Below, one piece after another: positions 1 through 39,017 of a stretch of DNA of 39,017 nucleotides. Positions within the stretch are counted from its first letter, which is position 1, and each line of letters starts with the position of its first letter. The DNA is from a phage, in the sequence record PZ168289.1; one strand, 5' to 3'. Below the pieces are notes generated by a model, which made no database searches, was not told the DNA's origin, and worked only from the letters and a program-made list of their open reading frames with translations. The translations under genes were made by a program, and so were the position numbers.

Positions 1-2
1 AT

Positions 3-446
3 TTACCCACGGTTAATCTCCTTAGTTGTTACGATGTCTACCGCCCCAGAAACATGCTTGACACGAGAATACCAGTCAAGACCCCAACGCTTGCACTCTT
101 CGTCTATGATGTGCCTGACAGTCTCAAGAACCTTGCGGGAGGACTGCGAGTCACGACGAATAGCGACGATTGAAAGGTCAAGACCGGGAGTCGGTCGGTG
201 CCAAGATGCGGTAGCCAGCATGTAGAGATACGCTACTGGTTGACCTGAGACATCATAGATTGTGTACTCTTCACCCGCGAACTCGTCAGCCATACGGTAA
301 GTATGAGCCTTGAAGTCCTCGAATGACTTGAAGTTAGACTGCCCGTCTTCCCAGAGGCGACAAGCGCACATGTGGCGACCTTCGCGTGAGTTGAGATATG
401 GTAGCATTGTCTTACCCCATGTTGACGCCAGAGGCTCGCATAGCAC
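3..446 (-). CDS. hypothetical protein in gene-7 position (gp7-like virion/host-range protein); 3' end runs off the window start
   Basis: Track ORF open to the window edge; lies directly downstream of the gp6.7-like gene on the coding strand, as gene 7 does in T7; no motif recognised. Confidence 0.4.
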   Translation of the reverse strand: MLCEPLASTWGKTMLPYLNSREGRHMCACRLWEDGQSNFKSFEDFKAHTYRMADEFAGEEYTIYDVSGQPVAYLYMLATASWHRPTPGLDLSIVAIRRDSQSSRKVLETVRHIIDEECKRWGLDWYSRVKHVSGAVDIVTTKEINRG

Positions 447-636
447 GGCTAACTGACGATGTATCTTTAGGTGTAGACTCCTTCTTGACCTTCAGGTCTT
501 TTATACCTTTGGTCTCGTTGGTGTCCACATCCGATTCAGCCCCGATGTCAACTGACGCAACTTCCTCACTCAGAGGTGCTGGTTCAGGTGCTTGGACCGA
601 AGGCTTCGGAGTGCTAATCTTTGGACTGAAACACAT
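412..636 (-). CDS. gp6.7-like small virion protein
   Basis: N-terminus MCFSPKISTPK and acidic middle resemble T7 gp6.7 (recalled); position after gene 6.5. Confidence 0.65.
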   Translation of the reverse strand: MCFSPKISTPKPSVQAPEPAPLSEEVASVDIGAESDVDTNETKGIKDLKVKKESTPKDTSSVSRAMRASGVNMG

Positions 637-650
637 AGTCCCTCCTACAG

Positions 651-923
651 TTAATCAAACTGAACGGTATCTTTCAGCTCACGACGCATAGCAATCGCAG
701 AGTCGAGAGTGTCAGAGCAATACTGGAGACCCTTGATAAACCCGGCAATGAACGCATCGCTGTAGCCCTGCTGCTTGAGGAGACTGATAGCTCCCATCTT
801 CTCAGCGTAGCTTGCGTTGAACAATACGTGCATGAACTGGATGGCAGACTGGGAGATGTTAGGGACATCAAGTCTTTCTTCCTGTAACTGCTTAACAACG
901 TTTTCAATAGCATTAATCGCCAT
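651..923 (-). CDS. hypothetical protein (gene 6.5 position)
   Basis: 90-aa ORF directly downstream of a phage promoter at 985-1007; synteny only. Confidence 0.55.
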   Translation of the reverse strand: MAINAIENVVKQLQEERLDVPNISQSAIQFMHVLFNASYAEKMGAISLLKQQGYSDAFIAGFIKGLQYCSDTLDSAIAMRRELKDTVQFD

Positions 924-984
924 CTTGAATCTCCTCTTTAAGTTAAGACTAAAGTCTATCTTATAGTCATATCTTAGGTCCTAA

Positions 985-1007
985 AGTCCCTATAGTGATA
1001 GTTTAGT
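985..1007 (-). promoter_or_regulatory. phage RNAP promoter (gene 6.5 upstream)
   Basis: Plus strand CCTATAGTGATAGTTTAG at 989-1006 = minus 5'-CTAAACTATCACTATAGG-3', same -7..+2 core as T7 CACTATAGG. Confidence 0.75.
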
Positions 1008-1133
1008 GTTTCACCTATGGATGACTGTTGGATTTATAGGATATGACTATCGGTTAGACTCAGTGTTTAGGACGGTTGTTCGACCCGAACCACTTGTACA
1101 TGCAGTAAATGGCCAGAAGTCCGACCCAGTAAA

Positions 1134-2000
1134 TTACATGGATGGTGTCCACAGGATGACCTCCTTGGACTTAGGGTCGTAGTCGGAGGCTCGACAAATA
1201 CGAGCTACCTGAGCTTGGACCAGAAGTTCCTCCTCGGTCATCCCAGCTTTAGCAGCCAGAGTCACCATGCAGTCCCACAACGTCATGTCTTCACGCTTCG
1301 GATACTTCTTCCACTCAGTCTTAATCTGGCCTTTGTTCTTACCAGTCTTAAGCTCACGGCTCTCCTGCACGAAGTAGTATGGCTCGTCAAGGAACGCACG
1401 AGTAGTGTCCTCACCCATCCCCGGAATACCGCCGTAGCCATCTGTAGTGTCACCCTTGATGGTCTGCTCCATGTGCCAGTAGTCTGCCTCGGCAGTCGTA
1501 TGACTCAGGATTTCACCAGTGGTTAACCAGAAGAACTCACAGTTCGGGATTGTCTTGAAGTCCTTATCACAGGACACCAGAACCGCATGGTCACATCCGA
1601 CAATCTGAGGTCGGGTCCCGATGATACCCATACAGTCATCACCCTCAAGCGTAGGACGCAGGAAGCTATTGAACCGTTGGTCAGCCATCACTTCGGCTAC
1701 GAACTTCTTGTAACCTACAGGCTTGCGAGAACCTTTACGGTTGGCCTTATAGGTAGGAAGAACGTCCTTACGCCAGTTATTATCGTCAGTAAAGCACATC
1801 ACAATCTTAGCGTCTTTCCACGCCTTACGCTTCTTAACGATTTCAGCGATGGTGTTCTCAAGGATACGGCGAGCCTTCTCGTGGTCGCAGATAAGGGTCC
1901 AGATGTCATCACCCCAGTCTGTCTCGTCCTCAGCAGCAGCCATAGATGAAAACACTAAGTAGTCACCATCTAACACAAGAGCTATTTTCTTTTCGCTCAT
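1134..2000 (-). CDS. 5'-3' exonuclease (T7 gp6-like, FEN/XPG family)
   Basis: Strong similarity to T7 gp6 (LVLDGDYLVF, PVGYKKF, CDKDFKTIPNC, WDCMV..AKAGMTEEEL); start moved to ATG 2000 (MSEKK) with GGAGG 7 nt upstream; track start 2054 is GTG. Confidence 0.9.
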   Translation of the reverse strand: MSEKKIALVLDGDYLVFSSMAAAEDETDWGDDIWTLICDHEKARRILENTIAEIVKKRKAWKDAKIVMCFTDDNNWRKDVLPTYKANRKGSRKPVGYKKFVAEVMADQRFNSFLRPTLEGDDCMGIIGTRPQIVGCDHAVLVSCDKDFKTIPNCEFFWLTTGEILSHTTAEADYWHMEQTIKGDTTDGYGGIPGMGEDTTRAFLDEPYYFVQESRELKTGKNKGQIKTEWKKYPKREDMTLWDCMVTLAAKAGMTEEELLVQAQVARICRASDYDPKSKEVILWTPSM

Positions 2001-2206
2001 AGACAGCCTCCGTGTTGGTTCAGGAACTTGGTGCCAGCGGCGGTAATCTCCCACGCACCGTTGTTACGACCATCCATAGACAGGCAGCTTAGATGTCCAC
2101 GACTCGCAGCCTCAGCCACCAGTGCAGCGTTGTTGCGCACATAGTTTGACTGGAAGGTCTTCGGGCAGGACTTAAGGGCCGCTAGGACCCGTAAGTATTC
2201 GCTCAT
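1997..2206 (-). CDS. gp5.7-like small protein
   Basis: 69 aa, same size and position as T7 gp5.7; GAGG upstream; stop overlaps exonuclease start. Confidence 0.55.
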   Translation of the reverse strand: MSEYLRVLAALKSCPKTFQSNYVRNNAALVAEAASRGHLSCLSMDGRNNGAWEITAAGTKFLNQHGGCL

Positions 2207-2487
2207 TGCTTGACCTCGAATCGCAGGTTGGACACACCTAACTGGCCATCACCAAAGGCGTCTACCAGTTCTTCCTTGATGTGCTTCTTGGCGACAATTT
2301 CAATGGCAGACTCAGGGCCTGACTCGATTGCTGCTTTGACCAGAGCCAACTGAAGCCCATCCAACTTCTCACCATCAGCGTAGGCTTTAGTCATCTCAGC
2401 CAGTTGGCGACACACGGTCTCTTCTGCCTTTGAGTTAACAACCATCTTCAGGTCAAAACTCACACGAATACGTTTAGTAATAGCCAT
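2203..2487 (-). CDS. gp5.5-like protein (H-NS binding in T7)
   Basis: Resembles T7 gp5.5 (GEKLDG..KKHIKEELVD.FGDGQL); start at ATG overlapping DNAP stop (TAATG); track start 2505 is likely too long. Confidence 0.7.
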   Translation of the reverse strand: MAITKRIRVSFDLKMVVNSKAEETVCRQLAEMTKAYADGEKLDGLQLALVKAAIESGPESAIEIVAKKHIKEELVDAFGDGQLGVSNLRFEVKQ

Positions 2488-4655
2488 TAGTGACACTCCT
2501 TCCACGTTGGTCCAATCTTACCTTCGGTATCAAGGACACATTTAAAGTTATAGAACTCACCCACCTTACGCATAGCAAGCTGAGCAATCTTGACTACTTC
2601 TTCAGCAATCTCCTGAGTACGACACGCAATCTGCAATTCATCATGCACCCAAGCCATGTACGCAAAGTCACCTTCCCAGCCGTGAACATACCCGGCCTCT
2701 TCGAGCATACGTTCAGTCTCGACAATCCAGTGCTTACAGACTACCGCACCATCTCCTTGAAGTAAGGCGTTCAGTGCTGAGTGCGGCGACCGGATGTGGA
2801 TACGGCGACCATCAAGTCCACGCAACCAACGGCGTTTCCACTTAACGATATTCTCACCGTCCACCCACTTAGAGTCTGAGATTAACGTATTGCTCACAGC
2901 TTCCCTGAGGTCTTTGATGGCTGGTGTACCCTCAATGAATTTCTTCATGAGAGCTGAACCTTCCTTCTTCCCACCGCCTACTATCAGTCCAATCTTAGCG
3001 GCCCCTGCACCGTACAGGAACGCATAGATGAACGTCTTAGCGTTGTTACGGAAAGCATCATGGTCGTGGCTCGACTTATCGCGTGGGACGTTAGGTGCTA
3101 ACCCAGCGTTTACTGCGTTGGCCCAGTGGATGTCACCTTCGACCACAGTCTTCGCATATGCACCACCATCAAACGGAGCCGCTCTGTTCCCAAGACAACG
3201 AAGCTCAAGACCTGAAGCATCCACACCCACTTGAATCCAAGGGTCTGGCTTACCATCCGTCTTGTTCCAAGCTGCACCGAAAGCACCACGGCAAATCTCA
3301 CCATACGGAGCACCGTTAGCAGGGACCTGAGCCATGTTTGGTGAACTGTGAGTCGCACGTCCGGTTACTGCCCCGCATGGGTTGATTGAACCGTGCATAC
3401 GTCCGTCTGGACCTACAAGTTTCAACCATGCGTTCTTACCTTCAGCCGCCTGACCTATGCGCTTCTGGACTACCAGATACTCACGGACCAGCTCTACGCA
3501 AGCCTGAGCCTCTGCGTCTGGCAACTTAACGTGTTCTAACGTCTCGTCATCGACTACAGGTTTCCCTGTGTCAGTGAAGTCCACAGGCTCCCAGCCCCGC
3601 TCCATCAAGACTTTCGCTAAGTGGTCTCCGCTTCCCGGATTAAACTCAACGTAGGTGATAGGTGTGAACGGTGCTCCCTCCATCGTGTCTCGTGAGTCAA
3701 ACTCGCAAGGCTCCAGACCTAAGCGTTGAGCTTTGTTCTTCGGCTTCTTGAATACTGACCCGACCTTAGGGTACACGACTCGCGGATACTTCGGAAGGTC
3801 CTTGCCTGTCCGTGGGTGCTTGAAGAACTCCTTGCCTCCCTTTGGTGCGTACCAGCTACCGAAAGTCGAACGCAGCTTGTCCAGCAGTTCTGCACGTTTG
3901 ACGGTGAGTTCACGATATAAGCCTTCGACCATCTCGGTGTTCATCGGATAGCCGTTACGCTCCATCTTCGCACAGGTCCACGCAGCATCATGTTCCAGAC
4001 GCAACGCATAAATCTGGTCGAAAGCGAACTGTTCAGACTGGAAGTAATACTTGTCAGTCAGGAACTTCTTGAGCAACGCCAGCGTGACCACAACGTCTTG
4101 AACGTTATAGTCCAGCATCTCCTGAGACGGGAACAACCATTCGTCCCCAGCCTTATATTCGATACCTTCAGCCTTGCACTTGGCAACGTAATCGTGTTTG
4201 TATTCACCTTTCATCTCACCAAGACGATAGCCCCAAGCCTCAAGAGACTGACGTCCCATCATCTTAGGTGGCAGACGGCCAGATTTCACCGCTCCCATGT
4301 CTGAGAACTTAATGTTGGGATACATCAAGCGCCCCAGCACCAAGGTATCAATCATCTTGTGTTTCGGGAAGTTAAAGCGTTTCCCAAAGTACAGACGTTT
4401 CAGCTTGTCAATAGCCGGGACGTCATAATTGATACCGTTGTGGAATACCAGCATACCATCAGGTGATGCGGCAATCTCTTCCACTTTATGCACATACTCT
4501 TTGAAGCCACCGACGATACCGACCATCGGAGCTACCCCGTACTTGAGGGTCTCATTCGACTCGGCGTTAATCAGGACCCCACAGTGAAACTGGGAGACTG
4601 TATCAAGGAGACCGTTGGTCTCGATGTCAGACCCGTATACGTTACTTAAGTCCAT
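2487..4655 (-). CDS. DNA polymerase (T7 gp5-like family A polymerase with 3'-5' exonuclease)
   Basis: Near end-to-end similarity to T7 gp5 (SDIETNGLL, FHNG..YDVPA, DYNVQDVVVT, WVHDE, LDTEGK.GP.W); GGAGGA RBS before ATG 4655. Confidence 0.97.
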   Translation of the reverse strand: MDLSNVYGSDIETNGLLDTVSQFHCGVLINAESNETLKYGVAPMVGIVGGFKEYVHKVEEIAASPDGMLVFHNGINYDVPAIDKLKRLYFGKRFNFPKHKMIDTLVLGRLMYPNIKFSDMGAVKSGRLPPKMMGRQSLEAWGYRLGEMKGEYKHDYVAKCKAEGIEYKAGDEWLFPSQEMLDYNVQDVVVTLALLKKFLTDKYYFQSEQFAFDQIYALRLEHDAAWTCAKMERNGYPMNTEMVEGLYRELTVKRAELLDKLRSTFGSWYAPKGGKEFFKHPRTGKDLPKYPRVVYPKVGSVFKKPKNKAQRLGLEPCEFDSRDTMEGAPFTPITYVEFNPGSGDHLAKVLMERGWEPVDFTDTGKPVVDDETLEHVKLPDAEAQACVELVREYLVVQKRIGQAAEGKNAWLKLVGPDGRMHGSINPCGAVTGRATHSSPNMAQVPANGAPYGEICRGAFGAAWNKTDGKPDPWIQVGVDASGLELRCLGNRAAPFDGGAYAKTVVEGDIHWANAVNAGLAPNVPRDKSSHDHDAFRNNAKTFIYAFLYGAGAAKIGLIVGGGKKEGSALMKKFIEGTPAIKDLREAVSNTLISDSKWVDGENIVKWKRRWLRGLDGRRIHIRSPHSALNALLQGDGAVVCKHWIVETERMLEEAGYVHGWEGDFAYMAWVHDELQIACRTQEIAEEVVKIAQLAMRKVGEFYNFKCVLDTEGKIGPTWKECH

Positions 4656-4673
4656 GGTTAATCCTCCGCGTTT

Positions 4674-4722
4674 AGTCTAATCATAAAGGCCACTCTCGAT
4701 GTGAATGACCTTGAGTCTAGAC
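4674..4722 (-). other. conserved RNA hairpin element, copy i (putative RNase III site upstream of DNAP)
   Basis: Minus RNA UAGACUCAAGGUCAUUC..GAGUGGCCUUUAUGAUUAG; 10-11 bp stem with G-U pairs; shares flanks with copies ii and iii. Confidence 0.5.
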
Positions 4723-4905
4723 CTAGAAGTCTGTACGCAAGAAGTGATACATAAACTTCCGGTTAGCTTTCTTCCATGCCTTAGAGTCGAACCTCTGGTC
4801 TCCCAGAATGTTGGACAGGCAGGTTGCTTCATCACTCCACCATTTGTACATGAACCGATGGTAGCGAGCTTTAAGTTTTCGTAACATTAGAATGGAACCC
4901 TCCAT
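4723..4905 (-). CDS. hypothetical small basic protein (gene 4.x position)
   Basis: Sits between primase-helicase and DNAP; internal ATG at 4887 (MLRKLK...) has GGAGGG 10 nt upstream and may be the real start. Confidence 0.45.
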   Translation of the reverse strand: MEGSILMLRKLKARYHRFMYKWWSDEATCLSNILGDQRFDSKAWKKANRKFMYHFLRTDF

Positions 4906-4920
4906 TTATACTTCTCGTAA

Positions 4921-6624
<1,704 letters not shown>

Positions 6625-6652
6625 TCACTCCTTAATCACAAATGCGAACAAA

Positions 6653-6672
6653 GGGACAGGACTCATTGTCCC
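6653..6672 (-). other. hairpin GGGACA-(8 nt)-TGTCCC upstream of primase-helicase
   Basis: Perfect 6-bp inverted repeat next to the variant promoter-like motif. Confidence 0.35.
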
Positions 6673-6694
6673 ATCCCTAAGGTGATAGTTTAGG
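6672..6694 (-). promoter_or_regulatory. variant promoter-like motif upstream of primase-helicase
   Basis: CCTAAGGTGATAGTTTAG; minus -4/-3 are CT instead of TA; may be weak or non-functional. Confidence 0.35.
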
Positions 6695-6905
6695 CTTTGA
6701 AGAACTGAGCCAACTGGTCAGCTTTGGTGTCAGCTTGACGTGCCTTCATGCCAGCTTCCAGTGACGCTATTGTCAGCTTGTCAGCCAGAGCAGCAGCATC
6801 AGCCGCACTGTCAGCAGTCTTCTTTTCTACCTTTCGTTCCAGTACCGCAGCACGACGATAACCACGCACCACCAGACGACCAAGAAATTCAATAAGTTTA
6901 ATCAT
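6690..6905 (-). CDS. hypothetical protein (gene 3.8 position)
   Basis: 71-aa ORF with AAGGAG 9 nt upstream of ATG 6905; stop lies inside the variant promoter-like motif at 6672-6694. Confidence 0.6.
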   Translation of the reverse strand: MIKLIEFLGRLVVRGYRRAAVLERKVEKKTADSAADAAALADKLTIASLEAGMKARQADTKADQLAQFFKA

Positions 6906-6929
6906 TGAGTTATTCTCCTTTAGAGTTTA

Positions 6930-7388
6930 TTAACCACGGTCGGAAGTGACCAGTTCATTGGTAGACAGCCAGCGTTGCAAGTCGAAACTTGGACACGCCT
7001 TAGGTGCTACGTCATGGTGTGCTTTGATTTCTGCCTGAGGATACATGGACTTCAGGTCAGCCAGCTTGTTGCGCAGGGAGTTCATCTGGGCTGTAGTGAA
7101 GTTAGCTTCAAACTGACCCTTAGCGTTGATTCCACCTACAAGGCAGACGCCTACGGACTTGGAGTTCCAGTCCTTAACGTGTGACCCTACGACATTGACT
7201 GGGCGACCCTCTTCCACAGTGCCATCACGTTTGATGATAAAGTGGTAGCCTACGTCCAGCCAGCCTTGCTGCTTGTGCCACATACGGATGGTCTCTACCC
7301 CGATGTCCATCTCTGGCTTGGTAGCCGAACAGTGAACGAAGATAGCGTCAGTCCGGGACCGTGGGTTGAACTGTACCTTACTTACCAT
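6930..7388 (-). CDS. lysozyme / N-acetylmuramoyl-L-alanine amidase (T7 gp3.5-like)
   Basis: Near-identical blocks to T7 lysozyme (DAIFVHCSATKP, WLDVGYHFIIKRDGTVE, GVCLVGGI, APKACPSFDL, ELVTSDRG). Confidence 0.96.
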   Translation of the reverse strand: MVSKVQFNPRSRTDAIFVHCSATKPEMDIGVETIRMWHKQQGWLDVGYHFIIKRDGTVEEGRPVNVVGSHVKDWNSKSVGVCLVGGINAKGQFEANFTTAQMNSLRNKLADLKSMYPQAEIKAHHDVAPKACPSFDLQRWLSTNELVTSDRG

Positions 7389-7848
7389 TGTACACCACCA
7401 ATTCTACGACCACTAGATTCAGGTGCTGGGTGAAGCGCTGTGCGTCCGTGGTGTGCATCTGGAGACGCTTATGGTTGAAGACGTGTGAGTTGCTAATCTT
7501 CACGTAAACTTCTTCAGGCTTTCCGTGGACGATGAACGTCTGGCCTACACCAATCTTGTCGATGGTCAGGACTTCACGCTTCACAGTCACAGGCGGTACG
7601 CTCGAAGCTGGCAGGACTTGCGGTTTATCCTCTACGATTTCCTCAAGATGTTCTTTTAAAACCCACGCCCCCCACATACCGTCAGGCTGAGTGTCATAAC
7701 CTGCTGCTCCGTGTTTGTAGGCTCCACGCTCAGTGGATTCCACCAGAACATGTCCAGACGATGGTACAGGGTCTTTCGCACATTTCGTAACGATAGTACC
7801 TTTAGGCCACCCGTAGCCACTAACCTTAAGTCTATATTTCTGAGTCAT
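7378..7848 (-). CDS. orphan hypothetical protein inserted between endonuclease I and lysozyme
   Basis: 156-aa ORF; AGGAG 7 nt upstream of ATG 7848; start overlaps gp3 stop (TGATG); 3' end overlaps lysozyme start by 11 nt; no recognisable motif; T7 has no gene here. Confidence 0.6.
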   Translation of the reverse strand: MTQKYRLKVSGYGWPKGTIVTKCAKDPVPSSGHVLVESTERGAYKHGAAGYDTQPDGMWGAWVLKEHLEEIVEDKPQVLPASSVPPVTVKREVLTIDKIGVGQTFIVHGKPEEVYVKISNSHVFNHKRLQMHTTDAQRFTQHLNLVVVELVVYNGK

Positions 7849-8300
7849 CACTTAACTCCTTTCTTCTTGGGGATGAGGATACCTGAAGGCAGACGTACAG
7901 TCGCCTCTCGCAGCCACTCAACCGGGATGAACTTATCGGCATACTTATAGCCGTTCTTTTCGCACCATGCGCCATACGTGGTCGGAGACCCCTTGTATAA
8001 CTTGGAGCGGGAACTTGAGAACACGAACCGAATGTCTAACTCAGGGTGCTGTTCTTTAATCAATAGGTGCTTCTTACGGTCTTCCACTGCGAAGATTCCT
8101 TTGGTCTCCACAATTATTCCATTGGGCAATACAAAGTCTGGACAATAACTGTGTAGAGACTGAGGGATTGTGTATGCTATTTTATACATCTCGTATTCAG
8201 CCTTTACGCCATTCTTCTCCAGCCACTCTTGGTTCTTTGCCTCAAGACCAGACCTATATATTCCTACCGAATGTCCCCTGCTTATACTACGTGTAGCCAT
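7848..8300 (-). CDS. endonuclease I (T7 gp3-like Holliday junction resolvase)
   Basis: Strong similarity to T7 gp3 (YRSGLE, PDF.LPNGI.VETKG, DRKKHLLI.EQHPELDIR.VFSSS..KLYKGSPT.YG). Confidence 0.96.
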   Translation of the reverse strand: MATRSISRGHSVGIYRSGLEAKNQEWLEKNGVKAEYEMYKIAYTIPQSLHSYCPDFVLPNGIIVETKGIFAVEDRKKHLLIKEQHPELDIRFVFSSSRSKLYKGSPTTYGAWCEKNGYKYADKFIPVEWLREATVRLPSGILIPKKKGVK

Positions 8301-8731
8301 GTTTCTCTCCTTAGTATCTTACCTATTGTTGGCTGAGACACTCCGTAGATTGTGGCGAGCTGTCGCTGGGTAAGGCCAGAAGACCTAATTTCCTTGACTT
8401 TAGTATCAGTAAGTTTAGACATACCGCACTTCTCTCCCGGAACATGAGGAGGGTTTACACCGCGCCCCTTGTTACGCATGTCCTGAAGGTTATCCCTTTG
8501 GGTTCCTACAGTTAGATGCTCAGGGTTACAACATAGCGGAGTGTCACAAGTGTGTAGTAGAACACCATTTGGTTCTTCACCTGTAATCAGCTCGTAGGCT
8601 ACACGATGGGCAAGCATGGTTTTCCCATTATGCCTAATCTGACTGTAGCCATTGTTGTTAACGCAGCCAGTGAAAAGCCAGCAGCTACCCGAAACCCTGA
8701 GTCGCTGCTTGAGGCTTTCTATTGTAGCCAT
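8282..8731 (-). CDS. HNH homing endonuclease (copy 1 of 3)
   Basis: Cys-rich HNH motif (CW.FTGC, LAHRVAYEL, HTCD.PLCCNPEHL) plus C-terminal HTH-like tail; start overlaps SSB stop, end overlaps gp3 start. Confidence 0.85.
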   Translation of the reverse strand: MATIESLKQRLRVSGSCWLFTGCVNNNGYSQIRHNGKTMLAHRVAYELITGEEPNGVLLHTCDTPLCCNPEHLTVGTQRDNLQDMRNKGRGVNPPHVPGEKCGMSKLTDTKVKEIRSSGLTQRQLATIYGVSQPTIGKILRRETWLHVV

Positions 8732-9429
8732 TAGAAGTCGTAATCGCCACCAGAGCCAGAGTCGCCACCGCCTTCGGAACCATCATCACCGAAGTCATCG
8801 TCACCGAAGTCACCATCGGTTGACGCTTTGTAGCCAGTACCGAGGTCTTCATCATCACCCCAGCCACCATCGCCACCAGCACCATCACCTTTCCACTCCT
8901 TCAGTTCTACCAGAAGGCAGGACTCAAGCTGGAGCTTAACGCTTGCACCAGTCGCAGCGTTCCACTTGAACGGCAGGACTTTGAACTTGACCTTCAGCTT
9001 AGACCCAGCGCCAATATTCGGGACGTCACGGATGAGTTTAGCATCGGTGTCGTAGAACCGTAATACGATAGGCTCGGACTTGCCGTCTTTCAGGTAAGAC
9101 GCAAAGCATTTAAACTTCAGGGTAACAGTACCGTCACCATTCTCAATCCACGGCATGTCGCCTTCTCGTGGTTCAATAGGCTTCTTGCCACGCTGAACCT
9201 GAGGCGGGTTCTTCTCGTGGTCTGCGAGTGCTTTCGCATACGCATCGTCATGAATCTTCTGTAAGACATCAATCATCTTACGGACCTTCGGGTTGCTCAG
9301 GTCGAATGTCAGGTTAACCTTATGCTCACCACGCTCGTTAAACTTGGTGTCTGCTTTGTTCAGCCATGCGTAAGGCTCAACGATACCAGCTACCGGAGTG
9401 GTGAAAGTCTTCAGTTGCTCTTTAGCCAT
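8731..9429 (-). CDS. single-stranded DNA-binding protein (T7 gp2.5-like)
   Basis: 232 aa as in T7; conserved blocks (EPYAW, NPPQVQRGKKP, GDMPW..NGDGT.T.KFKC, WNAATGASVKLQLES.LLVEL) and acidic C-terminus ending DF. Confidence 0.96.
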   Translation of the reverse strand: MAKEQLKTFTTPVAGIVEPYAWLNKADTKFNERGEHKVNLTFDLSNPKVRKMIDVLQKIHDDAYAKALADHEKNPPQVQRGKKPIEPREGDMPWIENGDGTVTLKFKCFASYLKDGKSEPIVLRFYDTDAKLIRDVPNIGAGSKLKVKFKVLPFKWNAATGASVKLQLESCLLVELKEWKGDGAGGDGGWGDDEDLGTGYKASTDGDFGDDDFGDDGSEGGGDSGSGGDYDF

Positions 9430-9469
9430 CGGTGTAAATCTCCTAATTTAAAAGTTACGAACTGGACGT

Positions 9470-9492
9470 CTGTCCTACAGTGATAGTTTAGG
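9470..9492 (-). promoter_or_regulatory. phage RNAP promoter (SSB upstream)
   Basis: CCTACAGTGATAGTTTAG, one mismatch at -3; contains the gp2 stop codon. Confidence 0.6.
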
Positions 9493-9646
9493 CCTCAGGA
9501 CGAATCCGTCCGACCACAAACCCAGCGTCCTCATACTCTTGGGACTTCAAGGTAGCCTCTTCAAGAGACTTTGCGTACACCGGAACCTCGAAGGACTTAA
9601 CGCGACCCTCAAGCTCCACGATGTACTTCTTCTCTACGTCAGTCAT
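9488..9646 (-). CDS. gp2-like inhibitor of host RNA polymerase
   Basis: 52-aa ORF (below track threshold), hand-translated; FEVPVYA...AGF.VGRIRP resembles T7 gp2; TAA stop lies inside promoter 9470-9492. Confidence 0.55.
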
Positions 9647-9724
9647 AGACCACGCTCCTTCCATAAGTTGTAGAGCTGAAGGTAATCGACGTTACCTGTC
9701 TCCTCAAATTTTCTCTCAGCCCAC

Positions 9725-10060
9725 TCACTCGGCAGCATAGCACTTACCTTTATGTAGGTCGAACAGCTCCTGATAGAAGGCTGCTTTGTTCAGGTCCTTC
9801 TCCATAGTAGCCAGCTCTGACTTCTTACCAGCTCGGAGTCGATACTTCAGGACGTTACCCATGCAGAAACCACGGAACTCGCTGACAGTCATTGACCGCG
9901 CGATAATCTCAATGGATTCCACGCCGTCAAAGACCTGATAGTGTGACGGCTTGCGAACCCCGTCATCTTTACTACACGCGGCGATGATGCTGGTAACAGC
10001 ACCGCAGTCGCACGAACCGAAGCTAAGGACCGAGCGGCACCACTCCTTGTGCTTAGCCAT
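9725..10060 (-). CDS. gp1.7-like protein, C-terminal domain only (T7 gp1.7 is a nucleotide kinase)
   Basis: KPSHYQVFDGVESIEIIARSMTVSEFRGFCMGNVLKYRLRAGKKSELA matches the C-terminal half of T7 gp1.7; 111 aa vs 196 in T7; AAGGAGGTGG RBS. Confidence 0.8.
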   Translation of the reverse strand: MAKHKEWCRSVLSFGSCDCGAVTSIIAACSKDDGVRKPSHYQVFDGVESIEIIARSMTVSEFRGFCMGNVLKYRLRAGKKSELATMEKDLNKAAFYQELFDLHKGKCYAAE

Positions 10061-10313
10061 TTACCACCTCCTTCACGTACTCAATGAATAGACGAACGCG
10101 AGGCCACTTAGTGTAGACCACGGGTACATTGGTCTCACGCTTCTGGCGAGCCTCTTCAGCTTTGCCCGGAGTAATCAGAGCGAAGACTGTAGGTGACATC
10201 TTAACGGCCTTCCCGAAGTAGCCCAGCTTCTCGTTGCGCTTAATGCAAGCGAACGGGTTGTTTGACAGGTGGAAGGTACTGGAATAACGGTTGAACATTA
10301 AGTTCTTAAACAT
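10053..10313 (-). CDS. hypothetical protein (gene 1.5/1.6 position)
   Basis: 86-aa ORF with AAGGAGG RBS before ATG 10313, just downstream of promoter 10342-10364. Confidence 0.65.
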   Translation of the reverse strand: MFKNLMFNRYSSTFHLSNNPFACIKRNEKLGYFGKAVKMSPTVFALITPGKAEEARQKRETNVPVVYTKWPRVRLFIEYVKEVVNG

Positions 10314-10341
10314 GGTCGTCCTCCTTAGGTCGAAGTTATGG

Positions 10342-10364
10342 TTGTCCTATAGTGATAGCTTAGG
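10342..10364 (-). promoter_or_regulatory. phage RNAP promoter (gene 1.5/1.6 region)
   Basis: CCTATAGTGATAGCTTAG, one mismatch at -12; directly after the TE-like terminator. Confidence 0.65.
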
Positions 10365-10399
10365 GTCGGGCTGGTGGCCCAGACGATAGCTTGCTAGCA

Positions 10400-10437
10400 C
10401 AAAGCAAAGAAACCCAGCAGTCCGAAGACCACTGGGT
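10400..10437 (-). terminator. intrinsic terminator downstream of ligase (T7 TE-like)
   Basis: Minus RNA CCCAGUGGUC-UUCG-GACUGCUGGG followed by UUUCUUUGCUUU; position matches T7 TE after gene 1.3. Confidence 0.65.
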
Positions 10438-10555
10438 TGACGTTATAATGAATCTCTTAAGGCTACTGCCTCGGCTATGGTCTTGGCATATAGGACCACG
10501 CGCTCTCCGTTGACCACCTTCTTGATACAGTAAAGCTCTCGACCTTTCATCTACT

Positions 10556-11581
10556 TTAAATCTTGACTGTAGGATTATCCTCAGTTCCACGCCACTGGTC
10601 GAACGAGGGATGTCGCAATGAGCCATCTGGTGTCTCCTCCATGTAGGTAATCTGACAGGCCCACCCTTTGTAGTAATCTGGGTCCGACTTAACATTCTCC
10701 GTGAACTCGGACATAAGGGCGCGACTAATGTTAGTTGCGGAGACCTCCATCCCGTTCTCGAGCATAACGTCAAAGCCGATGACCATACCTTCGTTGGCTA
10801 GACCTTCTGTTCCCCACACCGGGAGAACAACGTGACCATCTGCCTCTTCACTTGGCTTCATCTTCCACATACCAGACTTCTTACCACGCTTGTATTTTCC
10901 CAGTGGGTCCTTGACTACCAGACCTTCATGTCCATCTGCTCGCTTCTCCTCGTACAAATCACGAAGAGACTCAAGGTTGAACACTGTATGACTCTCAGAG
11001 AGAACCCAGTCGATTTCCGGGAAGTATTTCTGAAGGAGAGGGACGATAGCTTCGGCCTTCAGGCGGGTTACGCTATGGATAGGACCTTCTGCTTTCGGGT
11101 CAGCAATGGTTGTCATGTCTACGACACCGTATACAACAACCTTAAGTCTTGACCGGGCTACCCAGAACGGGACCTTATTGCCTCGTCCCGGATAACATTC
11201 AGCGAACTCTTCGTTGCTAGTCTTCAGCCACTTCGTTCGGATGAGACCCGATGATGTGTTGAAGTCAACGCCTTTGACCATGACCTCTCCGTCAATCATC
11301 AGACCCACGCCTTCGTATCCAGCTTGACGTAGGAACCATCGCCAGTCAGCTTGGGTCCACGCATTCCCTAACTCAGAGTTCATCCACTCCAAGGCTGGAA
11401 GAGGTTTAGACTCACGGCTCAGCCAGTAGGTCTCACCTTCACGCAGTACCGGGAGGTTCAGACGCACACCGTCATACTTCACTTCAGCTTCCAGCGACCC
11501 TGCTGCTGCCAGTGCTTTCGTAACGCCTGACTCAGAGTAATCTACAGCTCGGTGTGGGTTAGTTTTGATAGTCGTTGTCAT
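10556..11581 (-). CDS. ATP-dependent DNA ligase (T7 gp1.3-like)
   Basis: Ligase motifs (EVKYDGVR, DGE.MVKGVDFNT.SGL.RTKW, EGHEGL.VKDP...YKRGKKSG.WKMKP, WACQI.YMEETPDGSLRHPSF); start set to ATG 11581 (MTTTIKTNP) overlapping gp1.2 stop. Confidence 0.95.
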   Translation of the reverse strand: MTTTIKTNPHRAVDYSESGVTKALAAAGSLEAEVKYDGVRLNLPVLREGETYWLSRESKPLPALEWMNSELGNAWTQADWRWFLRQAGYEGVGLMIDGEVMVKGVDFNTSSGLIRTKWLKTSNEEFAECYPGRGNKVPFWVARSRLKVVVYGVVDMTTIADPKAEGPIHSVTRLKAEAIVPLLQKYFPEIDWVLSESHTVFNLESLRDLYEEKRADGHEGLVVKDPLGKYKRGKKSGMWKMKPSEEADGHVVLPVWGTEGLANEGMVIGFDVMLENGMEVSATNISRALMSEFTENVKSDPDYYKGWACQITYMEETPDGSLRHPSFDQWRGTEDNPTVKI

Positions 11582-11844
11582 TATGATTTTCTCCATGTGT
11601 CGAGTTGGTCAGCGAGACCATTAAGGAAGTTGGTTGCAGTATTGTATAGTACGTCTTCATCGTAGTGTGCGAAGGACTCAAAAGCGAGTATGTTACCAGC
11701 TCGGTCCTCGACCCTGAGTCTCATACACTCTTGTCGTGACACATGGTCTTGAAACTCCTGAGATATGACAGCTAAGTCTAACTGATAAAGCCTGTTACAC
11801 GCTGCTTTGAAAGCGTTTAGGTTGCCACTATAAAGTCGGCCCAT
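11581..11844 (-). CDS. gp1.2-like protein (dGTPase inhibitor in T7)
   Basis: MGRLYSGNL.AFKAA.N.L.QLDLAVI closely matches the T7 gp1.2 N-terminus; same length. Confidence 0.9.
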   Translation of the reverse strand: MGRLYSGNLNAFKAACNRLYQLDLAVISQEFQDHVSRQECMRLRVEDRAGNILAFESFAHYDEDVLYNTATNFLNGLADQLDTWRKS

Positions 11845-11848
11845 AGCG

Positions 11849-12028
11849 TTATGCTCCTACGAAATACTTCTCTTGGTTTACCAGAGAGTCTTTGCCTTCA
11901 GCGTTACGGAAAGCACCCTTGACACCACCGCCACGCTTGGTCTTGTTCAGCTTGCGGCCCTTCGGAATGTAATCTTCAGTCTGCTGACGTTCACGGATGC
12001 GCTCGAAGTTGATAGTGTTCTGATACAT
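11849..12028 (-). CDS. gp1.1-like small basic protein
   Basis: 59-aa ORF hand-translated (MYQNTINFERIRERQQTEDYIPKGRKLNKTKRGGG...); KGRKLNKTKR matches T7 gp1.1; GGAG RBS; downstream of promoter 12100-12122. Confidence 0.7.
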   Translation of the reverse strand: MYQNTINFERIRERQQTEDYIPKGRKLNKTKRGGGVKGAFRNAEGKDSLVNQEKYFVGA

Positions 12029-12058
12029 GTTGTAGCTCCAGTTGTTTAGGTTATAGGG

Positions 12059-12103
12059 TTAATCATGAAGGCCACGACTTTAAGTCATGACCTTGAGTCT
12101 AAT
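12059..12103 (-). other. conserved RNA hairpin element, copy ii (putative RNase III site, R1.1-like position)
   Basis: Minus RNA AGGUCAUGAC-UUAAA-GUCGUGGCCU; compensatory changes relative to copies i and iii. Confidence 0.5.
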
Positions 12104-12122
12104 CCTATAGTGATAGTTTAGG
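12100..12122 (-). promoter_or_regulatory. phage RNAP promoter (gene 1.1 upstream)
   Basis: Perfect CCTATAGTGATAGTTTAG; transcript begins with the conserved hairpin element at 12059-12103. Confidence 0.75.
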
Positions 12123-12196
12123 TCAACCTCTTCTGCGTTGGATTAAAGTGAATACTGCTAGTGCTCCCAGCCACAAGGCCAGTAACTGTAGGTGTG

Positions 12197-12397
12197 TCAT
12201 TTGGTTGCCGCCTCTTTAAGGACTTGCTCGTGCGTCTGCTCCACCTGCTTAACCAGCCACTTGAACGGGACGTTAAGCTGCTTTGACATCTCGGTAGGGA
12301 TGACCGTGGTCTTCACCAGACCCTTGCCGTTGTGCTCTGTTACGGTCACGATTTGAGTCCCACCATTAACGCCAGTCTGCTTGTGTGCAAATTTCAT
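12197..12397 (-). CDS. hypothetical protein between RNAP and gene 1.1
   Basis: 66 aa from ATG 12397 (MKFAHK...) with AGGAGAG RBS; no T7 counterpart recalled at this position. Confidence 0.5.
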   Translation of the reverse strand: MKFAHKQTGVNGGTQIVTVTEHNGKGLVKTTVIPTEMSKQLNVPFKWLVKQVEQTHEQVLKEAATK

Positions 12398-12413
12398 AAC
12401 TCTCTCTCTCCTG

Positions 12414-15095
12414 TTAAGCGAATGCAAAGTCTGAAGACAAGATGTCTTCGATATTCAGTTTACCTTTCTTCGGAAGCTCAGGCAACTTATCGCGCTGGCT
12501 CTCATGAAGCTGGTATTCAAACTGCTCGTAGAAGTCCAGCAGCACATCGTTGTCTCGGTAGGTCTCGACCATCGTCTCACGGACACCACGGAACAGATAC
12601 TCAGCGTCAGCCGGGATGGTCCCGAAGCTATCGTGAATCACTGCGAATGACATCACGCCATACTTGCGGTGAGTGTGGACTACAGTCTTGCGTAGGTGGC
12701 TACCATCTTGTGAGTGGACGAAGTTCGGGCTAATTCCTGACTCCTGCTTGTGCTTATCCAGCTCCTTCTTCGTGCCTTTGTTGACGGTAGGCTGAAGGTT
12801 GAATGACCCTAAGAACATCAGGTTCAGACGAGTTGTATCCTTCTTGCGGTATTCCTGCCATACCGGGAACCCATCAGGTGTGACCCAGTGTACCGGAAGA
12901 CAAGGCTTCAGGATTTCTCCAGTCTTCTTGTCCTTCACCTCAGCAGCCAGCAGCTTGGCAGCACCTTGAAGCCACTTCATCGCGTCAACCGCAGCAACTA
13001 CTGTCACACTCACAGCTTCCCAAATCATCTTAGCCATGAAGCGAGACGCTTGGCTTGGTTCAGTGAACATAGCGCCAGACCCTGAGTCAATCGCTGGCAT
13101 CACGATGTCCTCGTATACTTGGTCTGCGAAGCCGTACTCTTTCGACCCGTAGGCCAGAGTCATGACCGAACGCTTAGTGACCTTGCGTGACATACCGTAG
13201 GTCAGCCACTGACGGGCCAGCTCTCGTGTCCCCAGCTTGAGACGCTCGGTAATCTCACCAGTTTTCTTGTCCTCGTGAGTTGCCATCTCGTTGTCCGTAC
13301 CGTTAACCAGCAGGACTTTGAGTTCCTCCTCAATGCGGTCAGACACAATGCGATAGATGTCTTGGACCTTACCGGATGGCGTTAGGTTTACTGCATGCCC
13401 ACCGATGTGGTCACGAAGCATCGCGCTGAAGTGCTGAATCCCAGAGCAGGACCCATCGAAAGCTATCGGCAGCGAGCAGGAGTAAGACAAACCGTGGTGC
13501 ATTACGCCAGCATACTCGAAGCAGAACGCTAGGAAGCAGAACGGAGAGTCTAACTTACCCCACCACTCAATGCTGTCCATCGGTGCTTTAGCGGTAGCCA
13601 TGATGTTGTCGTGGTTATCTTCCACCCACTTGATGCGCTCCTCGAAGGTTACTTTATCAATACCCGCACAGTTTGCACCGTGGACCTTCAGCCATTTGAA
13701 ACCATCAGCACCAATAGGCTTACCGACTGCCAGAGTCAGCAGACCCTTTTGCATGTCGTTACCCTGAGGGTTGAACATCGGCACAGCGTAGACGCGACCG
13801 CGCCAGTCCATGTTGTACGGAAACCAGATGGCCTTGAACTGAGAGAACTTGTTCGCTTGGTTAACGATAAAGCTCAGTGACAATCTACGTGACTGCCGGG
13901 CCTTCTCTCGGCGGTAGATACCAGCAGCAGCCTTCTTCCATGCCTTGAGTTCCTCCTCGGTCTCACCCGCATAGTCCTCAGGCTTCAGTGGCTCCATCTG
14001 AGGGATGTCATCAATAGGTGTGTTGTTCAACTTCTCGACCATGTTCACCACGTCCAGCACCTTCTTGTTCACTTTCCAAGGTGTGTTCTGAATGATGTTC
14101 ACAGCGTCGTAGACTTCAGGCATGTATACGTCTTCATAACGTGCCACCGCTGACTTAGACCCTAAGCGAATCAGGGGCAGCGGTCTGCGACCTTTGGCCC
14201 AGTACCCACCGCCTACGACACCAGTCCACGGCTTAGGTGGAACGACGCAAGGCTGGTAGACTGGAGCGATACCCGCAAGGCTGAATCCTCGTTGTGCCAT
14301 CTTCTTGACCCAGAAGTCTGACAGGTGGACCATCTCTACGTCAGCCGCTGCATTGCCAGCACCGTACCGCTTAAGCTCGACCAGTTGTGTTGACTGGATG
14401 ACAATCTCAAGCATCTTGATGCCAACGTGGACAGCCTCTGTAGGACTCCAAGTCCCCCACGCATCTTCCAGTTGGCCTTGCTCCAGCATGGATGCCTCGA
14501 CCGCTTGCATGTAGGCTTTCTTGTAGGACGCCCCGGCCCGCTTATTCAGGTTATCAGCTATCGCCTTCTTGAAGTGCTCTTTCTCCTTGTCACGGATGCG
14601 ACCGAAGCGGATTTCGTCCTCAAGTGTGCGACCTATCGCGGAGGCCATCGGTGTAATCGGTATCCCTTCAGGCTTGACCAGCTTGGAGAGTATGACCTTC
14701 AGTATGATGACCGCAGCAGACTCGCAAGAGATACGCAGAGAGCGGTCCTTGACGGCCTTCTCTTCAGTGCTCAACATGGTGAACGCTACGCTAGGACGAG
14801 AGGTTGACAGCTTCCCGTCTGGGCCTCCATGCCACTCCTTGATGGCTTGCGCAATCTTAGGGACCAGAGTCTGCATCAAAGGCTTGGCTACCTGATTGTC
14901 TGCGAGTTCTCCGCGCTCAGTCTGGCGCTCAAGGTTCTTGATGAAACGTCGCTCGCCTTCAGTGTATGCCTCGTGCTCAAGCTGAAGCTGCTTGACTGCA
15001 AGGTCCTGCCCGTAGTGGTCAGCCAGCAGGTTAAACGGCTCAATGGCGTTTGACACATCAGAGAAGTCGTGTTTTTCAATAGAGATGACGCTCAT
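12414..15095 (-). CDS. single-subunit DNA-directed RNA polymerase (T7 gp1-like)
   Basis: Collinear with T7 RNAP (HDFSD, PFN.LADHYG, motifs around DGSCSGIQHFSA and HDSFGT, C-terminal FAFA); start set to ATG 15095 (MSVISIEKHDF) with AAGGA RBS; track start 15146 is GTG. Confidence 0.97.
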   Translation of the reverse strand: MSVISIEKHDFSDVSNAIEPFNLLADHYGQDLAVKQLQLEHEAYTEGERRFIKNLERQTERGELADNQVAKPLMQTLVPKIAQAIKEWHGGPDGKLSTSRPSVAFTMLSTEEKAVKDRSLRISCESAAVIILKVILSKLVKPEGIPITPMASAIGRTLEDEIRFGRIRDKEKEHFKKAIADNLNKRAGASYKKAYMQAVEASMLEQGQLEDAWGTWSPTEAVHVGIKMLEIVIQSTQLVELKRYGAGNAAADVEMVHLSDFWVKKMAQRGFSLAGIAPVYQPCVVPPKPWTGVVGGGYWAKGRRPLPLIRLGSKSAVARYEDVYMPEVYDAVNIIQNTPWKVNKKVLDVVNMVEKLNNTPIDDIPQMEPLKPEDYAGETEEELKAWKKAAAGIYRREKARQSRRLSLSFIVNQANKFSQFKAIWFPYNMDWRGRVYAVPMFNPQGNDMQKGLLTLAVGKPIGADGFKWLKVHGANCAGIDKVTFEERIKWVEDNHDNIMATAKAPMDSIEWWGKLDSPFCFLAFCFEYAGVMHHGLSYSCSLPIAFDGSCSGIQHFSAMLRDHIGGHAVNLTPSGKVQDIYRIVSDRIEEELKVLLVNGTDNEMATHEDKKTGEITERLKLGTRELARQWLTYGMSRKVTKRSVMTLAYGSKEYGFADQVYEDIVMPAIDSGSGAMFTEPSQASRFMAKMIWEAVSVTVVAAVDAMKWLQGAAKLLAAEVKDKKTGEILKPCLPVHWVTPDGFPVWQEYRKKDTTRLNLMFLGSFNLQPTVNKGTKKELDKHKQESGISPNFVHSQDGSHLRKTVVHTHRKYGVMSFAVIHDSFGTIPADAEYLFRGVRETMVETYRDNDVLLDFYEQFEYQLHESQRDKLPELPKKGKLNIEDILSSDFAFA

Positions 15096-15163
15096 ACTTA
15101 AAGTCCTTGTTATTAGTCTTTCACTTAAGTCTCTTTGGTCTTTCACTTGGAGTCTTAGACCTT

Positions 15164-15186
15164 GAGTCCTATAGTGATAGTTAAGT
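15164..15186 (-). promoter_or_regulatory. phage RNAP promoter directly upstream of the RNAP gene
   Basis: CCTATAGTGATAGTTAAG at 15168-15185, about 70 nt upstream of RNAP ATG 15095. Confidence 0.65.
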
Positions 15187-15191
15187 CATAA

Positions 15192-15452
15192 TTACTTGCA
15201 TATCAGAGGGTTAGCGTGAAGATGACTGAAGTCACCGTGAGTCGTGTGCTTGATGGTTGACCGTTGGTCTATCGCCTTCCAGCCTGAGACCAGAAGTTTA
15301 CCATCGTCGGTGATTGGTCGTCCACCATACGCCAGACACATCAGCTCGGACTTATGGCCCTCGGCCCGGAGTCTTGCTTGCAGAACCCGGTCTCGCTCCT
15401 GCTGTTGACGTGCGGTGTGACTTGATGGTTTGTGTGTGTATACGGTTTTCAT
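15192..15452 (-). CDS. hypothetical early protein
   Basis: 86-aa ORF directly upstream of RNAP; start overlaps the stop of the preceding ORF. Confidence 0.5.
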   Translation of the reverse strand: MKTVYTHKPSSHTARQQQERDRVLQARLRAEGHKSELMCLAYGGRPITDDGKLLVSGWKAIDQRSTIKHTTHGDFSHLHANPLICK

Positions 15453-15649
15453 TACAGTTTGCTCCCAAGAGTTGCTATATCCCAGACGTTCGCTAAATTG
15501 CGCATGAATCGTCCGTTAGGTTGACGTACAGTCCAGCGGCCCAGACGTACATAGTTGAATTTGTAGACTTTACATGCCTTGTTGATGTCTCTCACCAGCA
15601 CGTAGGCGATAAGTCCATAGCCATAGGCTATCAATAGTGCAAGACTCAT
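15452..15649 (-). CDS. hypothetical early protein with hydrophobic N-terminal segment
   Basis: 65-aa ORF; N-terminal stretch LALLIAYGYGLIAYVLV looks like a transmembrane helix; ATGA overlap with upstream micro-ORF. Confidence 0.5.
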   Translation of the reverse strand: MSLALLIAYGYGLIAYVLVRDINKACKVYKFNYVRLGRWTVRQPNGRFMRNLANVWDIATLGSKL

Positions 15650-15735
15650 AGTGATTTCCGTTTAATACAGTCGTATAACCCATAGCCTATCATCCAGATA
15701 ACTGGCGCTAGGCAGACCCAATATCCCACACTCAT
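15646..15735 (-). CDS. putative 29-aa hydrophobic micro-protein
   Basis: Hand-translated MSVGYWVCLAPVIWMIGYGLYDCIKRKSL; AGGAG 7 nt upstream; stop overlaps next start (ATGA). Confidence 0.3.
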   Translation of the reverse strand: MSVGYWVCLAPVIWMIGYGLYDCIKRKSL

Positions 15736-15805
15736 AGTTAACTCCTATTAATGCAAGTGGTAATCTTTGAGGCCACCTATCAGTCGATGACCTCTCGTCT
15801 ATCAC

Positions 15806-15931
15806 TCAGTACCCGCCTGTCAGTGTTATGGTTAGGCTATGGTGATTAGCCACGTAGCAAGCCCCGCGCTTCATCATCTCGTAGCACCCATCGTAGAACG
15901 CCTGTTCACTGCTATAAGTTATCTGGTACAT
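15806..15931 (-). CDS. hypothetical early micro-protein (track ORF 15806..15994 shortened)
   Basis: Track start 15994 is GTG; internal ATG at 15931 follows a GGGAG motif and sits just after the stop of the upstream 49-aa ORF. Confidence 0.35.
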   Translation of the reverse strand: MYQITYSSEQAFYDGCYEMMKRGACYVANHHSLTITLTGGY

Positions 15932-15932
15932 G

Positions 15933-16082
15933 TTAGTCAATCTCCCAGATAGCCGTACCATTTGGTAGACGTTTACCAAACCCCTGCTGGTCACGGAAGC
16001 GTGCCCTTGCGTCTCTCTCGTTGTATCCGTAGCAAGTCATTGTGTAACACCATCCCGGAATGTGTATAGCGTATCGTTTCAT
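15933..16082 (-). CDS. hypothetical early micro-protein (49 aa)
   Basis: Hand-translated MKRYAIHIPGWCYTMTCYGYNERDARARFRDQQ...; GAGGA 9 nt upstream; ATGA overlap with upstream ORF. Confidence 0.4.
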   Translation of the reverse strand: MKRYAIHIPGWCYTMTCYGYNERDARARFRDQQGFGKRLPNGTAIWEID

Positions 16083-16240
16083 TGTGGTTTATCCTCAGCG
16101 TGTAGACTATCGTGAATACGTTTGCGGCCCTCATAGACCGCTTTCAGGTGACGCATGGTCGCATCGTGGTTTAACTGCCCGGTCTTGACCATAATCCGGG
16201 CGTTGGTGACGTGGTGCTGGCAGAGACCATAAGTTACCAT
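16079..16240 (-). CDS. hypothetical early micro-protein (53 aa)
   Basis: Hand-translated MVTYGLCQHHVTNARIMVKTGQLNHDATMRHLKAVYEGRKRIHDSLHAEDKPQ; ATG overlaps Ocr stop (TGATG); GAGGA upstream. Confidence 0.4.
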   Translation of the reverse strand: MVTYGLCQHHVTNARIMVKTGQLNHDATMRHLKAVYEGRKRIHDSLHAEDKPQ

Positions 16241-16767
16241 CAATCGCAATCCTCAGCAGCCGCAGGGTCGAACACTACGTTATCGTTGATGTCTTCGACC
16301 TGCATGTGAAAACCTTCCTCATAGAGTTCTTTTGCACATGCAGTAGCCTCGTAAAGTGATACAGCTCCCTCAATTATCTCGCCTGTTCTAGTGTCAACTA
16401 CCCAATATTCAGCCTTTTCGTCTTCCTCTTCAGCCTTTTCGTCTGCCTCTTCATCCTCAAACCAGACCACATCCGAGCTATTAGACACGTCGTTATAAAG
16501 CGCCTCATAGATGCGAGCTTGCAGTATACGCGTTACATCCTTGGTATCAGGCATCAGCCCAGAATCTTCGAACTCGTGGTCTATACCATCAGCAGCCATT
16601 ACCGTGAAAATCTCGTGGTAATAGTGCGGAACATTACCGTCTACGACCTCATGCAGCGCATCGCTGTAGTCGTCTCCTTCAGCTATTTCGTCGTACTGAA
16701 TACGCTCGTTAAATGCCTTAACGGTTGCAGCCAGCAGGTCATAGTATGCGTTAGCGTTACGTTCCAT
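16240..16767 (-). CDS. Ocr-like DNA-mimic anti-restriction protein (T7 gp0.3 homolog) with C-terminal extension
   Basis: Residues ~24-95 align with T7 Ocr (YD.I...DD..DA.H...D..VPHYY..IF.VMA..GID.EFEDSGLMPDTKDV.RILQARIYE); very acidic; 175 aa vs 117 in T7. Confidence 0.85.
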   Translation of the reverse strand: MERNANAYYDLLAATVKAFNERIQYDEIAEGDDYSDALHEVVDGNVPHYYHEIFTVMAADGIDHEFEDSGLMPDTKDVTRILQARIYEALYNDVSNSSDVVWFEDEEADEKAEEEDEKAEYWVVDTRTGEIIEGAVSLYEATACAKELYEEGFHMQVEDINDNVVFDPAAAEDCD

Positions 16768-16799
16768 AGTTATATCCTCTCAAAGTTAATTGTGTGTAT

Positions 16800-16850
16800 G
16801 TTAGTGACTATCAATCAGGCCGCTATGAGTCTAACGACCTGTAGTTAATC
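16800..16850 (-). other. early-region hairpin element A (putative RNase III site upstream of ocr)
   Basis: Minus RNA AGGUCG-UUAGACUCAUAG-CGGCCU (plus 16817-16840); related to element B. Confidence 0.35.
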
Positions 16851-17025
16851 ACTGGCAATTGAACGCATGGTCCAAGCACTTATTGAACGCGTCCTGCGCT
16901 TGCTCACGGCTATCCCACTCAGTCTTAGACAATCCGTAGATTATCACATGCTTAGTGCGATACTTATAGTCGTTAGCCGTATACCAGATTACGCCCAGTT
17001 CTTCGTTCATCGCTATGATTTTCAT
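16849..17025 (-). CDS. putative first early ORF (58 aa)
   Basis: Hand-translated MKIIAMNEELGVIWYTANDYKYRTKHVIIYGLSKTEWDSREQAQDAFNKCLDHAFNCQ; weak RBS; flanked by two related hairpin elements. Confidence 0.3.
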   Translation of the reverse strand: MKIIAMNEELGVIWYTANDYKYRTKHVIIYGLSKTEWDSREQAQDAFNKCLDHAFNCQ

Positions 17026-17039
17026 AATGTTACCCTATT

Positions 17040-17100
17040 TAAGTTAGTGACTATCAGTCAAGGCCTTCAGATGTAGACTCAAAGACCCTGTAGTTAGTCG
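17040..17100 (-). other. early-region hairpin element B (in leader of first early ORF)
   Basis: Minus RNA CAGGGUCUU-(14 nt loop)-AAGGCCUUG (plus 17059-17090); ~55 bp related to element A, including an internal direct repeat. Confidence 0.35.
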
Positions 17101-17205
17101 CTATCGGCGCACATTAAGAGTTTATCCAGATTGTTAAAGAGCATTCGCGTTGGCTGTCGTCGCCGTGCTATCCCGTTTCAGTGTTGGGACTCACTAATCT
17201 TGCTT

Positions 17206-17242
17206 GCCGTATAAGTTACTACAGTCAAACCAGCTTGTCAAT
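17206..17242 (-). promoter_or_regulatory. candidate host sigma70 early promoter 3
   Basis: Minus-strand TTGACA (plus 17236-17241), 17-nt spacer, TAACTT (plus 17213-17218); layout resembles T7 A2/A3. Confidence 0.35.
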
Positions 17243-17274
17243 CACTTTCTTAACTCGCTTGCTGTCCTGCTTGG

Positions 17275-17311
17275 TGAATCATACTACTTTAAGTCGGTAC
17301 ATCTTGTCAAC
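17275..17311 (-). promoter_or_regulatory. candidate host sigma70 early promoter 2
   Basis: Minus-strand TTGACA (plus 17305-17310), 18-nt spacer, TAGTAT (plus 17281-17286). Confidence 0.4.
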
Positions 17312-17414
17312 TACTTTCTGTCATCTGCCTGTTGTTCGTATGACTTATCAGGCTGTCTACTTAACCGGGATGACCCGGCGTCTTCACTATCGGTTGTTGC
17401 CGTGTCGTGTTGAC

Positions 17415-17451
17415 GGAATCTATTAAGCCATAGTCTGGACCTGTAGTCAAT
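17415..17451 (-). promoter_or_regulatory. candidate host sigma70 early promoter 1
   Basis: Minus-strand TTGACT (plus 17445-17450) with weak -10 candidates 17-18 nt downstream; weakest of the three. Confidence 0.25.
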
Positions 17452-17459
17452 AGGTAATC

Positions 17460-18093
17460 TTAAATAATATTGATTGAGCTATCGTCGGCCCCATAGTGTA
17501 AGAGGATATAGTCTTTGACTAACATGTCTTTGACCTTAAGTCTATAGCTGTGTGTCGATTAACTGTAGGCCTTTGACTGTAGGCGTTGGTGTCTTATGGT
17601 TGTGACTTATGGTTGTGACTTATGGTTGTGACTTATGGTTGTGACTTATGGTTGTGACTTATGGTTATACAGATAGAGACTCAGAGGCAGACCAATAGTC
17701 CCTACCTATCGTCTCCACCACCACCGATAGTCATGACCTATCGTTGACTTGAGGTATTTACAGCCGGTCCAACCTTATGATAGACTGGGGTAGGGCCTTT
17801 GGTCTGGACTTAAAGAGGGCCTATGGGGAGACTTGAGGTTCTTGAACTGTGAGATGTGGTCTCAAACTTTTGGTCCAAAACTCATCGTCCCTACTGTAGG
17901 ACACAGCCACTGTAGGTCAAGGACCGTAGGTCAGGCGACACTAGGATAGACCAATAAGTAGGATGACCCTAAGTGAGCTTCTATTAAGGTGTTACCTAAA
18001 GTCCTTGACTACAGTAGCTAAGGTCAGTAGAGTGAGTCTTTATCCACGTACTGACCTTAGGTCTTCCGCTCATGAATCGTTACCATGATTGCG
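17460..18093. repeat. ORF-free genome-terminus region with dispersed short repeats (likely holds the collapsed terminal repeat / concatemer junction)
   Basis: No ORF of any size with an RBS; recurrent short motifs (TAGGTCA/TGACCTA variants, TGTAGG); lies between the last late gene and the early promoters, where the T7 ends and terminal repeat map. Confidence 0.5.
17593..17670. repeat. tandem array of a 13-bp unit CTTATGGTTGTGA (5 perfect copies plus degenerate flanking copies)
   Basis: Perfect copies at 17593-17605, 17606-17618, 17619-17631, 17632-17644, 17645-17657; partial copy 17658-17670; in the ORF-free genome-end region. Confidence 0.9.
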
Positions 18094-18252
18094 TTAATTA
18101 CACTGAGACACCAGAGAACATACGAGAGTCTCGACCCACCCGACCCACTGACTTCCAGCAGTAACGCCAGCAGCAAGTAGAACAGCAGCAAGAAACCTGT
18201 ATGTAGCTCGATTGGTCGCCAGAGCTTTAAGTACAGCTTTGGTCTTTGCCAT
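18094..18252 (-). CDS. gp19.5-like small membrane protein
   Basis: 52-aa ORF hand-translated (MAKTKAVLKALATNRATYRFLAAVLLAAGVTAGSQWVGWVETLVCSLVSQCN); AGGAGG 10 nt upstream; last gene after terminase, downstream of promoter 18433-18455. Confidence 0.5.
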   Translation of the reverse strand: MAKTKAVLKALATNRATYRFLAAVLLAAGVTAGSQWVGWVETLVCSLVSQCN

Positions 18253-18432
18253 ATGCTACATACCTCCTGTATCTATGGTCGGTGACTATCTGTATTGGAG
18301 GGATTATGATTAATATCACCCTCCTTCCATCGGTGCAAGCCTTAGGTAAGAACTCGGAGTCTGCCTCCTAAGGTCTTGCATAAAGTCTGCATATGTATAT
18401 TCACTACAGTAATACTATAAGTAACCGGGGGT

Positions 18433-18455
18433 CTTCCCTATAGTGATAGTTAAGT
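18433..18455 (-). promoter_or_regulatory. phage RNAP promoter (phi-OR-like, after terminase, before gp19.5)
   Basis: CCTATAGTGATAGTTAAG at 18437-18454. Confidence 0.7.
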
Positions 18456-18549
18456 CCAAACTCCTTGTAAAACAGTAGGTTAGACTGGTAGTAACTATAG
18501 GTTACTAACCGCGTATTCATGCAGCTTTCACCCATAGTTATTCATTCAG

Positions 18550-20316
18550 CTAGTGGAACGTAACGTATGACCCTAGTCCTAGCTCGTCGTCCGTATCGTG
18601 AGTTACCCTGACCCCATTGTCCCAGAACTCGGTGTGGATGGACTCGAAGCCTTTCCGTGGGTTCTCCATCTGTTCCTCCAGCCACTCCTCAGTGACTTCG
18701 CGTTCGCCTTTGTTGGCATCCTTAGCCATAGACTCAACGAAGAACTGTACACCGATAGCCAGAGCATCAAGTCGGTCATCGTGTGCCAAGGCTCCACGCT
18801 CACGAGAGATACGGGTCATCTGGTAGAAGAGAGAGTAGATAGGGTTACGAACGCCATCCTTATCAGAGGCTGTCTGGTAGTCTTGGACGATAGCAGCAGC
18901 GTTAACGATAAGTCGGTGAGACCCCATGATAGGCTCCAGAACGTCACAGATGCGGAGTTCTTTCTGACCCTTACTCTTCACTTCAGTTACAGCCGCAGGA
19001 TGGATACGGGCCGCTACAGGCTTGAATAGCTCAAGGTACATACCATCACCGAAGTTACCCTCAATGACGTATTCGTTGACCTTCCACTTACGACCAATCT
19101 TAGCCAAGGCTTCCAACGTAGAGTCTTCATAACCGCCACGCATACCACCCACTTCCATAGCGAAGATGTAGCCGTTGAGCTGATACAGTACCGCATAACC
19201 AGTTTCATCCTTACCACGACCACTAGGGTCAATGACCAGAATCTTCTGGGTGTACGAACTGAAGGCAGAACCTACAGTCTGATACGTGTGGTACGAGTCA
19301 CCCATGAGTCCAACGTTAGGAACGTCCTCACGCTTGTTCTGAGGGTTCGGCAACCATTGGTAGACCATTGGACTGGACGCTGGGTCCAAGTCGGCTACGA
19401 TAAGGTCACGGAGCTTCAGAGGGTACTTCTCTGCATCACTCAGGTTAGGGTTAAGCATGAACTGTAGCGCGAAGCCAGCTTTACCGTAAGATAGCTCACG
19501 TTCCTTAAGGTCAGTATCATCGAAGCGTACTTCATCAGTCGGACGCCAGTAGAAGGACTCAGGGTCCTCTTCCAGCTCTGCCTGAAGCATAGGAGCCAGA
19601 CGGTCGCCGTAAGACTGCCAGTCCTTCCTGTCGCGTGGATACCGAGCTGGCCAGATAGTAGTGGTATACCCACGACCTTCCAACTCACGATACAGGGTCA
19701 TCTCGTTCTGAGGAGTGCCCAGATAGATGATTGCACCTCCCGGCTTCAGGATAGCGTCGAACTCTTTCACAAGCTCTGACAGTCGGTCTCGCGCAGCCTG
19801 AGTCGCAGAGTTGTTAGGAACCTCCACGTCATCGGCAATCAGGATGTCAGCACGACTACCAGTCAACTGACCAGTGATGCCAACGGACTTAACCGAAGGT
19901 GAGTGGTCTGGCTTGGCTGGCCCAACGTCGAAGCTGATAACTGCATCTCGCTGTCCCTGCTTAGGTTTGAGTTCCTGAAGCTGAGGCATGAGGTCGATGA
20001 TTCGCTTGATGAATATGGAGTTAGCATCGGCTCGTTCCTTTGAGGCCGACACAATCATGAACTTCAAGTCTGGGTTGTTCCATAGTTTCCAGACCACGAA
20101 ACCACAGGTCAGAAACGACTTGCCAATACCACGGAACGCCTGAAGGATGAAGCGGCGATTATCCCCAGCAGCAAGCTTCTTACACATATCTATCTGGCAG
20201 CGGGTTGGAACCGGAAGGCTAAGAGCTTTCCAGAGAACGAAGATGAAGAACACGAAGTCGTCCCTCATCCTTTGGGTCATTTCTGCCTGTCTTTCCACAG
20301 GTGTTTTCTTAGACAT
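18550..20316 (-). CDS. terminase large subunit (T7 gp19-like)
   Basis: Collinear with T7 gp19 ([81 protein letters not shown]); GGAGGG RBS. Confidence 0.97.
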
Positions 20317-20372
20317 AGAGTCCCTCCAGCATTAGGTCCCGGACAGAGATAGCCTGATCAACTTTGTAGTAA

Positions 20373-20810
20373 TCACTTAACACCTTGGAGCCTCCTTATT
20401 GTGTCCTGAAGCGCCTTCTCCTTAAGGTCTGCCTCCTGAGTTATTCGGATAAGACTTTTAGAAGTTTCTGGGTGTAGTTCGACTCTACCATTAGGGAAGC
20501 ATCGACTGACATCTGACTCGGTGAGACCTGAGGTGTTGACCTTGACGCGCAGCCGCTTATTGTCAGACTTAAGGTCAGCAATAATCCTATCAGTGCTGCC
20601 TTCCAACGAGGACATTTCGTCCTGAAACCGTTTGGACACTTTGTCGACTTCAGCTTGTACAGCAAGCCTTGTATCTTCCGATGCCTTAAGATTCGAGGTG
20701 TATTCTGCATTGACCTTAGCCTCCCACTTATTGTTAGCGGTGTGGTAGCCACCAGCAAACATCACTGCTGCAAGTAACCACGGAGCCGCTCTCTTTAAAA
20801 ATTCGAGCAT
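20373..20810 (-). CDS. Rz-like inner-membrane spanin (T7 gp18.5-like)
   Basis: MLEFLKR..PWLLA N-terminus and EGSTDRII.DL.SDNKRLRV block match T7 gp18.5; GGGAGGG RBS. Confidence 0.92.
   Translation of the reverse strand: MLEFLKRAAPWLLAAVMFAGGYHTANNKWEAKVNAEYTSNLKASEDTRLAVQAEVDKVSKRFQDEMSSLEGSTDRIIADLKSDNKRLRVKVNTSGLTESDVSRCFPNGRVELHPETSKSLIRITQEADLKEKALQDTIRRLQGVK
20441..20710 (-). CDS. Rz1-like outer-membrane lipoprotein spanin embedded in Rz in another frame (T7 gp18.7-like)
   Basis: PRWKAALIGLLLTLSLTISGCAS...MSVDASLMVE matches T7 gp18.7 including the lipobox Cys; start chosen at internal Met (track ORF 20441..20758). Confidence 0.75.
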   Translation of the reverse strand: MQNTPRILRHRKIQGLLYKLKSTKCPNGFRTKCPRWKAALIGLLLTLSLTISGCASRSTPQVSPSQMSVDASLMVESNYTQKLLKVLSE

Positions 20811-20865
20811 AGTTGCCCTCCCGGTTTATCAGATTTTCACGTGGAGTCGCCTCCACTAGTTAGTG

Positions 20866-20910
20866 TTAACCATAAAGGCCACTACATATAGTAATGACCT
20901 TGAGTCTAAC
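20866..20910 (-). other. conserved RNA hairpin element, copy iii (putative RNase III site, R18.5-like position)
   Basis: Minus RNA AAGGUCAUUAC-UAUAU-GUAGUGGCCUU between small terminase and Rz; a second small hairpin GTGGAG-TCGC-CTCCAC at 20841-20856. Confidence 0.5.
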
Positions 20911-20912
20911 AC

Positions 20913-21176
20913 TTATTGAACACCATACCCTGTGTCATTATCCTCAGTCGCTGAAAGCACCTTATCGTACTCTGCGTTCAGGGCCTCCATATCAGCCAGC
21001 GTCTTCTCGTCCACAGACACCTTGCTTAACACAAAGTTGTGACGAGCAAGCAGCTTCTCAATGGCGTTGTAGAGCTGAGGTGAACGCTTAGAGTCGTCAC
21101 GTAAGTCTTGCAGCATAAGTCGAGCACGTTCAGTATCCAGCATTAAGAGGAACTTCTCTAAGTCCATCTGCGTCAT
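20913..21176 (-). CDS. terminase small subunit (T7 gp18 position)
   Basis: 87-aa ORF between holin and Rz, size and position of T7 gp18; stop/start overlap with holin. Confidence 0.7.
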   Translation of the reverse strand: MTQMDLEKFLLMLDTERARLMLQDLRDDSKRSPQLYNAIEKLLARHNFVLSKVSVDEKTLADMEALNAEYDKVLSATEDNDTGYGVQ

Positions 21177-21367
21177 GTTTTACCACCTCCTTTAATCGTT
21201 TTGTAGACTAGCACACCAATCTGGACAACGGTGTACGCGATCGCTGCAACGTAGAACCATTCGTTCAGTGTAAGTCCGAAGAAGAACCGACTGGCACCAT
21301 CAGCCGCAGCGGTCCCGACGATAGGAGAGGCTTTAAGGACCTCATTCTTGAAGTCTAACTCAATCAT
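21173..21367 (-). CDS. class II holin (T7 gp17.5-like)
   Basis: LDF.NE..KA.PIVGT..AD...R.FFGL.LNEWFYVAAIAYTVVQIG almost identical to T7 gp17.5. Confidence 0.93.
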   Translation of the reverse strand: MIELDFKNEVLKASPIVGTAAADGASRFFFGLTLNEWFYVAAIAYTVVQIGVLVYKTIKGGGKT

Positions 21368-21409
21368 AAAACCTCCAGTTTAAAGCGGGTCGTCCGTGAC
21401 CCAAAGTTG

Positions 21410-23410
21410 TTACCAGTAGTACCAGTCTCCTTTTCTACTTCTGACTAAAATAGAGCAATCGGCAACTGGTACTGTAGATACCCCACCAATCTTTATCTCA
21501 TACAGTTTACTAGGCAATCTTCGCTTAGTCAGAGATGCTTTAAAATCTGTACCAGTTACAGTGATATATTCCGTTCCATCCTCACTAGTTATCTGTAGTG
21601 CCAGGCCACTAGGACTTGCTGGCAACTTAACATAAAGCTGCTGTTCTGCTGTACTACCAGCGAAATGACCAATAACGGTAGTTGTCCACTCACTCAAAGT
21701 CAGCCCTGAACGCACAAAATCTACATTAAGGGGTTCCTTAATAAGTGCAGCAGGTGCATTGTAATTATGCCCGTTAAGTACATAGTAGTTGCTGCTACCA
21801 ACCTCTACTGTGTCTGCTGTGCAATAAGAGTGGAAGGTTTTTGCGTTATCAAAGCGATATAGGCTTCTGATTAGCACACGCTCTTGATTGCTTCTGGTTA
21901 AAATGCCACAACCTGCGGAAAGGTGGAGTGTGGAGATGGTAAGCGTATGACTTTCACTGTTGGCCTTGGATGACAGCAATGACACCTTGGGTTCACCCTC
22001 TTGAGTAAAGTCTTTACTATTACCCTCACAGTACATGATCCCAATGTCCCACGCAGCAGGGTCCATTGTTACCACCCCAGCACCAGCCGTATTCTCAGAG
22101 CAAATCACACCAACACTAGTAGATAAACCACGACCTAAGATAATACCAGCACCTATCGTATATTTACTCGCATCATCTGTGATTGGGTCATAACCTAGTC
22201 CCGTAGACTTATCTGTACCCCATGCACTAATGTGAGGGAAGTGTGTAGCATTTACATAGGTATCCCCTTGCTCACCTTCCGTTGAATAACCTAATGCCAT
22301 GCCCCTTGCACAGTTGTTTGCATGGAGAGTACCCATTTGAAAATACCAGCAAGCAAACATTACAATGCCATATCTATTAGCATTATATGCATAGATGCTA
22401 CCCATCTCGGATTCTGCACACATTAGTCGTGCGTAAAAACCATACGATGCAATATCTGCACAGTCTATGTTCAGACTACCAATCAAACGTAGCCCTCGTA
22501 CCTGGTTCTCAGTATTAGCTACATCAACGGTTGGGGTTCCAATAGGAAATTTACTAACACGAACAACAGATTTTAATGCGGGCCATGTAGGACCAATTGC
22601 TTTAATTGTTGCCCCATTTAGATTCCCACGTAGGTAAGAGGGAATAACAACCTCATCTGTTACGTGGTAGGTAGACTTGCCATCAAGGTTTAATGTGCCT
22701 GTAGCTATGGCCAATTTTATAGCAGGTAGACAGTCAAAGCTGGGGTCGTTCGGGATTGCCCCAAAGTTCTCAGGTGAGTGTTCATCAAGCCCATTCAGCT
22801 TACCTACGTTAGTCCAATTGGAATCAGGGGTTGAACCTGTAGGCACTGTTTTTGGGAGAGCACCATCCCAGCGGTAATAATAACCATCCTCTTCCCATAG
22901 CAGGACCTCGTTCCATAGTGTAACGTTGAAGCCTTTCTCGAAGGAGCTACGGGTAATATAGCCAATTAGACCAGCTTCCCTGATATTCGAAACTATTCGT
23001 CGTGCTTCGTCCTCGCTATCCTTAGCGTTGCCAGCAGAGATACCAGCAGCATCGGCATATTCCTTCGCTAAGTCAACAGTTTGGTCTCGCCCTTCTTCTG
23101 CAATATGGATAGCCTGAAGCTCTGAATTGGTCAGGTCACTAGCTGTCAACACTGAGCCATTCCTGAAGTCTACCACTAAGTCAGTTCCAGTCTGACGGTG
23201 AATACGAACGATATCGAAACCTGATTGGTCAACCAACATCTCAATCATCGTTGGATTAAGGAATCGGTAATCTCGACCAACTTCCAGTACACGGTTCAGG
23301 GCAGGGTTAGAGCTATTCACCAGCGTAACAACAACAAACGTTCTGGCTAGGTAGTCGAACTCAATCCTGTACCGAGTGTTTCCTGAAGGGAATTGTGTAA
23401 TCGTGGACAT
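21410..23410 (-). CDS. tail fiber / tailspike: T7 gp17-like N-terminal adaptor with divergent C-terminal receptor-binding domain
   Basis: N-terminal ~150 aa align with T7 gp17 ([37 protein letters not shown]); C-terminus differs and carries a GAIPNDP..D...I..AI motif typical of beta-helix depolymerase tailspikes. Confidence 0.88.
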
Positions 23411-23455
23411 TATGCCTCCTTTGTGATTTAAATGGAGACCTATGGTAGCGCCTCC

Positions 23456-23478
23456 GTTTCCTATAGTGATAGTTTAGT
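23456..23478 (-). promoter_or_regulatory. phage RNAP promoter (tail fiber upstream)
   Basis: Perfect core at 23460-23477; contains the gp16 TAA stop. Confidence 0.75.
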
Positions 23479-26400
23479 TCTTGATGTGGATGCCTTGCTC
23501 CTCAAACGTTCCAAGCAACAGCTTCTGGGTAATTGGGTCGTTCGGAACCAGCTCACGGAACGTATTATACATCCCGGTCATGTAGTCACGCTCGTTGACG
23601 CGAGTATCAGCCTTGAGGTAGCCAGCCAAGTTGTAAGCCGAAGCGCCAACGTTAGCAGCATATCCGAAAGCTGGAACCTGCTCCAAGAAGTTACCAACAA
23701 CATTCATAACAGGGTCACTTGTAGCCGCACCATACGCGATGGCACGTTCAGGCTGCTCTGTAGGCGAACGAGGTAGGATAGACGAACGGAGCATCTTAGT
23801 GTCCTCATACCCAGCGATGCCACCCAGAATGTTAGCTACCCCAAGTGGGCCACCCAGATGTGAACTACGGGACAGAGCCGCATATCCAATCATCGTCGGG
23901 TCCAGAGCTTGCTTGAGGTACTCACGGTCTCTGCCATCCTGCATAGCGTAAGCCTTGACGTGAGCCTGAGCCATGTAGTAGATACCAGCCAGACCCATAG
24001 ACATCACGGTAGATAGAGCAGCATCCATCGCTCGGTTGTTCTTCGTGGCGTTATAGAAGGTTCGCATGGTTCGCCCGTTGATGGACTTGATGACGAAGTT
24101 CTTAAACTGAAGGACAGTCTTAGCTAGAGGGCCATAAGCCTTGGCATCCATGTTTGACAGCTTGTGGGGCCGGAGTAACGTTTCGTCAGCGATGGTGTCA
24201 CCCATACGCCACAGGTCCATAGCCCTTGGGTCCTGACTGAACGCCTTCTTATCCTTGATGGTATACTTCCCGTCTGGACCACGAGTCACTGACTCACGGA
24301 TTAATGACTTAATGCCCTTCCACTGCTCGTCAGATATACCAGCGGTCTTCAGCCAGCGGTCATCGAACTTACGCTTACTACCAGTCAGGCTATGCTCCAC
24401 GATGTCAGACAGGAAGCCTTGACGTCCAGCATCTAACAGGTAGTTGGTCGTACCGTTGAGAACTTTAGTGAACGGAGAGCGTACTGCGAGTTCACCAGTG
24501 TAATACTTGGCAGTCCCCAGAGCTGTAGCTGTACCACGACCGAGGTCACTGTAAGACCGCAGACGGTCAATGACATCCTGTTTAGATGGGCGTATTGAGT
24601 CATCAAGTTCCTTACCAAAGATAACATTGTGCAGGTCCTTAATCTCTGAGGCCCCAACCTTCTTGTTACGGAAGGCTAGGTCACGGAAAATTGGGACTCC
24701 ATGCAGCATTGCACGAACGTTACCACGGGCCAGCATACCACCAATCTCCGTTAAGTTCTGAACACCCATATAGGCATTCTTAGCGAAGAACGATAGGTCT
24801 GTCATTGTGCGCATCACGGTAGCGAAGGCTGCATCGTCAGCACCATCACGTCGAGCACGACCAGTTAGAATCTTCAGGGTGTCACGCAAGGTAGATACTT
24901 CACCTTTCAACTTTCCGTCATCACCAGCCTTGTTCATCATGGTCTCAACCAAGTCCTTCATTTCTTTCGTTGTCTTGCCTGCACCAGCCATAATGGCAAT
25001 GTCACCATTAACTCGACGGTTGTATGCCGGGACAATCTTGTCCATGTCCCACTCCCGCAGGTTGTTGACACTGAAGGTTTGACCATTAGGAAGAACTATT
25101 GACATATCGCTGTCGAACAGGTTACGAGCCTCAAGGAAGCTGTTGTTCTCCAGACCAACCAGACCATTGATGTTCTCTTCCATTACGGATGAACGCTCGA
25201 ACTGCTCGGTGTGAGAGATACCATAAGCCTTATCGTTGGCGTACTTATCGACCGCAGCCGCAAGTCCTTCTGGAGTCAACGTAGGGTCAGCCTCTAAGAG
25301 TGCCTCGTCCACACGTTTCTTGACCTCAGGTCGAGACGCATAGCTGGTCAACCATGACTTCTTGATGGCCTCCTGCAACGCCTCTGGACTCCCAAGCTCC
25401 TTGATGTACAGCTCCTTCATCTGTTTGCTATACACATGAGGGACGTAGGTTCCCTTGAAGCGGCTACCCGGAAAGATAGACTGAGCGTCTGGCCGACCAA
25501 ACATAGCTGGGTTCTCCATCATCTCACGCTTGGCGTCAAACTGGTTCTTCAGTAGGTCATAGACTTTCAGTTCTCCCGGAGTCAGTTCAGCCTTCAGGTT
25601 TCCGCTACCATCTTCGATAGCCATAGACACACGCTGGTAGATGTCCTGACGGAATGCACCAGAGTCTCGCCAGAATGCTGTCTGGAAGTACGGGTCCTTT
25701 AGTGCCTCAGTAACCGCATCGTCGATGTCGTTGTATAACCGATGGTCCACAGCACGAAGTCTCTCGAATACGTCTGACGCAGTGGTCCCGATTTTACCTG
25801 AGGACCCTGATTGCATACCAGTCGGTGAACGTACTAAGTCAGCAGCTACTCCACGAATCTCAGGGTTCTCAGACCGAAGCAGCTTCAGACCAATCTCGGT
25901 AAGTCCACCAAGGTTCACACCAGCAGCGGCACGTTCAGGCTCAATCACTTCGTCAAAGACTTGACGTGTCTTAGGGTTCAGAGGGTTCTCACCAATCAGG
26001 ATTGAACCATCCTCCAGTCGTACACTACCCGGCTCATTCGGAACGTCAGCGAATTTAACGCCTTGATGACTAAAGGTCTGCTCACCTTCCTGAATAGGGA
26101 GACGAGACAGGTCCTGACCATCAACGTTACGAGCTGTCTCACGAGCTTCCAGACGTGTAGCTGGGCCAGCGAACTCATTAGTGTTGCGACCTAAGGCTCT
26201 GCCTAATCCATCAGCGATAGCAGTCATGCCCCCACCAAAGAGAGCACCGCCAAGGATAGCTTCAGCCACATGAGCATCACCACCAGCCACTGAGGTACGA
26301 GCCATCTCGGACACACCAGCCAGTGCTCCAGATTGAGCAGCCACGGTGAACATCTTGTTGACCAGCTTACCACCTTTACCAACCTGTCCAGCGATAGGAA

Positions 26401-27361
26401 CGTATGTCAGAGGGTCTACACCAGCACCAATCACACCAGCAGCTAACTGAGCACCAGTCCCAGCCTTGGCCTTCTCTTGGTCCAACTTCTGGTTCTCAAG
26501 CGCCAAGTTGATAAGCTCGGTCAGGTTCTGAGGTGAGCCACCAGTAATGACTCCGTAATACTGGGGCAGAACCCCAGCGTTACGAATCTGGTCCAGCTCC
26601 TCACGAGCCCACTTATGGTTGTTCCAGCGGGTCGGGTTGAACACATCGCCAATGACATCAAGTGAGTCCTCAGTCTGACCAGCGCGGATAGCCACGCCGA
26701 CCATAGAGTTCTTCACTTCGGCTTCTGTAGCCGCACCAAAACCGAACCACGTAGAGCGACCCTCTCGTTCCTGCATGGTCTCGCCAGTAGACTTATAGAA
26801 CATCTCACCGAACGATTCGTTGGGAGCTTCAGGTGCTTGACCCTCAATGTTAAGACCAGCAGCGGTCGGAAGGTTCTCACCCAGAGCTACTTTAGGTTTA
26901 GCCTTGAGTCCTTCCGTGAGTGCGTCAAATACGTTAGCGCTTACTGGTGGAGTCTTTGGGCTAATGCCATTGAGTGCTCGTGCGACTCCCTTCTGATAGA
27001 CTTCAGGGTCGTACCGGGAGCCTGTCTCATGGAAGCTGATAGCTTGAGCCAGAGAAGACAGGGTGTCAGGGTCCGATAGGTCGAGGCTCTGGGTAGCTGG
27101 AATACCAGTTGCAGCCACCACTGAGTCAATATAAGACTTAGTATCGTTCTCGTTAGGAGGTGCCCATCGGTTGATAATCTTCTCGATGGAGTCATAACCT
27201 TGGCGACCGTAGGACAGCAGGTTTTTACCTAAAGCTCGGACGCCAGACTCTGGGCTATCAAATATTACAAACTCCCCATCATCACCAATAGCTCCTTCCC
27301 ATTGGTCCTTAGACTTACGTATATTTCCAGGGTTCGAATTTCTTATGCCACGTGTTGCCAT
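23474..27361 (-). CDS. internal virion protein D with N-terminal lytic transglycosylase domain (T7 gp16-like)
   Basis: 1295 aa; long collinear similarity to T7 gp16 (PTRWN.H.W, GAGVDPL.YVP, MRLEARETARN, VRSPTGMQSG, GTYVPHVY, AYGISH..QF, NNSFLEARNLFDSD); AAGGAG RBS. Confidence 0.96.
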   Translation of the reverse strand: MATRGIRNSNPGNIRKSKDQWEGAIGDDGEFVIFDSPESGVRALGKNLLSYGRQGYDSIEKIINRWAPPNENDTKSYIDSVVAATGIPATQSLDLSDPDTLSSLAQAISFHETGSRYDPEVYQKGVARALNGISPKTPPVSANVFDALTEGLKAKPKVALGENLPTAAGLNIEGQAPEAPNESFGEMFYKSTGETMQEREGRSTWFGFGAATEAEVKNSMVGVAIRAGQTEDSLDVIGDVFNPTRWNNHKWAREELDQIRNAGVLPQYYGVITGGSPQNLTELINLALENQKLDQEKAKAGTGAQLAAGVIGAGVDPLTYVPIAGQVGKGGKLVNKMFTVAAQSGALAGVSEMARTSVAGGDAHVAEAILGGALFGGGMTAIADGLGRALGRNTNEFAGPATRLEARETARNVDGQDLSRLPIQEGEQTFSHQGVKFADVPNEPGSVRLEDGSILIGENPLNPKTRQVFDEVIEPERAAAGVNLGGLTEIGLKLLRSENPEIRGVAADLVRSPTGMQSGSSGKIGTTASDVFERLRAVDHRLYNDIDDAVTEALKDPYFQTAFWRDSGAFRQDIYQRVSMAIEDGSGNLKAELTPGELKVYDLLKNQFDAKREMMENPAMFGRPDAQSIFPGSRFKGTYVPHVYSKQMKELYIKELGSPEALQEAIKKSWLTSYASRPEVKKRVDEALLEADPTLTPEGLAAAVDKYANDKAYGISHTEQFERSSVMEENINGLVGLENNSFLEARNLFDSDMSIVLPNGQTFSVNNLREWDMDKIVPAYNRRVNGDIAIMAGAGKTTKEMKDLVETMMNKAGDDGKLKGEVSTLRDTLKILTGRARRDGADDAAFATVMRTMTDLSFFAKNAYMGVQNLTEIGGMLARGNVRAMLHGVPIFRDLAFRNKKVGASEIKDLHNVIFGKELDDSIRPSKQDVIDRLRSYSDLGRGTATALGTAKYYTGELAVRSPFTKVLNGTTNYLLDAGRQGFLSDIVEHSLTGSKRKFDDRWLKTAGISDEQWKGIKSLIRESVTRGPDGKYTIKDKKAFSQDPRAMDLWRMGDTIADETLLRPHKLSNMDAKAYGPLAKTVLQFKNFVIKSINGRTMRTFYNATKNNRAMDAALSTVMSMGLAGIYYMAQAHVKAYAMQDGRDREYLKQALDPTMIGYAALSRSSHLGGPLGVANILGGIAGYEDTKMLRSSILPRSPTEQPERAIAYGAATSDPVMNVVGNFLEQVPAFGYAANVGASAYNLAGYLKADTRVNERDYMTGMYNTFRELVPNDPITQKLLLGTFEEQGIHIKN

Positions 27362-27792
27362 GTCTTTCTCCTTAAGATATTTCTAATAGAAACCGTACTC
27401 ACTCCATAGGAGCTAGCTAGGAATGAAACCTTTAGGTCGCTAGACCGTATGTTCTTCACATCAGTCTCTGTCAATTTGGACACTCCTATTGAGCTTCCAG
27501 ACGCTTGACGACCTCTTTCCACCTTGTCTCTAATGTTGTCAGCCTGAGTTCCGGCCTCAAGATGGTCAGGGTTTATGCAGGACGGATTGTCGCACTTATG
27601 GCGTACAACATACCCTTCAGGTATAGGACCACTGGCAAGCTCATAAGCTAGTCGATGTGCTCTATACTTAACTCTGTTAATCATTATCTGACCGTAACCG
27701 TCAGAATCTACGGTCCCAGTGAATCGGATACAGCCAGAGCTTTCAGCTACTGACAATTCTGCCAGTCTCTCACTGGCTGTCCCGTTCTTCAT
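27343..27792 (-). CDS. HNH homing endonuclease (copy 2 of 3)
   Basis: HNH motif (C..FTG, AHRLAYEL, HKCDNPSCINPDHL) plus HTH-like tail; start set to ATG 27792 with AAGGAG RBS (track 27810); 3' end overlaps the first codons of gp16. Confidence 0.85.
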   Translation of the reverse strand: MKNGTASERLAELSVAESSGCIRFTGTVDSDGYGQIMINRVKYRAHRLAYELASGPIPEGYVVRHKCDNPSCINPDHLEAGTQADNIRDKVERGRQASGSSIGVSKLTETDVKNIRSSDLKVSFLASSYGVSTVSIRNILRRKTWQHVA

Positions 27793-27796
27793 TATG

Positions 27797-30079
27797 TTAC
27801 TCCTTACCAATTAGTACGTTTGCGATACCCTCCAGTGAGACGTCATTATACATCCCACCGCGCTTCTCGATGTCGGCCTCTCGGTCAGCTCGACGTTTAT
27901 CACCAGCAGCTTTAGTCCCGACGATACGCGCTCGCTTGTTAGCGTCACGTTCTGCCTGAGCGTATGCGGCATCCTGTGCCTTCTGCTGTTGTTCGCGGTA
28001 GAGTTTACCTACAAGTTCTTTATCGTAGCGAATACGAATAGTCCCTGTAGCGTCTTGGAGGAAGATAGAGCCGTTCTGTTCAACAACGGACAACTGAGAG
28101 TTCACTACCCAAGGGTTGGCCTTAATGAGCTGCTTACGGGCGGTGTCGATAATGTCTCGACCTACCTGCCACGACTCAGGGTTATCCCCGACCATGAGCT
28201 GGTGCTTGGACACCATGCCGATGGACTTACCGTCAGAGCCTTCAGACTGGAACGTTACGGTATTTTCATTCAGCCATCGTTGAGTCTGCTGAGTTGCAGC
28301 GTCAGCGTTACCTGTACGATAGTACCATGAGTCCCAGACCTTACGAGCACTTGAGTCCAGAGACGTAGGAAGACGCGAAAGGTCCTTATTCCGAGAGTCG
28401 TTCTTCAACTCCTGCCACGCCTTGTCTGACTCCATGCGCATCTCACGGCTTTGACTTGCAGCTTGCTTATCAGCTTCAATCATCGTCTGAGGGTCCAGAC
28501 CCATCTTGTCCATCTGGTCGAACGTAGAGAACAACTGAGCTTGGTCAGGATACAGAGCAGCGAAACTTGAAGGGTCCTGAGTGTAGGCACGACGCAGTGA
28601 CTCGAAGCGTTTCATCTTGTCTGGGTCGTACTGTCCACGGATGACCGCAGCTTGCCACTCACCAGCAGCGTCCTGAGTCAGCGTCTGGAAGGCATTACGG
28701 AACGGACCGTTGTTAGTGTCAGCTCTTAACAATGCCACCTTCTGAGCGTCTTTAGCGGCCTCAGGGATGTCCATCTGGTCAATCTGCTGTAGCTTGGCAG
28801 ACGCATAGTTGTTCATGTCAGAACGCTTGAACTCGCCTGTAGCATCTGAGACCGGAAGGTCCTCATAGTTGGTGGACACGTTGTCACCAGCCAGCCGCCG
28901 CTGATATACTTGGTCTATGACCAGTTGCTTGTTCTGGGTCTGGATTAACTTAGTGTTCTCCTTAGCCTGTTCAGCGGACTTACGCTTGACCGCTTCCAGT
29001 AAGCTGGCTTCGGCATTAATAAGCATCTGACGCTGAGGCGTTAGTTCTTCACCGGGTTGAAGCAGGTTGTTCTGCTCCTTGAGTTTCTGAATCTGGGCAA
29101 GACCAATGGTTGGGTCGTCCTGAAGAATCGCAGACTGAACGCCTAACGCCAAGTCTTCCTGATACTTAGCAACCAGTTTATACTCAGTACCTTGGGCCTC
29201 AACCATAGCAGCATTGAAGACGTCAGGTCCTACAATCTCTTCGACGGTAGCGTCAACACCGTTAAGTGTGATACGCTCGCCACGGACTTGCTGTAGGAAG
29301 TTTGAGCCTCCTGACTTCTGGATTGCGTCACGGACCGTCTGGGTGATGACCTCTCGTGCTCTCTGGTCCGAAGGTATAGCAGCAGTCGTCAGTCCATCAC
29401 GAAGGTAGGCCATGAAGGTCTTTCCAGACTCAGGCGAACGCATCAGGTCCCCATCGTTAAGGAACGAGTTCATCTCAATACGAGTGTTCAACATTGCTGT
29501 CTCTTCAGACTGCTTGCTGAAATACTTATTGAATGACCCGTATATAGCGATGTTTCTGTCCGTGATGTTATCGTTGAATCCACGCTGGAAGAACTCGTCG
29601 GTAGGGTTAATACCCGCCTCTTCAGCATAGGACTTAGCGGCATCCTGAAGTCGCTGGTGGCGATACTCTTCCATGTCCTGACGTGTTCGGAACTCACCGT
29701 TCTGAATCTTAACGTTAATCTCGTCATCCACCGCAAAGGCAGCGTTACGACCAGTCTTGACTCGAAGTGCTTCCATAGCGTAAGGGTCATCCTGATACAG
29801 CAATGTGCCGTTCTGGATAGCCTCACGTCTCTGCTGAGGTGTCAACTTACGGATAATCTCGTTAGACCGCTCGTCAGCTCTGGTCTTCTCCTCGTCCTTG
29901 AACTGCTTGTACAATCCAGTCCCAGACTCAACGAAGTTGGTTAACGCACGAGCCAGACCGGAGTCACCAGTCGGAGCCTGAACGTTTGCTGCTTGATAGT
30001 TGACGGCGATAGTTTTACCCGGCGCTCTGCCACGACCCATAGTCCGATTAGCAAGAGCTGATTCAATATTACTAGCCAT
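27797..30079 (-). CDS. internal virion protein C (T7 gp15-like)
   Basis: Collinear with T7 gp15 (DERSNEIIRKLTPQQRREA.QNGTLLYQDDPYAMEALRVKTGRNAA, EEYRH.RLQ, IRYDKEL). Confidence 0.93.
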   Translation of the reverse strand: MASNIESALANRTMGRGRAPGKTIAVNYQAANVQAPTGDSGLARALTNFVESGTGLYKQFKDEEKTRADERSNEIIRKLTPQQRREAIQNGTLLYQDDPYAMEALRVKTGRNAAFAVDDEINVKIQNGEFRTRQDMEEYRHQRLQDAAKSYAEEAGINPTDEFFQRGFNDNITDRNIAIYGSFNKYFSKQSEETAMLNTRIEMNSFLNDGDLMRSPESGKTFMAYLRDGLTTAAIPSDQRAREVITQTVRDAIQKSGGSNFLQQVRGERITLNGVDATVEEIVGPDVFNAAMVEAQGTEYKLVAKYQEDLALGVQSAILQDDPTIGLAQIQKLKEQNNLLQPGEELTPQRQMLINAEASLLEAVKRKSAEQAKENTKLIQTQNKQLVIDQVYQRRLAGDNVSTNYEDLPVSDATGEFKRSDMNNYASAKLQQIDQMDIPEAAKDAQKVALLRADTNNGPFRNAFQTLTQDAAGEWQAAVIRGQYDPDKMKRFESLRRAYTQDPSSFAALYPDQAQLFSTFDQMDKMGLDPQTMIEADKQAASQSREMRMESDKAWQELKNDSRNKDLSRLPTSLDSSARKVWDSWYYRTGNADAATQQTQRWLNENTVTFQSEGSDGKSIGMVSKHQLMVGDNPESWQVGRDIIDTARKQLIKANPWVVNSQLSVVEQNGSIFLQDATGTIRIRYDKELVGKLYREQQQKAQDAAYAQAERDANKRARIVGTKAAGDKRRADREADIEKRGGMYNDVSLEGIANVLIGKE

Positions 30080-30090
30080 TAGTCCTCCTC

Positions 30091-30678
30091 TTAGCTATGA
30101 CCTGTAGGTGTACCTTTAGCAGCACTAATTGGTGCAGCACCACCAGAGCTGGACGCTCCAGAGATTGACTTACCAGCAGCGTAGCCTTGCATCCCGGCGG
30201 TAGCAACATTAAGTGCATGAGCCAGTGGGCTGGTCTTGATTATTTTACCTTGACCACGGATAGCAGACTTTGTGTTCTCAATGTTGGCGATACGGTTCCC
30301 GAATATAGCCGCATAGTCTCGGTTGTAACTTTCGGTAATCCCTGCTCGCTCCTTGACTGTATCTCCTTCGACCTGACGTTCAATCCTGTCCATAGAGTTA
30401 CCTTCCAGACCGGACTCAGCCACCGCAGCTCGGACCATTCCCTGATTGCGGATACCGTTGAGCGTGGTCTCTGTCAGTTCAGCCATCTGCTGCTCCTTCA
30501 GGTCTCGCTCCTGCATCTTCAGGTTGGCGTCAGAGTAGTTCATCTGCTTAACCATTTCCTGAGCCTGTCGGTTCTGAGCGTCAATTGCTGCACCTTCGGC
30601 CTTGGCCTGCTGGGATGCGGACATAGTGGCCCCGGCTACAGCCATGATACCCATGCCGATACTTACGGGTTCACACAT
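30091..30678 (-). CDS. internal virion protein B (T7 gp14-like)
   Basis: 195 aa vs 196 in T7; MC N-terminus, LEG.SMDRI block, position between gp13 and gp15. Confidence 0.85.
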   Translation of the reverse strand: MCEPVSIGMGIMAVAGATMSASQQAKAEGAAIDAQNRQAQEMVKQMNYSDANLKMQERDLKEQQMAELTETTLNGIRNQGMVRAAVAESGLEGNSMDRIERQVEGDTVKERAGITESYNRDYAAIFGNRIANIENTKSAIRGQGKIIKTSPLAHALNVATAGMQGYAAGKSISGASSSGGAAPISAAKGTPTGHS

Positions 30679-31133
30679 ACGTCCTCCTTAGAGATAGTGA
30701 ATAATTGAAAACGCTCACCAGTTACCGGGCTGATAGTCCAATCATCATGGAACTTAGCCCCAAGCAACTTCAAGAATTTAATGTGAGACTTATTGCCTGA
30801 CCACACGTAGTTCCAGATGGTCCCGTATTGGTCTAACATTAAGTCCCTGTACTCAGAGATACGCTTTATGAACTCTCGCTTCTCTTTAGGTCTCAGCTTG
30901 TTGACCAGACCTGAAGTCAAGAACCATACGTTATCCCCTTGGTTTCCACCATAGGCAAACACTTCGCCTACACCGTTCGTTAAAACCACAGATGACGGAG
31001 ATAGGTGCTTAAGCAATCTTTCAGAGAGACCAACGGTTGACCCATAGTTTGCTTTGCACTCATTAACATCATCTGCTGAAAGATGCCACAGAAAGTAGTG
31101 GACATCTGGTTCCGTAGCCTTGCGAATATACAT
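30663..31133 (-). CDS. internal virion protein A / assembly protein (T7 gp13 position)
   Basis: 156-aa ORF directly downstream of promoter 31163-31185; synteny. Confidence 0.65.
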   Translation of the reverse strand: MYIRKATEPDVHYFLWHLSADDVNECKANYGSTVGLSERLLKHLSPSSVVLTNGVGEVFAYGGNQGDNVWFLTSGLVNKLRPKEKREFIKRISEYRDLMLDQYGTIWNYVWSGNKSHIKFLKLLGAKFHDDWTISPVTGERFQLFTISKEDVCVNP

Positions 31134-31162
31134 AAAGTCTCCTTATAACCTTAAGGGCCTAT

Positions 31163-31185
31163 AGTCCCTATAGTGATAGTTAAGG
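31163..31185 (-). promoter_or_regulatory. phage RNAP promoter (gp13 upstream) inside an inverted repeat
   Basis: CCTATAGTGATAGTTAAG at 31167-31184, flanked by GGGCCTATAG (31155-31164) and CTATAGGCCC (31191-31200). Confidence 0.7.
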
Positions 31186-31209
31186 TAAATCTATAGGCCC
31201 TTCAATAAG

Positions 31210-33567
31210 TTAGACGGAACGAGCTTTCTTAGCGTATGACGCCTCCCAGCCACACCCAACGATTGACACTGGGGTAGGATAGTCGGACTCTAAGGTTAGA
31301 CTCGTGGTTAATGCGTTACCATTCATAGCGAAGCGATACTGCCCGTCACCAATGTTTGTAGTCCCGATGGTTTGCTGACCAAGGGTGTACCCGTTGAAGG
31401 TATTCACGAACTCCCGCTCACCATTTCTGACAATGAGTCTCAGAGCGCCAGTGTCTTTGTAGTTGACCCAAGCCCGACGAAGCTGTAGACGACCAGTGTC
31501 TTCCGACTGAGTGCCCCTATCATCTTCAATCTTAATCAGGAACCGTGAGAACTTGTAGGACATCAGATAGGGCCGTCCGATGAACACTGTGCGTCCTGAC
31601 CAATCGCCGTTGAGGGTAACCACAGTAGAGATACTAGTCAAGTCCCCAAGGTCCACATAAGCACCCTGACTGTCAATCAGATAGTACCGACCGGGAGACG
31701 GAGCGCTGCCACCATAAGCAGCACCAATGTCAACCGTAGTCTTATGTGTGTCAACGTTGTATGAGCCAATTGGTATTACCATAGACACCTTGGAGTCAAC
31801 GTGGAGTCTATACGGCTCTAATGGAAAGTCAGTTGCCTCCTTGATGAACTTAAGGTGCTCAAGGTCCACGCCGCCTTGGTGCTGACGAACAATGAACATG
31901 GTAGAGCCAATCGACGCAGACGCCAGAATCTTATCAGCTTTAGGGAACTCCCAGTGCGACCAAGAGGCTTGAAGCTGTACGCCGTCCTTAAACAAGAACT
32001 TGTAGATGTAGATTCGGTTGTATGCACCTGTAGAGTTGACGCAGATGTAGTTCTCAGTACCTGTACCTTGAATATCAAACACCCCGTTAGGGATATAGGA
32101 CAGTACGTGACCAGTGGTATCATCGGCATCCTTCACGTCAGACACATCTGCTACAGCGAAGTATCGCTTAATGCTGGTGAATGACCCACGAGGTGCTGAG
32201 AAGAAGACTGAGCGTCCTACAGCGAACGGTCGGGCATTATCTCCTAAGGCAAACTCTGAGCCTACATCAAGCTGGATAGACTTCGAGGTAAGGACCCCTG
32301 AGCTTGTCATCACGAACTGCACCTCATCTGACCAAAGTAGTAGCTGCTCGCTAAACGGAACGGCATACTTAAGGATTGAGATTCTAGGGTGACTTACAGC
32401 TACGTCAATAGGATCATCATCACCTAATGTCGCCACACTCTTAGGGAAGAACGCAAAGTAGCTGGCTGAACGGCTCATGATTACGTTCTCGCCTGACAAG
32501 AACCCCAGCCTATTCCTGTAGAAGAACACATCGTTAATTGTAGCATCCACGAAGCTAGGCATAGGGTTTGTGTCATCATTACCAGCACCACGATTAGACC
32601 AGTCCAGAGTCTTGAACTCAAAGGAGCCATCAGGCTGTCTGACCAGAGCATGTGGCATTGTGGTGGCATCGAAACCAGTGACAACTCCCGGCTCCACTGT
32701 CTCCTTCCACGTCTTAGTGCTGGAGTCATACATCACGTAGTATTCATCGGCGCTACTGTTTGTCTCACCTTGAATCTTAATGATATACCCATTAGGAGCT
32801 GCAAGAGGTAGTTTAGAGATTGTCTGCACAGTGTCTAGGACTGGGCTTATTAGCTGGTTAGCGTAGCCATCCTCCGTCTCCACTGAGTTAATGTCAGTCC
32901 CTGAAGGAGCTGTGATTAGCAGGAATCCAGACCCAAGGTCGAACGTGAAGGTAGGGTAAGCAGCAACAAGAAGGTCTCTCAGAGCCGCACCGATAGCCTG
33001 AGCATCAACCTTAGGAGGGTCATTCTCGGCATCATTACCTGCTGGCAACTTATGCTCTACCTTAACGCCTCCATTTATTCCTACCTTAAGGGTGCGACCA
33101 TACTGTCCACCACGCAGGTTAATTAAAGCACGAGCTTTACGATTATAACCAGAGTGTGCCTTCTCGCTCCCACCTTTGACGACAACCTTACGGTTAACGA
33201 CGAACGTATAGTCTGCCACGGTAACGACACGGATGTCATCTCGTGGGTTGGAGGACTTAACGTAATCTACCGCACCGGACACTGAGTATTGATTGCCACT
33301 CAAGTCAACTACCTGAATGTTGGACCCATTGAACACGATGTAATACTGCTCATGCTCGTCACGGTTAATCAGGTGGAACTTAGGGTTACTCCCAACGTCG
33401 ATGTTAAGACGTCGCTTGAAGACTGTAGGTGGACGCTTCTGGAGGCCATCACTCTCTGATGACCAGCAGTTAACCTGTGCCTCGCCTTGGTCTGAGAACC
33501 TCAGTATATCAGGCTGCTGGCTAATGCCACCTTTAAGATTTTTTATGCTTTGTGTGATAAGCGGCAT
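31210..33567 (-). CDS. tail tubular protein B (T7 gp12-like)
   Basis: Collinear with T7 gp12 (SQSIKNLKGGISQQPD, GLQKRPP, INRDEHEQYY, VTVADYTF.VNR, GRLQLRRAWVNY, IGCGWE). Confidence 0.96.
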   Translation of the reverse strand: MPLITQSIKNLKGGISQQPDILRFSDQGEAQVNCWSSESDGLQKRPPTVFKRRLNIDVGSNPKFHLINRDEHEQYYIVFNGSNIQVVDLSGNQYSVSGAVDYVKSSNPRDDIRVVTVADYTFVVNRKVVVKGGSEKAHSGYNRKARALINLRGGQYGRTLKVGINGGVKVEHKLPAGNDAENDPPKVDAQAIGAALRDLLVAAYPTFTFDLGSGFLLITAPSGTDINSVETEDGYANQLISPVLDTVQTISKLPLAAPNGYIIKIQGETNSSADEYYVMYDSSTKTWKETVEPGVVTGFDATTMPHALVRQPDGSFEFKTLDWSNRGAGNDDTNPMPSFVDATINDVFFYRNRLGFLSGENVIMSRSASYFAFFPKSVATLGDDDPIDVAVSHPRISILKYAVPFSEQLLLWSDEVQFVMTSSGVLTSKSIQLDVGSEFALGDNARPFAVGRSVFFSAPRGSFTSIKRYFAVADVSDVKDADDTTGHVLSYIPNGVFDIQGTGTENYICVNSTGAYNRIYIYKFLFKDGVQLQASWSHWEFPKADKILASASIGSTMFIVRQHQGGVDLEHLKFIKEATDFPLEPYRLHVDSKVSMVIPIGSYNVDTHKTTVDIGAAYGGSAPSPGRYYLIDSQGAYVDLGDLTSISTVVTLNGDWSGRTVFIGRPYLMSYKFSRFLIKIEDDRGTQSEDTGRLQLRRAWVNYKDTGALRLIVRNGEREFVNTFNGYTLGQQTIGTTNIGDGQYRFAMNGNALTTSLTLESDYPTPVSIVGCGWEASYAKKARSV

Positions 33568-33576
33568 GTGCCCTCC

Positions 33577-33804
33577 TTAAATCATACTCATTAGGACGTA
33601 TCCTTCAGCGATGTCACCAACGTCAGCAATGTGGACAACCTTACGCGCTACCTGTTGTCCAGTATACCCGTTGTCCCATTCATTCAGGATAAGCCAATCG
33701 CCAACCTTAAAGTCCCGGTCGTTAAGTCTCAGCTCTGCTGTCTTTAGACCTAGTTGTACCGGACCAAAGTGCTGGCGGTGAATCTTCAGGTTGTGACTAG
33801 CCAT
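33577..33804 (-). CDS. ASCH/PUA-like small protein (DUF3850-type) inserted between tail tubular A and B genes
   Basis: 75 aa; pattern H.LKI....F..V..G.KT.E.R.NDRDFKVGDWL.L.E.D.G.YTG recalls ASCH-like DUF3850 proteins; GGGAGGG RBS; ATG overlaps gp11 stop (TAATG). Confidence 0.65.
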   Translation of the reverse strand: MASHNLKIHRQHFGPVQLGLKTAELRLNDRDFKVGDWLILNEWDNGYTGQQVARKVVHIADVGDIAEGYVLMSMI

Positions 33805-34370
33805 TAGTCCCTCCCGATGTCGGACATCATGTTGTAGCGACCAGTATCCATCTCGTACTCCATAACCTGCTGATAGAGTTCTGCTTCCTGCTCACGGAGG
33901 TATAGCTCTGACTCTGGGCTACCGAAGAACTTAGCGTTGAACTCACGGCTGGCCTTGGTAACGATGTAGTCCCTGAAGACCACAGGCATCTCGGAGAATG
34001 GCTTCATCTCCACAAGCTCTACCGTGATAGGGTCGGTGAAAGTGGTTGACTGAGTGGATAGGTCGTACAGGTATCCACCCATGTTGCTGTAGTAGCTGGT
34101 GGCCCCAGCGGTCATTACACGAAGGTATGACGGCAGGAATCGAATCCTATTGTCTTGGACATCAGGTGTCAGGACAGCAGCTTCGTTGATGTTAAAGTTC
34201 CAGCCTTTAGCTTGGACCTGACGATTGACACGATGCAGGATACGTTGTGCATTCGAGACATCAGCGTTCCCCTCGTCAAGCTGTAGGACTGCTGGTTCAC
34301 CGATAGCAGCTAACATATCGTTGATGGCGTCTAAGTCATCGTTAGCATTCAGTGGAATGTATTGAGCCAT
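33804..34370 (-). CDS. tail tubular protein A (T7 gp11-like)
   Basis: Matches T7 gp11 (AIGEP); start moved to ATG 34370 (MAQYIPLNAND) with GGAGG 5 nt upstream (track start 34400). Confidence 0.9.
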   Translation of the reverse strand: MAQYIPLNANDDLDAINDMLAAIGEPAVLQLDEGNADVSNAQRILHRVNRQVQAKGWNFNINEAAVLTPDVQDNRIRFLPSYLRVMTAGATSYYSNMGGYLYDLSTQSTTFTDPITVELVEMKPFSEMPVVFRDYIVTKASREFNAKFFGSPESELYLREQEAELYQQVMEYEMDTGRYNMMSDIGRD

Positions 34371-34485
34371 ACTCCCTCCTATCTGTCGTAAGGACTGCAT
34401 GGTCCGGTTAATAATATAGTCGCCCAGAAACTAACAAATAGTCCCAAGGCTGTAAGTAAGTAAAACATAATCATCCTCACTCTAA

Positions 34486-34527
34486 GCAAAAACCCCTCAA
34501 GCACCCGAAGGCACCCAAGGGGTTTCA
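34486..34527 (-). terminator. T-phi-like terminator after capsid gene 10B
   Basis: Minus RNA AACCCCUUGGGUGCC-UUCG-GGUGCUUGAGGGG-UUUUUG: 13-bp stem rich in G-U pairs, UUCG loop, U tract; immediately after the predicted 10B stop, as T-phi is in T7. Confidence 0.8.
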
Positions 34528-34528
34528 A

Positions 34529-35703
34529 TTAGTTGTTGGACTCAGCCAGTTTAGCGGCCCTGTTCGCAGCACGAGTACGCGCAGCTTTCTGTTGAGGAGT
34601 TAGAGTCTCCTCTTCAGGTACAGCCGCTACTGTAGCGACGTTAGGTTGGCTAAAGGCGCTTACATCGCTGGGCTGAAAACCAGTGCGCCCGCCGCTTCAG
34701 GACGCAGACCACCGTGACCCATAGCGTACTTACCAACAATCAGGTCACCCTGAGCATCGACATCACGGTCACGTTCCAGCGCCAAGTCACGCAGTTTCAC
34801 AGTACCCACAGCAGAACGGTGAGAGAACAGGCCCACAACGTTGTCAATAGCAACTTTAACGTCGCCAGAAGTAGTCGCTGGGAATGCGTGTTTCTGACCG
34901 GAAGCGATAGTGATACCATCGGCACCACGGGTCTCACCAGCACCACCCTGTACCAGATGCGGAACTTCAACAACAACGAAGCCCATCACGTTACGGATGT
35001 TACCAGTCTCTGGGTCAATCAGCGCAGCATAGTTAGCAGCGTTAGGCATCAGAGCCGCGAGGATTGCAGAGTAGTTGTCCGGCGTGGTGTAGAAGTAACG
35101 GTCGCCAGCAGGAACGTAGTTGGAGGTCAGCTTCGCACGAGCAATGGTCAGTTGACCGATGATTGCTTCGCCCAGTTTAGCCGGGGTGTCGAGGTCAGCT
35201 TTCTTACCAACTTGCAGTACGGAAGCAGTTCCAAGACCAGCGATGTTCTCGTTGGATGCAGCTGGGAGGTTACACAGGGTAGCCATTTCAGCCAGAACCG
35301 CACCATCAGCAGCTATAGCCAAAGCTTCACCCAACTGGTTGGAATACTCGCCAGCCACGTCATAGTGGTTCATCGCGTCTTCAATGTCGAAAATCATCAC
35401 ATCGGCAGTCAGCAGACCATCAATGGTAATCACTTTCTCGGTATGTTTGATACCTTTACGCTTATCGGACAGTCGCTCACCCGGAGCCAGATACACACCA
35501 GAGGTGCGACCCATGACCGGGAACTGAGCAGACTTACCGTTCTGAATGGTTCGGACAATATGCTTGTCAGCCGTTACAGAGCGGCGAGTGAATGCGGTCA
35601 GGACTTCGCCAGCAAATACCTTCAGGAACAACGCTAGAGCGTCGGAACTGGATTTGCCTTTACCTTGGTCTGTACCAATTTTCTGACCCGGAACGTTTGC
35701 CAT
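34529..35703 (-). CDS. minor capsid protein 10B, predicted product of -1 ribosomal frameshift at G GTT TTC
   Basis: Slippery heptamer GGTTTTC (plus 34675-34681) 6 codons before the 10A stop; the -1 frame stays open for 48 codons (QPSDVSAFSQPNVATVAAVPEEETLTPQQKAARTRAANRAAKLAESNN) and stops at 34529 just before the terminator hairpin. Confidence 0.65.
34660..35703 (-). CDS. major capsid protein 10A (T7 gp10A-like)
   Basis: 347 aa vs 345 in T7; downstream of a consensus phage promoter with ~100-nt leader; followed by frameshift site and T-phi-like terminator. Confidence 0.96.
   Translation of the reverse strand: MANVPGQKIGTDQGKGKSSSDALALFLKVFAGEVLTAFTRRSVTADKHIVRTIQNGKSAQFPVMGRTSGVYLAPGERLSDKRKGIKHTEKVITIDGLLTADVMIFDIEDAMNHYDVAGEYSNQLGEALAIAADGAVLAEMATLCNLPAASNENIAGLGTASVLQVGKKADLDTPAKLGEAIIGQLTIARAKLTSNYVPAGDRYFYTTPDNYSAILAALMPNAANYAALIDPETGNIRNVMGFVVVEVPHLVQGGAGETRGADGITIASGQKHAFPATTSGDVKVAIDNVVGLFSHRSAVGTVKLRDLALERDRDVDAQGDLIVGKYAMGHGGLRPEAAGALVFSPAM
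34675..34681 (-). other. -1 programmed ribosomal frameshift slippery site (G GTT TTC) in capsid gene
   Basis: Minus-strand GGTTTTC near the end of 10A, the same heptamer context as the T7 gene 10 frameshift; -1 frame open to 34529. Confidence 0.6.
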
Positions 35704-35805
35704 ATGATAATTCTCCTATTCAATTGAAAGATAAAGTTTATTACTTACTGTACGCCCAATCCGTATGGACTGAAGTAATAGGGAAACCCTGAGTCTATCT
35801 CTTGG

Positions 35806-35828
35806 TCTCCCTATAGTGATAGTTTAGT
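35806..35828 (-). promoter_or_regulatory. phage RNAP promoter (major capsid upstream)
   Basis: Perfect core at 35810-35827; ~105-nt leader to capsid ATG 35703. Confidence 0.8.
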
Positions 35829-35829
35829 C

Positions 35830-36714
35830 CTACAGGCTTGAGGCAGCTACCTTAGCGCGAACTTCCATCGTGTACTTAGCGTCACGCAGGTATCGCGGGT
35901 CACTCATAGCCTTAATCATGTCAGCCTTGGAGCTGAATGCTTCGGTCTGAGGAGCCTTAGGTGCGACCACAGGTTTAGCCTGAGTGGTGATGGTACGCTG
36001 AGGTTTAACACCCACAGCTTTACCCAGAGTCTTGCCAGCCAGATTCAGCAGAGCTTTGGTAGTCGCAATGTCCTTACGAACGATAGCAGCTTCCAGTGCC
36101 TCACGAGTTGACGGGTCGTTTGACTCAAGGTGTGACAGGATGCGATTAAACTGTTCAGCACCACCAGCGTAGCGAACCACACCAGCAGCATACTGTTCAG
36201 CCAGAGCTTCCTGACCACGGACAAACGAATCTACGAAACGCTTGGTGTAACCTGCTTCCTGCAACTTAGCGTAGGATGCGTCAGACAGCTTACCGTCCTT
36301 GGCGTATTCAGCCTTGATAGCGGTAATTTCATCAGCAGTGACCTTGCCAGCTTCTACAGCAGAAGACACCATGTCGTCAAATGCAGCTTCGTTTTCATCC
36401 AGAGCGGTGACACTTTCGGTCAACTCTTTCGGTGCATCACCCAGTTCGATGAACTCAGGCTGCTCACCATCGGTCTCAGACTCTTCGTCATCTGACTCGT
36501 GGTCTTCTTCACCTTCAGTCTCCTCGACGTTATCGTCTTCTTCGGTCGCCTCTTCGTTTTCGGCTTCCAGTTGCTTGAAGGTAATAGCGTCATCGCCATC
36601 ACGAACAGCTACGTCCTGTTCAAGCATAGACTTTTGGTGTTCGTTCAGGTCCTCAACGGAACCAGTGATTGCATTAGAGCTAACGCCGAACTCGGCATAA
36701 ACTGATTGAGACAT
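35830..36714 (-). CDS. capsid assembly/scaffolding protein (T7 gp9-like)
   Basis: 294 aa, highly acidic, between portal and capsid genes, downstream of promoter 36793-36815. Confidence 0.88.
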   Translation of the reverse strand: MSQSVYAEFGVSSNAITGSVEDLNEHQKSMLEQDVAVRDGDDAITFKQLEAENEEATEEDDNVEETEGEEDHESDDEESETDGEQPEFIELGDAPKELTESVTALDENEAAFDDMVSSAVEAGKVTADEITAIKAEYAKDGKLSDASYAKLQEAGYTKRFVDSFVRGQEALAEQYAAGVVRYAGGAEQFNRILSHLESNDPSTREALEAAIVRKDIATTKALLNLAGKTLGKAVGVKPQRTITTQAKPVVAPKAPQTEAFSSKADMIKAMSDPRYLRDAKYTMEVRAKVAASSL

Positions 36715-36792
36715 TAAGTCATTCTCCTTTAAGTTGATTATAGGAACCGACCGGGAGTCTCACCCGGCCTAATGCTTTGCGAATCTTGTCTA

Positions 36793-36815
36793 AGTTCCTA
36801 TAGTGATAGTTTAGG
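36793..36815 (-). promoter_or_regulatory. phage RNAP promoter (scaffold upstream)
   Basis: Perfect core at 36797-36814; contains the portal TAA stop; leader has hairpin CCGGG-AGTCTCA-CCCGG (36751-36767). Confidence 0.75.
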
Positions 36816-38379
36816 CTTGAGCCATGTCCTCACCAGCTCCCTGACCTACAGCAGCGCCCATGTTAGCACCAGCAGCAGACGCACCGTTGACCACAGCTCC
36901 TTGAGTGGATTGTTCAGCCATACGTTGCAGCTTCTCGTCCTGAGTCAGCAGTAGACCAGCGGTGTCAATGCCTAAGGCATTCAGCAGTCGCAGCTTCAGG
37001 GTCGGCAAGTTAATGTCTGGGTCCTGTTGCAGAGGCTGTAGCCCGGTCATCATGTTGACTGCCTGAGTCAACTTCTCTAAGTCTTGACCACGACCTAACG
37101 CTTCCAGACCAGTGGAGACCGTAGGCTCTACCGCTTCTTTCGGAAGGTCAGGAATCATGCCAGCAGACTGAAGTTGGTTCATCAGCACACGGACGATAGG
37201 TAACTGAAGCTCTTGTGACTGTACTGAGTACACGCCACCTAAGGTCGCCTCCAGTTCGCCAGCAACATAACGAATCTCTTCAGCAGTGACTCGCTCGGCA
37301 TTACGCTGAACAGCACTATTAAGAAGGAAGGCCCAGCCTAAACGTTGCTCGATAGCATCAGCCACCGACTTGGCAATCGTAAAGTCCTGACCTTTCGTCA
37401 GTTGAAGGAAGTTGATGTCCTCAACGCGACCAGCCACGAACTCACCTGTAGCCGCCTTGTTCAGACGACGAGGTTGCGTGATACCGTTCGGGTTAACGAG
37501 GCCCACCACCTTGGAGGCTACCTTAGCCATTTTGGTGATAGCTTCTGTAATCGTCTCCAGCGAGTTCAGGTCTCCCAGATACTCCTCGCAGTAAGAACGA
37601 CCATAGTCTTCACCATCCAGTCGAACCATTCGCACCGGGATGTACGGACAGGCAGTCAGTGGGTAAGAACCCTCGGTCCCTGCTACCTCAATTCCTTCCA
37701 CTTCCTCGTATCGCAGATACTCGTCGTCCTGACGGTAGATGTGCGTATATACTTCCAGCTCGGTGTCAGGCTCATAGTCGTCTGCGTTGAGTTGTGACTT
37801 CACGTCTTCCGGTAGAGCACTAAACGCTACCTTGTCGAGAGTCACAATCTGCAAGATATTACCGAAAGCATCACGTTGAACAACGTAGGACACTAAGCGG
37901 TACATTCGCATAGGACTGTAAGTACCCTGTTCAGGCTCTGGAATGTATAGCAGACAGTTACCGGAGACGATAAGCTGCTTCAGAGCTTCGAACAATGGCA
38001 CGCGGAAACTGTTAGTCTCCATGTAGGCCATCAACACACGCTCGACCATAGCAAGCCCTTCGTCAACACGAGCAGCAGCCTCTGAGTCCTGACTCAAGGT
38101 CTTGGCCTCATATTCGGAGACTGTCAGTCGCATCCACGGTGACTGAGGGAATAACGCCAACATCAGCTTTGCAGCCAAGTTGTTCAAACAGCGAGCACCT
38201 ACAGCTTGCCACGGCGTCACGTATTCCGTAGAGGAGTTGTCTGACTCCTTGGGAAATAGCGAGGGGATGGTCACGGCAGCGCAGTTCTGTGCGCGGGTCT
38301 CGTAAGGCTGTCGTCCGTTCTTCAATCTATCATAAACTGACTTCGCGCCTTCAGCAGCAAATCCTTCACGTTCAGCCAT
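36811..38379 (-). CDS. portal (head-to-tail connector) protein (T7 gp8-like)
   Basis: Collinear with T7 gp8 (GAKSVY.RLKN.R.PYETRAQNCA, IPSLFPK.SDN.ST.Y.TPWQAVGAR.LNNLA.KLMLALFP, RLDGE.YGRSY.EEYLGDL, RVTAEEIRYVA.ELE.TLGGVYS). Confidence 0.97.
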   Translation of the reverse strand: MAEREGFAAEGAKSVYDRLKNGRQPYETRAQNCAAVTIPSLFPKESDNSSTEYVTPWQAVGARCLNNLAAKLMLALFPQSPWMRLTVSEYEAKTLSQDSEAAARVDEGLAMVERVLMAYMETNSFRVPLFEALKQLIVSGNCLLYIPEPEQGTYSPMRMYRLVSYVVQRDAFGNILQIVTLDKVAFSALPEDVKSQLNADDYEPDTELEVYTHIYRQDDEYLRYEEVEGIEVAGTEGSYPLTACPYIPVRMVRLDGEDYGRSYCEEYLGDLNSLETITEAITKMAKVASKVVGLVNPNGITQPRRLNKAATGEFVAGRVEDINFLQLTKGQDFTIAKSVADAIEQRLGWAFLLNSAVQRNAERVTAEEIRYVAGELEATLGGVYSVQSQELQLPIVRVLMNQLQSAGMIPDLPKEAVEPTVSTGLEALGRGQDLEKLTQAVNMMTGLQPLQQDPDINLPTLKLRLLNALGIDTAGLLLTQDEKLQRMAEQSTQGAVVNGASAAGANMGAAVGQGAGEDMAQA

Positions 38380-38782
38380 CTACGTGCCTCCATGTTTTAC
38401 CTGTTAATACGTCAGACAGCGTTCTCCTAGCTACTCCCGGATATGCAGAGGTAAGCTCTGTCGCTGTTAGCCCTGACTTTCGTATGGACTTAACATCTTC
38501 GGCTGTTAGCTTTGAGTTGTAATGGCTGTCACTATGTGGAGCGTTCTTTCTACCTTTGGAAACACAGTCTACCATGTTATCGCTATAAGTACCAACGCTC
38601 AGGTGTTCGGGATTGACGCATAGTCTATTGTCGCAGGCATGCATCACCACTAGACCTTCTGGTATGGGACCTTTGTGTTTTAGGTAGGACACTACATGCG
38701 CTCCACGCAGCTTGCCTGCATACCACTTCAGGCCATATCCAACATTATTTACGCAGCCCTTATGCAGTATGCAGTCTGTCAT
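38372..38782 (-). CDS. HNH homing endonuclease (copy 3 of 3)
   Basis: HNH motif (GCVNN.GYG, HACDNRLCVNPEHL) plus HTH-like tail; start overlaps gp7.3 stop, 3' end overlaps portal start by 8 nt. Confidence 0.85.
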   Translation of the reverse strand: MTDCILHKGCVNNVGYGLKWYAGKLRGAHVVSYLKHKGPIPEGLVVMHACDNRLCVNPEHLSVGTYSDNMVDCVSKGRKNAPHSDSHYNSKLTAEDVKSIRKSGLTATELTSAYPGVARRTLSDVLTGKTWRHVDG

Positions 38783-39017
38783 ATAGAAATACCGCCACCA
38801 GAGGTACGAGAGACCTGAAGGCTACGCTTACCGGAACGCTTCACTTTCTTATCGTCAGATGCGGTCGCTTCGGTATCCACATCTTCCACTTTGTCGTTCG
38901 GTACTTCCACTGGTGCTGCTGGGGTCTGAGCCTCAACAACCTTAGGTGCCTCGTCCTTACCGAGACCAACTGTCCCCAGCGCATTATTCACCACCTTCTT
39001 GAAGGCTTTACTGATTG
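38779..39017 (-). CDS. gp7.3-like tail protein, 5'-truncated at window end
   Basis: C-terminus KRSGKRSLQVSRTSGGGISI matches the T7 gp7.3 C-terminus (...KKSLSVARSSGGGINI); reading frame is open to position 39017, track M is a GTG. Confidence 0.8.
   Translation of the reverse strand, partial: ISKAFKKVVNNALGTVGLGKDEAPKVVEAQTPAAPVEVPNDKVEDVDTEATASDDKKVKRSGKRSLQVSRTSGGGISI

What the first reader, a model, noticed from the sequence alone, without database searches (positions are those of the whole stretch)
34529..34681. Conserved -1 frameshift yielding a capsid 10B extension, followed by a T-phi-like terminator
The heptamer G GTT TTC occurs 6 codons before the 10A stop, and the -1 frame is open for exactly 48 codons, ending right at a T-phi-like hairpin (G-U-rich stem, UUCG loop, U tract). 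This reproduces the T7 10A/10B arrangement and is strong evidence that the late-region annotation is correct.
Basis: partly seen in the sequence, partly recalled or inferred. Interest (0 to 1): 0.35.

Follow-up and report, generated by a model that had tools for sequence, protein, structure and literature searches.

The report
T7-type capsid 10A/10B frameshift site
This is the well-known ribosome-slippage site at the end of the major capsid gene of a T7-like (K1F-type) phage, which makes a minor, longer capsid protein and is followed by the usual late terminator; it is real but ordinary.

Summary
The heptamer G GTT TTC (34681..34675) is in X_XXY_YYZ phase in the 347-aa capsid gene (35703..34660), six codons before its stop. 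The -1 frame then runs 48 sense codons to a TAA (34531..34529). Six nucleotides later a 13-bp G·U-rich hairpin with a UUCG loop and a U tract begins (34522..34488).

The window is a Kayfunavirus (K1F-like) genome. The tail is homologous to the T7 10B tail. Its substitutions fall on third positions of the -1 frame, and it has no start codon of its own. Across 71 distinct related loci, G/C-GTT-TTY in phase goes with a real tail in 33 of 35 cases. Loci with other Val-Phe codons have the terminator directly after the 10A stop, or use an A_AAG site instead.

The same 391-aa 10B is annotated as a joined CDS in phages Penshu1 and CR44b. It was used for GFP display in K1F (97% identical). No significant local stimulatory RNA structure was found.

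The parts
34660..35703 (-). Gene 10A, major capsid protein, 347 aa, stop TAA at 34662..34660
   Evidence: ORF list. Pfam Gp10A-like PF21703, E 1.7e-105. Matches a 347-aa PDB chain, 9vvq (E 1.8e-215, residues 1-346), and T7 10A.
35810..35823 (-). Phage (K1F/T7-type) promoter core ACTATCACTATAGG upstream of gene 10 (phi10 equivalent)
   Evidence: Exact match to the promoter core. There are 14 matches at up to 3 mismatches against 3.4 expected; the 11 with at most 2 mismatches are all on the minus strand.
34697..34699 (-). TGA that closes the -1 frame 5 codons upstream of the heptamer; it limits entry into the -1 frame to an 11-codon zone
34675..34681 (-). Slippery heptamer G_GTT_TTC (Val342-Phe343), in X_XXY_YYZ phase
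   Evidence: Invariant in all 34 distinct related sequences that carry GGTTTTC, while flanking wobble positions vary.
34529..34675 (-). -1 frame part of 10B: 48 sense codons plus TAA (34531..34529). It has no ATG/GTG/TTG of its own. 10B is 391 aa.
   Evidence: No ORF is listed in this frame. Homology to the T7 10B tail. Third-position substitution pattern.
34488..34526 (-). Tphi-like intrinsic terminator for the phage RNA polymerase: core stem 34522..34493, UUCG loop 34509..34506, U tract 34492..34488, A-run/U-run extension up to 34526
   Evidence: Fold dG -26.9, z -4.68. Hit in the pattern scan. Conserved with covariation in 20 distinct relatives. Annotated as a terminator in ASO2B and Penshu1.

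Best explanation
The window is a K1F-like (Kayfunavirus) T7-family phage genome.

**Proposed mechanism**
- Late mRNA made by the phage RNA polymerase from the phi9/phi10 promoters carries gene 10.
- Most ribosomes read to the 10A stop and make the 347-aa major capsid protein.
- A minority slip back one nucleotide on G_GUU_UUC. The A-site tRNA-Phe re-pairs from UUC to UUU. The P-site tRNA-Val re-pairs from GUU to GGU.
- These ribosomes continue in the -1 frame for 48 codons and make a 391-aa minor capsid protein, 10B, whose tail is displayed on the capsid.
- The 10B stop lies 6 nt before a Tphi-type hairpin and U tract, which ends most late gene-10 transcripts.

**Shown here**
- The sequence anatomy.
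- Homology of the tail to T7 10B.
- Purifying selection on the -1 frame.
- Absence of an independent start codon.
- Co-occurrence of the slippery codons with a tail.
- Conservation of the hairpin.

**Inferred from T7 and K1F work**
- That slippage is ribosomal.
- That its level is of the order of 10%.
- That 10B is assembled into virions.
- That the terminator's CCCC contributes to frameshifting from a distance.
For: **Anatomy.**

**Homology.** The tail aligns with the T7 10B tail at 23/36 identities, pairwise E 5e-11.

**Selection on the -1 frame.** Over the 23-codon block ETLTPQQKAARTRAANRAAKLAE, window versus T7 shows 5/4/15 differences at codon positions 1/2/3 of the -1 frame. That is 12 synonymous against 5 non-synonymous codon changes. 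In each of the other two frames the count is 2 against 16. The two T3-like loci give the same picture.

**No own start.** The -1 ORF has no ATG/GTG/TTG, so it can only be reached from 10A.

**Co-occurrence across 71 distinct loci.**
- G/C-GTT-TTY in phase: 33 of 35 have a tail of at least 40 codons that stops 25-60 nt before the terminator U tract.
- Other Val-Phe codons: 4 of 22 have such a tail (Fisher p = 3.6e-9), and those four carry an in-phase A_AAG two codons later.
- Loci without a slip site have the terminator 40-56 nt after the 10A stop in most cases.

**Terminator.** 6 of 11 consensus pairs show double-sided changes.

**Close relatives.**
- Penshu1 and CR44b annotate joined 10B CDSs of 1175 nt, which is 391 aa.
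- The window's 10B is 96.2% identical to Penshu1, 95.7% to CR44b and 97.2% to K1F.
- K1F g10b::gfp phages are stable and fluorescent (PMC6277420).
- Kvp1 10B was shown by mass spectrometry at TTTTCA (PMC2579914).

**Review literature.** PMC5009743 lists G_GU in T7 gene 10 and the involvement of a CCCC in the terminator.
Against: No experiment exists for this particular genome.

No significant local stimulatory structure follows the heptamer. The 60 nt downstream give z = -0.88. K1F-type relatives range from z = +0.9 to -1.9, and K1F itself lacks the 8-bp hairpin predicted in some relatives.

There is no conserved upstream Shine-Dalgarno-like element. GGCGGG in the window corresponds to GCTGGC or GCAGGC in relatives.

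One close relative, vB_EcoP_F (L010), carries a 1-nt deletion that puts the tail out of the -1 frame. So 10B may be dispensable, or that record may contain an error.

The heptamer's P-site re-pairing (GUU to GGU) is imperfect.
Confidence: 0.9

Rival explanations
1. The -1 ORF is an inherited relic. The heptamer and tail persist by descent from a T7-like ancestor, but frameshifting is negligible or without function in this phage.
For: In vB_EcoP_F (L010) a 1-nt deletion breaks the tail's frame, yet the phage was isolated as viable. No local stimulator was detected. Many Studiervirinae lack any tail.
Against: Substitutions concentrate on -1 frame third positions. The heptamer is invariant while its neighbours vary. 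Whole tail cassettes have been exchanged, always keeping frame and slip site. The K1F g10b::gfp fusion is expressed and carried by virions.
Confidence: 0.05
2. The longer product arises by transcriptional slippage. The phage RNA polymerase would add one U in the U4 run, and normal translation of the edited mRNA would follow.
For: The site contains a run of four T, and a one-base insertion in the mRNA would give the same downstream frame.
Against: Four bases is far shorter than the runs known to support polymerase slippage (established knowledge). The requirement for the G before GTT and for the phase, seen across lineages, is what tandem tRNA re-pairing predicts, not polymerase slippage. The T7 site is classed as ribosomal in PMC5009743.
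Confidence: 0.03
3. The interval 34529-34659 is a separate small gene, or merely a spacer before the terminator, unrelated to gene 10.
For: It lies after the 10A stop, and most GenBank records of relatives annotate nothing there.
Against: There is no ATG/GTG/TTG in the frame that is under selection. Lineages without a slip site have no such interval at all, with the terminator 40-56 nt after the 10A stop.
Confidence: 0.01

Closest known systems
Bacteriophage T7 gene 10A/10B programmed -1 frameshift (NC_001604, 10B = join 22967..24162) with terminator Tphi
   Same: - Identical heptamer G_GTT_TTC in the same Val-Phe position of a homologous capsid gene.
- Homologous tail core (EETLTP.Q.AARTRAAN).
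- The 10B stop lies just before a hairpin whose base (AACCCCTTGGG...CTTGAGGGGTTTTT) is identical to Tphi.
   Different: - The tail is 48 codons after the slip rather than 56.
- The shift site lies about 155 nt from the terminator CCCC rather than more than 200 nt.
- The apical part of the hairpin differs (UUCG tetraloop).
- 10B is 69% identical overall.
Kayfunavirus 10B: K1F g10b (PMC6277420), and the annotated joined CDSs of Penshu1 (QEG09807.1) and CR44b (YP_009007173.1)
   Same: Same genus, same heptamer, same 391-aa product, same terminator sequence, and 96-97% protein identity.
   Different: A few residue changes in the tail (for example D/G, A/T and V/A). The window has a different insert after the terminator.
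Kvp1 / phiA1122-type (poly-U, Phe) versus T3 / phiYeO3-12-type (lysyl, A_AAG) capsid frameshift sites
   Same: The window belongs to the poly-U/Phe class, which was confirmed by mass spectrometry in Kvp1.
   Different: The lysyl class uses another site. It was seen here in the Big_2-tailed relatives (ACA AAG G, GCA AAG G).
Canonical bacterial -1 frameshift cassettes (dnaX, IS elements): heptamer plus upstream Shine-Dalgarno plus downstream hairpin or pseudoknot
   Same: Tandem-slippage heptamer in phase.
   Different: No conserved upstream SD-like element and no significant hairpin at a 5-9 nt spacing in the K1F-type sequences. In T7 an unexplained distal element in the terminator is involved.

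Membership tests
T7-type gene 10 -1 programmed ribosomal frameshift (10A/10B) | The host gene is a T7-family major capsid protein | tested here: met
   Pfam Gp10A-like PF21703, E 1.7e-105. PDB T7 10A hit, E 3.8e-146.
T7-type gene 10 -1 programmed ribosomal frameshift (10A/10B) | Heptamer G_GUU_UUC in X_XXY_YYZ phase a few codons before the 10A stop | tested here: met
   34681..34675 (-), phase 2, 6 codons before the stop. It is the only in-phase copy on the coding strand; the copy at 16314 is out of phase.
T7-type gene 10 -1 programmed ribosomal frameshift (10A/10B) | A -1 ORF without its own start codon, open across the site and extending past the 10A stop | tested here: met
   The frame is open from 34696 to 34532, with 48 codons after the slip and no ATG/GTG/TTG.
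T7-type gene 10 -1 programmed ribosomal frameshift (10A/10B) | A tail homologous to T7 10B and evolving as coding sequence in the -1 frame | tested here: met
   BLASTP 64% over 36 aa, E 5e-11. 12 synonymous against 5 non-synonymous codon changes in the -1 frame, compared with 2 against 16 in the other frames.
T7-type gene 10 -1 programmed ribosomal frameshift (10A/10B) | Distal element: a CCCC within the transcription terminator 3' of the site | tested here: inconclusive
   A CCCC is present at 34522..34519 in the terminator, but every relative has it, with or without a tail. Its role cannot be tested in silico. The T7 fact comes from PMC5009743.
T7-type gene 10 -1 programmed ribosomal frameshift (10A/10B) | A 10B protein made at roughly a tenth of 10A and present in virions | not testable with these tools
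   Only indirect support: K1F g10b::gfp virions are fluorescent, and Kvp1 10B was seen by mass spectrometry.
Tphi-type (class I) terminator of T7-like RNA polymerases | A stable G+C-rich hairpin immediately followed by a U run, downstream of gene 10 on the late transcript | tested here: met
   dG -26.9, z -4.68, U5 tract. Phage promoters lie upstream at 35823 and 36810. The stem base is identical to T7 Tphi.
Tphi-type (class I) terminator of T7-like RNA polymerases | The structure, rather than the sequence, is conserved among relatives | tested here: met
   In 20 distinct sequences, 6 of 11 pairs show compensatory double changes.
Tphi-type (class I) terminator of T7-like RNA polymerases | Termination by the phage polymerase in vitro or in vivo | not testable with these tools
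   No transcript data were available.
dnaX/IS-type cassette (upstream SD plus downstream hairpin or pseudoknot at 5-9 nt) | A significant, conserved local stimulatory structure or SD-like element | tested here: not met
   The 60 nt downstream give z -0.88 in the window and +0.9 to -1.9 in K1F-type relatives. The upstream GGCGGG is not conserved.

The most novel reading that the evidence does not exclude
In the K1F lineage the frameshift may work without any local RNA stimulator. It would then depend, as reported but never explained for T7, on the terminator hairpin that always sits within about 10 nt of the 10B stop. On this reading Tphi would be a dual-purpose element: a transcription terminator and a distal modulator of how much 10B is made. 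The fixed 'slip site ... terminator' frame would also be what allows tail cassettes of 48 to 470 codons to be swapped in and out.
Probability: 0.2. Interest if true: 0.4.

Novelty: already known. Interest (0 to 1): 0.1.

Why it matters
It confirms the late-gene layout of this genome (phi10, gene 10A/10B, Tphi, gene 11). It also means an annotation should carry a joined 10B CDS, which most GenBank records of this genus omit.

In practice the 10B tail is the natural display site on T7/K1F capsids. For biology, the comparative picture (slippery codons present exactly where a tail exists, synonymous non-slippery codons where it does not) illustrates selection on a recoding signal. It adds nothing new in kind.

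Tried and rejected
- **Local stimulatory hairpin or pseudoknot.** Folding the 145 nt after the heptamer gave z = -2.0. Folding 60-nt segments from 29 distinct relatives gave no consistent structure for the K1F type. An 8-bp hairpin (AGCGAUGU/ACGUCGCU) with a 5-nt spacer is predicted in the longer window folds. It is kept through one-sided G·U changes in several relatives but broken in K1F, and it shows no double compensation, so I do not claim it.
- **Upstream SD-like stimulator.** Not conserved.
- **Long-range pairing of the terminator CCCC with a G run near the site.** T7 has GGGGG 17 nt after the heptamer, but the K1F-type sequences have none (inspection). There is no conserved partner.
- **Rfam.** No family reached its gathering score anywhere in the window.
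- **Pfam on the 48-aa tail.** Nothing found.
- **PDB.** No solved chain includes a 10B tail.
- **Original T7 frameshift papers** (PMC209055, PMC328964, PMC5952207). Not held in the library. T7 facts are taken from the review PMC5009743 and from PMC1635266.
- **SGNH-hydrolase idea for the 470-codon tail of L038.** No Pfam or PDB support.
- **Chance argument from the heptamer or the open frame alone.** Rejected as insufficient.

Full report
**1. What is in the sequence**

The feature is on the minus strand. The capsid gene runs 35703..34660 (-) and encodes 347 aa. It matches Pfam Gp10A-like (PF21703, E 1.7e-105) and solved T7-family capsid chains.

Its 3' end on the coding strand reads GCA CTG GTT TTC AGC CCA GCG ATG TAA. 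The heptamer GGTTTTC occupies 34681..34675. Its first base is the third base of codon 341, which gives the phase G_GTT_TTC, and GTT is the sixth codon before the stop.

The -1 frame is closed by a TGA at 34699..34697, five codons upstream of the heptamer. So the -1 frame can only be entered within an 11-codon zone. After a slip on GTT TTC the next codon is CAG, and 48 sense codons follow: QPSDVSAFSQPNVATVAAVPEEETLTPQQKAARTRAANRAAKLAESNN. They end at a TAA at 34531..34529. The product is 343 + 48 = 391 aa.

Six nucleotides further on, a hairpin starts. Its core is CCCCUUGGGUGCC-UUCG-GGUGCUUGAGGGG, with 5 G·U among 13 pairs, and UUUUU follows. With the flanking A and U runs the fold gives -26.9 kcal/mol and z = -4.68. 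The simple terminator scan also reports it.

The coordinates 34529-34681 bracket the heptamer-to-stop span exactly. The terminator (34526..34488) lies just outside them.

**2. Is it more than chance?**

Not on the single-sequence evidence. GGTTTTC occurs four times on the two strands, about the number expected from length alone. A -1 frame that stays open at least 44 codons past a stop is seen for 14 of 34 large ORFs in this tightly packed genome, usually because it is the next gene's frame.

Gene 10 is, however, the only ORF with an in-phase slippery heptamer inside the overlap zone. The other coding-strand copy, at 16314, is out of phase.

The weight comes from comparison with relatives.

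**3. Context**

The window is a complete, permuted, reverse-complemented genome of a K1F-like phage (genus Kayfunavirus). The best GenBank matches are about 93-96% identical. One IMG/VR contig (L024) has an identical 10A.

Phage promoter cores (ACTATCACTATAGG) lie on the minus strand at 36810 (before gene 9), 35823 (before gene 10) and 31180 (before gene 13). This gives the T7 layout phi10, gene 10, terminator, genes 11-12.

**4. Comparative evidence that the -1 frame is translated**

- **Homology.** The tail aligns with the T7 10B tail (23/36 identities, pairwise E 5e-11).
- **Codon-position pattern.** Over the conserved 23-codon block, window versus T7 differs at 5, 4 and 15 sites in codon positions 1, 2 and 3 of the -1 frame. 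That is 12 synonymous against 5 non-synonymous codon changes. Read in either other frame, the same differences give 2 against 16. Two T3-like loci give the same result.
- **No own start.** The ORF has no ATG, GTG or TTG, so it can only be reached from 10A.
- **Co-occurrence with the slippery codons.** I examined 71 distinct sequences from 78 IMG/VR loci and GenBank records.
  - A G or C followed by GTT TTY in phase goes with a genuine tail in 33 of 35 cases. I counted a tail as genuine if it has at least 40 codons and its -1 stop lies 25-60 nt before the terminator U tract.
  - The two exceptions are a 1-nt deletion (L010, phage vB_EcoP_F) and a deletion that removes half the terminator (L013).
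  - Where Val-Phe is encoded by GTC TTC, GTA TTC or GTG TTC/TTT, a tail is present in only 4 of 22 cases (Fisher p = 3.6e-9). Those four carry an in-phase A_AAG two codons downstream, the lysyl-type site known from T3 and phiYeO3-12.
  - The sequences are related, so the p-value overstates independence. The pattern does recur over at least five unrelated tail types.
- **Terminator position.** In lineages without a slip site the terminator follows the 10A stop by 40-56 nt in most cases. With a slip site it follows the -1 stop by 36-47 nt, whether the tail has 42 codons or 471.
- **Wobble positions.** Around the heptamer they vary freely (CGT/CGC, CCT/CCA, GCG/GCT/GCA), while CTG GTT TTC does not vary in the tail-bearing group.

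**5. The terminator**

Twenty distinct versions from relatives fold into the same hairpin. Six of the eleven consensus pairs show changes on both sides that keep the pair. The base of the stem and the U tract (AACCCCTTGGG...CTTGAGGGGTTTTT) are identical to T7 Tphi, and only the apical part differs. Records for ASO2B and Penshu1 annotate it as a terminator. Rfam has no family for it, and no Rfam family reached its gathering score anywhere in the window.

**6. Mechanism**

The best-supported reading is tandem -1 slippage of tRNA-Val (GUU to GGU) and tRNA-Phe (UUC to UUU) on G_GUU_UUC. The review PMC5009743 cites G_GU in T7 gene 10 as a tolerated departure from X_XX. About 10% frameshifting is quoted for T7 in PMC1635266.

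I looked for stimulators and found none I would defend.
- The 60 nt after the heptamer fold no better than shuffles (z = -0.88). K1F-type relatives range from +0.9 to -1.9.
- An 8-bp hairpin with a 5-nt spacer appears in the longer window folds but is broken in K1F.
- The upstream G-rich stretch is not conserved.

For T7 the review states that a CCCC in the terminator, more than 200 nt 3' of the site, is involved, and calls this unexplained. The window keeps that CCCC about 155 nt downstream of the shift site. Every relative has it, with or without a tail, so its presence says nothing.

**7. Comparison with what is known**

The feature is already described for this genus.
- Penshu1 (MK903281) and CR44b (NC_023576) carry joined 10B CDSs of 1175 nt, which is 391 aa, the same as here.
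- The window's 10B is 96.2% identical to Penshu1, 95.7% to CR44b, 97.2% to K1F and 69.1% to T7.
- For K1F, the -1 frameshift 'adding 44 triplets' (391 minus 347) is described. A GFP fusion to the end of g10b gave stable fluorescent phages (PMC6277420).
- In Kvp1 the 10B product of a TTTTCA site was shown by mass spectrometry.
- Most other records of the genus annotate only 10A, or label the 10A ORF 'minor capsid protein'.

**8. Rivals**

- **A relic without function.** This is contradicted by the selection pattern and by the K1F fusion. It draws some support from vB_EcoP_F, where the frame is broken.
- **Transcriptional slippage on four U.** This is unlikely given the short run, and given the dependence on phase and on the preceding G.
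- **An independent gene.** This is excluded by the absence of a start codon.

**9. Verdict**

Observation confirmed. Interpretation supported. The feature is a known one in a phage of a genus where it has been annotated and exploited. Interest is low.

Noticed in passing
window 34379-34474 (-): A 31-aa hydrophobic ORF (MIMFYLLTALGLFVSFWATILLTGPCSPYDR), with GAGG just upstream, sits in a roughly 95-nt insert between the terminator and gene 11. It is nearly identical in BUCT788, vB_EcoP_F, phiYIO1-1 and L013, and it is not annotated in BUCT788 or phiYIO1-1, the two of these whose annotation I checked. Penshu1 and L024 carry a different 40-aa Cys-rich ORF in the same slot. There is too little variation to test for selection.
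   Followed up: partly
window 33577-33804 (-): A 75-aa DUF3850/ASCH-domain gene lies between tail genes 11 and 12 (Pfam E 1.9e-19). CR44b annotates it as '11.05 RNA-binding protein'. K1F and BUCT788 lack it, with gene 12 abutting gene 11 there.
   Followed up: partly
whole window: The window looks like one complete Kayfunavirus genome of about 39 kb, reverse-complemented and circularly permuted. All large ORFs, and the 11 promoter-core matches with at most 2 mismatches, are on the minus strand. The gene order runs 8-9-10-...-19 and then the early genes.
   Followed up: partly
L010 (vB_EcoP_F, IMGVR_UViG_2974615076_000001), about 2540-2560: A 1-nt deletion at the 10A stop (GCG TAG instead of GCG GCG TAA G) puts the otherwise intact 10B tail out of the -1 frame. 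This is either a sequencing error or a natural 10B knockout.
   Followed up: no
L013 (IMGVR_UViG_2974604219_000001), downstream of 2550: A deletion removes the end of the long 10B tail and the 5' arm of the terminator. The -1 frame then runs in frame into the small hydrophobic ORF.
   Followed up: no
related loci L011-L023, L026-L028, L032, L040, L045, L049-L052, L055, L061, L065, L070, L074, L075: Between the conserved slip site and the conserved terminator, the 10B tail is an exchangeable cassette. I saw four types: a 48-aa T7-type tail, a roughly 92-aa domain with no Pfam hit (many Kayfunaviruses), a single Big_2 Ig-like domain (PF02368, E 4.6e-15), and a tail about twice that length in L051. 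Capsids 95-98% identical to the window's carry different cassettes.
   Followed up: partly
L038 (IMGVR_UViG_3300034349_000001), 1263-2680: G_GTT_TTT is followed by a 470-codon -1 tail: a Big_2 domain, then about 390 aa with no Pfam or PDB sequence match, ending right at the terminator. GDS / GTNN / DGTH motifs are visible by eye only. This is an unusually large frameshift-added capsid appendage.
   Followed up: partly
L009 and L039, first 60 nt after the heptamer: The T3-like relatives have a strong hairpin starting 7 nt after GGTTTTC (z = -4.2 and -2.2), with differences on both arms. The K1F-type sequences have nothing comparable. The L009 capsid is 98% identical to the window's but switches to the T3-type C-terminus and tail near the slip site, which suggests a recombination breakpoint there.
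   Followed up: no

What the first reader, a model, noticed from the sequence alone, without database searches (positions are those of the whole stretch)
38372..38782. HNH homing endonuclease copy 3, in the gene 7.7 position upstream of portal
Third paralog, overlapping the gp7.3 stop and the portal start. Together with copies 1 and 3 it shows repeated invasion by one endonuclease family.
Basis: partly seen in the sequence, partly recalled or inferred. Interest (0 to 1): 0.45.

Follow-up and report, generated by a model that had tools for sequence, protein, structure and literature searches.

The report
Gene 7.7-type HNH homing endonuclease gene
This is an ordinary, already annotated selfish endonuclease gene of the T7 gene 7.7 family, wedged between the tail-assembly gene 7.3 and the portal gene of a K1F-like coliphage; close relatives carry it, carry broken remnants of it, or lack it.

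Summary
A 136-aa ORF lies at 38372..38782 on the minus strand. It shares ATGA with the gp7.3 stop and 8 nt (ATGGCTGA) with the portal start. It passes Pfam HNH_3 (E 6e-14). Its AlphaFold model is closest to I-HmuI. The catalytic His48 and Asn69 and a Cys/Cys/Cys/His set are invariant in homologues, and a C-terminal helix-turn-helix follows.

It is 47% identical to T7 gp7.7, in the same position, and 98.5% identical to the annotated HNH endonuclease of phage ST31. Two paralogues (45% identity to it, 52% to each other) lie at the gene 2.8 position and between genes 15 and 16.

Across 35 Kayfunavirus junctions the site holds:
- this allele, intact: 7
- either of two other 7.7 alleles: 6
- independently deleted remnants of this allele: 2
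- nothing: 20

The gene is under strong purifying selection (dN/dS about 0.05), is lower in GC than its flanks, and is more diverged at synonymous sites than the portal gene. The first 170 nt of the portal gene are linked to endonuclease presence, with one exception (Penshu1).

This is already known biology and of low interest.

The parts
38372..38782 (-). Free-standing HNH homing endonuclease gene (gene 7.7 homologue), 136 codons plus stop
   Evidence: ORF. Pfam HNH_3 E 5.8e-14. PHROG 6254 E 6.7e-28. 98.5% identical to ST31 HNH endonuclease. 47% identical to T7 gp7.7.
38549..38782 (-). N-terminal nuclease domain (residues 1-78): beta strands plus a beta-beta-alpha His-Me finger. Contains catalytic His48 and Asn69 and the putative zinc ligands Cys4, Cys50, Cys55 and His60. 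The Pfam HNH_3 match covers residues 27-71 (38570..38704).
   Evidence: C4, Y16, H48, C50, C55, H60, T65 and N69 are invariant in a 50-sequence alignment. The profile alignment puts H48 and N69 on I-HmuI H75 and N96. The AF2 model has pLDDT above 95 over residues 11-70. Foldseek hits are I-HmuI, I-PpoI and SMAD MH1.
38390..38515 (-). C-terminal three-helix (helix-turn-helix) DNA-binding domain, residues about 90-131
   Evidence: AF2 helices at 94-103, 107-113 and 119-127. The family profile matches HTH proteins (8tac E 0.0019) and the HTH part of I-HmuI. An HTH is annotated in the CR44b 7.7 homologue.
38779..38782 (-). ATGA overlap: the gp7.3 stop (TGA) and the endonuclease start (ATG). This is the left boundary of the inserted gene.
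   Evidence: Sequence. Filled/empty alignment.
38372..38379 (-). ATGGCTGA overlap: the portal start codon and the endonuclease stop
38387..38391 (-). GGAGG Shine-Dalgarno for the portal gene, 7 nt before its ATG, encoded within endonuclease codons Trp131-Arg132
   Evidence: Sequence. The same 12-14 nt are retained in remnants and in three empty sites. Annotated as the portal RBS in Penshu1 and Pipis.
36811..38379 (-). Portal (gene 8) gene, immediately downstream
   Evidence: Pfam Head-tail_con E 1.5e-97.
38779..39017 (-). gp7.3 gene, 3' 239 nt. Its first 10 nt (GTGGGTAAAT) are at window 10..1, because the window is a circular permutation.
   Evidence: Pfam VirionAssem_T7. Window ends read. The 82-aa gp7.3 of relatives is.
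38325..38347 (-). Portal nt 33-55: a cluster of 9 mostly synonymous substitutions whose haplotype is linked to endonuclease presence
   Evidence: 14 of 15 endonuclease-bearing junctions against 5 of 20 empty junctions carry it, Fisher p 9e-5.
38215..38227 (-). Portal nt 153-165: a second linked substitution cluster (includes Val54/Thr54)
38457..38462 (-). GACAGA, direct repeat of 38775..38780. The 318 nt between the two copies are deleted in frame in Salmonella phage Seyj3-1.
38442..38448 (-). CTGCATA, direct repeat of 38761..38767. 319 nt between the copies are deleted in Dickeya phage Monomax.

Best explanation
This is a free-standing homing endonuclease gene of the T7 gp7.7/gp2.8 family, inserted between gene 7.3 and the portal gene of a Kayfunavirus.

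Shown here: the protein has an I-HmuI-like architecture. It has an N-terminal His-Me finger nuclease (general base His48, metal ligand Asn69, a Cys4/Cys50/Cys55/His60 zinc site) and a C-terminal helix-turn-helix. The gene is co-transcribed with genes 6.5 to 8 from the phage promoter at 987-1002(-). It is probably translated at a low level by coupling to gp7.3 through ATGA. Its last codons supply the portal's Shine-Dalgarno sequence.

Inferred: during mixed infection with a relative that lacks the gene, the enzyme nicks or cuts that relative's DNA at a specific site. The site is either across the empty 7.3/8 junction or within the first 170 nt or so of the portal gene. Recombinational repair from the endonuclease-bearing genome then copies the gene and adjacent portal sequence into the recipient. 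After that the gene is maintained, decays or is lost.
For: Fold and catalytic residues:
- HNH_3 passes the Pfam cut-off.
- The profile hits I-HmuI over both domains, with H48 on H75 and N69 on N96.
- The AF2 model has pLDDT 89, and its best PDB match is I-HmuI (probability 0.99), then I-PpoI.
- C4, H48, C50, C55, H60 and N69 are invariant in 50 homologues.

Family and position:
- It is 47% identical to T7 gp7.7 and 43% to gp2.8, in the same slot as T7 7.7.

Mobility signature:
- The site is polymorphic in 35 junctions whose portal proteins are 94% or more identical where measured: 7 with this allele, 3 CR44b-type, 3 of a third type, 2 remnants and 20 empty.
- Two independent internal deletions between 6-7-nt repeats are present.
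- Synonymous divergence is about 0.93 in the endonuclease against 0.26 in the portal gene for the same genome pair. GC is 47.4% against 52.6%.
- Linkage of portal nt 31-168 to endonuclease presence gives Fisher p 9e-5. There is none on the gp7.3 side.

Functional protein: dN/dS is about 0.05.

Dispensable: T7 lacking 2.8, 3.8 and 7.7 is viable (bioRxiv 10.1101/2025.09.07.674715), and gp7.7 is deleted in a T7 chassis phage (PMC12153263).
Against: - No cleavage activity, target site or super-Mendelian inheritance has been shown for this protein, and my searches found none for T7 gp7.7 or gp2.8.
- The residue before the catalytic His is Met47, not the Asp74 of I-HmuI.
- Phage Penshu1 carries an intact copy next to the 'empty-type' portal haplotype. 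Those portal clusters therefore cannot be an obligatory immunity allele.
- The linkage test is not corrected for shared ancestry.
- dN/dS of 0.05 is stronger constraint than expected for a purely selfish gene that cycles through decay.
Confidence: 0.8

Rival explanations
1. The gene is kept mainly because it benefits the phage. It could exclude co-infecting relatives (interference competition), or it could blunt a host defence that senses DNA ends, as reported for T7 endonucleases and GAPS4. Homing would then be secondary. This overlaps with the best explanation and does not exclude it.
For: - Purifying selection is very strong: dN/dS about 0.05 at synonymous divergence about 0.9.
- The bioRxiv preprint 10.1101/2025.09.07.674715 reports that wild-type T7 outcompetes T7 lacking 2.8, 3.8 and 7.7 only when GAPS4 is present. 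It also reports that catalytically dead T7 gp3.8 still attenuates GAPS4.
- Interference competition by a phage intron endonuclease is reported in PMC11620839.
Against: - 20 of 35 close relatives do without any gene at this site, and two carry decayed copies.
- The preprint tested gp3.8, a different HNH family (22% identity), and only tested 7.7 as part of a triple deletion.
- Nothing in the window bears on host defence.
Confidence: 0.15
2. It is a packaging-associated HNH protein, like HK97 gp74, that works with terminase and portal in genome maturation.
For: It sits directly upstream of the portal gene and is translationally linked to it.
Against: - It is absent from 20 of 35 phages whose portal proteins are 94% or more identical where measured.
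- It is not adjacent to the terminase gene, which lies at 18550-20316.
- It belongs to Pfam HNH_3 and carries an HTH, with no match to PF01844.
- Paralogues sit at unrelated places in the genome.
- T7 gp7.7 is dispensable.
Confidence: 0.02
3. It is a catalytically dead relic, retained only as a DNA-binding protein or because its 3' end carries the portal ribosome-binding site.
For: - Remnants and three empty sites keep the last 12-90 nt, including GGAGG.
- Asp74 of I-HmuI is not conserved.
Against: - The whole ORF is intact in 7 genomes with dN/dS about 0.05.
- Catalytic His48 and Asn69 and all four putative zinc ligands are invariant.
- Most empty sites have their own Shine-Dalgarno sequence, GGAGGTGACGA.
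Confidence: 0.03

Closest known systems
Bacteriophage T7 gene 7.7 product (NP_041994, 'HNH endonuclease') and its paralogue gp2.8
   Same: Same genomic slot between 7.3 and 8. 47% and 43% identity over the full length. Same two-domain layout, the same invariant C/H/N residues and the same C-terminal TW(R)H motif. Non-essential in T7.
   Different: A diverged allele. In T7 the gene ends 1 nt into gene 8. Here it overlaps gene 8 by 8 nt and gene 7.3 by 4 nt.
HNH endonuclease of Escherichia phage ST31 (YP_009790643), with orthologues in GA2A, Ro45lw, Pipis and Penshu1
   Same: The same gene at the same junction, with 98.5% (ST31) to 89% amino-acid identity.
   Different: Two amino-acid differences from ST31 (V14A, A49S). 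ST31 lacks the window's other two paralogues.
I-HmuI (PDB 1U3E), the intron-encoded HNH nicking homing endonuclease of Bacillus phage SPO1
   Same: Best structural match over the whole length and the best nuclease hit of the sequence profile. It has an N-terminal beta region, an HNH motif with the same His-to-Asn spacing of 21 residues, and a C-terminal HTH.
   Different: About 21% identity. I-HmuI is intron-encoded and has no Cys/His zinc site, and it has Asp before the catalytic His. The window protein is free-standing, shorter (136 against 174 aa) and carries an I-PpoI/SMAD-MH1-like Cys3His motif.
Free-standing homing endonucleases of T-even phages (Seg and Mob families), and F-TslI/I-TslI of T3-like phages (from my own knowledge)
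   Same: Intergenic insertion between conserved genes, sporadic distribution among relatives, and linkage of flanking markers consistent with co-conversion.
   Different: Seg proteins are GIY-YIG enzymes. For those enzymes the cleavage sites and marker exclusion have been measured. Here nothing has been measured.

Membership tests
Pfam HNH_3 (PF13392) / His-Me finger nucleases | Sequence match above the curated gathering score | tested here: met
   51.9 bits against a cut-off of 24.8, E 5.8e-14, residues 27-71 covering profile positions 2-46 of 46.
Pfam HNH_3 (PF13392) / His-Me finger nucleases | Catalytic His (general base) and the Asn metal ligand of the beta-beta-alpha-Me motif are present | tested here: met
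   H48 and N69 are invariant in 50 homologues. They align to I-HmuI H75 and N96 (residues counted from the printed alignment). The roles of H75 and N96 come from my own knowledge of the I-HmuI structure paper.
Pfam HNH_3 (PF13392) / His-Me finger nucleases | Beta-beta-alpha fold | tested here: met
   The AF2 model has strands 45-48 and 61-64 followed by helix 66-75, with pLDDT about 95. Foldseek hits are I-HmuI (probability 0.99) and I-PpoI (0.97).
Pfam HNH_3 (PF13392) / His-Me finger nucleases | Structural zinc site (Cys/His ligands) | tested here: inconclusive
   C4, C50, C55 and H60 are invariant, and there is a sub-threshold hit to zf-His_Me_endon (20.2 bits against 27). Metal binding itself is not testable here.
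T7 gp7.7/gp2.8 family of phage endonucleases | Full-length homology to T7 gp7.7 and gp2.8 | tested here: met
   47% and 43% identity over the whole length.
T7 gp7.7/gp2.8 family of phage endonucleases | Position between gene 7.3 and gene 8 | tested here: met
Homing endonuclease gene (functional class) | Sporadic presence or absence at one precise site between conserved flanks in close relatives | tested here: met
   Of 35 junctions, 13 are filled (three alleles), 2 hold remnants and 20 are empty.
Homing endonuclease gene (functional class) | Modular nuclease plus sequence-specific DNA-binding domain | tested here: met
   A C-terminal three-helix HTH.
Homing endonuclease gene (functional class) | Site-specific cleavage of the allele that lacks the gene | not testable with these tools
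   No biochemical data for this family were found.
Homing endonuclease gene (functional class) | Biased inheritance with co-conversion of flanking markers | tested here: inconclusive
   Portal nt 31-168 are linked to endonuclease presence (p 9e-5), with no linkage upstream. The test is not corrected for phylogeny, and Penshu1 is an exception.
Packaging-associated HNH proteins (HK97 gp74 type) | Conserved in all close relatives and adjacent to the terminase genes | tested here: not met
   Absent in 20 of 35 relatives. The terminase gene is 18 kb away.

The most novel reading that the evidence does not exclude
The gp7.7-type endonucleases may not be merely selfish. The very strong purifying selection, together with three different alleles sitting at one junction next to the same recoded portal 5' haplotype, would fit a weapon-and-immunity pair. 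In that reading the enzyme cuts the 5' end of the portal gene of competing phages. The recoded patches at portal nt 33-55 and 153-165 would protect carriers, and the protein might additionally shield DNA ends from host defences such as GAPS4.
Probability: 0.15. Interest if true: 0.45.

Novelty: already known. Interest (0 to 1): 0.12.

Why it matters
It matters little beyond correct annotation. The gene marks a recombination and mosaicism boundary in K1F-like phages, several of which are therapy candidates. It is dispensable, so the site can take engineered payloads, as has been done at T7 7.7. The set of filled, swapped, decayed and empty sites is a compact natural example of the homing-endonuclease life cycle. 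It also gives concrete candidate target sequences for a family (gp7.7/gp2.8) for which my searches found no biochemical study.

Tried and rejected
- A single-sequence phmmer search against PDB gave nothing. Only the family profile reached I-HmuI.
- Rfam found no RNA family in 36000-39017.
- Sigma-70 promoter and terminator scans were at chance level. The plus-strand ORFs overlapping the gene (for example 38289-38522) are antisense artefacts with no support.
- I looked for linkage between endonuclease presence and the upstream gp7.3 sequence and found only background.
- I tested whether the portal nt 31-57 substitution cluster is exceptional. It holds 9 differences where about 2 are expected against the closest empty genome. 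However, a denser cluster exists at portal nt 1469, and the clustering is not significant against more diverged empty genomes.
- The idea that the two portal clusters are an obligatory self-immunity allele was weakened by Penshu1, which has an intact gene with the empty-type haplotype.
- The packaging-HNH and dead-relic readings were rejected (see rivals).
- None of the more distant T3/T7-like IMG/VR loci (L026-L072) had a 7.7 homologue upstream of the portal gene, so they gave no donor candidate.
- Searches were input errors.

Full report
**What the window is.** The window is a complete genome of a T7-like phage of the genus Kayfunavirus (K1F group). It is written as the reverse complement and is circularly permuted. 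Megablast of 24 kb gives about 93% identity to many Escherichia Kayfunavirus records. All long ORFs lie on the minus strand in T7 gene order. The minus strand ends at window position 1 with ...AACCGTGGGTAAAT and resumes at 39017 with CAATCAGTAAAGCC. Gene 7.3 is therefore split across the window ends.

**The observation.** The ORF at 38372..38782(-) is real. It has an ATG start and 136 codons.
- Its ATG forms ATGA with the gp7.3 stop.
- Its TGA lies in portal codons 2-3, giving an 8-nt overlap ATGGCTGA.
- The neighbours are gp7.3 (Pfam VirionAssem_T7) and the portal (Head-tail_con, E 1.5e-97).
- The protein passes Pfam HNH_3 (51.9 bits, cut-off 24.8) and matches PHROG HNH endonuclease families (best E 6.7e-28).
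- tblastn of the protein against the window finds exactly two paralogues, at 8288-8683(-) and 27349-27732(-), at 47% and 44% identity.
- The first paralogue lies between the gp2.5 SSB and endonuclease I, which is the T7 gene 2.8 slot. The second lies between internal virion proteins gp15 and gp16.

**What the protein is.**
- T7 gp7.7 and gp2.8 align over the full length at 47% and 43% identity. T7 gp3.8 and gp5.3 do not.
- In a 50-sequence alignment of database homologues, C4, Y16, H48, C50, C55, H60, T65 and N69 are invariant.
- A profile of seven family members reaches I-HmuI (1U3E) across both domains. It places H48 on I-HmuI H75 and N69 on N96, with the same 21-residue spacing. Its C-terminal third matches helix-turn-helix proteins.
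- The AlphaFold model (mean pLDDT 89) has a beta-beta-alpha core and three C-terminal helices.
- The model's best PDB matches are I-HmuI (probability 0.99, 140 columns), then I-PpoI and SMAD MH1 domains, which are zinc-bearing His-Me finger folds.
- The protein is therefore an I-HmuI-like modular enzyme with an added Cys3His site. Activity itself is not shown.

**Evidence that the gene is mobile.** The same gene (89-98.5% amino-acid identity) is present in only 8 of the 251 phage records that match this region. Most of the other matching records align as two pieces that skip it.

I read the junction in 35 Kayfunavirus genomes (23 IMG/VR loci, 11 GenBank records and the window). The portal protein is 94% or more identical in the 23 IMG/VR loci. 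The states found were:
- 7 carry this allele intact.
- 3 carry the CR44b-type 7.7 allele (44% identity).
- 3 carry a third allele (38% identity).
- 2 carry internally deleted remnants of this allele.
- 20 are empty. Most have the spacer GGAGGTGACGA between the gp7.3 stop and the portal ATG.

The two remnants are independent events:
- Salmonella phage Seyj3-1 lost 318 nt in frame between two GACAGA repeats.
- Dickeya phage Monomax lost 319 nt between CTGCATA repeats.

Three empty sites (L006, PH1061, SD6) have the spacer GGAGG(C/A)ACGTAG. This is the same as, or one base from, the last 12 nt of the endonuclease gene. They may be loss scars or the ancestral recipient type, and I cannot tell which.

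The gene has its own history. Synonymous divergence between the window/ST31 and GA2A/Pipis subtypes is about 0.93, against 0.26 for the adjacent portal gene. GC is 47.4% against 52.6%. All three paralogues are below the genome's 49.9% GC.

**The gene is functional.** dN/dS between the two subtypes is 0.04-0.06, and every catalytic and zinc residue is kept.

**The other two copies.** They are sporadic too. The same allele is present in 4 of 221 records for the 2.8-slot copy and in 21 of 219 for the 15/16 copy. ST31, the closest relative at the 7.7 site, lacks both. The three copies are 45-52% identical to each other and about as far from T7 gp7.7.

**Expression context.** The phage-promoter motif ACTATCACTATAGGGA occurs 11 times on the minus strand, against 0.33 expected. 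The nearest copy upstream is at 987-1002 (before gene 6.5, across the window junction). The next is at 36795-36810, after the portal gene. The endonuclease gene is therefore part of the 6.5-to-8 transcript.
- Only a weak GGTGGCGG lies 9 nt before its ATG, so translation is probably coupled to gp7.3 (inference).
- The portal's GGAGG (38387-38391) is formed by endonuclease codons Trp131-Arg132.

**Where it might cut.** Mutual information between endonuclease presence and nucleotide state peaks in portal nt 31-60 and 151-180. It falls to background beyond about nt 200. There is no signal in gp7.3.
- Genomes with the endonuclease carry GGCGCGAAGTCAGTTTATGATAGATTG and ACGGAATACGTGACGCCG.
- Most empty genomes carry GGAGCCAAAGCGGTCTATGACCGACTG and ACTGAGTACACAACTCCG.
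- The first haplotype is found in 14 of 15 endonuclease-bearing junctions and in 5 of 20 empty ones (Fisher p 9e-5, not corrected for ancestry).
- The stretch between the clusters (nt 60-120) is shuffled independently of endonuclease status.
- The pattern fits one-sided co-conversion, or target-site recoding, on the portal side.
- Penshu1 has an intact gene directly abutting the empty-type portal haplotype from nt 18 onward. The clusters are therefore not required for carriers.
- An equally good alternative is that the recognition site spans the empty junction and is destroyed by insertion.
- I rate the placements as junction-spanning about 0.4, portal 5' end about 0.35, and elsewhere about 0.25. 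All are inference.

**Comparison with what is known.**
- T7 genes 2.8, 3.8 and 7.7 are treated as homing endonucleases. They can all be deleted together (bioRxiv 10.1101/2025.09.07.674715), and gp7.7 is deleted in a T7 chassis phage (PMC12153263).
- The Penshu1 and Pipis records already note the similarity of this gene to T7 2.8 and 7.7. CR44b annotates both its 7.7 and its 15/16 copy as predicted homing endonucleases.
- I found no paper reporting a cleavage site for gp7.7 or gp2.8.
- The packaging-HNH reading fails: the gene is missing from most close relatives and lies far from the terminase gene.
- A benefit to the phage cannot be excluded. It could be interference competition or attenuation of GAPS4, as reported. 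It would help explain the strong purifying selection.

**Verdict.** This is a known gene of a known kind in a known position. Interest is low.

Noticed in passing
window 1-10 and 38779-39017 (minus strand): The window is a circular permutation of a whole phage genome of about 39 kb. Gene 7.3 is split across the window ends: GTGGGTAAAT at 10..1 continues at 39017. T7-like genomes are linear with terminal repeats, so this is an assembly or permutation artefact and the terminal repeat is collapsed.
   Followed up: partly
L074 (Salmonella phage Seyj3-1) and L075 (Dickeya phage Monomax), immediately upstream of the portal gene: Both carry unannotated remnants, 93 and 92 nt long, of this endonuclease gene. 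Independent deletions of 318 and 319 nt between 6-7-nt direct repeats made them. The Seyj3-1 remnant is still an in-frame 30-codon ORF ending inside the portal start.
   Followed up: yes
L078 (Escherichia phage Penshu1), portal nt 18-170: This is the only genome with an intact copy of the endonuclease gene next to the portal haplotype typical of empty sites. Its endonuclease also has extra amino-acid changes (N12S, A22S, K24R, P82Q, T127I) compared with its closest relatives. It may be a recent recombinant or a copy under relaxed constraint.
   Followed up: partly
window 27343-27810 (minus strand): The endonuclease paralogue between gp15 and gp16 is listed from a TTG that overlaps the end of gp15. 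An ATG at 27792-27790, 5 nt after the gp15 stop, is the more likely start (149 aa). CR44b annotates its homologue as '7.7C'. About 21 of 219 related records carry this allele.
   Followed up: partly
window 8282-8731 (minus strand): The endonuclease paralogue in the T7 gene 2.8 slot shares 1 nt with the SSB stop and overlaps the endonuclease I start by 19 nt, much like T7 2.8/3. Only 4 of 221 related records carry this allele. Others have a different HNH allele or none.
   Followed up: partly
window 7378-7851 (minus strand): A 157-aa ORF lies between endonuclease I and the amidase/lysozyme gene. It matches only PHROG 16385 (unknown function, E 1e-93). T7 has no gene in this slot.
   Followed up: no
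window, minus strand: 987, 6674, 9472, 10344, 12102, 15166, 18435, 23458, 31165, 35808, 36795: There are eleven copies of the phage RNA polymerase promoter core ACTATCACTATAGG (0-3 mismatches; 0.33 expected by chance). Four perfect copies lie before late-gene blocks.
   Followed up: partly
L003 (CR44b) 3062-3095 and window 38372-38405: The window-type and CR44b-type 7.7 alleles are only 44% identical as proteins. Yet they share an identical 3' end (GGTAAAACATGGAGGCACGTAGATGGCTGA). This suggests allele replacement by recombination within this stretch, or constraint from the portal translation-initiation region.
   Followed up: partly
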